Assembly (NCBI GenBank): GCA_036172245.1
Contig: JAYWIR010000064.1
Location: forward strand, 434,001 to 498,000
Length of the DNA stretch: 64,000 nucleotides
Source of the DNA: Raillietiella orientalis
Taxonomy: Eukaryota
Direction: 5' to 3'
The notes beneath the pieces were generated by a model. The model did not search any database, was not told the origin of the DNA, and worked only from the letters and a program-made list of their open reading frames with translations. The position numbers and the translations under genes were made by a program. Positions 1 through 64,000 of this stretch are shown piece by piece. Position 1 is the first letter of the stretch; each line of letters opens with the position of its first letter.

Positions 1-369
1 TTTTTAAAAAGCAAGAGATAGCTTTAGCTCAGCTATCAATATCTGAAATTCGTACGAAATTTTTTTTGCTTGGCTTTCTGTATAATCAGTTTCAATCCCA
101 AAGTAGTTTTATAATATAAAATTTTATAATACATATATTCTTTTTTCCCTGGATGGCTAACTGAGATTACTAAGGAATTTAGCAAAGCTTTAAAAAGCAT
201 ATGTCCTTTATCTTATTGTAAAACTCAACTTTAATTTTTTATAGAATAACTAAAATAGATGGATGTCTATAAGAGCTGTCTAATGCAAATTAATTCATTT
301 GCTTATTAAATACTTAATGTTTTTATTTAATACTCATAAAATCTATCTCGACTTCATATTGTAGTCTCC

Positions 370-560
370 TGTCACAATGGCTATAACAATGAAGTGAGAT
401 TCAAGGATGTCTGGGCACTTATTTATCACCAAGTCCTTGAGGCGTATCCTGGACCTCTCATGTCCTCACAGAGCGTTCCTCAACAGGCCCCCGGGGCTTG
501 GCGGAGTAGGGGGGCGGACGGACAAAAAACACGGGCCGGTAACTGCATTTGGGAATTTGG
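370..560 (-). mobile_element. Short 3'-UTR fragment of a non-LTR retrotransposon, related to 33360-33500
   Basis: Shares ordered motifs AATGAAGT, CACTT, GTC.TGAGGCG and GACC-N6-GTCCTC with the 3' tail of the LINE copy at 33.3-33.9 kb. Confidence 0.4.
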
Positions 561-1938
561 TACATCATTTTAGGTTCTAAGGATAGCATTCTGAAGTGAA
601 ACTGAAACTTTCATTTACATAGCTTAAAGATTTAATGATCAATCAGCGATTAAGTATCATATATAAAACGGTAAAAGTTAATTCTGGGATTCTGTATTAG
701 TAGACAGAAATACATACTTTACTAATAATACGCGGTAGTCCGACAGTCTGAATTAAGCACGTGTAAAGCCATTATTATGATTCTATTATTGTCAGACATC
801 ATCAAGGTGATATAAGAGAAGAATCCGTTGAGAAATTTAGTAAACAGAGAATTTAGAAAATGAAATTTGGAGTGTTTCTCTTTGCCTTGTAGCTTCCATC
901 ATTCAAATGTTAATCTGAATGATGGAAACCTAAACCTCATTGCCTAAACCTCATTGATAATGAGAATAGTTGCACAATTTTAAATTACAACTGCAGTGAA
1001 TAGCTTGTAAGACTGTAAAAAGTGTTTTTGAAAACTGCTATTATTGATCACGTCTGAGAGCCTACTCATATTCAAGGTATGAATGTAATGGATACTCCCT
1101 ATCGATCCTAAGATATTGAACGGATTCCAAATTTACTGTTTCTCAATCACAATTATCCCTTCTCAAAGATAAGAAACATTTGCGTATTGCCACTTGGTTT
1201 TCCTTTCATTACATTTTTTTTTCTTTCTCAAAAACAGTATGCAGCTTTCAGCCTTCGCTTTCCACATTAGGTATTTTGTAGTTGAAATTAACGATACATG
1301 TTTTTTTAAAATCACAGTAAACCCATGCTGGCTTACTGTCATCGAATTCCTGCTTGTGCTCGAATACATGCGTTTGCCCACCACATTATTTCAATAAATA
1401 TTTTTATTTTTTACCGTACCGATTTCTGAATGGATCACATGGGTGATCTTTCCAAGCGTTTAATTCCTGATTTTAGCTGAATCGCGCCTGGAGATAAATG
1501 AAGGCTTTTTGAAAAAATACATCTTATTTTGCTAACATTCTGTTTGACAATAGTGTCGTCACTGCATCATTTTATGCGTACTTCTTGAATGTTAAATCCC
1601 TAATTGTATTTTAAAAAAAGATTCCCCTTCAGATCTAGACCTAGATATTGATACTGTGTGATGTAATGTTATGTAATGGCAAGGAAAGAAAGTTTATAGA
1701 GCGAATGGTTTGAGAATTAAGAACTCGAGGCACACTGTTCCATGTTCTCCACTCGCGAGCGCAAGGTAAACCGAGCATTGGTATCGACGCTGTAGGTGCC
1801 ATGCTTTCGGGAATCCGATCAAAGAATCACGGTGTTAAATTATTTGTCTTAAAAAAATCCTTTTGAAATGAAAGTAATTGGATCAGTTTGGTAAGTTATA
1901 TGTGTGATATTTGGTTTTTTAATTTGCAGGTCTAGCTT

Positions 1939-3588
1939 ATGAGTAGCATGGAGAATCTAAGAACTTACATAAAGTTGAGAGAGATGAACAATTTGTGGCA
2001 AATGTTAAAAAAACGAAAGTTCTCAGAATATTTAAGAGATAATGGCTGGGATGTGTTATCAATCGTATGTGAAAGTATGTCAGTAAAGTCAAATTCATTT
2101 AGTGATCAAGATTTTCTCCAGTGGTGTAAAGAATGTATCGAAATTATGATTGTTGAAAACAATCCGAAAGAAATGCTTATTGCAATCCTTGAACAATTGG
2201 AATTATATTATGATGACGTGATATTTAGCACATTGCTTCCATTTCTTCACAAAATCCTTAATTTTATGCAACCAAAATTGCAATTGCATGTCTGGGTTTT
2301 CCAGTCACTTGGAAGTTATGTTGTAAAGCATTCTCACACGCTCAACAGGCATTCAGAAAACCGAGCTGAAGATATAGAAGCATTATCGAAAGAGTTTTCT
2401 GCTGTTTTAGAATTCTGTGAATTTTATATACATGACTTAAAACAAAAGCAAATCAGTCTCTCAGAAAAGGTTATTAGGAATTACAAGAGGGATTTGTTAT
2501 ATTCTTTATTCATCCTACTTGAGGTCACGGTAGTTTTCTCAAAGTCGCAAGATGACTGTTTTAACTCTTTGACAAAAAGGTTAATGCATTATATTACATA
2601 TCTTGTACCCCACCATGGTAAGATATTAGAAAAAATACATTTTTCTAAGTTACATGACTCATTAATAGAAGATTCCAATTTCAAAGAAAAAAAGTTTTCT
2701 ATGCTATCTATTGGTAGTTTTTTTTATTTTTGCTTTGTTGAAAAAATGGAAATAGAATGGATGCCATCAGTATATTGCAAAGAGCATATTTTCCATAGTA
2801 TGTTACCAGTTATTATTTCTATGTTGAAGAGTTCCGAGGATGCTGCTGTCAGCAAAGGATTTTTACTTTTTCATCACGTCCTTAGTTTAGTTCCCTTAAG
2901 TGTTCAGCATGCAACTCTAGAAATGCCATGCCATTATGAGTTACCTATGGTTCTGGTACACAACATGGTTCACAATGCTGATAATGATATTAGATCTGCT
3001 AGTGCAAAATGTCTTCATGAATATATTAGGGTATATGATTACCATGGTCGTTATAAACTGTTTTATCATCTTTTGCATTATAATCAGTCATCATCAGTGA
3101 TAGGCTATGTAATTGATTGCTTGAGGCAAACTATCCATGAAAATTTCCAAAACAAGTTATCAAGTGATTATTTTTGTGGTGTGTACTTAACGAATCTTTT
3201 TAAATTGTGTTTTACATTTCCTTCTGAATCGGAATTTTCTGCAATAGAAAACTGTGATAGAATAATAGCATCTTTGAATCTTCTGAAGTATCTCTTCATC
3301 AGAGATCCATCCAATAAAACTCAATTTATGAACTGTTCTGCATATATCAGTGATTCATTTCTGTCGCCACTGCAATCTTCTTTGTTATTTTCAAAGTCAT
3401 TGATTTGTTATAAAAGTAAAAACAATTCTGAGAGAACTGTTTTATCAAATGTTCATCCATATTGTGAAGAGTCTTCTCAAGTGAATGGTGTTGAATCAAA
3501 TGTATTGGAATTAATTACCCTTTTACTAAGTGATGTTAAGAATTATTTGAGAAATGCAAAATATTGGTTGATCAGCAAAACTGAATAA
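1939..3588 (+). CDS. GLMN: Glomulin (FAP68)-like protein, single coding exon, 549 aa
   Basis: Uninterrupted ORF with glomulin-like motifs NGWDVL, NPKEMLIAILEQLE and DRIIASLNLLKYLFIRD. Probable 39-nt 5'UTR intron 1891-1929 (GTAAGT...TTGCAG). CpG-rich promoter-like patch at ~1700-1840. Confidence 0.85.
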   Translation: MSSMENLRTYIKLREMNNLWQMLKKRKFSEYLRDNGWDVLSIVCESMSVKSNSFSDQDFLQWCKECIEIMIVENNPKEMLIAILEQLELYYDDVIFSTLLPFLHKILNFMQPKLQLHVWVFQSLGSYVVKHSHTLNRHSENRAEDIEALSKEFSAVLEFCEFYIHDLKQKQISLSEKVIRNYKRDLLYSLFILLEVTVVFSKSQDDCFNSLTKRLMHYITYLVPHHGKILEKIHFSKLHDSLIEDSNFKEKKFSMLSIGSFFYFCFVEKMEIEWMPSVYCKEHIFHSMLPVIISMLKSSEDAAVSKGFLLFHHVLSLVPLSVQHATLEMPCHYELPMVLVHNMVHNADNDIRSASAKCLHEYIRVYDYHGRYKLFYHLLHYNQSSSVIGYVIDCLRQTIHENFQNKLSSDYFCGVYLTNLFKLCFTFPSESEFSAIENCDRIIASLNLLKYLFIRDPSNKTQFMNCSAYISDSFLSPLQSSLLFSKSLICYKSKNNSERTVLSNVHPYCEESSQVNGVESNVLELITLLLSDVKNYLRNAKYWLISKTE

Positions 3589-3996
3589 TAGAATTCTCAT
3601 GCATTATTTCTAAATTTTTTTGGAAATTTTGAGTGAAAGTCTCTTTAAAATATTCACATACTTCACTGAAATTTAACTATCATCTAGATCTGTTTTTCTT
3701 CTGATTTTATGTCAGTCATATGCAGTGAATCATTTTTGTTTTCACTCTATTCAAAACGGAGTTATCTTATAAAAAATTATTATTGTTGGTTTATTTGTCA
3801 ATCATGCTTGCTTTGTATAGCCTTTCATAATGCATAAAACGTTTAAAATCTCACGAAAATTTCCATGAAGTTGTTTCCATTTATTTCAGTGATTTTTATT
3901 ATTGTAACTTGGGGTTTTGGGGCAAAACAATTTTTTCTAGTCCCACTTTCCATTCCTTAAAGGTAGTAATGATGTGAGTAAACAAAGAAGATAAGC

Positions 3997-6900
3997 ATGA
4001 TAAGGTGTAAAAGTAAACGTTTTCTAAGTAAGTGTTAGTTTAAATTAACTCTTCTCCCATGATGGAATACATTTCAGATTCCATAAAGGTTTGGCAGTAC
4101 TATTCTAGTTGTTTTGTGAGATCATCTACAGAAAATGAATCTGTTCATGATGTAAAGAAAGATATTTTAGAAGCGTCGTTAAAGGAAGTGAAAAAGAATG
4201 GTTGGACAATAAATTCAATAAAAAAAGGTTAAAATATTCATGTCTGATAATATTATTGGTGTTTGCATTAAATGTTTTGTTACTAGCTTTAAAATGTTCT
4301 AGAAGTTCCGAAGATTTTATTCTTCAGTTGTAATTGTAAAAATAGATTCATTGATAGTTTTCACAGTCAACTCTGCATTACTGGGTCACACTGCTATGTT
4401 GATGTTTAATATGTCAACAAGCTCTCTCAACAAAAGCATATACACAAATCTCTTTAAGTTGGATTTCTAATCAGCCATAATGATAAACACTCCTAAAATA
4501 AAAATTGGTATTTCATTTTATTTGGCTTAGTAGCTTTTTATTACAGGGATGGATGCATGATTTTAAACACATATGTTCATTTCAAATTAATTTTTTTGTT
4601 CCATGAAAGATGTTACAACTAACTTTTTGTACCCAAATATAAGTGATGTGTTTCATCTTACTGTAAATAGTGAGTAATGAAATATCTTGACTTTGTATAT
4701 TGAATTCAGTTGAGAGAAACTGATCAGTAGATTTCATTTCGTTTTGTAACTTTTTTGCCTCCTTTGTAAATTCATGTGATATGGATGCAATTGTTGTCTG
4801 ACAGAAGAAATGTCCTTTGCCCATTTTCTTTGAGTCCATCCCCAGCACTGACTACTTTAGTAAAAAAAACTCAAGAGATATCAGAGAGCATTCACAGAAT
4901 TTAAAAGAAAAGAATCATTAGTGGTTAGAAATCAGCTATTATACATTTTAAATTTAAGAAATTGGCCTTCATTTTCTAAAAATTTGTGAATCTGAAGCAC
5001 ATTTCTTGAATAGATAGGCAGCTTACTGTGACAAAAGGTCCTCTTTTCTGTTCTAGATGAAAAATTTCAGTAGTTTGTTGTAGTAGAATGTTGCTTCCCA
5101 AGATCACAATCGTACATTCTGTCCTGATCAATATATGAATCTTATGTAAAGTTTTTTACTTGTGTGGTTTTGGGATGTAATTAAGAATACTGCTATCATG
5201 ATCAGAATTTTCCATTCTGTAATATCTTTCTTTTGCATTTTTAGCGAAATAGTGGATCAGTTTTAGTTTCTCCATTGTAACTAAGTACATTGACAATTCT
5301 GGGATGTTTGCCTCTTTACAAATTTCTATTTTGTTTGTACTCAAAAGTAAATGCATATTCAAAATATTGGAGGAAAATGTTTTCGTAATTTATTTACGTT
5401 ACTTTCCTGGAAATTAAGATAAAACAATTTTAAGAGTCCAATATTAAGAAATCAAGATTAGAGTAATCAAGAAGGTTAGCATATTCAGAGACATTTTTGA
5501 AAAGTTTTTCAAGCAACCAAACCTCAGTCAATTCGATTGACAACTGATGAATTGTAAACAGTATGTAATCTTAGTTTAGTGAAAGTTGATGGTTTAATTA
5601 AAAATTACGATGATAAATTCTTAATGTATATGAGCTATATGTATGTAAGAGGTATTGTTCACATCCCTTAGATTTAAGCTATGAGAACTGCAAATAGAAT
5701 TTCTGCATCCAAAAATCCAAATGCATAACTATGTGATACTTTTATTAGGATCTGAAGCAGTAGGCTTCTCACCAGTTGCAGCAGCTATGTTCCCAAAACA
5801 AGAGTTGGAATTAATAAATTACTTTTATGATAGATGCAATTATGAGTTAAGGAATCAAGTTTCAACAGAGTTACAACTTTCAAGGTGAGATACATAATTT
5901 GAGAATTGTATGTCATTCTATTTACACTCATTGATGGAACATTGACAACAACTGCTATACCTTGTAAAAAATAAACAGAATGGCACACTTTGGAATATTT
6001 CTGTTGGATACATACAATAAATACTGTTAAAGTTTGCTTACAAATATAATATGGAGTAATGTTAAGAATATTATTATTCAAAAACTGCATCAACATTAAT
6101 GATATGACTTTAATTTAATTTCATGTAATTGCAGTTAGTACTGATATGATTGAAGGCCTTGATAAGACAGAAGAATGTGTATGCAAAGTAAAATGGATTT
6201 TTATATTAAACAAGTTTCTTTAGTACTCTTAGTCCTAGTTTTCCCATAATTTCTAGTCTGAATAAAAATGAAAATAATTTTGCATATTTTATTTTTTCCA
6301 GAACAAATGTAGTTTTAACTTGTATGTTTTAACTTGCCTTAATATTCTTTTGATCTTATCAGTGTTGCAAGTTCTTAAGATAAGCCAAGAATTTTTGAAA
6401 AGTATAGAAATTAAAAGTAAAAATAATCACATCATACAATCAAAACAATTATGATATGTGTGTTGGAAAAACGCAATAAATAGAAGCTAGTCAAGCATTT
6501 TTAATGCGACACGAGCATGCGATGATTTAACCCAGATTACAGCATATTATATATCAGGAATAAAGCATTGGCATTGTGTAGGACTTTTGAAAGGATAATC
6601 TGCATTTGCATGAAAGAGCAGGGATTCAGCATAAAAATGGCATAATAATAAGGCACCAACTAGTTTTTGAATACTTGAATTGTTTAGGAAGTAAAATGTG
6701 ATTGCTTAGATGTTTTACACATCAAATGTGATTAAAGATGATTTGTCAGTTTTAATCATAACTTACATTTTTTTCCTTAGTAGTCTCTAATTACATATCT
6801 AATTTTTTCTGCATTTCAGGGATCATCTCGACAATTTGTTTCATGTAATAAAGGCTAGACTCCAAAAAAATATTCCCTACCATTCGAGCATGCCTGAAGC

Positions 6901-7377
6901 ATTAGCCATTTTACTTAATCCAAAAAACTTCATTCATGGTTTGGAGAATATGCATAATTTAGTGGATGAAATTTGCTATCTGAGTGGTTACAGATGTTTC
7001 AATGTAACTTAATTCTTTTTATTTCATTCTTATATTTGGATTTGCAGATGGACTGGTATTGGACTCATCTAATGGTGGGAATAATTTATTGTAGTTCAGA
7101 ATTAGCATTTATTGGTGATTCATCAACAGACTTTCATATCACTTGGAAGTTCTTAGAAGACAGAATCAACAACTTTAAATGGTTTCTTAATTCAACAAAT
7201 ACTCTGATAAGCTTCAATTCCATATTGTTTCCTGTCATTAGAACATCTGGAGTGTTGGTGAGTTGTACTAATAATTGTAAGAATTTTAAATGGAAAATCT
7301 TGAGGGTTTACCATAAAAAAAATGTTTCCAATGTGTTTCTTCAGCTGCAGAATATTTTGGGGCTTCCAAGACGATGA
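3997..7377 (+). CDS. COQ9: Ubiquinone biosynthesis protein COQ9, mitochondrial (6 exons)
   Basis: Exons 3997-4027, 4078-4227, 5749-5884, 6820-7003, 7048-7257 and 7345-7377 join in frame: ...ILEASLKEVKKNGWTINSIKKG|SEAVGFSPVAAAMFP...|...ARLQKNIPY...VDEICYLSG...|MDWYWTHLMVGIIYCSSEL...DSSTDFHITWKFLEDRI...|LQNILGLPRR*. This matches the COQ9 layout. The start codon is inferred. Confidence 0.88.
4300..5410 (-). mobile_element. Possible heavily decayed DNA transposase (hAT-like) in COQ9 intron 2
   Basis: Broken minus-strand frames, including LLLRELVDILNINIAV*PSNAE near 4360-4440, which resembles a hAT C-terminal dimerisation segment. Many stops and frameshifts. Confidence 0.25.
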
Positions 7378-8049
7378 TTATTTGGCAGGAAGAGAAACAG
7401 TATGCAATTCGTGTGTATGAGAATTTACCTCAGCATCTACTTGTGTTATCATTTTTTATTTTTGATAATTATCATTTTCATAGGTGTTCCTTTCCAAAGA
7501 ACATTAAAAGTAAACTGATAACCTCAATTGTGATTTTGTCTTTTACTGTTATTTAATTTTCTTTCAAAGTTAAAAGTCCTGACTGATACAGGAACAAGGC
7601 TGCATATGTCTACATGAGTTAGTAGGTGTAGATGTAAAAATCTCTAGAAAATAATTCTATGCGAACTGAAGACAATATGTAGCTTTTACATAGCTGTTTA
7701 GCTGGGTGCAGTTAAATATGTGATTATAATGACCAATGCTGAATACTCATGAATACAGCATGGTAACAGTGGATGAGTGTTGAAACTTTGGAGCATAAAC
7801 TTAATTAACAATAAGTCCATTCAAAGTTTGGCACATAACATGATGTAAATAGGAGATATAAAACAGATCAAGAGAACTTTCCTCCATCTTCGCGGTTTCT
7901 TCTCGTTGACTTCTGTGAATTTGAAGAATTTTACCATTATGGATGGTGACCCATTTAAGTTTCCAGTGCACATCATGGGAATATTGCATGTATGAACATA
8001 CCATTTCTTTTGTAGCGTGCTCATAGTTGTGGCTGTGACGAATCTTTGA

Positions 8050-8930
8050 CATTTGCTTCTTCCTAAAGATCGTTCGCGGCCAACAAGGAAGGCGTATTTT
8101 GACGAGTGTCTTTGCGACCATTCTTCAAGTATGTGGCTGGTTGCGAAGGACCTCCACCTTTCCTGGCACTCAGCCACGGAAGTTTGTCCCAATGTGGGCT
8201 TCAGCGTCTGCAGATCACTGTGGAGAAGGAGAATGCCTGGATTTCCTTCCCACATACGAATTGTCGTTTCTGGTTACCGGAAATAGTTCATAACAAGGGA
8301 TAAATATGAGGAGAATCTGCGGCGTAATTGCGATTTTCCTCCTACGTTCGTTGCTCGTTAAGAGAGGTTCTAGAGTGGCTCCGGACAGAACTGACAGAAG
8401 GCAGCTCCATTGCCATAACACTGTCCTCTCTACGCGAACATAATGAGACTAACCAGCTGTTAAGGCATGAATTACCTGCAGCATCGCAGGAAAAAGACGA
8501 TTCAGTGGGTGGACTGCGCGTTATTTTGTCGATCATGGGCCCTTCCCAAAGCACTTCTCCACTGGGCAGATCTCTGTAGACTCAGGTCCATGCCATGATA
8601 CCTCGAAGACAGACTCAGGGCTGCGAGCGTTCTTCGCAGCAGGCGACAAAGCACTGTGCACTCTTGCAGAGGAAAGGCTTGTGGAGATCGGCCGCGATCG
8701 CCAGAGCACCATAATCTGGACCGTTGCCCAAACAATATTCAATTCGTACATCCATAAGGATATATATAATAGAACAATGATAACATTTTGGAAACTTTTG
8801 CAGGATATAAGGGCGGGATCGAGAAAAACAATCTTGTCTACTAGTGGCACTTCAACGCTCTCAGCTTCAGAGAAACAGACGTCCTTTTTGGTCGATGCCA
8901 TACGATCCAGTGAAATAATTTCCTGTTAAA
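8050..8930 (+). mobile_element. Decayed non-LTR retrotransposon ORF2 C-terminal region (L1/Tx1-like)
   Basis: Frameshifted pieces VCPNVGFSVCRSLW...FPSHIR, HCPLY../EHNETNQ (degenerate zf-RVT) and TIIWTVAQTIFNSY...FWKLLQD. Confidence 0.35.
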
Positions 8931-9589
8931 TCTGCGTTTTAACGAAGAATAATTTTGAAATACAGCTTCTTTAGCGGCTGCTGCAGAAAACATTCGTAAT
9001 AAGTTCCATTTTGCTGTTTCCCTGAAAAGGTTGGTAGAGTAGATCAAGCCTCGTATTCGTGTGTGTAGCATGTTCGGGAGAGCGTCCATCCCGGAAAAGA
9101 GAACCATGAATGGCTAACAAGAATCAGCTGTCGATCGTACGCTCAACAGCATACGGTCTTCGTCTCTCGACGACGATCGGAACAGACGATTTCGGTGCAA
9201 ATTACCGGATAACAAGGGAAGCAGCCTCGTCAACTGGTTTGCTTGTTGAAACATTGGTTTCAGAATTGCTAAGGGAACGACATCCAAAGTAAAGTGAATC
9301 CCTGTTTACAGAATTCAATTCAGAGCAAAAGAACGGAGACATTTGCACGTGGAAATCACGACGGCAATGCATTTGGGAAGAAAACATGCACATCACATGA
9401 TCACGGCTTAGAATGGCATTTCCGCTTCTCTTCCTTTTCAAGAATGCATAGGAAGAGGTCCAAGATTCAAATCGAAACGAAGCCTCCAGCTTGCCAGAAG
9501 AATCCGCTTGGGAGTGCCATTCGGATGACGAATCCCAAAGCATGGTCCAGGCAGATTAACAGGAAACAAACAGCGTTCTTTTGCACCTT

Positions 9590-10470
9590 TCGAAAGTTCG
9601 ATCTCCTGCCCTCAGGGCAAACAATGACAGTAGCCAACCGGTAGGATGGGAGTTCTGCAACACTGCAGGAGTCAAAAAACTGCTGAGCGGCTACAAAGCG
9701 AGCGTGTTGGTGGATGCTGCCACTCCTCGTCACCGGGAAAAGGGACTCCTCCGGAGTGAACTTCTTAGTGTACCCCCCGAAGAACTCGTGGTCCCTTCTC
9801 TGCGTGGACACCTCTGTGTTACCGCTTCGCTGGAAACAGGGTGTTCTGCTATTCCTGCACTGGGGCTTCCAGTGCAGTCAGCGCAGGCACCTGGTTTCCG
9901 GGGGAGTTGCCTCCCCAAACTGTCTCAGCAGCGGGGCGATTGAGTCGCTCTCGCATTTTCTATTGGAATGCTGTGACTTCCAGATGTTATGGCGGAGACT
10001 TGCTTCGGCACTTCGTCGTCCCCAGGGCACTGCCACCAGTTTGCTGCGGCTCTTCTTCACCAAGGACGGACTGAAGAAAGGCACTGTGATCGCAACAATC
10101 TGTTGCATCCGCGCCATCGTGACGGCCTGTCGTAAGCTCGAAGGAAGATCGCAGCGAAAAGACGCCACCAGCATAGCAGCAAACCTTATGAAGGCAGCTG
10201 CATGGTGGCCTCATCTGCCCAGAAAAGTCGCCAGGGAAGTCACCATCGTCAAGCGGCGCTTCTAGAAGAAGAGGAACGTTTTAAGCCAAAGGTCCCAGTT
10301 CCCACCATTCCTTGTTTTTTTTTGTTTGTTTTGTGTCCCTTCCCTCCGTTCCCTTCTTTTTTCCAAGGCGGCCTGCGTGCCAATGGTCATCCCAGTTGAA
10401 CTTTTTGTATGGGCGTATCTTGTTTCTTGGAGGGATGCATATCCCTTCAGACTTGTGGTTTTGTAATAGA
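9590..10470 (+). mobile_element. 5'-truncated non-LTR retrotransposon (L1/Tx1-like): ORF2 C-terminus with zf-RVT, plus pyrimidine-rich 3'UTR
   Basis: ORF 9714-10265 contains LPLRWKQ...FLHW...SPNCLSSGAIESLSHFLLECCDFQMLW, a degenerate CxxC-x-E-xx-H-xxx-C...W pattern. Homologous to 33557-33870. Confidence 0.7.
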
Positions 10471-11414
10471 CGTCCCGGCGTGAAAGGGTTAAAACCGAAA
10501 CTTCGATCTCGGGACACGTGATGCATGTGCAAAAGGCATCCTATCAAAATGCTTTGAAATTTTGAAAAATTACCAGGAGTGGTTGATTGAAAACAGTTTG
10601 TTCGCAGGAAAAAAGATGAATTTTTGAGGAAAAGGGAGCAGATTATGAATATAAGAGAAACATGCATTCTTTTCTGCATCACCAGCTACTATCGCCGTTG
10701 TTGATAATAATGAAACAAGGTTTCTTAAGAGTTTAGGGTAATCAATACACATGAATTTCTGCAAACATAAGTATACAGCAGAGAATCTTGATGACGAAAG
10801 AAGATTCGAATTGCAAGTTATTGAGAACTTTGCTCATTACGTGTCAGCATTTGCGATGAAAGGGAAGAGACATTCCTATTGCCATCCGATGAATTCATAA
10901 GCAGTTTCCTATGCAGTCCTTAGAAATTTGAAAGCCCTTGTTCGCAAAGAGACACTGTAGTAGGGCTGATGGATCACAAAGAGGGGGAGATGGAATTTCC
11001 CTGATTCGGCGAAGCAGTAGGCAGGTTTGCTGAGTAGTTGATCAACCGCAACGCGCTCCCGTTTTTTTATCTTTGCATTTGGTCGTTTTTATGATTTAGG
11101 AGCGACTGATTTGGTGATTTAGAATTCAATCAATCCAAAAGAAACAAAGGAAGGGATGAGAGCGCACTGTGGTGGACCATATTTGGGCGTAAGAAGCGTA
11201 CTTTAGCGAAATTGGATTCAATCGCAAAATTTATGCAGAAAGGAAAGTGAAATAGTGAAGCCGCCTATACGATTCCCCTGAAAGATTACACAGGTTGCAA
11301 CGTGGCACACGCATACGAAGATGTTCACAGGCAGGAAAAGGAGATGTGCTACGGTAGAGAATTGTCTTGATACTGATAAATATGGTTGTTTTGTTGGATG
11401 GTAGTACGCAGTCA

Positions 11415-12103
11415 CTAGTTGTGAGTTGATTGAGGGATGTAGGGGGAATAGATAGCAGACAACGAGTTGCTAACTACAGCGGCAGCAGCAAAAGTGTGCT
11501 TTAATTGTGTTGCGACTCCGCTACTGCGCTCCGACCCTCTTCCTCCCCGCTCGGTTGCCGCGGAGACGGCAGCCGGCGCGGGACGGCCTTTCTCGGGCTC
11601 GCCCCTGAACCAGACGAGCACCGGGTCCTCCTCCTCAGCGATGAAGCTCAACATAGGCGAGAACCGGCTGGTCGCCATCCGCTGCCTGGTGGCATCGATC
11701 AGCTCCGGGATCCTCCCGAGGAACTCCTCGGCTTCCGGGGAGAAGCTCCGCAGGCTCTGCAGGTCTGTCAGGTCCGGGTGGAAGCGCGACCCCTTCTTCG
11801 AGGACATCTGGTCCAGCGCTTCTATGCCGGGCATCCTGGCCGGGAAATGGGGCAGCTTCCAGGTGGGCAGATGATTCTGCAGGCAGGGGCCCGTGGCACA
11901 TGGCTGGCTGGTTCCGACTCTCGCCGCGCCGGGGTACCATGTGCCGACCTTGGCGTGGACGTAGTCGTGGGGCTCGTAGGGGAGGCAGGCGTCCTCCTCG
12001 GCCGGGCGGTTCCTCCCCTCCCGCTGCTTCTTGCGACTCCGCCCGTGCTTCACGAGGACGGCCAGCACCATCAGGTAGACTAGGTCGAGGCACGCCCGCG
12101 CAG
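11415..12103 (-). CDS. Probable terminal coding exon of an unidentified membrane protein
   Basis: GC-rich with strong third-position G/C in this frame only. Candidate acceptor AG at 12104-12105. Begins ARACLDLVYLMVLAVLVKHGRSRKKQR (hydrophobic segment then basic stop-transfer). No upstream exons identified. Confidence 0.5.
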
Positions 12104-13955
12104 CTTTCGTATTGGGGAAGAGTTGTGGCGAAATCGAGATTCATTGCTCGAATGACGCTTAGTTCATTAGGATTAAATCTGTATGTAGGGATATGTAACG
12201 CGATTCCATCCCATGCGTATTAAGGAAAGCAAGAATCCGGATACACATGTGTGTGTATGTGTGTGTGTTCTCGGAGATGCAAGATAACAAAAAGAGCTAT
12301 GAGCGTAGGGATGGCTTCTACCGGTTTTCCTACTAGGCTAGGATTGGTTTGTCAAATCTGGCATAGGTGGGACACACTTTCCTATGGCTCTTGAGGAATA
12401 ATGTTCCCGTCCTCAAGAAGCGAGTGTGAGGTGGGAACGAATGTAAGGGATTTTGGGATAGGGAAAGTGGGGAAAACTTGGAAATGTTTCGACGAGACGC
12501 TTTCTTAGCAGAATAGAAGATCAGGTCTTTTCGTCTACTAGGAAACGGCTGCAGAGTTTGCACTTGCTGCTCAGGCAACATAATAATCAGCTTTTTAATT
12601 GGTAGCTAAGATGGAAGAGTGTATTAGGCAAAGCTTCCTTGTTGGAACGCACACTACCGGCGTACGGTGTTTGCTTTTTTCCTTCCGAAGGGATCTGCAT
12701 TGATTCCTTTTTCAAGACTGCCGACAAGATGCTCACTGATGGCAGCTGAATCGATGAGAGTGAAACGTTGGATGGTGATACAGGTGATGGCATGATGAAA
12801 GGGGGTATGCCTCCTTATCGATATGCCAGGATGATGTCCAGGTGTTGAAGAATTCTATTTCATCTCCACAATGCTTCTCGTATTAAGGGAGGAGGGAGGA
12901 GGATCATTGAGGTATTTGGGGGGTGTAACGATGAGGGTAAAGGAAATGCATGCAAAGATATTCAGCATTTCGAAAAATGCAAACACATCCTTCAATGATC
13001 GGCAGAATATTAAGCACGCGTGGAATTGGAAAACCCTGAATGAGAATCCAACAGAAGGATCCAAAACAAATGGAAGTAGAAAAGTAGAGGACTTGTAATG
13101 AGCAACGATCAACAGAACACGTTTCTTTCCTAGGGAATATTATCAATATTAACTCTGTCAAGCAATGGCTTCCGTTTTAACTTAGCAACAAGCAAAGCAA
13201 AGCAAACCAAACCAAAAAAAGCATCGATTTCATGCACACGCTGGAGATTTCAGAAAACTGTCAGCGGTAATTTAGGAATACCATTTGGGCAATAAGGCGG
13301 AGAACCCATTAACCTGCCGGATCACCTCTAGGCTTATTCTTGCAAATCGGAAAATACACATTGTGATACTTTAGAATGCCGAAAGCAAAAAGCCGAAGTA
13401 CATTGCCGAATGAGCAGCAAAATAAACTTCAGAAAACAGAATTTCATCATCTCTCTTAGTTGTCCATCTTTGTGATTTCAGCGGGATTCCACATGGGACG
13501 AACATATAACACACAGCATTCAATATCTTCACGCCGTCTGAAATAGAGGGGGGAGGGGGGGGGAGAGAGAGAGAGAGAGAATTTCCATCCGAATGAGAAT
13601 GAATACAGAAAAGAGGATGTCGTGTTCCTATTTCAAAGTACACATGCATTTCTTTCAAGCATGTATATGATGAATAAAAAAAATGACCACAAAAGGTGGT
13701 TGAAGGAAAATACCCTTCCCAAACAAGCGTACTAAAAATGAACTAAGTAAGAATATTTATTATAAAAGACATATTCTGGATAGGAAATATGTAGGATAAT
13801 GTAATGGATGTAATCAGATGTGATTGTGGGAAGAGGGCGGAAGGAGGAATGGGAAGATGGAGTTCATGATGACTACTTTATTATATCATGAATAGCAGTG
13901 TTGGATGTTGAAGTTTCTAGAATTTTGTTCATTCTTAGATTACTTTTCTGAAATA

Positions 13956-13989
13956 AATTTCCTATCCTAAATAATTTCCTATCCTAAAT
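13956..13989. repeat. 17-bp direct tandem duplication
   Basis: AATTTCCTATCCTAAAT x2 (13956-13972, 13973-13989), just upstream of the structured element. Confidence 0.9.
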
Positions 13990-14039
13990 AATGTTACGCT
14001 ACCTGTGTTAAGTGAATGATTGAGCAAATGCATAGGGTC

Positions 14040-14870
14040 TGTAGGGAGAACCCACGAGGAACGAATCTGTAAATATTTTGACTTAGGTTTGTAGCCAGCA
14101 AGTCTGAACTCTTTACTAGCGGTGTTCTTCTCTCGGAACCCGCGTCGGAGGCCGTGTGGTTACGGTGGTCTCCTTTCGCGTGGCACCATGCGTCGTGGGT
14201 TCGAATACTCCGAAAGGAATCGACTCACTGCTTCGTGGGTTCAGAGTTCACCCCACAAGATGATGCCTACATTCATCCGGGTGCAACACTGGTAGCGGTT
14301 AAAACCGGATGCACCCGATGAGGGCCGGGACAAATGGGAGTCGACCTCCGGGTCCTTCCAGGAATCACGGAGTGGGGAATCACCCCTCTGGTTGTGAAGG
14401 AGAGAACCCCCTATTCCGGGAGGACCCTCTGCGTCGCACTGATGACGTAGGTGTGTCGCCACCACCTCTCCAGGGAGTGCAGAGACGCGAACGGATTCCT
14501 TCGGAGAAGCTGCGTCCTTCTGAATTTCGAAGCGTCACCTTCTGGGTTCTCTTCAGAGGAGGAAAAACAGGATCGGATCCCTTCCGGGTTCCTTTCAGAG
14601 AAGAAAGAATGGAGCGGACTCCTCCAAGAGTCTCTTCGGAGAGAATAAGGAAAGAGATTCCCTATTGGATTCCCCTTCGGAGACAACCAGGGTGGGGGTG
14701 ATTTCCGGGGATCCCTTCCCAGGTGTGTGAGGAACGGACTCCGAGTCCTTCCTGGATTCATAAGGCGGACCCCTCCCGGGGTACCTCCTGTCTTGAAGAA
14801 TTACCCACCCTCGGGTGGCGTTGGACCGTGTCAAAGAACTGTGAAGACAGAAAAGAAGGATTTCCATCTT
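14040..14870 (+). ncRNA. Unidentified highly structured RNA-like element
   Basis: At least a dozen consecutive stems with plus-strand G-U wobbles, a GAAA tetraloop (14209-14218) and a C(UUCG)G tetraloop (14631-14642). No credible ORF. Boundaries approximate. Confidence 0.5.
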
Positions 14871-17800
14871 TCAGATCTCATTTCTAATAGGTTGAAATAC
14901 TTAAAAGTGAATACCCTTAATTGTTTCAGTTCTTAACTTCAATTATTTCTAGGGTAGATCATCCTCCTCGTTTATAGTTCCTTATTTTTGAAAAAAAGTC
15001 TGAATTCCGGAATGTTGATTTTTCAAGCTGAAAAAGGAGTTATCCTTCCCCCTCTTCTCTGGGGCACAAGTGACTGGCATTCTATTCCATGAGTGTTATA
15101 GCAGATATTCATCAGGAATATCCAGTATCTTACTTCGGTTTCGTATCCATCTGAATGTTTTGCTGCATTTTTTGCAGAGTAATGTTTCATAGCCCTCTTC
15201 ATGTTTCATGTAAAGTATTGACACCGAAGTCATGCTGCTGCATTTCCTCCGTCACCCGATGCACTCCTCGTGTCTCATTACACCACATACTGTCCTCAGT
15301 TCTCGTTTCCATTTCCTAAATGCATCTGTGGTCTCTCAGCATATGATGATGGTTTGTCAATTACTTATCTCATGTGACACTGATCCAGATAAATTGAAAA
15401 ACTGCGAGTGAGATTTAGCTGAAAGTTTTAATCATCCCCGGAATGAATCCGTGATAGCTTACAGAACACCAATGATAAAGTAGCAGTGCGAGGGTTGTAA
15501 TAACTGCATTCAACATTCAAAACAGTGAATTAATTGCAAAGAAAAAGTCTACAGTTTCCAAAAGGGTCTGGGCATAGAGATGCAACCGAGGTTACGTCGA
15601 AAATATAAATTAATACAAGCCCTGCTTCTTCTGATGTTTTTCCGGCCACCTGATTACCGATTCGGATCTTCCAATACGATACTAGTTACGCAAATATTTA
15701 TAAATGAGATATCTAGAAACCAAAATGAGTAGTAGTATCTTTCTTGCGGAGGCGACGGTGATACGAGACACAATCTGTACACAATCTGAGCCTGGTCTGG
15801 TCATCAAATCGCCTTGTGTACAAAGAGCTTTTCAGACTTGTTTTCTTGTGTACTCTTTATCTGCCTCGGTCAGTCTCTTAGCAATGAGTAATTGAATTGT
15901 CAAAAGACTTAGCCAACACAACAAAATCAAAAGAAATGAGCTTGAAGAACTCTGTGCTGCCATAGCATCAGGAAGCAAGATCCTTCATAGTTACAGCTTC
16001 ATTACTTTTCCTTCAGTAGAAATGTTCTGATGGGAGCACGCATTTCATCTCACCCAGCTTGAAAAGCTGCAATTAAGTGTTGATGATAATTAGTTTTAAT
16101 CCAACCCTATGTCCACCTAAACGTGAAGGAAGCTCTGAATATATTAGCAAATAAATGGTTGCATATCATAATTGTTTAAATATACACAGTCGCAGATATC
16201 TGTATTCCCATGCAGACTCCTGATTAAGGTGCTCATAGTAAATTTTCTTCCAAAGGTTGAAGCCCTCTAGCAATTCGTGCTAGCAGATCTCCAAGTGCAT
16301 GCCTCAGTCCCGGAACTCATTCAAAGAATTATCGTTACAACGTTAACATCTTTCCTATTCATGAGGTACAAATTATACTTTTCGAATGAATCTGAAAATC
16401 ACAATCTGAAATGCAGTTTAAAAAAATTGCCTAATTCTGATCTCCAATCCTTATAGACTTTATCTAGAATTTTATTTTTTTCCTACCAGCAGCCGCATGT
16501 TTACAAATCTTGCAATTCCTCAGACATCAATCACATTTATGTGTTTTTTTCTCTACTCATATGTTAACATTAATATGGAAATATTAAAGGATAACACATC
16601 ACAAACAGCTTCAAAAGAGCAATTCCCTTATAATAAAAGAGATTTGTAGCATTGCTTGAGGGACACATTAGGTCGTTCCAAGTGGCTTTAGTCCGCACTC
16701 GCCCTACGCTCCATTTCATTGCCCATTTTCTACCACCTGGATAAACATGCAGATTTTTCAGATAAACCATAGATTAAAAATCATGTTCGATTATATGTCA
16801 GAATAACTTTTGTTCTTGCTTGATGAAATGGATAATAAAATGCACGTTCTTCTTAATTACAATATTGTCTTCTGGACGAGCAAAAACTGTGTGGATTTAG
16901 AAAAGTTTTATTTTATTCTTACAATAAAAGAGAATATCTGAGTCTGCAAAAAGAGATTACCAGTTGAATGATTCAGGGAAAATCAAAGCTGACTAGCTAA
17001 GTTTTCCCTACATCCGACAAGCGGAGGGGTGAATTTATTTGCATTCTTTTAGACAATTGAAATTTAAACAGACTCCATAAAAATTTCATTATCCTGCACA
17101 CTATACCAGTCGCATTTTCTTTAGTGGTGGATAGGGAATCATTTCAACTGTCTGGAGCGGAATCGTTGATTCTCTTTGAAATGCGTCGATACGTTCAGGC
17201 TGGTATCCTTCCGCAATTCCTAATCCCGATTCCTTTTTGTACAAGTCTCTTGAGGATTTCTACGGCCGGTATTGCTTGCTGGGGTACTTGAACCTTCTCT
17301 CTTCTCATTATAGCTGCTGTGATGAAGAGGGCAAGTGTGGTTCGAACCATTGGATTGTACAGGGGCACGTTTCCGTTCCCCTGAAACAAGCCCGCCAGAA
17401 TCTCCATCTTCCTGCTTCTGTGCAGGCCGGTCACCGCCTTCACCGCCTGCCAATCAGGTCGAAGCGTAGGGCAAATGAACAAGTGAAGCTGCTCTTCTTC
17501 GGCTACATAAGCCTTGCAGAGTACATCTTGCATGTCCAGTGTCGAAGTTTCAGGAGTCACTCAGGATCCTTCTATGATAGAACAATAAATAAGAGGTCCT
17601 CCAGGGTGCTCGGGGGAAGGTCAGCCCTCCAGAGTGCATCTCCAACCGCTTGCACGTTTGCATGTGAGCATCCATAGAGACTTAAAGATGCATCGAGGGC
17701 ATCATCATCTTGGTATTCCTTCAAGATTTCTTCTTTTATGTTGGCTTTGGTCATCAGCAGCCATGCCTGGTGTGGCAGCTGTTTCCACAGCTCCCGCGTT

Positions 17801-18188
17801 CTATGGCTGAACTTTCATTTCATTCCTTTGCAAAATCGAAACGGTCATGCTTGGTGACAATCGCCACTGGTGGCCAACTGTTCGCGATTTTCCATTCTCA
17901 ACCTTGGCCTCTGGTGTGTTCAAATAGAAGTTTCCCCTGGAACAAGGATAAAGTAGAGTATCACCAGAACTAGTTCTTCCCAAATTTCTCTACTCCTAGG
18001 CACGATCTTGAATTGATGAAGTCTCACGAGTGCCTGTTTCCTCTTCCAAGTGGGATCTGTGTTCACCCACTCTCCAGTGGCGCATCAGTCAGACACCAGG
18101 CCTCTAGAGTTCAGCAACTTCGAGTAGGCTCTTTGCACTGCAAAAGTTTACTCGTCCCATTTCTCGGTGGGCTGCAGAAGTTGCCGTG

Positions 18189-18831
18189 TGTTACGACTTA
18201 TCTAACCTTATATCAGAGCGACGGGCGATTTGCATTCAATGATTATTATATTCAATTTAGCTCTCTTAAATAAATTTACCATTAAATCCTATTTCAATAT
18301 AAAATTACATGCATATATCCAAACCTAAAATATTGTAGCTCACTAAATATTCTTTTTCATGATGCATCTTGATTAAAACTTGCAATTACTCTGTATTAAG
18401 AAAATTAATTACTCCTAAATAATCAAATCAAGGGTATATAAACACCAAAAAAGTAATTTCCTCGCGGATTATCATTTATTAAGCAAACTCCCCTAATAAT
18501 CCTCATTACCACCAATTCATATAAGTCTTCCTCCCTACTTTTTAATATCCACTATTCATATTAGAGTGCCTAATTCTATTTTATGAATGATAGCTTATTA
18601 AAAATTAATATTTATACATAAAACCAAAAATTTTTATTTCAAATTAATAAAATATTAATATTGATTTAACTCTTACGTTTAACCGCTACTGCTGGCACGC
18701 ATATTAGCAAAATTTTAAATAATTACTAATTCAATTTTTTTATGATTAAAATTAAATAGTACATATTTTATTTTCAAAATTTATATATACCTCATTATTT
18801 CAATTAATATTAAATCACATGTAAAAATTAT
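18189..18831 (-). rRNA. rrnS: Mitochondrial 12S rRNA (rrnS) pseudogene, NUMT, 3'-truncated
   Basis: Conserved 12S blocks as reverse complement: TGTTACGACTTATCT (18189), AGAGCGACGGGCGAT, and AACCGCTACTGCTGGCACG (~18681-18699). Extremely AT-rich. Confidence 0.93.
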
Positions 18832-18893
18832 TACTAACAGCTTCAAGCATAATTAAATCCTAAATTTAATACATACATTTCTGTCATATTAGT
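18832..18893 (-). tRNA. trnL1: Mitochondrial tRNA-Leu(UAG) within the NUMT
   Basis: ACTAATA TG ACA GAAATGTA TGT A TTAAA TTTAGGA TTTAA TTAT GCT TGA AGC TGTTAGT A: 7-bp acceptor stem, 5-bp anticodon stem, anticodon TAG (18860-18862), short T arm. Confidence 0.88.
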
Positions 18894-18904
18894 TTTTAAT
18901 TTAA

Positions 18905-18958
18905 ACAAGAAATTTTCCTTTTTGGTGTAAACAAAATATTCTATTAAACTACTTCTCG
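18905..18958 (-). tRNA. trnV: Mitochondrial tRNA-Val(UAC), T-armless, within the NUMT
   Basis: CGAGAAG TA GTTT AATA GAAT A TTTTG TTTACAC CAAAA AGGAAAA TTTCTTG T: anticodon TAC (18927-18929), TV-replacement loop instead of a T arm, 54 nt. Confidence 0.85.
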
Positions 18959-20250
18959 CTTAACTATCTCTCTCTGCACTCTTAGAGCACTCTAACAACA
19001 TTCCATTCCCACCTTCCTCTCGAGGAGGCACAAAAGTTTGAGCTTATCCCCAGGCTTGAATTCTTTCCATAGTATTTTTCCTTGGATTTTTTCAATTTCC
19101 GCATGATTCTTCTTGTCCAAGGACGGCTCCATAGAACACCTTAGGAAGTAGGACGCTACTCCATAAGGTGGCCCTCTGCTTCATGTTGAAGTCGACTTGA
19201 ATGAACTTCGTCTCCTGAATTTTCCCTAGGATTTCTTTCCATACCTTTTGCTAAGAGGAAGCGTCGTCAAGCTGGATACCCAGGTACTTCACTTGTGCCG
19301 CTAGAAATCCTTCCTCCATTAACGTGGAGAGAACCAGGATTCCGATAGGCAGCAGGTAGCTTTTCTGGGCACTGATTTTCAAACCCAATCCCGTTTTCAT
19401 TCATTCGACTACATAGCTGAATTTTACCCCTGTAAAATGAATTTTCGTGGCAAATCCAAAGCACAGGATTCCTCTCTCCCTCCCTCTCTATGTTTACTTC
19501 TTCACTAATCATAGACTGACACTGGTAACCTCGCCCACATCAACTCAGTTTTCCTCAAAATAGATAAATTGATAACTATTCGGTTGAGAGTCTTCTAGAA
19601 ATCACCATATATTGTGAAGTCTGCTATTCACTTTGCGTCAGAATCATCAAAAAATTGATCTATCAAATTTATAGGAACGAAAGAGATGGAAGATGTAATG
19701 CTGGTCTACCCCAAATTTTTGGAATAATACCCCTAATTTTTGGTTCTAAAATGGGTGCTTCTCTACGTTGCTTTTGAAAAATTTTTCTTTGACTGACGTT
19801 TATTAGAATATGGTTTCACTATTCACTCAAATGACTTGAGGTGATGGAATTGTCAAGATGTGAAAGTTCCTGTTGACATTGTCTCCAAATCAGTATTTGA
19901 AAAAAATTGAGTCTGATTACTATGTAATTTACAGTGGGATAAAAAATGAGGTATCCATGTTTTTAATAGCAAAATTTTTTCAAACAAGATCAAGGTTGGG
20001 ATTGTTGATTCTTTCCAGACTTTGAAAATCGTTTTTAGATTCTTTATCGTGAAATTCATAAAGTGGATAGTTTATTAATGCTTTAATTGTCATTTTTTCA
20101 ATTTCCTTAATTGCATACAGGTATTATAGCTTTTTAGCCTATTGTCTAAGATGGATGTGCAATCAAACAGACATTAATAGAAATGTGTAAACAAATATCA
20201 CTGGACAAAAATTGCAACCTGCTCGTTGTACTGATAGTCCTGCTGTGTAA

Positions 20251-20270
20251 TGACGTCACATATTTTCAAA
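20251..20270. promoter_or_regulatory. CRE palindrome plus inverted CHR-like motif upstream of the MadBub gene
   Basis: TGACGTCA at 20251-20258 and TTCAAA (reverse of TTTGAA) at 20265-20270, ~140 bp before the inferred ATG. Short motifs; could be chance. Confidence 0.3.
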
Positions 20271-20404
20271 TTTAACTTTTATTCACGGTAAAATGTACTT
20301 GGATGTTCCATGTAAGTGCGAGTGCAGCTGTAGGAGTAATCTCATGTGATGATTTTCAAATGACTGTAATATTAATTTTGTTTTTGATCTGATAAAAGTG
20401 ACAT

Positions 20405-23400
20405 ATGATTAGCCAAAGTATGCCTGATTTTCTTTATGATAAAGAAAACATACCTCCCAACATTCTAAATAATCAGGACTCACAGTTGAAGAAAACCACG
20501 AGAGAGGAATGGTATGTTATTTTGCATTCACATTAGAGAAGTAAGCAAAAATTTTTCAGTGACATCAAATTGAGCTGCAAGCAATATGATGAGGAATCCC
20601 TTTTGAACAAACTGTATGGTGACATACTGTTATTAGAACAATCCGGTGCAGACGACAATCAGGAGTTGATATCCTTGCTTAGTCATTGTGTTTCTAAATT
20701 TCAAACAGAACAGTTTTCTAATAACAATACTTATTGGGAGATTGTTAAAAAATATGTATGTATGATGCATTATAAATGGCTTGCATCTAGTTTTAAATTG
20801 AACTTTAATTATTCAAGACCAATTTAAAATGCTGGGCATGAATTTCTAATCTGTCTCTTAAAACGGTCTAGGCACACTCAAAAGGAAATGCTATAGATGT
20901 GTATCGTAAATTCTACAGCAAAGGATTTTTTAAGAAATTGGCCGATTTTTACATCACTTTTGCTTTAGAAATTGAAAAAATTGAAAATCCTTTTGCCTGT
21001 CAGTTGTTATATAAAGAAGGTTGCAGTAAATGTGGTAATGTTGAATTATTACAAGAGGCATACAGGTCTTGTTTTATGCTGGATTTAGTAATAATAAACT
21101 CAAGATTCTTTGCAGGAACTTTGAGCTAAGAAATCAAGGAAAAATTGAAAAGGACCCACTGGCCGAATTTTATAAAAAAATTTTAGTTTTTGAAAACAAT
21201 TACGATAAAAGTAGGGATCAAGAATTCAAGACACTTATTGAGCAATCTTCCACGATATTTCGATATTTTGAAGAATATAAGAATGATAGAAGGTATTGGA
21301 ATATCATAAGACGATATGTAAGTTAAGGAAAGTCATATTTTTGATACTTTTTTTTTACATATGATACTTAGCATTTATTTTAGGCTGAGATGAATGGAAA
21401 ACAAATTCATCTTTACAATGCATTCTATAAAAGAGGATACTTTAGAAGTCTTGGGGATTTTTATTTATGTTTCACAGCAGAATTAGAAAGGCATGGAAAA
21501 TATAGTGAATGTCGAGCAATCTTTCAAGAAGCCCTAAGTAGGAAGCTTGATAATGTAGAACAAGTTAGTTCTGCATTTAGGTAGTTGAAGATTATTCATA
21601 CATAATGTAATGGATTGGGTTTAGGGATTTTGAACTAAGGTATGGATCAAAGGAAAGTGGAATTATGGTTTGTCAGCAAGCAGGAAATTTAACTCTGGAA
21701 GTTCATGATGACCTTTTACACAGCGCACATAAGAATGCTAATCCATCTGTTCCGCTGCAAGTATTTCAGGTAGGAAAAGATAGGTGATTTTTTTTTAAAT
21801 TGAAGATGTAATAGGATGTGGAATACAAAACACCATCAGTGCCTGGTGACTCAAGTGATGCACGATGCTGTTCAAGGAATCATGGGAAAACTGTTCCTGA
21901 CTATAAATACAGCCTGGAAGAAATCCAAAGTCAGAAGTATTTGCATGCTTTAAGTATGGGGAAAAAATTATCTCATTTGATAAAAGCATTGGGATCTGTA
22001 GTGCATCAGAATCAGCAACAAATGGAGGAATACTTTCACAAACAATTCCATATTCAACAAAGTGAAATGAAAAGATTGGAAGATGTAATTGAAATGCAGC
22101 AAAAACAGTTGCAAAAGATGGAAGCGTCTTTTCATTATTTTGATAGTTCATTGCAACTAATGAAGGAAGAAATAACCACATTGCAAGAGGAATTCAGGGA
22201 AAGTTTAGAATTGATCAGTTGCAGTGATCAAATGCAAACATTGAATGCACTTGAAAAAGTTCAGGGTGAAATTCAAACGCTCTTTGCTCTTTGCAATAAA
22301 CTGGAAACCAAGCAGTTAGACATCAAGGGTTTGAGCAAGAAAATTATATTTGTGCCTGAGGATCAGCATGGATTGAGAAATAAGATTGGATTCAGTGAGA
22401 CATCAACTGTACAAAGTATTAAAGATAGAGAAGGAGAAATCACTAACGAGCTTCATCCAAATTCTCTACTTACTCAGGTTAAGAATAAGTTCAGACTTCT
22501 CAAATAAGATTATTTAGGAAGTGCCAAATGCTGTCAGTCGTTTTTTCTTCAATAATATAGAAGCTAACAACAGTGGTTCGAGCCAAAATTCCTTGAAGCA
22601 AGAGAAACAGATGAATAGTGCTTATGATGAAGAATTCAAAGAAAACAAACCTCCATCAGACTATAAGCAGCTAGAAATGCAACGACCACCAGTGGGTGTT
22701 TTGCAACCCATAGAACATTTGTCTGGTTCCATGTACAGTTGTGACACACAGGTAGGCAGAACTATGTGAAGATACATGTTATTTATTGCCTCTCCAGAAA
22801 ACCAAGACTTTGAATAGGACAACCACAACTTTGACGAATCAATGCGAGGATTCAACTATCGTTTGTAATTTTGAAAATCTGCTGGCATCCACTCCTCTTG
22901 ATACCCCTCTCTGGTCATTGCAAAAGTAACAACTGCAACTGATTATGTTGATAAGTTTCTCGCCTTGTAGATCTGCAGGGAACAAAGACTACTTAAGGAA
23001 CAGAAGTATACTGTCAGTGATCACTGAAGGAAGCTCATCTGGCACACATACAGCTAGTCATTTATCTGAATGTAGTGTGGAGAATACATGCAGGCCTACA
23101 TCTACTAGAACTTTGCAGGAAGCTGAAAATTTTGTTGCTCAGAAAGATGCTCAGAAAGAGCAAAAGAAAGTTAATCCTTTTTGTCCAGAACTTCAAAATC
23201 TTCTTTTACAAAATCTCGTATTCCCCTTAAGTCAGCGACAAGGATATCACAATAAGAGCAATGATGTCTTGCAAACTAAAAGGATTAAGAGAATAAAATT
23301 AACAGGTTTTAGCTTTTTACATGTTCCTTTATTTTTTGTATTGTAGATCGGGAATTTGACTCTGTACGATTTGCTAAGTTAGGAGGATTTGCCAAAGTCT

Positions 23401-24291
23401 TCACAGGAAAAGAAAACACTGCTTCTGGAACTCGTGAAGTTTGTCTTAAGTTACAAACCCCCCCCTGCTGCTGGGAATTTTATATTTGTGATGAAATTCG
23501 TCGGCGCATCTGGTCCCAGCATATTCCTCTGGTCCCAGAACATTTAACTTTAGTACAAGATGCATATCATTTTCAGAATGCCACTTTATTAGTAATGCAG
23601 CATCATTCTCATGGTACTCTTTTGGATGCTATCAATAAGTATCGAAAATTAGGAAGTGGTCTGCCTGAATGTTTAGCCATGTATTTCACTGGGCAATTGC
23701 TGAAGGCACTTAGCCACTTACACAAATGTCAAATCATTCATGGTGACATTAAACCAGATAATCTCATGGTTGTACTGTAAGTGGTATCTCATCAAAAATA
23801 AAATTAATTAGCTATTGTTTCCATTTAGCTGTCATAATCTACCTACAGATCTCCTTAGTTTTTGTTCTCCATGTCTCACGCTCATAGACTTTGGTCATGC
23901 TATTGATATGAAGTTATTCCCTCCAGGAACTAGTTTCATTCACACAGTGAAAACAGACAGTTTCCAGTGTCCAGAAATGCAAGAGCAACAACCCTGGACA
24001 TATCAGCTAGATACGTTTGGGCTGACTGCCACTGCCTATTGTATGCTTCGTGGATGTTATATGACTTTTTTTAAGCAAAAAGGAAAATGGACCACTCAAG
24101 GTTTTCGAAGACAATATAATCAATTCTGGACAATGTTTTTTGACATGATGCTGAATATTCCTTCTTGTAATGAGCTCCCCAATTTGGATGATTTACTAGA
24201 AAATCTCAAGAATGTTTTGGTGCAATCTAAGATGATAGATGTATTGCCAACTCAACTGCTAGAATTTTGCCAGCAGATTCGCTCTAAGTAA
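20405..24291 (+). CDS. BUB1: Spindle checkpoint kinase Bub1/BubR1-type (MadBub), 12 exons, duplicated TPR domain
   Basis: Exons 20405-20511, 20560-20755, 20872-21065, 21116-21317, 21384-21580, 21625-21769, 21815-22477, 22518-22751, 22798-22925, 22971-23305, 23347-23776, 23829-24291. Motifs: N-terminal KEN (DKENIPP), TPR x2, ABBA-like LQVFQD, GLEBS-like YSLEEIQSQKY, second KEN (FKENKPP), LASTP, LxxIxE (LSVITE), and kinase VCLK / WEFYI / HGDIKPDN / DFG. Confidence 0.92.
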
Positions 24292-24330
24292 ATATCCATT
24301 AACTTAAGTATACCTGTAAATAAATTTTCT

Positions 24331-25648
24331 TCATGCCAAGAAAACCACAAATATTATAAAAAAGAATATTAAAACTGCAAAAATTTTGACCATGAGCCAT
24401 CGATTATTTGTAATGGAACGGAAGTACTTGAGTATCTCAGCATGAGCAGCTTCTATGTTCATTGAAGTATCATCGATATTATGATCAATTCTGAGTCATT
24501 AGTGCTAACATTCATTCATTTGCTACCACTTACCTATAAACCATCTCCTCCTGTTCTTTAACCATAAAAGCCAACTGTTGAAAGATACCACCTAGTTCAA
24601 CAATGGTGGATTCAATATTCTGTACTGTTTCCATGCGTGTTTGCAAGTCAACTTCCTATTAGGATTTCTTGTAATTTTAAAACTAATGTCCACACTAACC
24701 TGTTCTTCCAGCTGTAATTGTTTTTGATACTGATTGTCAATATTTATGGAAACATCTGAATTACCAGCATGCTGATCATCTGCTAATAAAACTGATCCTG
24801 AATGATATCCAGCAAGAGCAGAAGGAGGCAAATTAGAAGAGATTCGACCTTGTGTAAAATGGTCTTGACGATTTTTTTGATGTTTTAAATTCTTAGTACA
24901 TTTACAATTAAACTTATCTAAAATGTTGCACAATACCTCTGTTCTCACTTCCAGAACATGTTTAAAATCATTGGACATGGATGCTAGTTTAGTTTGCAAG
25001 GAAACTAATACACTATTCGAATGAGTATGTATGTGTCTGTGCTGCCTTTCCGATGTCGGTCTATATAAATCCTGGAGTTTTGCGATTTGTTGATTCAAAT
25101 TGTTTAAATCTTGTTTAATTATAAAGGTAAGTTCCTGAATTTCCTTCTGTTTGTCATCAAATAAAGATTTCCTTTTTGCCACTATAAACAGAAATTATAA
25201 CTACATTATACTGTTACATCCACATGTATAGAGCTTACACAACGTAAGTTTCTCGAGTTTAACGTACGTATTGCTAATATCACAGCCAATTAACCTAAAA
25301 GACATGCAGTTTAGAAACTTCTAACAACATTACCCAGCCAATTTAAAAACAACTTAGTTACTTGGCAATTTCCATGAATTTTGAGTACTGGCGTAACCGT
25401 TTTACAGTTTTTGTCTCTCTCAAAGAAACCAATCCATTTGTAGCTCTTCCTTGTAAAGATTTCACAGCTGACATAAATTCTTTAGTCCTATCTCTACACG
25501 TCATCTTGATTACTTCGAAATGCACCAAGTTGTTTAACTGCCTCGAATTTTCATCGTGATATGTTGCATCGAAGAAATTGAAGTGCTTGTGATTATCCAC
25601 GTATTCATGATCAGATTCTGAGACTCCTCGTTTTCTTAATCCATTCAT
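24331..25648 (-). CDS. STX5: Syntaxin-5 (6 exons)
   Basis: Exons 25648-25362, 25294-25239, 25181-24937, 24891-24700, 24655-24534, 24490-24331. Motifs MTCRDRTKEF, LAKRKSLFDD, SNARE segment QNIESTIVELGGIFQQLA, and C-terminal TM ending IFVVFLA*. Confidence 0.95.
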
Positions 25649-26479
25649 TACATTTCTAACACGAAACTAGTCTACTATTCACTCTACCTATGAACATTCC
25701 AGTAATGATTGTCACCGAAGGTTTGTTTTCATTTAAGAAAGTTCAACTAAACCTCTTGCAAACAAACAGGTAATAACACATCTCAAAGGTTCCATCTGCA
25801 ACTTCGCTTATTGCCAACTCTATACTACAGCATTGCCGACTTCAAACGAATAATATCCCGATTAGTGAAATATAAATCACTAATGAAACCTAATTACTTT
25901 TCGATCAAATTTCTGTAATCCCTAGGTCCATAGAAGTTCCTTGCTCATCGAAAATGTTAAAAATACTTGTTAAAAATTATGCCGTTCCTAATAGTTCGCC
26001 GTAAATTCAAAATTCTTCATCTTTACTGTCCGTAGGAAATACAGCTTTGATTGCACTGATATCCTTAAATTCCAGAATTCTATGTTCAGTTACTTATTGA
26101 TTGAGATTGCTTATCCATATTCGAACTAATTTTAAACACTTTTCCACTGGACAACTTTTCAAATGAAATTTCCTATTAGATTTTTTTTTATAATTCTCAA
26201 GTGAATCATAGTAGCATGCTACAAATTTTTCAACGCATAACTTGCATTTTGGATTGAAAAACTAAGATTTAGTATTATTATTATGAATAGCATATGTTCT
26301 GTTTTATAATCATCTTATTTTATACTTGTGATTTTTATCGCCAGTCGTTAATGTGAGAGAGATGATACAAGTGAATCTCTTATTGCTATGAAGTATTCCC
26401 TAATAAAAACTTTCATAAAGAGCTAGAATGCTGTAAATACGTATTCTTTTGAATAAACATGAAATTCTTATCTACTCAG

Positions 26480-28300
26480 ATTATATTCGCAGAATCAACT
26501 AAGCAGCTTAGGTGCTTTCCTATTATTCAAGGAAATATTAATCATTAACTTTCAGGAAGCTTGGAACTCAGAACTACTTATATTTATTGAAAAAGTGGAA
26601 TTCAAGAGCTTTTCAAAGTTAACGCAAGGCCAGAGACTATGGATGGAGACCACGTAGATAATCAGCACAAATTTCGGAATTCAAATGAACAGCAGGAAGT
26701 CCAAAAACTTATTTAAGTATTGGACGGTTATAATTTACATTAGAAAATCTAAAATCACATTAAACTGGAGGGATGAGGTGTTATTTCTCAATATTCGAGT
26801 CATGTGGAAGATTGAGTAATTTACTGCATTTCTTTTGGAATCTTATTTCAGTTACATTGAGATGCTGTGTAGAAAATACTGATATGGTTACAAGTAAAAC
26901 AGAATTTTGAAAAGAACCTCCCGCAAAGTACCATCGACCATTCTTGCTTGTTTCTTGCCTTTCCTTTTCTGGAAGATTTTTCTCTAAGATTAATGTGATT
27001 TTAAGAATTTCTAACATCCGAATCAGAATCTCTCCTTTTTTCCGTCTTAACATCATATTTTGAAACAAAGTACAATTTCGTATATGTGATCATCTATACT
27101 TTACTGAAGTACTGAGGATTTTGATGTATATATAATTTTATTTTCATTATACTTTATTATGTTGAGGAGCAAGTATCGATTCAACGGTTACATCGAATTT
27201 ACTTCATCTCCTTAGTGTTCCATTAGTTATTTCACGCTTATTTGATACTCTTTTCTAAAATGTTGTACAAACTTGGTTCGATGATCAGCAGGGTGTTTGA
27301 ATTTTAATCGTCTGCTTGTTTGACACCTGATTGTTATTTCCGGAAACGCTGTGGATAGATCTTCGTACTCGAATAGAGAAACATCAAACTTCGGAAACCT
27401 TAATCTATTGCAAAATACTTATAACCACTATTATAAGCTATTAATGCACACTTTAATTCATTTCCAGCAAGTATAAAGCTCGACTATATCGCGTTGACTA
27501 TGAATTGATATCATGTACATCACATCGCCACTAATGTCTTGTACATAGTACCTCTGCTTAATTTTAGGTTTGTTTGGGTAAAGGATTATATATTAGAGGA
27601 TGCAAATGCTCTGCACAAATTTGAAAGACATGTGGAATGGAATATCTAATTTGCGCACAACAAATCCTATTTTTCCCGTTTTTTTCAGGCTACAGCGACT
27701 TCACGAGGGGATAGCTACTATTGGTCTAGGATGATGGAAATTCTTTTTGTTCTCTATTTCTCTGCATAAAAATAAAAGGAAAACTAAAAAAGCAAGTCAT
27801 TCTTTAGAACACTTGCTCGCTTTCTGAAGAAAATATTTTTCCAGATAGAATGCATTTAGGAGTGCTTTGTTTCTATAGATGTTGTTTAGATCGATATGGA
27901 TACTTCAACAGAAAAAATAATAGTTCCAGCTATTGCTACCTTATACATTTGGGGTTTTGAAGATTTTTGTGCAGGAAATCATTACCGTTTTATAGAATCT
28001 GAATAGGATTTTTCTTTGTGACAACTATCACCTCTAGAATCAGGGATTAGGATCTGAGAAGAAGACACGAAGATTTCAGTCATAGGATAAACATTTCTAT
28101 AGTTACACTGACATTACACTGTCATCTTGGCTAGTATCCAGATTTGTCGAAAACAAAATTCCTATTTGAATTATTCAAACTTTTGTGTTGGGATATTACC
28201 ATAATTATTGTATGAACATTTTTCTCGGCTGCAAATTTTTATGCATTTTTTCTGAGAAAATTTAATGAAAACACATTTCAATATTCCATATAATGGAATA
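26480..28300 (+). pseudogene. Possible decayed multi-exon gene, unidentified
   Basis: Protein-like broken frames between short intron-like segments with acceptors (...TTTCAG, ...TTTTAG): KLGTQNYLYLLKKW, SNLLHLLSVPLVISRLFD, ETLWIDLRTRIEKH, KYKARLYRVDYELI, FVWVKDYILEDANALHKFERHVEW. Many stops. Confidence 0.25.
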
Positions 28301-29997
28301 GCTATTGTCCAGTTTTCTTATAACCGCAATTCCTATCTAATGATCGAACATGGAGAGGTGCGACAATGTCCATCATTGGGCACTTAATTTCCTATGCTTT
28401 GAATCGAAATTTTCATCACGACCGAATCACTTTGCCTGATTGATTACAATCGGACTTAGACATATTGTTTGCTCATTAATGCAGATTGAATGATCTTTCT
28501 CATTTGCTGAATCACACATGAAATTTCTACGATTTTGAAACCTATTCTTGTAGCACGAAGATTTGGATTTACAAATGCTAAAACCAAATTTCAAATTTTC
28601 AATTGAGGGACAAAAAAAGGAAAAACAAAACAAATCATATTTAGCAGAAAAATTTACAAAAAGAAAAGATTACTATCAGATGAATATCAGAGCAGCAGAG
28701 TCTTACAAAAGAAAAAATTGATTGCAAGTAAGTGTATACTCATTTGTACGGTAACAGTGAAAATGAGATCAAAGTACTAAACAACTATGTAGGCTGCTAT
28801 CGATTTACTCGGGAAAATGAAAAATAAATGGACCATCAGTGTACATGAGTTGATAAAATTAATTTTTTTGTATAAAATTTTATTTGTGGAACAGAAAAAC
28901 TATCTCGGATATGATAAATTTCGCTAAGTTGAATGGATGTTAATCCAGTCTTATTGTATTTGCAAACAAATAAAAAGGTGGATTTTCACGGATTTATCGA
29001 TGTCTTTTCTTTTAACTATGTTTAGTGATCAAATGATCAGAAAGGTAATTTAAAACAGTAACTGAAATGATAAGTGCCTACCAATTAATATACTTAGACT
29101 ATAATTTCGTAGGCATATTAATATACGTAGTTTGTTATAACATCGAATATTCAAGTACATCAATACAAAATCAGCATTCGAAGTTCAAGGAGGTTAGTAT
29201 ACTCGACAACATTGGAGTTTTCTGAGGATGGAGTTTCTCATTCTTCTTTTATATTTTTCTCATAACTTCTGTGTTTATTAATTTCTTTATTGCTGAAAAA
29301 TTTTCATACAGAAAAAAAGAATCCATTGTTGTCTTTTCAAAAAGTTGAAGCAAGTTAAGATAGGATCATTTTATTGAAATGAGGAACTGTTTCAATGTAC
29401 AAGAAAGGAAAAAAATCAAGGACTTGGTCCACAAACAGTTTTGAACTAGTATTACATAAAAGCAATTATTTTCTGAATTGAAAGCTAATCAATCAAAGTA
29501 ATTATTTTCCTTCTAGTCACTGTTACTGAATAATAGTTGAATGCATGGGTTTAATAACTTTTATATTAGCAAGTATGATTTGCAGTTGGTTATTAAAAAC
29601 GAATAAGAATATAAAATAAAATTTCAAGAAATTCATGCCGATGATCTTTAAATTGGATAATCTACTGACAAAATTTTCACATATTAATATTTTCACATAT
29701 GCATTTTACTATTCGCAAAAATTCTGTGATTCACAAAGCTGCACAAAATTTTTACTAGCAACTCATTTTTATCTTAATTACTTGTTGAATGTCTTCATAA
29801 TATCTAAACATTGTATAGAAAACTTTTTTCAGCATCAGTGGATTGGAATCTCTTGCAAACATTTTCCTTTGATTGTGTGATTTGTTATTAAGATATGGTA
29901 AAACCTTTAACAATCTGAGGAAGTGGAATAAAATGTATCGTCAATTGGCATCCATGATACTAATGTGACTTCGAGGCCATCACAGTTCACGTCGACA

Positions 29998-31056
29998 ATG
30001 AGTACCGCAACAGCGAAAACTAATCGCTCTGTTTCAGTTAAAGATGTTGATCAGCATCAGTTTGTAAAAGCTTTTGCAGCATTTTTGAAAAAGTAAGTTA
30101 CAAAGTGTGCCTGCTGTTTATCACATGTGTTTGTTAGGTCTGGTAAAATCAAAGTGCCAGATTGGGTAGATATAGTTAAAACTGGAAAATGCAAGGAGTT
30201 AGCCCCATATGAAGAAGATTGGTTTTATACTCGGGTGGCATCATTGGCCCGGCATATTTACCTAAGAGCTCCTGTAGGTGTGGGATCAGTAATGAAAATT
30301 TATGGAGGTATCGTTGACTTTTACCTGTATTTGTTGTTTCTTTCTGTGTTTCATTATAATGTCCAATCCTGTATGTAGTTATGTTCTATAATGCTTAAAT
30401 TGCCTGTATATACCAAACATATCGTCCAAGGATTTAGTAACATCCTATGGTTACTGGCAAGTAGTTTGTTTATAGCTGAATAACTAGGTTTCTTGGTTTT
30501 GATGTGATCGCAGTTTGATTTTTTAGAAAAATATTAAATCAGAAGTTAAATTAACCTTACGGTATTGTTGTTGTGTGTATAAAACTATTTCAAATTTGAA
30601 ACGTTCCAAGTATGAAGTGTGCTGCAAACAAACGTTTTGTCAGTCCTTACTAGATTAACATATGTGTTTGCTAAGAGTTTTCTTCCATGAGCTGCCTAAA
30701 AAAGAAAATCTTGGTCAGTTTTCATGTAGTTTGATTTGAACCGGATTATATCTCAAGCCATTGTAGTACCAAAACAATACAAATGAACTATGCAATTTGC
30801 AGCATGTTATCAAAATCCTTGTTTTAAAAACAAGATAATGATTACTTTACATAATTTAGGTCGCAAACGGAATGGAGTTTGTCCATCACATTTTTGCCTT
30901 GGATCTGGATCTATTGCCAGAAAATCTCTGCAGATACTGGAACATTTGAAATTGGTAGAGAAAGATCCTGACAACTGTGGCAGGCGATTAACTGCTCAAG
31001 GACGTCGAGATTTAGACAGAATTGCCGCTCAAGTTAAATTGAAGAAACAAAAATAA
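29998..31056 (+). CDS. RPS19: 40S ribosomal protein S19 (eS19), 3 coding exons
   Basis: Exons 29998-30092, 30138-30307, 30860-31056: [36 protein letters not shown]...[14 protein letters not shown]...[14 protein letters not shown]...[12 protein letters not shown]. Confidence 0.97.
30645..30779 (+). ncRNA. Candidate intronic H/ACA snoRNA in RPS19 intron 2
   Basis: H-box-like AGAAAA (30703-30708), hairpin closed by TTGGT/ACCAA (30711-30772), ACA at 30774-30776 about 80 nt before the 3' splice site. The 5' hairpin is poorly defined. Confidence 0.35.
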
Positions 31057-33339
31057 AATTTACTACACTCAGTATAATGCTATCAAGGTTACATGTTTTC
31101 AAAGGAAAAAAAAAGAAAATTTTGGCTTCTAAAATTCAACTTGATTATTCTTCAAGCATGTTTGCTTGAAGAATTAAAAAAAACAATATTGGTAGTGGTT
31201 TATTTTGCCATGAACATTATATATGCCTCAGCTTTCAGCTTGCTTCTTATTGTGAGAGGAGCAATCATAGCACTGAACATTAATATCAATGGTAGGTGAA
31301 GCAATGCATTTAATCACAACTAACCTGGCTACAAAGTAGTCTTTCAAGTATTTTTTTGGCATTAACAAGCTGTGAACAATTTGTGATTCTGATGTGCTTT
31401 TGATTTTTTTGATCTGGCATGTGGATACCAGTTAAGAAGTTAATTCTGTGGAATTTAATATTTGATTGGAAAAACTTCATTGTTATGTAAAGTGTTTTCT
31501 TCTATGTTCTCCCTGGGATTCAGGTTCTCTCTTTTAGCATTCTTTATGTTTATCACATAAGTAAAACTTACTGCATCTACATTATCTTCCTCAGCAATCT
31601 GCATCAATAACAGAGTACTTGTGAATATTTGTGCTTAGTCATGGAATTTAACAAGCATGTTTATGGTTGTTTGTGTTTATGCCTCACTGTTTTTTTGATT
31701 ATTAAAGATGATCATTGTACTTCAGCATAGCTTAAACCTCTTCATGTGCATTGCTGGAATTAAATTGAAAGTCAAAGTTTCCAGCTTTTTCTTATAGTTT
31801 GATTCTAGAGCTTCATTTAAACTTGGAATTTTTTATGGATGCAATTGGAAAAATTAAGTTCATTAGAGGACAGTGGTCATCTATCATGGGAAGAATCATT
31901 TTTTCGTACAAATATTGAAATAAGTTTGCAGGAGTTCAGTGTCTGTTGCATGAAGCAGTAAGCAGAGTGCACTACAATTGCAAGCCTCTGAAAAAATCTA
32001 TGGTTACTGAATTCATTACAGTTGAGTTTTAGTAAAGTTTCTTGCTCAAGCAACGAATTTTAGAGTTGAAGTGTTAAAAAATCTGTTGTAAAATTGGCAC
32101 GACTCTTTAATGCTGTAAGTTTTATGCAAAGTTTTCTTACAGCAAATATAAGTTTTATAGTGGGAACGATACGAAAGACCTGCCGAAAAACTTCAGTCAC
32201 TTCTGTGCTCGGAAAAACAAAACTAAAGTAAACTATAAAAACCAACACTACTTTTTTTTACTACAATCAAAGTTATGTGTGATACTACAGGCCCAGAGTT
32301 AAACATTATTTGATGTTTAACCCGCCTGCTCATTAAGTTACGGGAGTCGATAAAAAAAAAGACTATCGCTGTCTGCCGAACAAAGCACAGGTGAACATTT
32401 TGTTTAGAATCTTACTGAGTATGTGTTCAGACGGAGGGGATGCTGAAGGATTTTTATGCAGGACTACGATTCCTGGAAGTTCACCGTACATCCTCAAGCT
32501 TTGTGTCGTTCAAGTTGGAAACAAATGTGGTCTTTTTGCCAACTTGAAAGTGAGCTAAACAGAAACAAGAATCGGTCACAGATCTGTTGAAACTGGCAAT
32601 TTGTGTGAAAAGTGATGCGAACATACCGATACGATTAAGGGCGTAATTGGGGTGTACGAAAAGTGTTGGTTTGCCAGGTGCAAATGTCGAGTCGATTCTT
32701 GTAAGATGGCAATGCTGTTATGAATAACCGTTCCAATTACTTGGAATACGTCTTTGTAGCTTAAGGATAGGACTGCAAGGGTGCGCCAGGCATTTCGTCG
32801 TCTTGCATGAACGCTTTTTTATAAAGTTCTGTGGTGCTCTCTGTATCGGAGAATTCGAAAAAAGCTTTGGTAGTTTTTCTTCTCTCATTTCTTGCTTGCT
32901 CATTTGAGTACTGGTGTTTGGAGTTTTCGATGCATTCGAATTACATTGGAAAACGCTGATGGGATTGTAATTTTAATGGAACGTGCCAACCTAATTTACA
33001 AGCAGCAAAAGTAGACCGAGAACAGACCTAGTAGTTGTAGGGTATTGCAGACGTAGAAAACGCACCGTAGGGAGCGACGCCCTATGGATTTGCAAATTAG
33101 CGGTTTTCGAGACCGACAGTTTGGAAATTCCCAAATTTGATTACCTGAAAGTCATGTTTATTCCATGAAAAGCTTCGAAAGAATTGTTTCCCATGGTCGT
33201 ACTTTAATGCCCAAATGAAGCTGCACACCATTCACATTCTCAACAACATTATGCTTGAACAATTTCTCCGAATAAACATCAGCTCTGTAGTATTCGTATG
33301 ATAGCTTTGCATCAAAGACAAACGGTATTTATCACATTT

Positions 33340-33870
33340 ATCATTCTAATTTTTTACAAAATTAGATAATGAAGTCTATAAATATTGTTTTTCGTGGAGG
33401 AACACTTGGTTCTACCACGCTGGAGGACTTGTCGTGAGGCGGTGCTGAGACCGGCGAGGTCCTCTCCCGAGGCACAGGGGAAGGGGAAACTGAAACAAAA
33501 AGAGAAAGAACGGGGAGGGGAATAGTTTTATGGGGGAGTGGAGGGCAGGGATGGGATCACTGGGCGCCTGGATCGGTCCTCTGCATCCTATCCAGGATGC
33601 TGACAAGTTCTGCTTTGATGCTGGGTGGTAGACGCCACCTTGTCGCCGTCTCCAAAGAGATCGTCGTCCAGCGGATGGCGTCCCTGCTTCGTTGGCCTCT
33701 TCTTCTAGCGTTCCACCTTTCCACGTTGCCGCGCAAGCAGCAGAGGACCGCTAGAGACGCAGCGGGGCGTAGGCCGTCACGCAGAAAGAGGCGTCTGTAA
33801 ATGACCTTAGGGTCGCCAACTGGAAGAAGGAGGATTGGGGAAAGTCGACTCCAAAGACAAACAGAAACGA
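33340..33870 (-). mobile_element. 5'-truncated LINE 3' end, same family as 9590-10470
   Basis: LWSRLSPILLLPVGDPKVIYRRLFLRDGLRPAASLAVLCCLRG aligns with LWRRLASALRRPQGTATSLLRLFFTKDGLKKGTVIATICCIRA. Followed by a pyrimidine-rich 3'UTR. Confidence 0.7.
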
Positions 33871-36800
33871 CAAATTTAAAGGTCGATCCAACCCGCTGGT
33901 CAGCGAAATATCCAGTTGCAGTTGTCATGACGACACTTGATGTTTTCTCTTCTACCTAATCGAACTACGAGTTTTACTTTTTTTTCAGAGGAAAAGTTTA
34001 GTTTACCTCTCCTACCATACATGATTTATTATTTTTCACGTCACTGTAAAATAAGTATTGATCAAGGATCTCCAAACTCACGTGAAAAGTAGGTGACGGC
34101 GTTTAAATACACGTCAACATAGCACAATAAGAATATCGTGGAAAGTCTAGGCTTATCACCTATGTAGCGCCATGTTTATGGATGATTTTGGGTTTGAACC
34201 GAAGTGAAGAGCATGGTGTTTTAGGACCACTGGGTAGTGCGTTAAGCAACGGTCAGCGATGGGTCGCGGTGATTTCCATCACACAAACGAGAATGTTTCA
34301 AGATTTAAGAACCCGTGCGAGATAAAACAGCTTCAGAATACTTAGTAAACGAATGAGATTGTGGTATCCACCATTTCAAGCCAAATTCTAACTAGAACCA
34401 AGTCTTTTGCAATCATTTTTCATTGTGCAGTATGTTGCCAGTGAACATTCCGTCGTGTATGCAGAGTCATTAAGGTATACAAGAAGAGAGAAAGAAATGA
34501 AAGGGAATAATTTTTTTTAAAAGAGAGTGATATCAATAATATGAGTCGTTTGTTCCTTTCTTTCTTTCTTTTTAGATGCTTCATGTCATTCGTTTTGTTC
34601 TCCTTACACATTTTGACCTATTAGCAACATGTCTTATAATACATACCAAAATTTTTTCCCGTTGTCCTAGCAACTGTGTAAAGTTGAACCTTTTTTGCTT
34701 TTTGACGATCAAATTTCGTTGCTAATCGTGCTACTCCTGAGAAAAAGCTCGATGATTATTTCATTGCTATGAATCTATGTTCCAATGATTCCACGTTTGT
34801 TTGTAATGATGCAAATTTCCGAACTTTGGTCCATAAGAGTTGGTAATACTGTGCTCAACCGAGTTCATTTGGTTTCTGGTTAGCTGCACCGGTTAGGATA
34901 ACTCGTTGGAAATTAATAATTTAGATTTAGATGGCTGGCAGCGTGCTGGTTTTTAAAGGTTCATACGACTTTTTGATAGACCCAGTGGCGCTCTACGTTT
35001 ACAGATCTGTCCGTATTTGACTTCGGAGCATAGAGAAGGTCAGCCGGAAATGTGCTGTCCGCCTCCGTGTTCTCAGATGAAGATCGTGAAACGTCATGGT
35101 GTTGGTTTGCAAGCTTTGAGCATGCATCATGTTTTAAAGCAAATCTACCAAACCGGGAATTCCAAGAAAGCCCAAGTAGAAATGATCACCATTTCTAAAA
35201 ATGTTTTATGGAGAGAAAATGTTTTCTGATCCTAAATTGATGTTAATTTATCTATCTGCTTTTTTTTTTTTAATATCTTAATATGATAATAAGAAACAGA
35301 AAACAAGGTAATATTTCGATTATCTTCATAAGGGAAAATTCTCTATGCTTCATTAACTATGATGGGTGGAACACCGAAGAGTTTATAAATACGAAAATTC
35401 ATGGAGATTGCTTTCGTACTGTTAGTCATCAGTAGTTTAACTCCTTATCCAGAAGATTGAGAGCTTATTGCAAAAAATAATGAAAACCAAAGAAAGCAAA
35501 GCAGTGAGTAAGCAAGAAATAGGATAAGAAAGGAAATTGATCTTTTTTTTTTTTTCTCTCTCTCTGGAGGGAAGGGGGGATTCAGAATGCGGAACGAAAA
35601 ACCACGAGGAACCATAATTAACTGTTTTGTTTATTTATCTCCCCAAATTGCTAATGAGATGGACGCAGTAGCTTGCATGAATTTGGTCTGGGCGAATGAG
35701 AAAGAAGAAATTGTATAATAGGCTTCGTGAATAGTGTATTGTGCTCCTTATCTACTGCAGCACAGATAGCATTCCGACCAGCCACTCCTGCGAGCGGCTT
35801 GTTGGAATTTTTCCTCATTAGAAAGTGTGTTTCGTGTTTGACAAACGTGTGCAAGTCTTCGCCCCAGTGCGCGAAACTCGAGTGAATTCGGAAAAGGAGG
35901 AACCTGAGTTTGCAAGGACCATTGGTTGCTTCTCTATGTTCCAGGAAATCCCCGAATCCCACATTGGGAAGTTTTAAGTGAGCCACCCCCTATCAGCACC
36001 CCCGAATCGTAGAATGGATTTTTGATCAATTTCGTAATCGTCTGATTAGAGAACAACTCCAGCTCGATCCGGGTAGTCGGCATAATTTGTAAAGTGGAAA
36101 TTCAGATTTCTACTCTGAAGGGATGATCGAGCAGTCTTTGGATAGTCATGTAAATAGCTGAAACGTTTCCCTGAATGATAGTTGCAGGTTATATGGCACT
36201 GCACAGATACACTTCAGTAACAACAGCACCGTGGCAAAGAATGCTTGCAAATAGCCGAGAAGGTTGATCCACAGCGAGATAGAAGAACCAAGACGACTTA
36301 TAAACAAGCCGTTTCCTGAGGATGTTCTTAAGGAAAACAAATATGAATTGCACGATAACTATTTAAGACTAACACGAAAGACTCAAGGACAGAGTGGAAA
36401 CGGGCGGAACATTTACTGGTATCAATTCGGATCGCTTCTTTTGATGGATGTTTCTATTGGGGAACATTGGAGTGCAAGAGCAGGTCAAGCACTAAGCTGG
36501 AAACTCGGCGATAGAGTTGCGGTAAGTAAGCGTAAAAGGATTATCAGAACTGGAGAAATCGGCCTTAATTGAAAAACAGATGTACAGGAAATCAATGAAA
36601 TAAGCAAGATGACTGATGTTCAGATGCATCAAATGTTCGGAGATCCGACAGAACACAAATCCTAAGGGAAAACGACTTTTTGGATGCTTCCTCATGGTGC
36701 TTGTTTGCTGTGTTGTTCGAATCGTAAAGTGAAAGTTGCTGGCTGAGTCCGTAGTCAGTTGGCATAACTCCCTCGCCAGTCACGTCTTCTTGATAACCTC

Positions 36801-39800
36801 ATTAGTACCAAACTTTCGTTCACGAATGACACCACTGTTCAGGCACGGTTCATTGAACAAGAAGATGAGACTCTGATAGATCCTAATCCTCTCGGTATGT
36901 TGCCACATAGTCCAGCTCAGTGTCGTGATGGCTTCCGGTTTCTGCAAAATGAATGGTTCGGATTTACTGTGCATCTTGATAATCTTCTTTGGTTGAACTC
37001 CTTGCGCCTGTGCAGTTTTTGCAAAGTTGTGACGTGCGCCTCGGGAACTTCTGGTTGCCCCCTTCTCGATGCTTTCATGTTCTAGAAGACAGTCTGGTCC
37101 TAGAGTCGAGTAAACAAACCCCCTTCATGGATCCGCTAAGCGTTTTCTTGAGCCATGAATGTTCCTCACTGTTCAGCATCCAGCAAAAGCTCTATGGGAT
37201 CTCTGAGTTTGCTGCCATTCGAAAAATTATTTCGCATTCACAGAACCTTGCAGAATGTGCATTATCGGAGGGTCACATCTTCAGAAACAAGCATCTCAAC
37301 TAAGCTCCACTTGTGTTTGATGATTTTTGACTGAGAAGGGTTAAAAGCCGTGTGATGTCATTTCAAAAGTATGGTATCTCCTAATAGTCTTTCTTCGACT
37401 TTGACCAAAAGTGCAAAGTGAAATGAAGGTTGCGCTATCTCAAGTTGCAGAGCCACAATACCTCTAGATTAGAGCATTGCCGTGAGCATTCGAATCACCT
37501 TTGTCCTTAATCCCCCGTTCTATTATTTCTTTGCATATCTGTGCATATCCGTTCAAAGGTTGCCTAATGCGGATAGTTTGCAGTGCTCAATCGTTTTGTG
37601 TACAAAAACTATGGGTCACCAGGAGAAAATAGTGGAGGCACAAGTAAAACAGCGTATCGGCTGGCGTGTTCTTCATTAATGCTCATTAAAAGCTGAGTAC
37701 ACTAACAAGCTGATCGCGATATTGTATACGATTCTCTAGACAGGTTTTGGTTTCCAAATTCATTACTGCGTGTGTGAATCGTGTTACTGACGATGTCGAA
37801 CATTTTGAGTGCATAGGATCTCATCCTTTCTCCCTCGCGTGCTTTTTGCTTTTATTCTTTTTCAAAGGCACTGGAAACTACTACTGGTTACCATGCGCTG
37901 AAGGAACTTCGCCTTTGTCCGAGATGAATTTCCAAACCTCAATCGCGTTTTTCTCAACGGAGTCAGCATCTCTCCCATAGAGTCTTGTAACTCCTTTTTA
38001 CAAGCAAACGGATACTCCCAGGGGGAGTATTCATCGTACACAAACTCGACCTGTTTGTTCAGCATTTCATTTTAATTTTCCCATGCAAATTATTCTTTAT
38101 TTCAGCATACAGTGCGGATTCGTCTGTCGAACATCTTTAAAGCAAGCAATTTTGGAAAGAAAACAGATTCGAATAAGTGAAGTAATACAGCCACGTAGAC
38201 TTGAAGTCGAAAAAGAAACGTGAAACGAAATGCAATTGTTTCTGCCCACCGAATTTTCTTTAATTAATGAATGGTGTCATTGATAAAGCTTGACGAAACA
38301 GCGAATGACAAAGCTTGATTTCAAGAGGATGAGGCAGTTAACATGGTCCATATCGTGCTACGGAAATCATATGCATCCAGTAGCATCTGCGCTTCTCTCC
38401 GAGCAGTGGAATGCATCTACTGATTCGTTTAAAATCGGCTGCGCAAAGTTCTTGATAGGATTTCCTGTTCTCTTGGATAGATATCCATTTCACAGGAAGA
38501 ATAAATTAAGTAATACTCTTCGATACTGGGCAGTGACATTAGTGAGTCTTCTTGTTGGCTGTCTTAATACAATGTCAACATAAGTTCGTTTATTGAGTAT
38601 CACACCGACAGTCGTTGGGGAGCAAAGACATAAAAGTGGGATAATGGAAGTCAAGGTAAAGGAAAACAGACATTGGAACAACTTCTCGAAACCTAGAAAA
38701 CAAAGCCTGTTGAAATGGTGACAAAACACTCACCTAAAGATGAACTAAAGCTTGCAGTTGTGCACATTTGGTTTCGAGATTAATTAACTGGATTAAATTT
38801 GAAAAGAGCAATTCGGAAAGAGTTTCCTCAGGTTTCTAAGAGGTAGGGCAGACGAGCAGATGTAAATCCGTTTAAGGTAAATTGAAACCACGGTACCCAT
38901 GAGGAAGAAGACTTTCAGAGTGGTTGGCTTCTTCCGGAAGTCACAAATGCATTGTCAAGATGTATTCTGAGATCAAATGATGAATCCCTGAATTTGAACC
39001 AAAGCAGGAAGATTCTGAAAGGATAGCCCACTCAGAGTCAAAAAAAAAAAAAAAAGCATTGCACATTAGAAAGAAGAATAAGTATTCTCTAGGAGTGCAG
39101 AGTTTGCAGAAGTCATTGCAAAGCTATCAGTTCAGAATTTTTCCTTTTTTTCAGAAGTCACTGAACTTCGTGCAGGCGCACAAGGATCGAGACATGGCGA
39201 GAAAGGGCTGCTGACATACTACTCTTCGGCTGAAGAGGAGAATCGGGACTTCAGTTTCGATGTGAGGATACTGATAAATCGTATTCGAAGGGAATTCATT
39301 GCTTCCAAAGCGATGTGTCATGAACTCTGCAAAAACTGCTCCGAATGTTGGGAGGAAGGAAAGGATATAAATTAAACCATGATAAAAATATGCATAGAGG
39401 CACTGTTGGACGCATACGGATGGGAGCATACTTTGTGGTTCTCACGTTGTTAGACGAACATTTCTGAAAAGGACTTTCGACAGAGTAGTAAATCAGATAA
39501 GCGTTAAAAAAAAATCAGAAAGGTTATCCGTGGCACCATTCCCAAGAGGCTCACGACCGTAATTGTGACTCCACCTGTGAGATTGGGCTGCGACGTGATA
39601 GAGGAAGCGTGCACAGTCGAAATGCGCTCATACAATTACGCCCAACCCCTCGAATGAGCAGTTTCGATTTCCCCTGGGACAAGGCAACTGCGCGCATACA
39701 CTCCGCCGCAGAACACTCCGAGGCCTGTGTCATGGTTAAACAGGTATCCTGACCTCGTGCACGCGCGTGCCGGTGAGTGAGTCAGTTCGGACTTCAGCCC

Positions 39801-40299
39801 CTTGCTCGGGTCCCTTGTCATGAACCATATTCTCCGGCCTGGATTTACCGGGTTGCCTCAGGAGAGCTGCTTCTTGTCCGACAAATGCCTCATCGTTCAA
39901 GCCCTTTGCACCTCCTCCACCACCCACTCCACGAGCCGTATAGCAGTGTTTCCTGATCCTTCAGCTGTGAGTGCTATGGGACTCATTCTCCCTTCTCTCT
40001 TTATCCAGTCGAGAGAGCATTCTTTCCTTGAAGGAGCAAGGATCGATACAGCGGGGTGTAGCCTACCGGACTCATCTCTCCAAAACATCGATCGGCTGTA
40101 GACACAGGGCTTGCATCCACTAATGCTGTCTGCCAGCCGTCTTGAAATCTCGCGGTTGTCACAGGTCCCTTTCGTTAACACCTTTTCCTTAGCATAGGGG
40201 CTTTGACCTGCTCCACGGCAGTCCTTGCTCCGCTATTAAAGGTCATCGCATCCTTCCCCATTTGATCTCGGCTGCATTCTTCCTCGGAAGGACAATCCG

Positions 40300-43200
40300 G
40301 CCTACAAGAAACCGTTTCATGTTTTCTCTCTAACCTTCCCTTTTGCAGGGGAGCAGGTGGGTGGGACCAGGTCCGGTCCCTTTTGTTCTCCGGTGAGCGC
40401 GTGTTCTCTCCCTAAACAGCCCGGGTGTCCCTCTTGCGGCCTCCTCCTCTTCCTCCCATTTCCGGTTCTTCTCTCGATAAGAACGCCTCTCTTCATTCAT
40501 CAGCAAAACAGATGATTCGGGAAGAACGATACTGCCTCGACGTTTCCATTGCCACGGAGACAAGGCGGAAGGGATTGACAGTGTTCGGACGAGTAGATGG
40601 CGTCACGGGCACCTTCATTCGGCTGGGTCTCCGCGACGGGCCAAAATGGTAGCAGACTGGACGGGCAGACGACTTCGATCCGGCGCGCTCATTCGCCCCC
40701 TGGCGTTCCCGCCCGCCACGCTTTTGATTCATCTGTACCTGGGGAACTCGAAGAGACTTCCTGGAGATTTCAAGGAAGGCTCCCCCCCCCTCTCTCCTCT
40801 TCCTCCCTCCCTCTTTCTTCTTGTACTTTGCTTCTCATGCAGCTCCTCTTCCTCACGGCGGCGGCGGTGGCGAGGACGCGGGAGACCACGGACGCGCGGC
40901 GCCCGCGCCCGAGGCACGCCGTACATCCGGAGCTCTGCAAATGCCATCTGCCCACTAGTTCCCCCTCTTTCGCCTCCGCTTCCCGGGAGTCGCTTCCTCC
41001 CTCCTCTTCCCCCGCTCATTCCAGACAGCTATCTCCCTGCTCTTAGGCGGAGAGGGGAAACCCGCAGGGACGTGAGACTTTCCCCCTCCTCCTCCTTCCT
41101 TCCCGATCACGCGGCTCCCGCTGCCAAGGATCGCTGGCACCCTGTACACGGCGTGGCAAGACGGAAAGCGAACCGGGAAGGACTCGAAGGCATCTCTCCT
41201 TTTCCCCTGCAACTCTACTACCTGATCTGTTCCTCCCGCTTTCGCCTGGGAGGACCCCGCGCCGTATTTCGGAACCGACAGCTCCCTCTCGCAAAGAAGA
41301 GGAGACGCAAGAAAGCCTTGAGAGGAAGGTGGCGGTTGGAGTGCTCGTTCCTTTGGAGGAGGACTCCTGGACGAACCCATAAGCCATCGTTGCCAGAGCA
41401 GCTTTGCGCTCGTCGGGACCGAAACACTTCCTCCGGCTTCAGGACGCCGGGCGCATCCACCCTTCCCTCTCGAGCAGGCGCTGCAAAAGGCCGGAGCGCC
41501 AGGCGACTCCCTCCAAAGGTCCAGAGTGGCCCGTCCCTTCTCGCACCTTAGGGCGCGCATCCGATGCGTTCCGTGTCAACTTGCCTAGCGGAATCTCCTA
41601 CGCAACGGACATCCCGCAGAGGAGGGGAGGAGGAGGAGGACGTGAGCCAGCGGGGGCGCTAGGATCACTGACAAATGTGGTGCCGGGAGACGGCGGCGCG
41701 ACTAGGCACATGGGGAGACTCGGGATGGATGGATGGAGGGCGAAGAGGATGTTTCCAGAAGGAACTCCGGTTCGATGTCTGAGAGGAGGAGAACGTCATA
41801 TCTGGGCGCAGCACCGACAACCACACGGGGCCTCCTTCTGAGCTCTTCGCCTCTTCACTCTGCATCTTCCTTCACTGCTCGCCATGTGCGGCTCTTTCAG
41901 GAAGGCAAAAAGGGAGGGAGAAAGGAGGGGGAGGCATGCACCTCGAACGCTTCCTCCCCCCCCCGCGCTCTCTCAGGGGGTAGCAGGAGCGTCTCAGGAG
42001 CTTCCGTTTCGAAGGTCCTCTTCGGTCCATGGTGGTTAGGCTGGCATCCGTAGAGCCTCCCCCTTGCGGGTCCCGATGGGGAGCGAGAACGACCAGAGAG
42101 GCTAGTGCGCGCCCTGAAGCTGACCTTTCTCTCCTCATTGCATGGAGCTATGCATCCGAGTGAGACCCAGAGTGCATCCACTACGCTCTGCTCCCTGCAA
42201 CAAATCTGTACCACTTGAAACAAAACGCGTGGGTCGGGACGGCTGCACCCGCAGAGAGAGCAGCTTGCGTCTACAGCCCGCAGCTGCCTCGCCACCACAT
42301 CCGGCGAATCCACCCGGACCCAGGACCTACGTGCTCTCGTGGACACTCAGCGCTACCCGAGCTTTGCTCCCGGCGAAGGTCGTCTGCAGGTGTTTCGAGA
42401 ACAAGCGCGCGCCTCCACCACAGGCAGGGAGGAGACGAGGCATCACCGTCCCTGAGAATGGGCGGCGCAGCGAGCTGGAGACGTGCGCGCATTCGGGAAC
42501 GCCCTACCCGCCTTCCTCTCCCGCAGGCGCGTCTCTGGGAGCATGGGAGGAGAACGTTGCGTCCTAGGGCGGTTTCGTCCGGTAACAGAGCGGCGGCGGT
42601 ACAGCAGCCTTGTCGGTTCCCGATCCAGACCCAGACTTTTTTTTTTTTTTCTAAGCTGCGGATGCAGGCGTCCAGGACGACCATCGCAGCGGTCCTCTGC
42701 TCCGCCACATCCGAAGCCGTGCGAGACGCCACGGACGTGCAGACGGCGCAGTCTGCACGTCCGTGCACACCCATCGAGAGAGAGATTTCTCATTTCACCG
42801 AAGCTCGCGACGTGCGCTGCAGTGAGAGCGCCATCTTGTTTCTCCCTGGCGTTTCCTCCGATTTGGGTACGGTCCCTCGTTGCCCGCTGCTGCTGGCTGT
42901 CCTTCCCGTTTTTTTCCTTTCTTCAATTTGAATTTAACCGAGGAATTTAACGACCTCGAGAGGACTAATTAAAGGAACGCGCGAAGAGCCACACTGCAGC
43001 CGTGGAATCAATGGCGGACTGCAACCGCCGCCGGAACTTTTTGCTTCAGAGGCACGTTTGCAGTGCCCGCGGAGGGGCAGTCTGGTGCTCCCGTGTGTCT
43101 CCGGCTGGCAAAAATATACAGGTCAAGAAAGATAGGATTAGATGCCGCCGGAACACCGCGTACACTGGATGACAAACAGCCGGTTACACCTCTTTGGTAC
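40300..43200. promoter_or_regulatory. CpG/GC-rich island, likely regulatory or exonic part of an unidentified transcript
   Basis: Markedly high GC and CpG, GA/CT tracts, and strong plus-strand acceptors at 40348 and 40842. No recognisable protein in any long ORF. Confidence 0.45.
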
Positions 43201-46200
43201 CTTCGGAGGCGGGTGCGAGCAAGCATGTAACGTTGTATACACGAAAAGCGATAATATGTCGCTGCATAATACTGATCTCATACGTACATGATTACGTGTG
43301 ATAGAAAGTATGCTGATTATCATTATTTAGATATATATGCATACACACATGATTTGATTAACTTTAAAGCTCTTCGTTGTGTGGCATCGGTGTTAGGCAC
43401 TCTGAGATCGGTTCATACGAAGAGAGCCGAAGAAACAAAATTAAAAATGGAAATCTGCTTATCTTAAATCAAAGCAAATTTCTTTTTTTGGATGGAAGCT
43501 TGCGATCTCTATCATGACCTTTACTACGTTTGCTGATACGTTTTCGATACCATGGTTCCTCAAACAGAAATGCAATGCGACCATGCATCACACAGAGAAT
43601 GCCACTGATGCGAATGACGATCCGTGACACTTAGCTTCTAAAATCTATGCAGATTTTTTTTTGCACGGTCAAAACTGTTTCATTCCCTTATTCCATAGTC
43701 CTCGCCCAGTTTAGAAGGGATCGGGGAAGGCAGGCTCTCAGACGGGAGAGAATCTCCGGTCGCAGAACTGGAATGGAGAAGCACATGCAAGCTCTGAAGT
43801 GAGGTTCGGAGCCATTACGTTGTACCGCATATTGATCACAAAGGTCCATTTATTTCTTCCTCGTTTGCAACCACACACGGACGAATCACCGGCACAAAAG
43901 TGGTATTTCGCTCAGGCACACGTTGCAGAAGCAGACAGGATCGCCGGAAACTCGTCTGGCTCGCTGAACTGCTTAAGGCCGGACGGCTCTGGTTGTTTTC
44001 ATGTTCACTGGAGTTCCGTGACTGTGGAAGGGTCTTCGTGTGCATATGCGTTTTTCTTTCTTCCTTGCTTTCTCGATTTCTTCTTCCCCTCCCCCTTCCC
44101 TTCCTCCCCGCGTGCAGTTGATCCTAATGACAACCGAATTCGGTATTTTCGATTGAAGCTTCCGAGGACCGAAAGATTAAGGGAAGCCGTGCTACATGTG
44201 TCGGGAAGTTGGCCTCCACATCCAGGTTTCTTCCTCTGAGGACACGGCAGTGCCGCCACCCGGGTAACGGCACGAGTGTTCTTCAGTCCACGAAGACTCA
44301 CGGAAATGAGTTTCTGCTCGGAAACTCCACCCACTTCAATGGCAACCTGCTCTCACTCCAACACATTTCCGGGATCTGAGTTCACTTTCAGTGATCGAGT
44401 GTCCCTCCGATTTCTTCTAAGGCGATTTAACCCTTTGGGTGCGGAGCCCATCCGATGTTCCGTGTTGACGACGGCACGCGAGTCGCGGTCGGACGGAACG
44501 CTTCCTCGCGTGCCCTTATCGGGGGGTACCCGTCGACCACATAAAGTGCTGATTGTAATTGTTTTATTACACCACGTTAAATAAAATATCTGCATTCTCG
44601 TTTTTTTTTTTTTTTTTTCTTTTCTTCCAGAGAAGTGGCTCTCTGAAAAAAGCGAGAGCAGTCAGCCGGTGTAACTGGAATTTTGTTTACCGTCGTTGCT
44701 GAAGGAATTACGAGAACGCGAGTGTGTGTGTCCACCTCAAACACGAATCGTGTCCACTCGTGTCGCGAGGACAAGGTCACAGCATTTGGCCAAACGCATA
44801 GAAGAGCCCGTAGCACTCAAAGGGTTAATGGTTAGGATTTGTGTGGCATGGCGCGTTGCATTCTCAGAAGACTATCAGCCTCGGTGCAGCAAGCAAAAAA
44901 AAAGTCGGCTCTGCAATAACGCATGCATAAAAATGTGCCGCCATCAGTCTGCCCGCGTCATGTCTTAATGACTGAGCTCTGTGGGATACTTGGCTATTAT
45001 TGATTAATGGTTTTTCTATCGATGATTTGTTACTTGTAAATTCTGAAAGCTATCAACGGAACGATTTGATCAGTTGGATGTGTTTTCGAACGGAAAATTC
45101 TTCGTCCATTGAGCGTGGAGTTTTGACTGCATTCTCTCTATGCCACCAGAAATTCGCAACTTCTCCACTGCCGTCGTACTTTCGGACTTTTTTTTTACGT
45201 GCTCGGTTCCTTGCAGTGGCCCTTCCAAAGCCTCATCATAACCACCCTCGATATGTTGGTTCGTGAGTTGCCCCCGCCCCCTTCCTCCCTCTCTCATTAA
45301 ATCAATTTCCTATCTGTCGATTATTTGTCAGTTGCACCCCAAACAAAGACCAGACGTCGAGAAGACGTGTTTCAAGAAATGTGTGCCATCGTGAATGTTC
45401 GTCGTTGAGGATTCGACGAAAGATTCAGCCTTGATCGATCCAATCCGATTTCTTTGCTGGTTCTTTTTGGAAAAAAAAAAAAAAAAAAAATAGAAGGTAG
45501 CGTACACGTGGCTGCTTCCGATGCTCTGATCTAACGAACTATAATTTGAAAAATACTGTTTCTTGGTGCTCGGTCGATCAATCGGATCTGTGGCAGACGC
45601 TCCGTCACCATGATCTGTTAGTCGCCAGCAAATTGCTCTTCACCGCTCGCATGGTTGCTCTGCTTCACAGTGCTTTTATTTGTCTCAAACAGCTTCGACC
45701 ACGTGGTCTCCCTTTCATCGTCTGATCGTTCCGGTGGCTGTGGCTCGAGGCACCATTCTTCTCATATGCTTGAGAGATCGATAATTCCCTCCCCGTACTG
45801 CTAACCTCAGAACTGATAAAAGCGTTATATGCATAAGGAAGCCGAATACTTCATTTTTCTGATACTTTGGGAGAATCTGTTTATCTCATTTTCCGATTAC
45901 GATTGGAGGCTTCCTTCGAGATCATGAGCTTCGAATTCCTCATGCTAACTTGGTTAACTTGGCATAGCCTGTAAACTCCAATGCAGGAAAGCATCCTTGC
46001 ATCATTGCACTTCTGAGATTCAGCTCGGATCGCAGCTTTGAGATCAGCTGATTTTTCATGGTCATGAAAGCACTCGTGTGCTCCTGAAATGATTCAGGAA
46101 AACAATGTTCATGATAACAACGGAAAGTGGGAATGCTTCTTTGTGGCTTCAATGTATCCAGCACATCGTTGCTAAGAGATCGCAGATTACGAATGCCGAC

Positions 46201-49149
46201 CGACATGTCAACCCCGCATCTGCAAACCCGCTGTGCTGATTCCTCTTTCTTTACACTTTTTCTTTTTGGAGGTCCCCAAAAGCTAATTAAAAAAAAACGT
46301 TGCCGCCACAGATATTGCCAGGATGCAAATGAAGTAGGCTGCGATTCAAGTCATTTGTCATCTCACTTTTTAAAGTTCCAAGTGCATCCGTCCAAGGCCT
46401 TGCGGCGGCGACCATCTTCACTCGAGGCAAGTATGCAGAGCTTCCGTGTTTTTCAACTCAGACAAAAGTGTTGGTAGAGAAACATCAGACACGAAAAATT
46501 CATCATTTTCAGATTTTCCAATTTTCGCCATAGTCTTGCTCGATCCTTTCCCGAGAGTGTATTTTTTTAAATGAATTTAAATTTTCGAATAGCCATTACC
46601 TTTCAATCACTATGACTGGACTCTATCGTTCTGTCCTTAGAACAAAGTAGCAACAACCAACAAACAAAGGAAAGTGAAAAGCTGACGGTTCCATCGAAAA
46701 CAAGTGACTCTTATGTAATAGATTCTGCTGTTCTTTTGTATCCTTGATGAAGCTGCCATCGTCATAGGATGATGCATGCAAGATGCCGTCATCATCGGAT
46801 GATGGTGTCTTGCACATGGTTCTTGCTTTTTATGCAGCCTTTTTAGCCTCATCGCGCTTATCAAGTTACCGTGGATCCCTCTGAAGTGGTTATTGTCTTG
46901 GCATTCTGCTAAAAGATTTGTAATTGGTCCATACATCAATCTAACCTCACATTCCGTAACATACGGTGGACTCTCTTAGAATCACCCCTGAGTTAAAAGA
47001 GTAACAACCGATTATATTTTCCATTTCTTAAGAACTATTCCCAACCTACAGACCAAAGGAAAGTTTGAAATTACAATACAGAATAGGGAAAAACTATTTT
47101 CAATGCTTTCTGGGACTCAGGAAATGCTGCGCAGAGCACAGTCAAAGCGTCCCTACAGTGATCTCTTGTCAGATTTCGTTCTTTGCAAACAGCATTGAAT
47201 CATAGACGGTTGAACTTGCTCTTTAGTTTTGTGGAAAAACTCATCTGTCGTGGTCGGTATCTTGGAAATTCCAATGCCATCGACTCCGGTTTCGGAAGGT
47301 CTCATTTAGGAGTGAAAGTTTTTTGGAAAGTCGTTATTTAGAGACAGATGCTTCCTGTAACCCAAAGACAAAACTTTCTTCAACAAGAAATTGCAGACTA
47401 CACTGCTTCCTTCTTTAGATGGTCTTCATTCAGTTGCACAGGATTATCTGATATCTTCTCAATCACAAGACGAACGAGGAAATGACCTGCGAATGATCTG
47501 TTGGTTGCTGGGGGGGGGGGGGGGGGGAGGGCAATCAAAATAGCCTTCACCTGCACCCACACTTCCGTATCACTGAAAGTGGCATAGACACTCTGAAACC
47601 AACAAGCCCCCTTTGATTCCAACCTCACAAGGATCAACCTTTCATGCCTATAAAGCATTCCTCAATTACTTCTTGGCTACATCTTGGTCTACTTCTCTTG
47701 GCTAGCAGTGCTCCAGTGGCTTGAGTTTAAAAGCAAAGCAAGCTATACATTTTAAATGTCCATCATGTACCGAGAGATAGCGACGAAAGTATATATCGCA
47801 ACAAATGTTTACGATAGTAAGTTGAAGTTTGCTTCATCCACCGAACGGCCACGCTGCTAAATGAAGTCCTGGAAAGCCTTCCTAAAGGAGAAATAAAACA
47901 TTTACTTGGTGTTTTCTGTAAGATACTCTTTATTGATGATTGCCACACACTTGTGAGCGGAACACGTGCCTTCTTATCAATGCATTTCACTACCTTTGAC
48001 ATGAAGAAAGTTGCCACTTGAAAATTCCATTTGGCTCCTCTAGCAAGTTTCACTTCATTCACTATGAAAGCCAGAATTTGCAAAAAAAAAAAAAAAATCA
48101 GGTTAGAATAAAAAACTCGTGGTGAGATAAAAATCAAAAATTAGGAAAAAAAAAAAAAAAAAAGAAGCATGATGAGAAATGATGCACAGAAAGTCAGCAC
48201 ACATGCTAATGATTCCATTAAAGCACCGGATCACAGTTAACCATTCCCTGTGGTTTCTAACTGTTCTTAGATAGTCCAGTGGAATGTCCCTGTATTTTGC
48301 CGATATGCCTGTGTTGTCTCAATATGCATCACTCAATCTGTCATCAATAGAGTACGTTTCTGCTCACTGTGTACACATTCTTTGCTTGCAAACAGTGCTG
48401 CATATCGCCTGAGTGACGCTCGTTTCGGTCAAAGAATGGGAAGATCGAAAGGTCCGCTTTATTCATTCCATTTCTGAGGTTTCATCTTGGTATCCGGGTC
48501 ATCCTCTGGAGCAAAACGCCATTTGATATTTAGATCACGATTTGATTTAGAAGTCAGTTTCTATGTAGATGATTTATTCAGAAACCCACCAGCAGTTGTG
48601 CGGCATAAAAAAAGCACCCATGGCTCAGTTTCGGTTCTTCGCCCCTGGTCGGTCGTCGCTGTTGATCAAACGGAGGATCCCGGTGTCACTGGATTTGGCG
48701 GTCCTGAGATTCCCTTGGAAACAGGATTCGCGGCTAGGTCTCCGGTTGTGCGTTTGAAGGATGGATGTCACCGACGTCCAAATGTCAAGCTGATGGAGAA
48801 ACAGCACTCGTCGACAAAGACGTCAGACAACGAGCGGGACTTGAAGCTCCTCTCTGTTTCCGGTTGGAAGCCTCGAGTAAGAGACTCAGCTCTCGTTATT
48901 CAGTCTAAGGGACGAGAATCGTATTTCGAAGTCATCTATGTGCTTCGTCCTTTGCTGACATCCGAGTTGATTTGACTCTTGAAAGAAAACTGGAACTACT
49001 GAAAACAGAAAAGTTCCTGCTGATCGAGGGTTCCCACCAAAGTCATCAGTGGGCATCGATGCATCCGTCACGAGTACAAGAGGTATCCCTGAGGTCAGTG
49101 AGGAGCAGCAGCAGCAGTGCGTTTCACCTGCTGAGCCGATAAATCCAAG

Positions 49150-50750
49150 GGTTTGATCATTTCCCATTTAACAGTCTGATGCAGATGCGATTCCTTATAG
49201 TATAGATGCATATGTTTAGCCATATGAGAGCTATAAACCATTTCCTATCCAGAATGGTCAATCGTACTGAAGAAATGCTCTGATTTCTACTTGAACTTGT
49301 CCTACCCAGATGCATGAGGTCATGAGAAGGAAAACGATAGGATTCTTTGTGGACTTACGACGAGATGAAGCAAGCCAGCCAGAGGGAGGGGCACGATAGA
49401 CACCATGCATCTTGGATTGAAGTTCCAGACTGCTGTAGTACTCTGTTCGTAATCTTCGAGAAATCAGTAAGGGTCGTAGTAAGGAAGCTTAAAGAAGCGA
49501 ATTCCCAAAATGGTTACTCTTCTGAGGAAGTAAAAGATCAGTTGCGAGACGGTGGGAAACCCCGAATGCTTGGACATCGGAAAGATTTGAATGGTAGCGA
49601 AGTACACCCTGTGGCGACGATTGGGTCCAGTGAAGAAGCTTCGTCAAACTGCGATGAGATTATCATCCTGATCCATTTGAGATACCACAGGGAACACAAT
49701 GATGAGACCATTACGAAGAACGGGAGAAGGCCCCGTGCCCATTCCTCAGAAGCCGCAGATCCTTGGTGATTCTCTATGCGGATCTTTTTCGGGCCAAGTG
49801 AGTGAAGTTCCCAGCAGAAGCTCTGCGACTGCTTCTCCTTTCACAGAGGTCGAGGAGTGAGCACTATCCCAAATTTGCCTTCTCTGCCTCGGAAGCGGAA
49901 CGCGAGGAGTGCTTTTCCGGATCATCTTTTTCGAGGCATTCTTTTTTGAGCGATGGTTTTCGCCGAAGCATCCGTCAGTTCCTGGAAAGCAAAAGGCTGT
50001 GCCTGGATCATGTTGTCTTAGAGGATGCTAAAGGTCTCTTAGCAAAGGAATGCTGAGTTGCTGGTCAAATTCCATAGCTGCTCCCAGGTCAAGAATCCAC
50101 ATGGTCTTGCGCATTTGAAAAATGTGAACATCAAGTGTACACGATATTGCTGGCAGCAGGTTTTCGGGCTGAAACTGATTCGCCCAGAGTTGTACTGATT
50201 GTTCCGTCCAACTGGATCGGTACGGATGAGACCCTCCGTGAACCTGTGCAGCTCCACTTCGCTTTCCCGTATGCTTTCGAAGCAGGGAAAGGCATATCCG
50301 TAGTGATTCTGAATTTGCAAGTTTTCCCTTCGTTTCTGAGAAATTGTGCATTTCTGATCTGCTTACGGAAATCCTCATCCCTTTAGAGAATGAGGAACTG
50401 GTAAGTCGGATGGACTTTCCAGCTGACCATTTCACTGAGCCGTATCACTCTGGAATAGTGCCTTTCAAGTTCCGTAGTTTTAGGGAAAGAAGGCGTGCTC
50501 AGTGTAGAAGCTGAGATGGATTGTGGATGGATCCAACAAACACTTGGGCAGTTTGGAGCAGTTCCTCCAACTCTGGAGACGCTCACTAAGATATTCCAGC
50601 TGTAACATCATCCAACATCAGTTGTACATGTTTGCATGCACATCGTCTCCAGGAACCTGATGAATGAAGCGACTGCAAGTTGGGTACTCATCTCTCCCCA
50701 CCATCGAATAGGAAGAATAACTTGGAACAGGTTGATAAGCCTTTGATCTC
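49150..50750 (-). mobile_element. Heavily decayed L1/Tx1-like LINE ORF2 remnant
   Basis: Minus-strand fragments in the expected order: FIRFLE.., SWNILV/ERLQSWRN, EMVSWKV, and later KSEHFF. Many stops and frameshifts. Confidence 0.3.
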
Positions 50751-53700
50751 GAATTGAGTATGGAAACAAGAAAACTAGGGTCTCGAATTTTTCTCTGGAA
50801 AAAAAAAAAAAAAAAAAGTCTCGAACTCCCATTTCTGAAAAGAAAATGAGAAATCTCAAGATTACCTGCATGAGAACAGCTACATTTTCTTTCGTTCGGA
50901 TGACCCCGCCCACAACGTGTTCAGAAAGACATACTGAAAGCTGAGTATTGAGGAAGAGAATTCATCTGGAAGCATTCTTCTCAAACCAAGTCGTCACTAA
51001 GCATCAGCTTTTATTAGGGATCTAAAGGAAGTGAGATGAGCTTCTCACCTTTCACATTCATTCATTGAATATCGTTAGCCCCGTTAACGGGGCCTACCCC
51101 TAATTTTAGAAAAAGGCACCCAAACTGACACAAGCTTAGCGAGCATGTAGTTTTTAGCACTCGTGTTGGCAAACACGACTTTGCCGCTTCAGGGAAAATT
51201 TGGAAGGTGCAATATACCTTATAATTTTATATGACTGAAAATTCATGAATAATTCTTGTTTAATCAGAGCAGCTATGTGGAGATGTCAGCCAGTGCTAAA
51301 TTAAGAGGATGCGTGTTTATGATGAAGCACGCAGCAGAGAATGGTATGTTGGAGTGCATTACTTTGTGATTTGGACGGACGGAACTTCCGGAAGAGATGA
51401 TCCCATTAGTTCAACGTCCAGCATTCACGAAATGCCTGAAATGTGAATTTCATCGGCTGCGTCAAGTGATTAACTGTAAAATAATGGTCCTCCAACATTA
51501 TTAATGTCAGAGCTCCCAAGGAATTCCCAAGAATTCTAACACCACTCCATTTACCACCTCAGCATCTGCCTGAATTCTACATGCTTAGGCATAATGATGT
51601 TCTTTAAGAATCGTTAGCTGGTGGAGTCACAGCGGTCTTCTGAGTTTAGCAAAAATTCCATCAGTGTGGTTTTAGGCTATAAGCTGAATTTCATTTCGAC
51701 CCCTCATTTGCCTTGTATTCCAGAGCTTTTCACTCGTCCATATCGTTAACATTAATTTATGCCCAGATGACGTTATTGCTATCTAGACGTAATTGACGTT
51801 GGCAATATTAACGAAAGAGACAGCGGAACACACACGGCACGGATTCGTGGATACGAAAGAATTGAGTTGCTTCTGAGAGTGGCAGCTGTTACCCAAACAA
51901 ATCGAAAGAACATGTGCACCGGGAGGAGAACCGTACAATATGTGGTCGAACCAACCCTGCGGTCCTGATGAAGGAAGCTGGAATCACGATGCAAATGGGG
52001 AAGGGTACATCCCTAGTTGATTGAAATGCGTTTCCATGATACCTGACGGTCAGAGTCGTCGGAATGAAAATTGCTTATGTGGCAATTCATTTGCGAGGAT
52101 TGACATTGGATTTATTACATATGGTGTGATATGTGGATTTTACCTTTCTCATTTTGTTCAGAGTATGTTTTGCACTGAACAAGGAGTTTCTGCTTAATGA
52201 TTTCATTAATTACTTTGCGTCTGTTTCGTCATTTTTCAACCAGCTCGGTCGATCTGTGTGAAAACGATTCAAAGGTTTCATGATTCTCTGGGTCCACAAA
52301 CAAAGGGAGGCTGGGAACACACTGTAACACCGCAGGGTTTCATGCTTTCATTTGAAATAATCGAACCACAACCGCTAACTGATTTCGGGATCATCACTTG
52401 ATTGCTTAGCATCGGTTGTTGCAGCTGATGGATTCCTACAGCAGCGAGTGTAGCTGATGTCTACTAATGTCTGTTTATCTTCAGGTAGGAGATCTACTCA
52501 GGTTTTATTCCAAAATAGGTGCACAGAAGGCATTCAGTCGTAAGGTAACCCTTGTTCCACAGAGAGGATTCAGCGTGCAGTAGGGCTGCAAGGTCCAATG
52601 GTGTTTTCTCTCCTGAATCTGTGCAGAAATCCTCGTAACAATTCCAGAATGAAAATGGGCAACTGACGAAGCACGTCATCAGTGAACAGAGTCCTGCTTT
52701 CATCACACAACTTGAAAAATCCGAGAGCTTAGTAGTGCTTTGAATTCCAAATGATAATCTGAGAAACTCCTAAAAGACATTCATTTACATTAGTACATTG
52801 GGATAGCATGCTGACGGGAGAGTACACGAGTACCAGCACTCCCTCGACAGCTAATGGAAGATTTCGTCTTTGTTCTTACTTTGTGTGAGGATCTCTTACC
52901 GATCAGCATTTTGATCTCATTATGTGATCAGCAGAAGGCTGTAGACTCCATGGTTTAGAAATCCAAAGTCCAGAACCAAGCAAAAGAACTTTCGAAATCC
53001 CCTGCTCACACCTTGATAACCTGATGTTTTTGACGAATGGATTTCTGTCAAACAAAACCTGGGATTCGAATTTCGATATTGCTTTCGCATTGGAAAGAAA
53101 AAAAACACATCTCTTCTTTGGATCCGAAAGTACAAGTCCGACAGTCATTCTACTTTTGGTCTCTTCCGACAAAGATTATTCCACAGCAGTGATCCTTGCT
53201 GAAACTTGACGGTTCTGCTTCATGAAGATCTGTTGATCAAGTGAGGCTGCCTGGGCACGTTTCTTAGGGCGATTTGCAGACCGTTTTCTTCAGTCTGCAA
53301 ATCGGCTGCACTGATTTTCTGGGAGTGTGAAGTCAGCAGGGCCTCTGTGGTCAGATTGGACAGTTGAGATTCTGGCTTTACATTCGTTTCAGAAAATGCC
53401 AGTTCTCTCGGTTCACCTTACTTATTCGATCCGTCAAGAGTGCGTGTCCAGCCTTGTCTTTTTGACTGCTGGTTTGTCCTTTATCGGTGATTTAAGGGTA
53501 GGACATTGTTTTTGTAGTGATCCTGGATGCTACCAGACTGATTTCAAGGAATCAAAGGAAGTTCAAAGGAATCCAACTAACTGATTTCTAGAAATTGTAC
53601 CAACATATTAACAGACGAAGTACCTAAGGTCAGTTGGCAGGAACAAATCTTATACGGTGTTTTTTCGATCGACAAAAGTTATTCAGAACTGCTTACTACT

Positions 53701-54658
53701 TGCTAAGCGTTCCTGCATTGCAAGTATTATCAAAGCACATGTTTTCTATGTAGAGTAACCTGCTCTACATCGAAATTTGAGCACTTCTTTAGAAAGAAGG
53801 GGTGGCATTGGTTCTAAAATGTGGAAGAGGATTTAGATCTACCATTCAAAATATCCTGGCATCAGAGGCAATAGCCATTTTTTTCTTTGAAACTGGGTAA
53901 AAATATTGATATGCGGTTCAAATACACTTTTGTTGAGGAAAGATGCTGCACTGAGTTGCTGAGGATCGACCATCCTGAGTGGACTGACGCTACTCTCGGA
54001 CTAGGAAACGTTTCAAGAGAAACCTTTCCTAGTTGCAGGAGAACAATTCGCAAATGATGACTTTATGCCAGTCAAAAAGTCATTTTTGAACGAATGGTAA
54101 TTAGAACATTTGGTAGGCGAGCTCTGTTAGACAGGTACAAGGGAAAAAATTTCCAATTCTTAACTCGTGCTGATAAATGCAAAAACCAAAGTTTGTTGGA
54201 CACGAAAGATGCGAGGATCGCGGTGTTGAATTCCCAAAATTATCTTGGTATCGTCGTTGTATCCGTGTCTACTTGAATAACGGTAAATTTTGAAATTGAT
54301 TTTCCACTGCTGCTTGCCAACGAGTTCCCAAGTCTGATAAAGCACCTGGTCCTTATATAACAGGATAGACGAGGATTTTTTTTACTGAATACGACAGAAA
54401 TCATTCCAAAGTTCAGAATTTTCAACATTCCAAAAAGTTGAATAATCTTGAACATTTCCGTGCCTCCTTAACTAAACACGGATGATACGGAAGAACATGC
54501 TGCGAGTTGCGCTTTATTTACAACAGACAAAAACACTCTCTAGTGAAACGGCTGCTACTGATTGTGATTTCCAAAGTGTTACCAGAATCCGAGTGCGTTG
54601 GTGCCACCATCCTTAGTTGTAAAACGCGAAAAACAAATCGTTGTTGCTAGGACTGGAT

Positions 54659-54762
54659 GGTTGCCGTCGGACCTTCTCTTCGGAGGGTTGCCATCGGACC
54701 TTCTCTTCGGAGGGTTGCCGTCGGACCTTCTCTTCGGAGGGTTGCCGTCGGACCTTCTCTTC
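54659..54762. repeat. 27-bp minisatellite, ~3.85 copies
   Basis: GGTTGCCGTCGGACCTTCTCTTCGGAG at 54659, 54686 (one G>A), 54713, and a partial copy at 54740. Confidence 0.95.
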
Positions 54763-54911
54763 AATTCCAAGAGATTTATCGATTCAGCTGATTATTCCTC
54801 CGTATTCGGTATCAATCAGTTGGCATCTTTCAGGGAAGTACAAGCGAAAACTTTTACAGATTGAACAGACGAGTCTTGAGCAAGCAGCGTTCTCCTGATT
54901 TGAGAACCAGA

Positions 54912-54953
54912 AAATAGTTACGTACGATGTTACGTACGAAATAGTTACGTACG
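54912..54953. repeat. Short repeat, GTTACGTACG x3
   Basis: Copies at 54917, 54929 and 54944. AAATAGTTACGTACG recurs at 54912 and 54939. Confidence 0.85.
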
Positions 54954-56679
54954 TTCAGATGTTGAGTAGAGATACCAGAAAATTCTCTACTATCTTCTTC
55001 TATTCCCGCGCTTTGCGAGGAAGCTAAGCGTGCATCGCTCAAAGGACATACGTGAAATTCTTCCTTTGGAAAGATAGTTTTCTCTGGAAGATGCCACTCT
55101 GGAAGCTGAAAGATAATCTGGAGGACCGAATACAAAGACAACACGACTGCTCTCCTGCACTATGTAATTCTATTTAATGGAAGGGCCAAGCAAATTTCGT
55201 GTGCACGGCTGCCTGTATCGGTATTCGGAAATGTGCCCCCTGTCCATTGGAAGACGGTTTGGAAGCTGCTTCAAGTTTAAAAGCATGTTTCTCCTGTTTC
55301 ATTGAGAAAGATTCCAAGCGTTTCCTCAAACAGATTTCGCTCGAATTACCTTTTCTCTAATTACTGCCTGCTGTTCCTTGTGCATTCATAGCCAGATCCG
55401 ACACGTGCCAGTTGGATGCATTGGACGATGATGAGAATTGAGAGAAGGATTGACTACTTGAGCGCTTGAGTGAATCGATTTCCGAGTTCGCTTTCAAAAA
55501 GCCTTGACGATGTTGTTGGTTATGCTCTGTTTGTCCTCTGTGAAACCGAGACTGATATAAAATGCCTCTTGCATTGGGAGATGTTGTTGAATGATGTCTG
55601 TATTCACTTTGCTAGAGTATCCCGAATCGGCATGCTCGATAAAGGAAGATGTTGCAGAGTACACTGGTTTGAAAAGCTACGGCTTTTTAAAGCAGGCTAC
55701 CAGGGCTCTTCGTACTACTTCTGCTAAGCGGTAGTATGATGACGAAGTTGCTGGACCATTCTGTCGATGAGTTGTTCTTTCACAAAATGAACTACCATTA
55801 GGCAGTTCAGAATCGCAGTTGTCAACTTCTCAGCCCAGACTTATCTGAATCCTTGAAACCGGAGCAGAAAATACGTACAAAAAGCCAAATGAAAACTTCC
55901 TGTGACTTCGGAGGTCCTTGCGAGGCAGGAAATGAGTGATCGAGAATGGAACTATCATTTCAAATGTTTGCACAAAAGCTCTTCTCTTCCTCTCTCCTCT
56001 TCACAATACTTACCTGGCTTCGAGGTGTCCCATTGTGATCAAAAGGATAAAAACGATCAAGACGAGAAAGAAGAATGATAAGTCAGATTTCAAAGATAAA
56101 AAAAATTTTGCTGTTGGGGACCTTATGAAGTACCCGAGAAAGGTGATGAGATTTGGTTTCTGATGCGATGAATTTCGACTTGACTGAGGCCAAACGAGAA
56201 GTCTGCATTTTCCAGTTTACTTCCCAGGTCCACGAAGGAAGCTGTTTTTTAAATCAATCTATAAGAGGGATTGCCTCATAAGTGTATAAAAGACTGATGC
56301 TCCGTTCTTATTACATCGTTTTCGACTTCTTGACCCTTTTCAATAAAGTGGATGTCCACCGTTCTATTTTAAATCATGTTGGCAATATTATCAATCGGAT
56401 GATGATTTTGTTATAATGGAGAGGTGCTTTGAAAGGCTGATGACGGTTGGCAGAAAAGCAGCATTTTATATTCATTGAAAGGATATTCATTTTGTATTCC
56501 TTGGAAACTACTAAATAGCAGATACTCTATGAGCTGCGGTCGCATAGCAACATTTCATTTAGAAAACCACGAACTGAAGCAGACAACGGATGCCATTTGT
56601 TTCATACTTACAAGATAGTGTTTGTTCACGTGTTTTTTATTTTGTACATTCAAACTCTCGTGTAGAATTGCTTGGAATT

Positions 56680-59080
56680 ATTGCAAAATTATGGGACCAT
56701 TCTTAAAACTGAATATCCAGTTGTGCCAGGAAGACAAACTGTGACCAAAAGCATCGCGAAAAACATTCGACTCTGATTATCCACAACGCTTCTTTCTTCG
56801 TAGAGAAGGGAATTCTCTTCAGGCATCCAGCTCGAGACTTCTGCGCTCAATGCAAGATCCATAGTAAGTAGAAGCTAAAATATCAACACAGTGTGTACGA
56901 GCTGAAATCCGGTAACACAGTATATACACAAGGGTACTTTGTGTTCCAATGCACGCGAGGGGGGGGGGGGGAAACAGAAAACACTTTCGAACTTCAATCA
57001 AATCTTGAAATGGCATGCAGACTTTAAACGTGGCCTCTCTGAAAGTTTTCCAAATTGCTAAAGATTAAAAATATGGGCTATATTGTATACTTTATTTAAT
57101 GGCTGGGCATTCTGATAGTCATGGAAACGCAAAAAATATTGCACTAATGTATGCTCCATTGCCGTGATGAGAAACTGCGGTTTAAATCCCTTTGAAGCTG
57201 AGGATAAGTCTAGCAAAGGACAGAAGTGATCCCTATGTGAATGCTTCTTATTAAAACACACATCTGATACTAAAGTCACGAGTGACAGATAATTTGTAAC
57301 TAATGAACGGATAAAACAGTTCATTTGCTGATTTTATTATCCACACTTCAAATAAATCAGCGATTGAATTAATTACATTGTCGTGGTTAGCAATTAATCC
57401 TTCCAGATGCTCCTCCCTTTTCTATTGTGGAAAGACCCCTCGAGGTTTGGGACCATTGTATTTGACCGTCAGCAGCGGTTCAGTTTCCAACATAAATACA
57501 TCAAAGACCTACAAGTATCTAGGAAGGCCGCTTGGGATTGAAATATTCAAACCTCTAAGAAAGAGATCCGTGCCAAAGTTGAATACATCCTTAATTATCA
57601 TCTTCCAGCTTGGCCAAGGATTGATGCTAAGAAAACTTTTTTCTCCAGTCTCGTACGCTATGAGAGACTGGTGACGCATAAGAAAGAGTACTGGAAATAT
57701 CATGATAAGCAAATAAGACGGGGATGATCAAGACACTGCTGCACCTCCCGTCTGGGGCAGCCAGTGAATACCTCTATGGAGAGAGGAAAAAGTCTGCCTT
57801 GATCTCATGAAGCTGTCGGATGAGACTAATACCTTCATCATGAATGAAACTTCCAGCTTTATCCTCGCCGGATGATGCCGTCAAAACTGAGCCCATGAAG
57901 CTCTCCGTGAGGTGGTGTTGAAGAAAATTCTTTTGACACCCACAGAGAATGATCTTGACCAAGTAATTTAAGGAGATACATCCAGGGATTTTTCCAGAAT
58001 AGCTGGGGATGTACGAAGCTTATGGACCATCGGAAGACAGGCTTCGTTGAGATCAGGAGCAGTTTGGAAGTTTCAAGAAGAACCGCCGATTCAAATCGGA
58101 GAAGTGATTCTTGATATCAGGATGAGAAGAAAAATTTCCTCCTTCGTAGGGACTGCACAACTCGAGAAATCATGGCAATCCCCAGTAAAATCTGCACGTG
58201 GATAAGAGAAAGCCACTGACTGAGTCGCACTGCGTAGCTTCTCGAGTTTTTTTTTTTCCTCATAAATGGGGCCACCTGAGATTCGCGGACTACAGATCCA
58301 TCCACTCCGCAAGGCTGAATCTGCTTGCCGTAAGAGGAGGTTTCAGAGGGAGGGAAGCTGATTCCGCATGTCGTCGTTGTGGCGACATGAGAAATCAGCT
58401 TTGTGGGGAGGGGTGTTACCTCTCAACAAATCACTGCATGAGGCACTCGTCTATATCTGCTGGAATGATGCGATTGTGGACAAGATCAAAATAGCAGCGG
58501 TAGAAATAGCAGGATGGGAGCTGGCGTCCGCGAATCAGGGCGTCCCTGGTCTTGATTCAAACCTGAGGCCAGATCTGGGTATTACAGAGAGGAAACGTAT
58601 GGTGATGCTAGACGTAGATTGTCCCTTTGAGAATGGGGAAGAAGTCTTCAGTATCTCCAGGGATCAGAAAGTATCCAAACACCAAGATGTTGTCAACCAG
58701 CAATCCAAGAAATGAGCCGATGCAAAGGCGCTGGCCACATTGGACCTTTGGGAACTTGGGACCCCAGCAGTGAATCGGTTCTCCTCCTTGTACTGGATGT
58801 ATGCGGGTCGAAGGAGGCAGCTCGTGATTGCCTCATGCATCGTTACATTGGAGACACAGACGCTGGGACGGTTACTGGATGATGCCTCAAACCTGCGACA
58901 GCCTCTTGAAGAGGAGCAGCTTTTGGAAGGGGAGGAAAACGTCTCCGAGACACAGCCTGCCGGACGTCCCGATGAGTGGACGGACCTATTGCGGCGTCCT
59001 TGGTAGCACAGCTTCGGTGGTCAGGAAGGAAGAGTGGAAGATGGGGAAGACCCCCTTCCCTCTTTCATTTGCTTTATTTT
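56680..59080 (+). mobile_element. Decayed RLE-type non-LTR retrotransposon (NeSL/Utopia-like)
   Basis: Ordered motifs LAINPSRCSSLFYCGKTP, YKYLGRPLG, WPRIDAKKTFF, LHLPSGAASEYLYG, RLNLL...CRRCG, NLRPDLGI...LDVDCPFENG (PD-D/ExK nuclease) and GPLGTWDP. Frameshifted; 5' limit uncertain (possibly ~56100). Confidence 0.82.
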
Positions 59081-61690
59081 GACTGCCAATTTTGAAGATG
59101 AAACAATGGAATCGATTGAATTCCGAATTTGGTTTGATAGGATCAGCAAAATGTCAGAGCCTCTACTCTGAGTCTGCAGACCTGAAAAATGGATACTGCG
59201 TGTGAAAAATGAAAAACGGATATTTCGCACACATTACATATGGTTGCGACATATATCGCATATCATTACGATAAGCTTACAGCAAGGGCAGGCTCGAAGT
59301 CTGTCCGAAAGCACAGGGCAGTCAGATGATTTTGCGACCCTTTGTGCATTTCGTAATGTTTTGCTTACTTTTTCTTTCCCGTGCTAAATAAAATATCTGA
59401 CGGTGCGTTCGCAGTGATTTTTTATCTCCTATCTGAGAAAACAAAATGAATCATTGCAGACCTCTCATTCCATAGCAAGAGAATGCTAAAGAAAAGAGAA
59501 AAAAAACTGCTTTGCAAGAAATGGCTCCTTGAGGAACAGTTCCTATGCAATTTCCCGTGTAATTAGAAACACTAGGCAATCAGTGAGATGGCACGAAGAG
59601 ATTCTGCTCTCTCTGGTGATTCATTTTGCCTCTTTTTTTAGATTCGACTTTTTCCGGTTTCCCTCTTTCCACACCGTTTTTTCGTTTCGTTTTTTTTTTT
59701 TTTTTTTTTCCTCCTAAGGAATTTATCTGAAGCTCTGAATGAAATATTTCCATGACTGAGGAATTTCGTGTGGATAGGGAGACACGGATGGAAAGAGGAA
59801 ACCATCGGCTCAGAATACGTGTGTGGAAGAAAATATTAACAACGAGATGGACAGATAAAAAAGCCTGGAAAGTGTAATTTTTCCTCTGTGGTTTCGTTTA
59901 TCGAAACGACGGAAACAAAAGAAGGGTCAGCGAATGAGCGTTAGTCAGTGAAAGTCCTGGAAAAAAGTGCCATCGATAAGCGAGCATTTCCAACCCTTCA
60001 GCGAATATTCGCCGCCTTGCATGCATGCATCACTTCAGGGATGCCTCGTGCCTTTTTTTTTTTTTTTTTTTTTCCCCCTTTTTTTCTTTTCATGCCGAAA
60101 ACTGTGGTCGTCATTTCTTCCAACTCGAACGGAGGGGCCACCGGGCAGGAGAACTCTCTGCCCGGAGATGGTCAGGGAAGTCGACTTTCGCGTTTCCCCG
60201 GCGACGGTCGCTTCCCTCGCGTCTTCCCGTGCTTGTCGACGGACAGACCGCTTCGTCGACAGGCTCCTCCTTAATGCACGCCGACAGACCGAAGTAGAGC
60301 AAACATCGGGCGGCAAGGGAAGACAACCACCACCGGGGGGGGGGAATGTACACGGAGTCGCCGCCGGCCGAGATGCTTGGATTGTACGCGCGGCAAGTAC
60401 GCACTTTGCGCCACCGTACTTGCTTGCGGTAACGGCCGGGCAAAAATCGCGTCACGTGATTTTTTTTTTTTTAACAAGATTCACTTGGAGAGACACACAG
60501 GACGCTGCAGATCAATAGACCGTCAGATGGGCTCGTAATCGATGGTTATCTTTATTTCAGAATGGCACACATGGAAACGCCGCAAGCCCTGCCGTCACAG
60601 TCAACCCCATCGAAACGCTGCACCGAGCTCTTTGTGCTCGGGAAGAACGAACCCGACTTCACTATTTTTACTGCGAGGGAACGGGTTGCCGGGATGTTCA
60701 CCTGCCTGAAGCCTGAAAAGTCCCCCCCCCCCCCCGGAGATCACACACCTCTACGAGTGCAGGAAAGCAAGGAAGGGCCACCCCCCCCCGCCCCTTCCCC
60801 CCGATTTTTCAGACGGAACTTTTCGAGGACGAGGAGGAGGAGGAGGAGGAGGTTGCCGCCTCGTAACGTGCTAGCAAACGTGTAGGCACAGAACATGTAA
60901 AGTGTTGTACTTTTTGCCTTGCGAGGGTCAACGACCTCCACACTTCCCGCTAGTACACGGTTGCGGAATAGGGAAGCATATCGTTTTCTCAGTGTATTTT
61001 TGTAATTTGGATATTCCACGTGACCGGCGACCGTCTGGCCATACACGAGAAGAGGAGGAGTCGATTCCTTCTTGCATTGCGCAACAGAGCTCAGCTGTAC
61101 GCTTGCAGGAAGTTACACGTAGATTTTTGCCTACAATTGCAGATGTACCATATGCAGTGTGCACAAAAATGGTCGTCTGCATGCCTATGCTCGGCAACGG
61201 CGACCCGGAGGGAGGAGAGAGAGACATCCGAGGATCTGCGAAACCGTCGGGAGATGCCATCTACGCTAAAGTATGCGATGTTTTTCACCTGCTTCCGATT
61301 CACTCCACGCTTTGGAAATTGGTTGCTATGTAAAGTGAATGACACTGACGTCATCATCATATGATCGGAGTTCTGAGAATGGAATTTGGCTCTATATCAA
61401 GTCTAATAGTTCCAGCTGATCTGCAGTGCGGTGTGGTTGTCGGTTCATATTTCCAAATGGAGTTCCTCGCTTCCCACCGACGAGCAGGAACGAAGCTGTG
61501 TGGAAAAAGATTGGGGATTTTTCCCGAAGGGAAGGACGATAAGCAGCATTTATATTATCTACAGTTGTGTTATTTGTTGCAGCTACGGAACGGCATGCAG
61601 AGGGGCCTGCGGTGCAGAACTTTGCAAAAAGTAAGTGGAACAAATGCTACTCGGTTACTTTAATGCCGTGGTTTTTTTTTTTTATTCTTT

Positions 61691-61778
61691 GCTCCACTGC
61701 TTCGCGTGCTGCTTCGGTGCTTATGTCTGTGTTATATAATCAGTCAGGTACCTGAAGTAGCGCGCGGAGCTTTTGAGT
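61691..61778 (+). ncRNA. mir-275: pre-miR-275; mature 3p TCAGGTACCTGAAGTAGCGCGCG at 61744-61766
   Basis: Matches the known arthropod mature miR-275 sequence. The 5' arm CGCGTGCTGCTTCGGTGCTT pairs with it. Confidence 0.97.
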
Positions 61779-61871
61779 ACGAACTGCGATTACCACATTA
61801 TTGTGCGACCACGCCCATTTGTTAAATATGTAGATTTTTGGAAGTGCCACACCCAGTACTTTTTATGCATC

Positions 61872-61960
61872 TGCCCTTTTTATATTAATTGTACTTCATC
61901 AGGTGCTCTGGATTCAGATAAAACCCAGGCATTTGTCGGAGTACAACTGATAAAAGGGTG
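61872..61960 (+). ncRNA. mir-305: pre-miR-305; mature 5p ATTGTACTTCATCAGGTGCTCTG at 61888-61910
   Basis: Matches the known mature miR-305. 3' arm GGCATTTGTCGGAGTACAA; basal stem TGCCCTTTT/AAAAGGGTG. Canonical clustering after miR-275, with AATAAA at 61972. Confidence 0.97.
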
Positions 61961-62008
61961 TCCGTTTGTTCAATAAAACGAAACATTTCCATGGCTAATA
62001 ATATGTAT

Positions 62009-64000
<1,992 letters not shown>

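Follow-up and report, generated by a model that had tools for sequence, protein, structure and literature searches.

A tRNA-derived SINE family with three classes of 3′ ends and a possible self-priming route of retroposition

The SINE Copy in the Window

The window, by which we mean the whole analysed stretch of 64,000 nucleotides, contains at 14138-14868 (plus strand) what is almost certainly a single decayed copy of a multicopy, tRNA-headed, non-coding SINE of subfamily A. This assignment is based on homologue boundaries, flank repeats and identity to the subfamily A consensus (93.1%). The initial annotation had taken 14040-14870 as one element and had proposed a copy-number search in the genome, which showed that the block is a dispersed repeat. 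With 14040-14870 as query, most homologous copies start at about query position 100 and end at about position 829. Therefore, the real unit is 14138-14868, and 14040-14137 is unrelated flank outside the SINE that is shared by no other copy.

The head of the copy contains an A-box-like segment (14150-14165, plus strand), which in an alignment with host tRNA-Ser(GCT) resembles the tRNA-Ser A box, and the B-box-like segment GGGTTCGAATAC (14197-14208, plus strand). A repeat search identified a second, diverged copy of the B-box region at 14229-14242 (plus strand), corresponding to the second TCGTGGGTTC of the initial annotation. The SINE body carries degenerate hairpin modules of about 40 nt (GGAG-C-GGA-YCCC type; 14399-14798, plus strand) that were recognized by alignment to the consensus and by motif matches at 14399, 14488, 14570, 14611, 14731 and 14762. 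A purine/A-rich linker with the conserved foot GGATTTCCATC (14858-14868) follows at 14843-14868 (plus strand). Here, at the foot of the terminal hairpin, the window copy stops, without hairpin or poly(A) and without TSD (best flank repeat score 4). The first T run downstream (14985-14989, plus strand) would be a chance Pol III stop, were the window copy ever transcribed.

The element is non-coding: its copies differ in many small indels and the two longest frames over the SINE (132 and 129 aa) had no Pfam match. ARAGORN found no tRNA in the window, and inspection by eye for the known motifs of HDV-like, hammerhead or twister folds found none. The head pattern of the SINE had no match in metagenome contigs and none in viral contigs. 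An Rfam comparison, also proposed before, gave no family match for the block, with one sub-threshold IRE match in the region, and none for five loci with complete or other-subfamily copies. Among the earlier interpretations, that of a non-autonomous retro-RNA was of the correct type. Hundreds of neutrally decaying copies, a tRNA-like head, relatives with poly(A) and TSD, and the lack of an Rfam match give no support to a functional ncRNA dedicated to this locus (telomerase RNA-, 7SK- or IRES-like), nor to a viroid-like one. As a locus, the window copy is an unremarkable, dead repeat.

Several other features were observed in the window. Broken pieces of the dominant APE+RT LINE family of the genome lie at 17180-19421 (minus strand) and are 47-63% identical to the L201 frame. 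Frames at about 8400-10300 (plus strand) resemble a decayed second LINE, with a cysteine/histidine motif near 9900-10000; the three frames tested here had no Pfam match. A mir-275 precursor at 61690-61778 (plus strand) scores above the Rfam gathering score and is the only Rfam match in the whole 64-kb window. Short tandem arrays with periods of 17 and 27 are present at 13951-13992 and 54655-54762, respectively.

Folding and Pair Changes

All stems listed in the initial annotation are present in the sequence, and the reported absence of TTTT extends from 14080 to 14984. The enclosing stem and the two competing folds, however, depend on arms TGAACTCT (14105-12) and GAACCCACGA (14048-57), which lie in the unshared flank. 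These pairings are compatible with chance, because an 8-nt complement of the SINE occurs in 347 and a 10-nt complement in 40 of 631 window stretches of 100 nt. The two TCGTGGGTTC copies, for both of which 14048-57 had been named as an alternative partner, are explained by the duplicated B-box region.

Dense folding under selection had also been suggested. The z-scores are indeed below zero on both strands, but the window copy folds barely better than its shuffles. Relative to dinucleotide shuffles, z was -2.39 (plus) and -1.90 (minus) for 14040-14870, -1.54 (plus) and -2.09 (minus) for 14139-14868, and -0.98 and -2.09 for the latter when pairs were limited to 200 nt. Consensus sequences of the family reached -4.5 to -5.4 on the plus and -3.4 to -4.5 on the minus strand, and none of 40 shuffles was as good. 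Since the consensus sequences fold well, the structure is ancestral; as judged from predicted folds, it is a property of the ancestral source RNA and not of the window copy.

The plus-strand G-U bias was previously read as selection. Of the 28 consensus pairs that changed in the window copy, 13 are still, or have become, standard pairs and 15 no longer pair, and across 40 subfamily A copies G>A changes (468) equal C>T changes (446). The bias is therefore a product of counting surviving stems only. CpG-driven decay was not seen in the counts of 247/4419 vs 667/12696. Between subfamily consensus sequences, 35/57 changed pairs still pair, compared to 505/1369 private changes (p = 2.6e-4). In the reverse direction pairing was kept in 23/48, and true double changes comprised 6 compensatory and 6 broken cases, these three comparisons not being mutually independent. 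This argues modestly for constraint on the body fold of the source RNAs, and none is shown for the window locus.

Size and Composition of the SINE Family

An exact 15-mer of the head matched the genome 392 times (control 5) and an exact 14-mer of the tail 309 times (control 0). Combining these counts with a per-base identity of about 93%, we infer roughly 1,000 or more copies. When the genome was searched with its own copy, the best match per non-self locus was 80-87% identical among the 40 scored out of 3338 candidates. At least three subfamilies were distinguished: A (40 copies aligned, including the window copy), B (11 copies, about 1.04 kb) and C (20 copies). Over the subfamilies the family ranges from 0.74 to 1.09 kb. 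None of the sampled copies was more than 96.4% identical to its own consensus.

SINEBase describes SINEs as interspersed elements of <1 kb with at least 100 copies and, for a tRNA origin, at least 60% tRNA identity over at least 60 nt (PMC3531059). The exact head and tail matches exceed this copy number. Subfamily A measures 0.69-0.85 kb up to the foot, below the size limit, and complete subfamily B copies of 0.97-1.09 kb are at or slightly above it. The head is identical to host tRNA-Ser(GCT) in 47/72 columns and to tRNA-Thr(AGT) in 47/71, counted on the alignment; both values lie above the identity threshold and leave the donor ambiguous between Ser and Thr. For the first 80 nt, the scores of 47.5 (Thr) and 46.5 (Ser) exceeded those of all 200 shuffles (45 at most), which was not the case for a 125-nt head (best shuffle 53); the host set comprised 45 distinct tRNAs from 50 of 62 listed loci. 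ARAGORN and Rfam called no tRNA in the SINE head. Judged from sequence, there is little doubt that the family is a tRNA-derived SINE by the SINEBase criteria (PMC3531059), with putative Pol III transcription. Putative Pol III features are the A- and B-like boxes, the lack of internal TTTT in the window copy and a terminal T run of 2-6 in 11/13 complete copies, where scorable.

The number of modules in the body varies between subfamilies. After the A-rich linker comes the conserved foot sequence GGATTTCCATC(A/G)TCC. Complete copies continue past it with a hairpin of about 40-45 nt, then a T run and, in most cases, poly(A). Foot and hairpin 5′ arm are near-identical in subfamilies A and B. Poly(A), TSD and 5′-truncated copies are present in the family as signatures of retroposition. 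The complete subfamily B copies L301 and L342 are 99.1% identical and have different 3′ flanks, which suggests relatively recent activity.

Two further observations concern the copy borders. A T directly precedes the head in 38/80 copies (L269-L348), compared to 24% in flanks (p = 4e-6), possibly as non-templated A added to the cDNA end. Both the pair L287 and L288 and the pair L292 and L293 stop at the same internal position and continue into the same foreign sequence; they are either segmental duplicates or site-specific LINE insertions.

Three Classes of 3′ Ends

For a census of 3′ ends, we took the first 80 out of 392 head matches and mapped them by script. Complete copies made up 13/80, all of subfamily B, and 9 of these 13 have a TSD. 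Another 19/80 end in the A-rich 3′ zone and 14/80 at the foot. An adjacent TSD, as in tailless retrocopies that end at single-stranded sites, was found in 12/19 copies of the A-zone class and in 0/14 of the foot class (Fisher p = 1.6e-4). If two distant TSDs in the foot class are included (L332 and L313, itself an inverted case; see below), p is 0.011. The null TSD rate was 0.9%. The remaining 34/80 ends fit none of the three classes; some of these copies belong to other subfamilies and were poorly mapped by the script.

In an earlier set with a bias towards tails, TSDs occurred in 7/12 complete, 1/34 foot-ended and 0/7 loop-ended copies, the last group ending in the sense arm or loop of the hairpin. 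Ends in the sense arm or loop without TSD do not result from simple self-priming, and therefore target-primed internal starts without TSD also occur. Tail-biased sampling also gave 57/63 copies that ended at the foot, a share that is an artefact of this sampling, as the head-selected census gave 14/80. The 57 foot ends spread over positions 0 to +5 nt (9, 7, 12, 6, 17 and 6 copies) and peak at the two bases preceding the stem. An L2/CR1-type (CAT)n tail was considered and seems unlikely, as the family continues into the hairpin and extra CAT units were found in 0/82 rows, about 12 of which are spurious flank matches.

Inverted Hairpins After the Foot

At 15 loci, the hairpin stands in reverse complement behind the foot, nearly in register and in no case with poly(A) (0/15); among those with a head, 1/12 has a TSD. 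The arms were told apart by a bulge that distinguishes the sense 5′ arm from the reverse-complemented 3′ arm. Genome-wide, a pattern of foot plus inverted 3′ arm had 7 matches (control 0), and a shorter pattern 22 (control 1), of which 13 were inverted hairpins, 3 sense hairpins of other subfamilies, 2 ambiguous and 4 non-elements. The 15 distinct loci combine both patterns and include L038 and L242. The remnants range from 10 nt to the whole hairpin, start with two or three A that correspond to the short U run, and are 0-2 nt off the exact register. In the copies inspected by eye, remnants long enough to include loop sequence show the loop type that goes with their body type. The two whole-hairpin remnants (L038 and L242) end at the first base of the hairpin. 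In L188 a complete copy with hairpin is followed by a short antisense copy in register.

We rejected a flip of the hairpin at the DNA level. An arm-to-arm flip would leave one A, where 7/7 matches of the first pattern carry 2-3, and it would have its end in the T run and retain poly(A) and TSD, contrary to what was seen. Much shorter remnants of the type A2-4G (3-5 nt) follow the foot in 7/39 foot-ended copies, compared to a background of 3.6% (p = 4.5e-4), although this pattern was picked after viewing the rows and one of the seven matches (L132) is the L188 inverted case. Most foot-ended copies, the window copy included, have no remnant.

A few copies are joined tail to tail at their feet (L005:2226-2245, L190:1501-1531, L193:1501-1529 and L218:2225-2275). 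In L005, L190 and L193 a subfamily C copy is joined to an A or B copy. L189 and L192 merely have about 18 nt of the tail duplicated and inverted. The tail-to-tail pattern gave five matches and one control match, and one of the five (L191) is not an element.

A Possible Self-Priming Route

A foot followed by an inverted hairpin without poly(A) is what would remain if reverse transcription had been primed by the 3′ hairpin and the hairpin had not been detached. In the predicted structure the U run lies at the closing end of the terminal stem, so that the 3′ end would pair beside the position where copies end, as in self-primed retrocopies. For the 15 inverted loci we consider self-priming quite likely from these sequence features, and foot-ended copies in general probably arose by the hairpin priming reverse transcription of its own RNA. 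The window copy and the other foot-ended copies without remnant may have taken the same route, by analogy. The wider proposal, to which we give an even chance, is that of a SINE that carries its own primer and uses two routes: poly(A)-dependent, TPRT-type insertion that yields fertile copies, and a snap-back route that yields copies without TSD and terminator, with the RNA primer written inverted at 15 loci.

In this scheme, Pol III would transcribe a complete copy from the internal A and B boxes, leaving a U run behind the hairpin. Genomic signatures support ordinary target-primed insertion by an L1/Tx1-like LINE enzyme: starts at an added poly(A) would produce the complete copies with TSD, and starts at internal A tracts the 3′-truncated copies with TSD. 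Alternatively, the U2-3 end would fold back on the base of its own stem and a reverse transcriptase would extend it from the foot. RNase H would degrade the RNA paired with cDNA and spare the double-stranded hairpin. The second strand would halt at the DNA-RNA junction, leaving a foot-ended copy, or enter the attached hairpin, leaving an inverted remnant. The product would be captured at a DNA break without TSD. Since hairpin and terminator are kept in complete copies only, only these would seed new subfamilies, and the window copy would be a dead end.

The genome is rich in APE+RT LINEs with long open frames, which are read as L1/Tx1-like from their domain layout. In the search for a partner LINE with the profiles PF00078, PF14529 and PF01541, no LINE end sharing the SINE foot or tail was found in the 50 RT loci examined, of 150 listed and 3358 candidates. 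The dominant LINE ends right after its long frame with AATAAA and its own conserved short hairpin (L201, L202, L203, L207, L210 and L212), which has no sequence kinship to the SINE hairpin. Human L1 ORF2p copies RNA and DNA templates and, as recently demonstrated in vitro, extends RNA hairpins, including a uridylated Alu-derived one (PMC10830420). Possible cytoplasmic self-priming of Alu is mentioned in a review (PMC11485995).

The foot ends could also be explained by an internal, target-primed start at the single-stranded foot. Such a start would either take place at DNA breaks without endonuclease or depend on an L2/CR1-like partner and the CATC microrepeat, and the inverted remnants would be rare template jumps onto left-over hairpin RNA. 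Internal priming of the SINE RNA is common, as seen from the TSDs of the A-zone class (12/19), and the loop-ended copies without TSD and the spread of foot ends over six positions fit this explanation as well. Tailless insertions map to single-stranded regions (PMC5322556) and template jumping by ORF2p is documented (PMC10830420). However, a template jump leaves unexplained the near-exact register and the stop at the first base of the hairpin. Extra CAT units were also lacking in the 82 rows, as was a LINE end with the shared foot in the 50 RT loci. Target priming at the foot is the main alternative to self-priming, with a clearly lower but appreciable probability. If the SINE was mobilised by a Penelope-like element (PLE), with reverse transcription starting inside the RNA, foot-ended copies without TSD and a few tail-to-tail junctions would be accounted for, and internal initiation by PLEs has been seen in vitro (PMC11167929). 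Against it stand a single GIY-YIG match in the genome, which has a stop codon (found with a profile of uncertain sensitivity for PLEs), no hammerhead match in Rfam and no pseudo-LTR; as it also fails to explain the inverted hairpin, we consider it very improbable.

The remaining explanations concern the RNA rather than its priming. The source could be a host-functional Pol III RNA, of which BC1, 7SK and snaR are examples, with the genomic copies as its retrocopies; this would be compatible with self-priming. The strong consensus folds, the excess of subfamily changes that keep pairing (35/57 vs 505/1369) and the near-identity of foot and hairpin 5′ arm between subfamilies A and B point in this direction. 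Yet the pairing signal weakens in the reverse direction (23/48) and in double changes (6 vs 6) within comparisons that are not independent, and sampled copies of at most 96.4% identity to the consensus, freely varying module numbers and the lack of an Rfam match make a host function improbable. That the window locus is a unique, selected structured ncRNA with two competing folds, which was the main reading of the initial annotation, can draw on the presence of the stems and on the z of -2.39 for the 831-nt block. It is hardly credible for one of hundreds of copies in which 15 of 28 changed pairs are broken and the alternative partners lie in unshared flank.

Self-priming was proposed decades ago for Alu, BC1 and U3. 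Whether self-primed cDNA gives rise to heritable insertions is difficult to recognise from genomes, in which the primer as a rule leaves no mark. The present SINE family offers a diagnostic footprint, namely foot plus inverted hairpin without poly(A) and TSD, which stands beside ordinary and tailless insertions of the same RNA and can be searched for in further SINE families. If self-priming is true, these copies would document, as genomic fossils, a heritable SINE integration that is self-primed and endonuclease-independent.

Comparison With Known Systems

Like tRNA-derived SINEs as defined in SINEBase, the family is interspersed and non-coding, has more than 100 copies, an A/B-box head, a body of obscure origin and subfamilies, and shows poly(A) with TSD (PMC3531059). 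Unlike typical members, it is 0.74-1.09 kb long, contains repeated hairpin modules and has three 3′-end classes. No conserved central domain could be clearly matched when the family was compared by eye with the Meta, MD and V alignments of bivalves (PMC4824008). In the literature searched, where coverage of pre-2000 and subscription sources is thin, we found no account of this SINE family or of SINE copies that keep an inverted primer.

The A-zone class resembles tailless retropseudogenes as these are described in PMC5322556: the copies are 5′-intact and 3′-truncated and have A-rich single-stranded ends with TSD. The foot class differs from them in the lack of an adjacent TSD and in the inverted primer remnant that is sometimes present. 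The tailless process is treated as a therian, L1-related one (plus anole) in PMC5322556, in contrast to the arthropod-like host indicated here by mir-275.

The fixed 3′ hairpin with U run found here also contrasts with the simple-repeat tail of tRNA-derived SINEs. In its putative working the family resembles BC1/ID, for which Shen, Brosius and Deininger reportedly proposed self-priming in 1997. ID/BC1 copies are not known to carry the 3′ stem-loop of BC1, and BC1 itself is a single short master gene with priming in an A-rich tract. In the present family, in contrast, several long subfamilies have a common hairpin, priming would occur at the foot of the stem, and the inverted hairpin is retained in copies. 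Bernstein, Mount and Weiner are said to have attributed 3′-truncated U3 snRNA pseudogenes to self-primed cDNA in 1983. The present copies are likewise 3′-truncated, but they belong to a self-propagating SINE and are not pseudogenes of a housekeeping RNA. The family is a member of the tRNA-derived SINEs, a known kind, that would work like the self-priming proposed for BC1/ID and U3 without belonging to either, and what it adds is its 3′-end signature.
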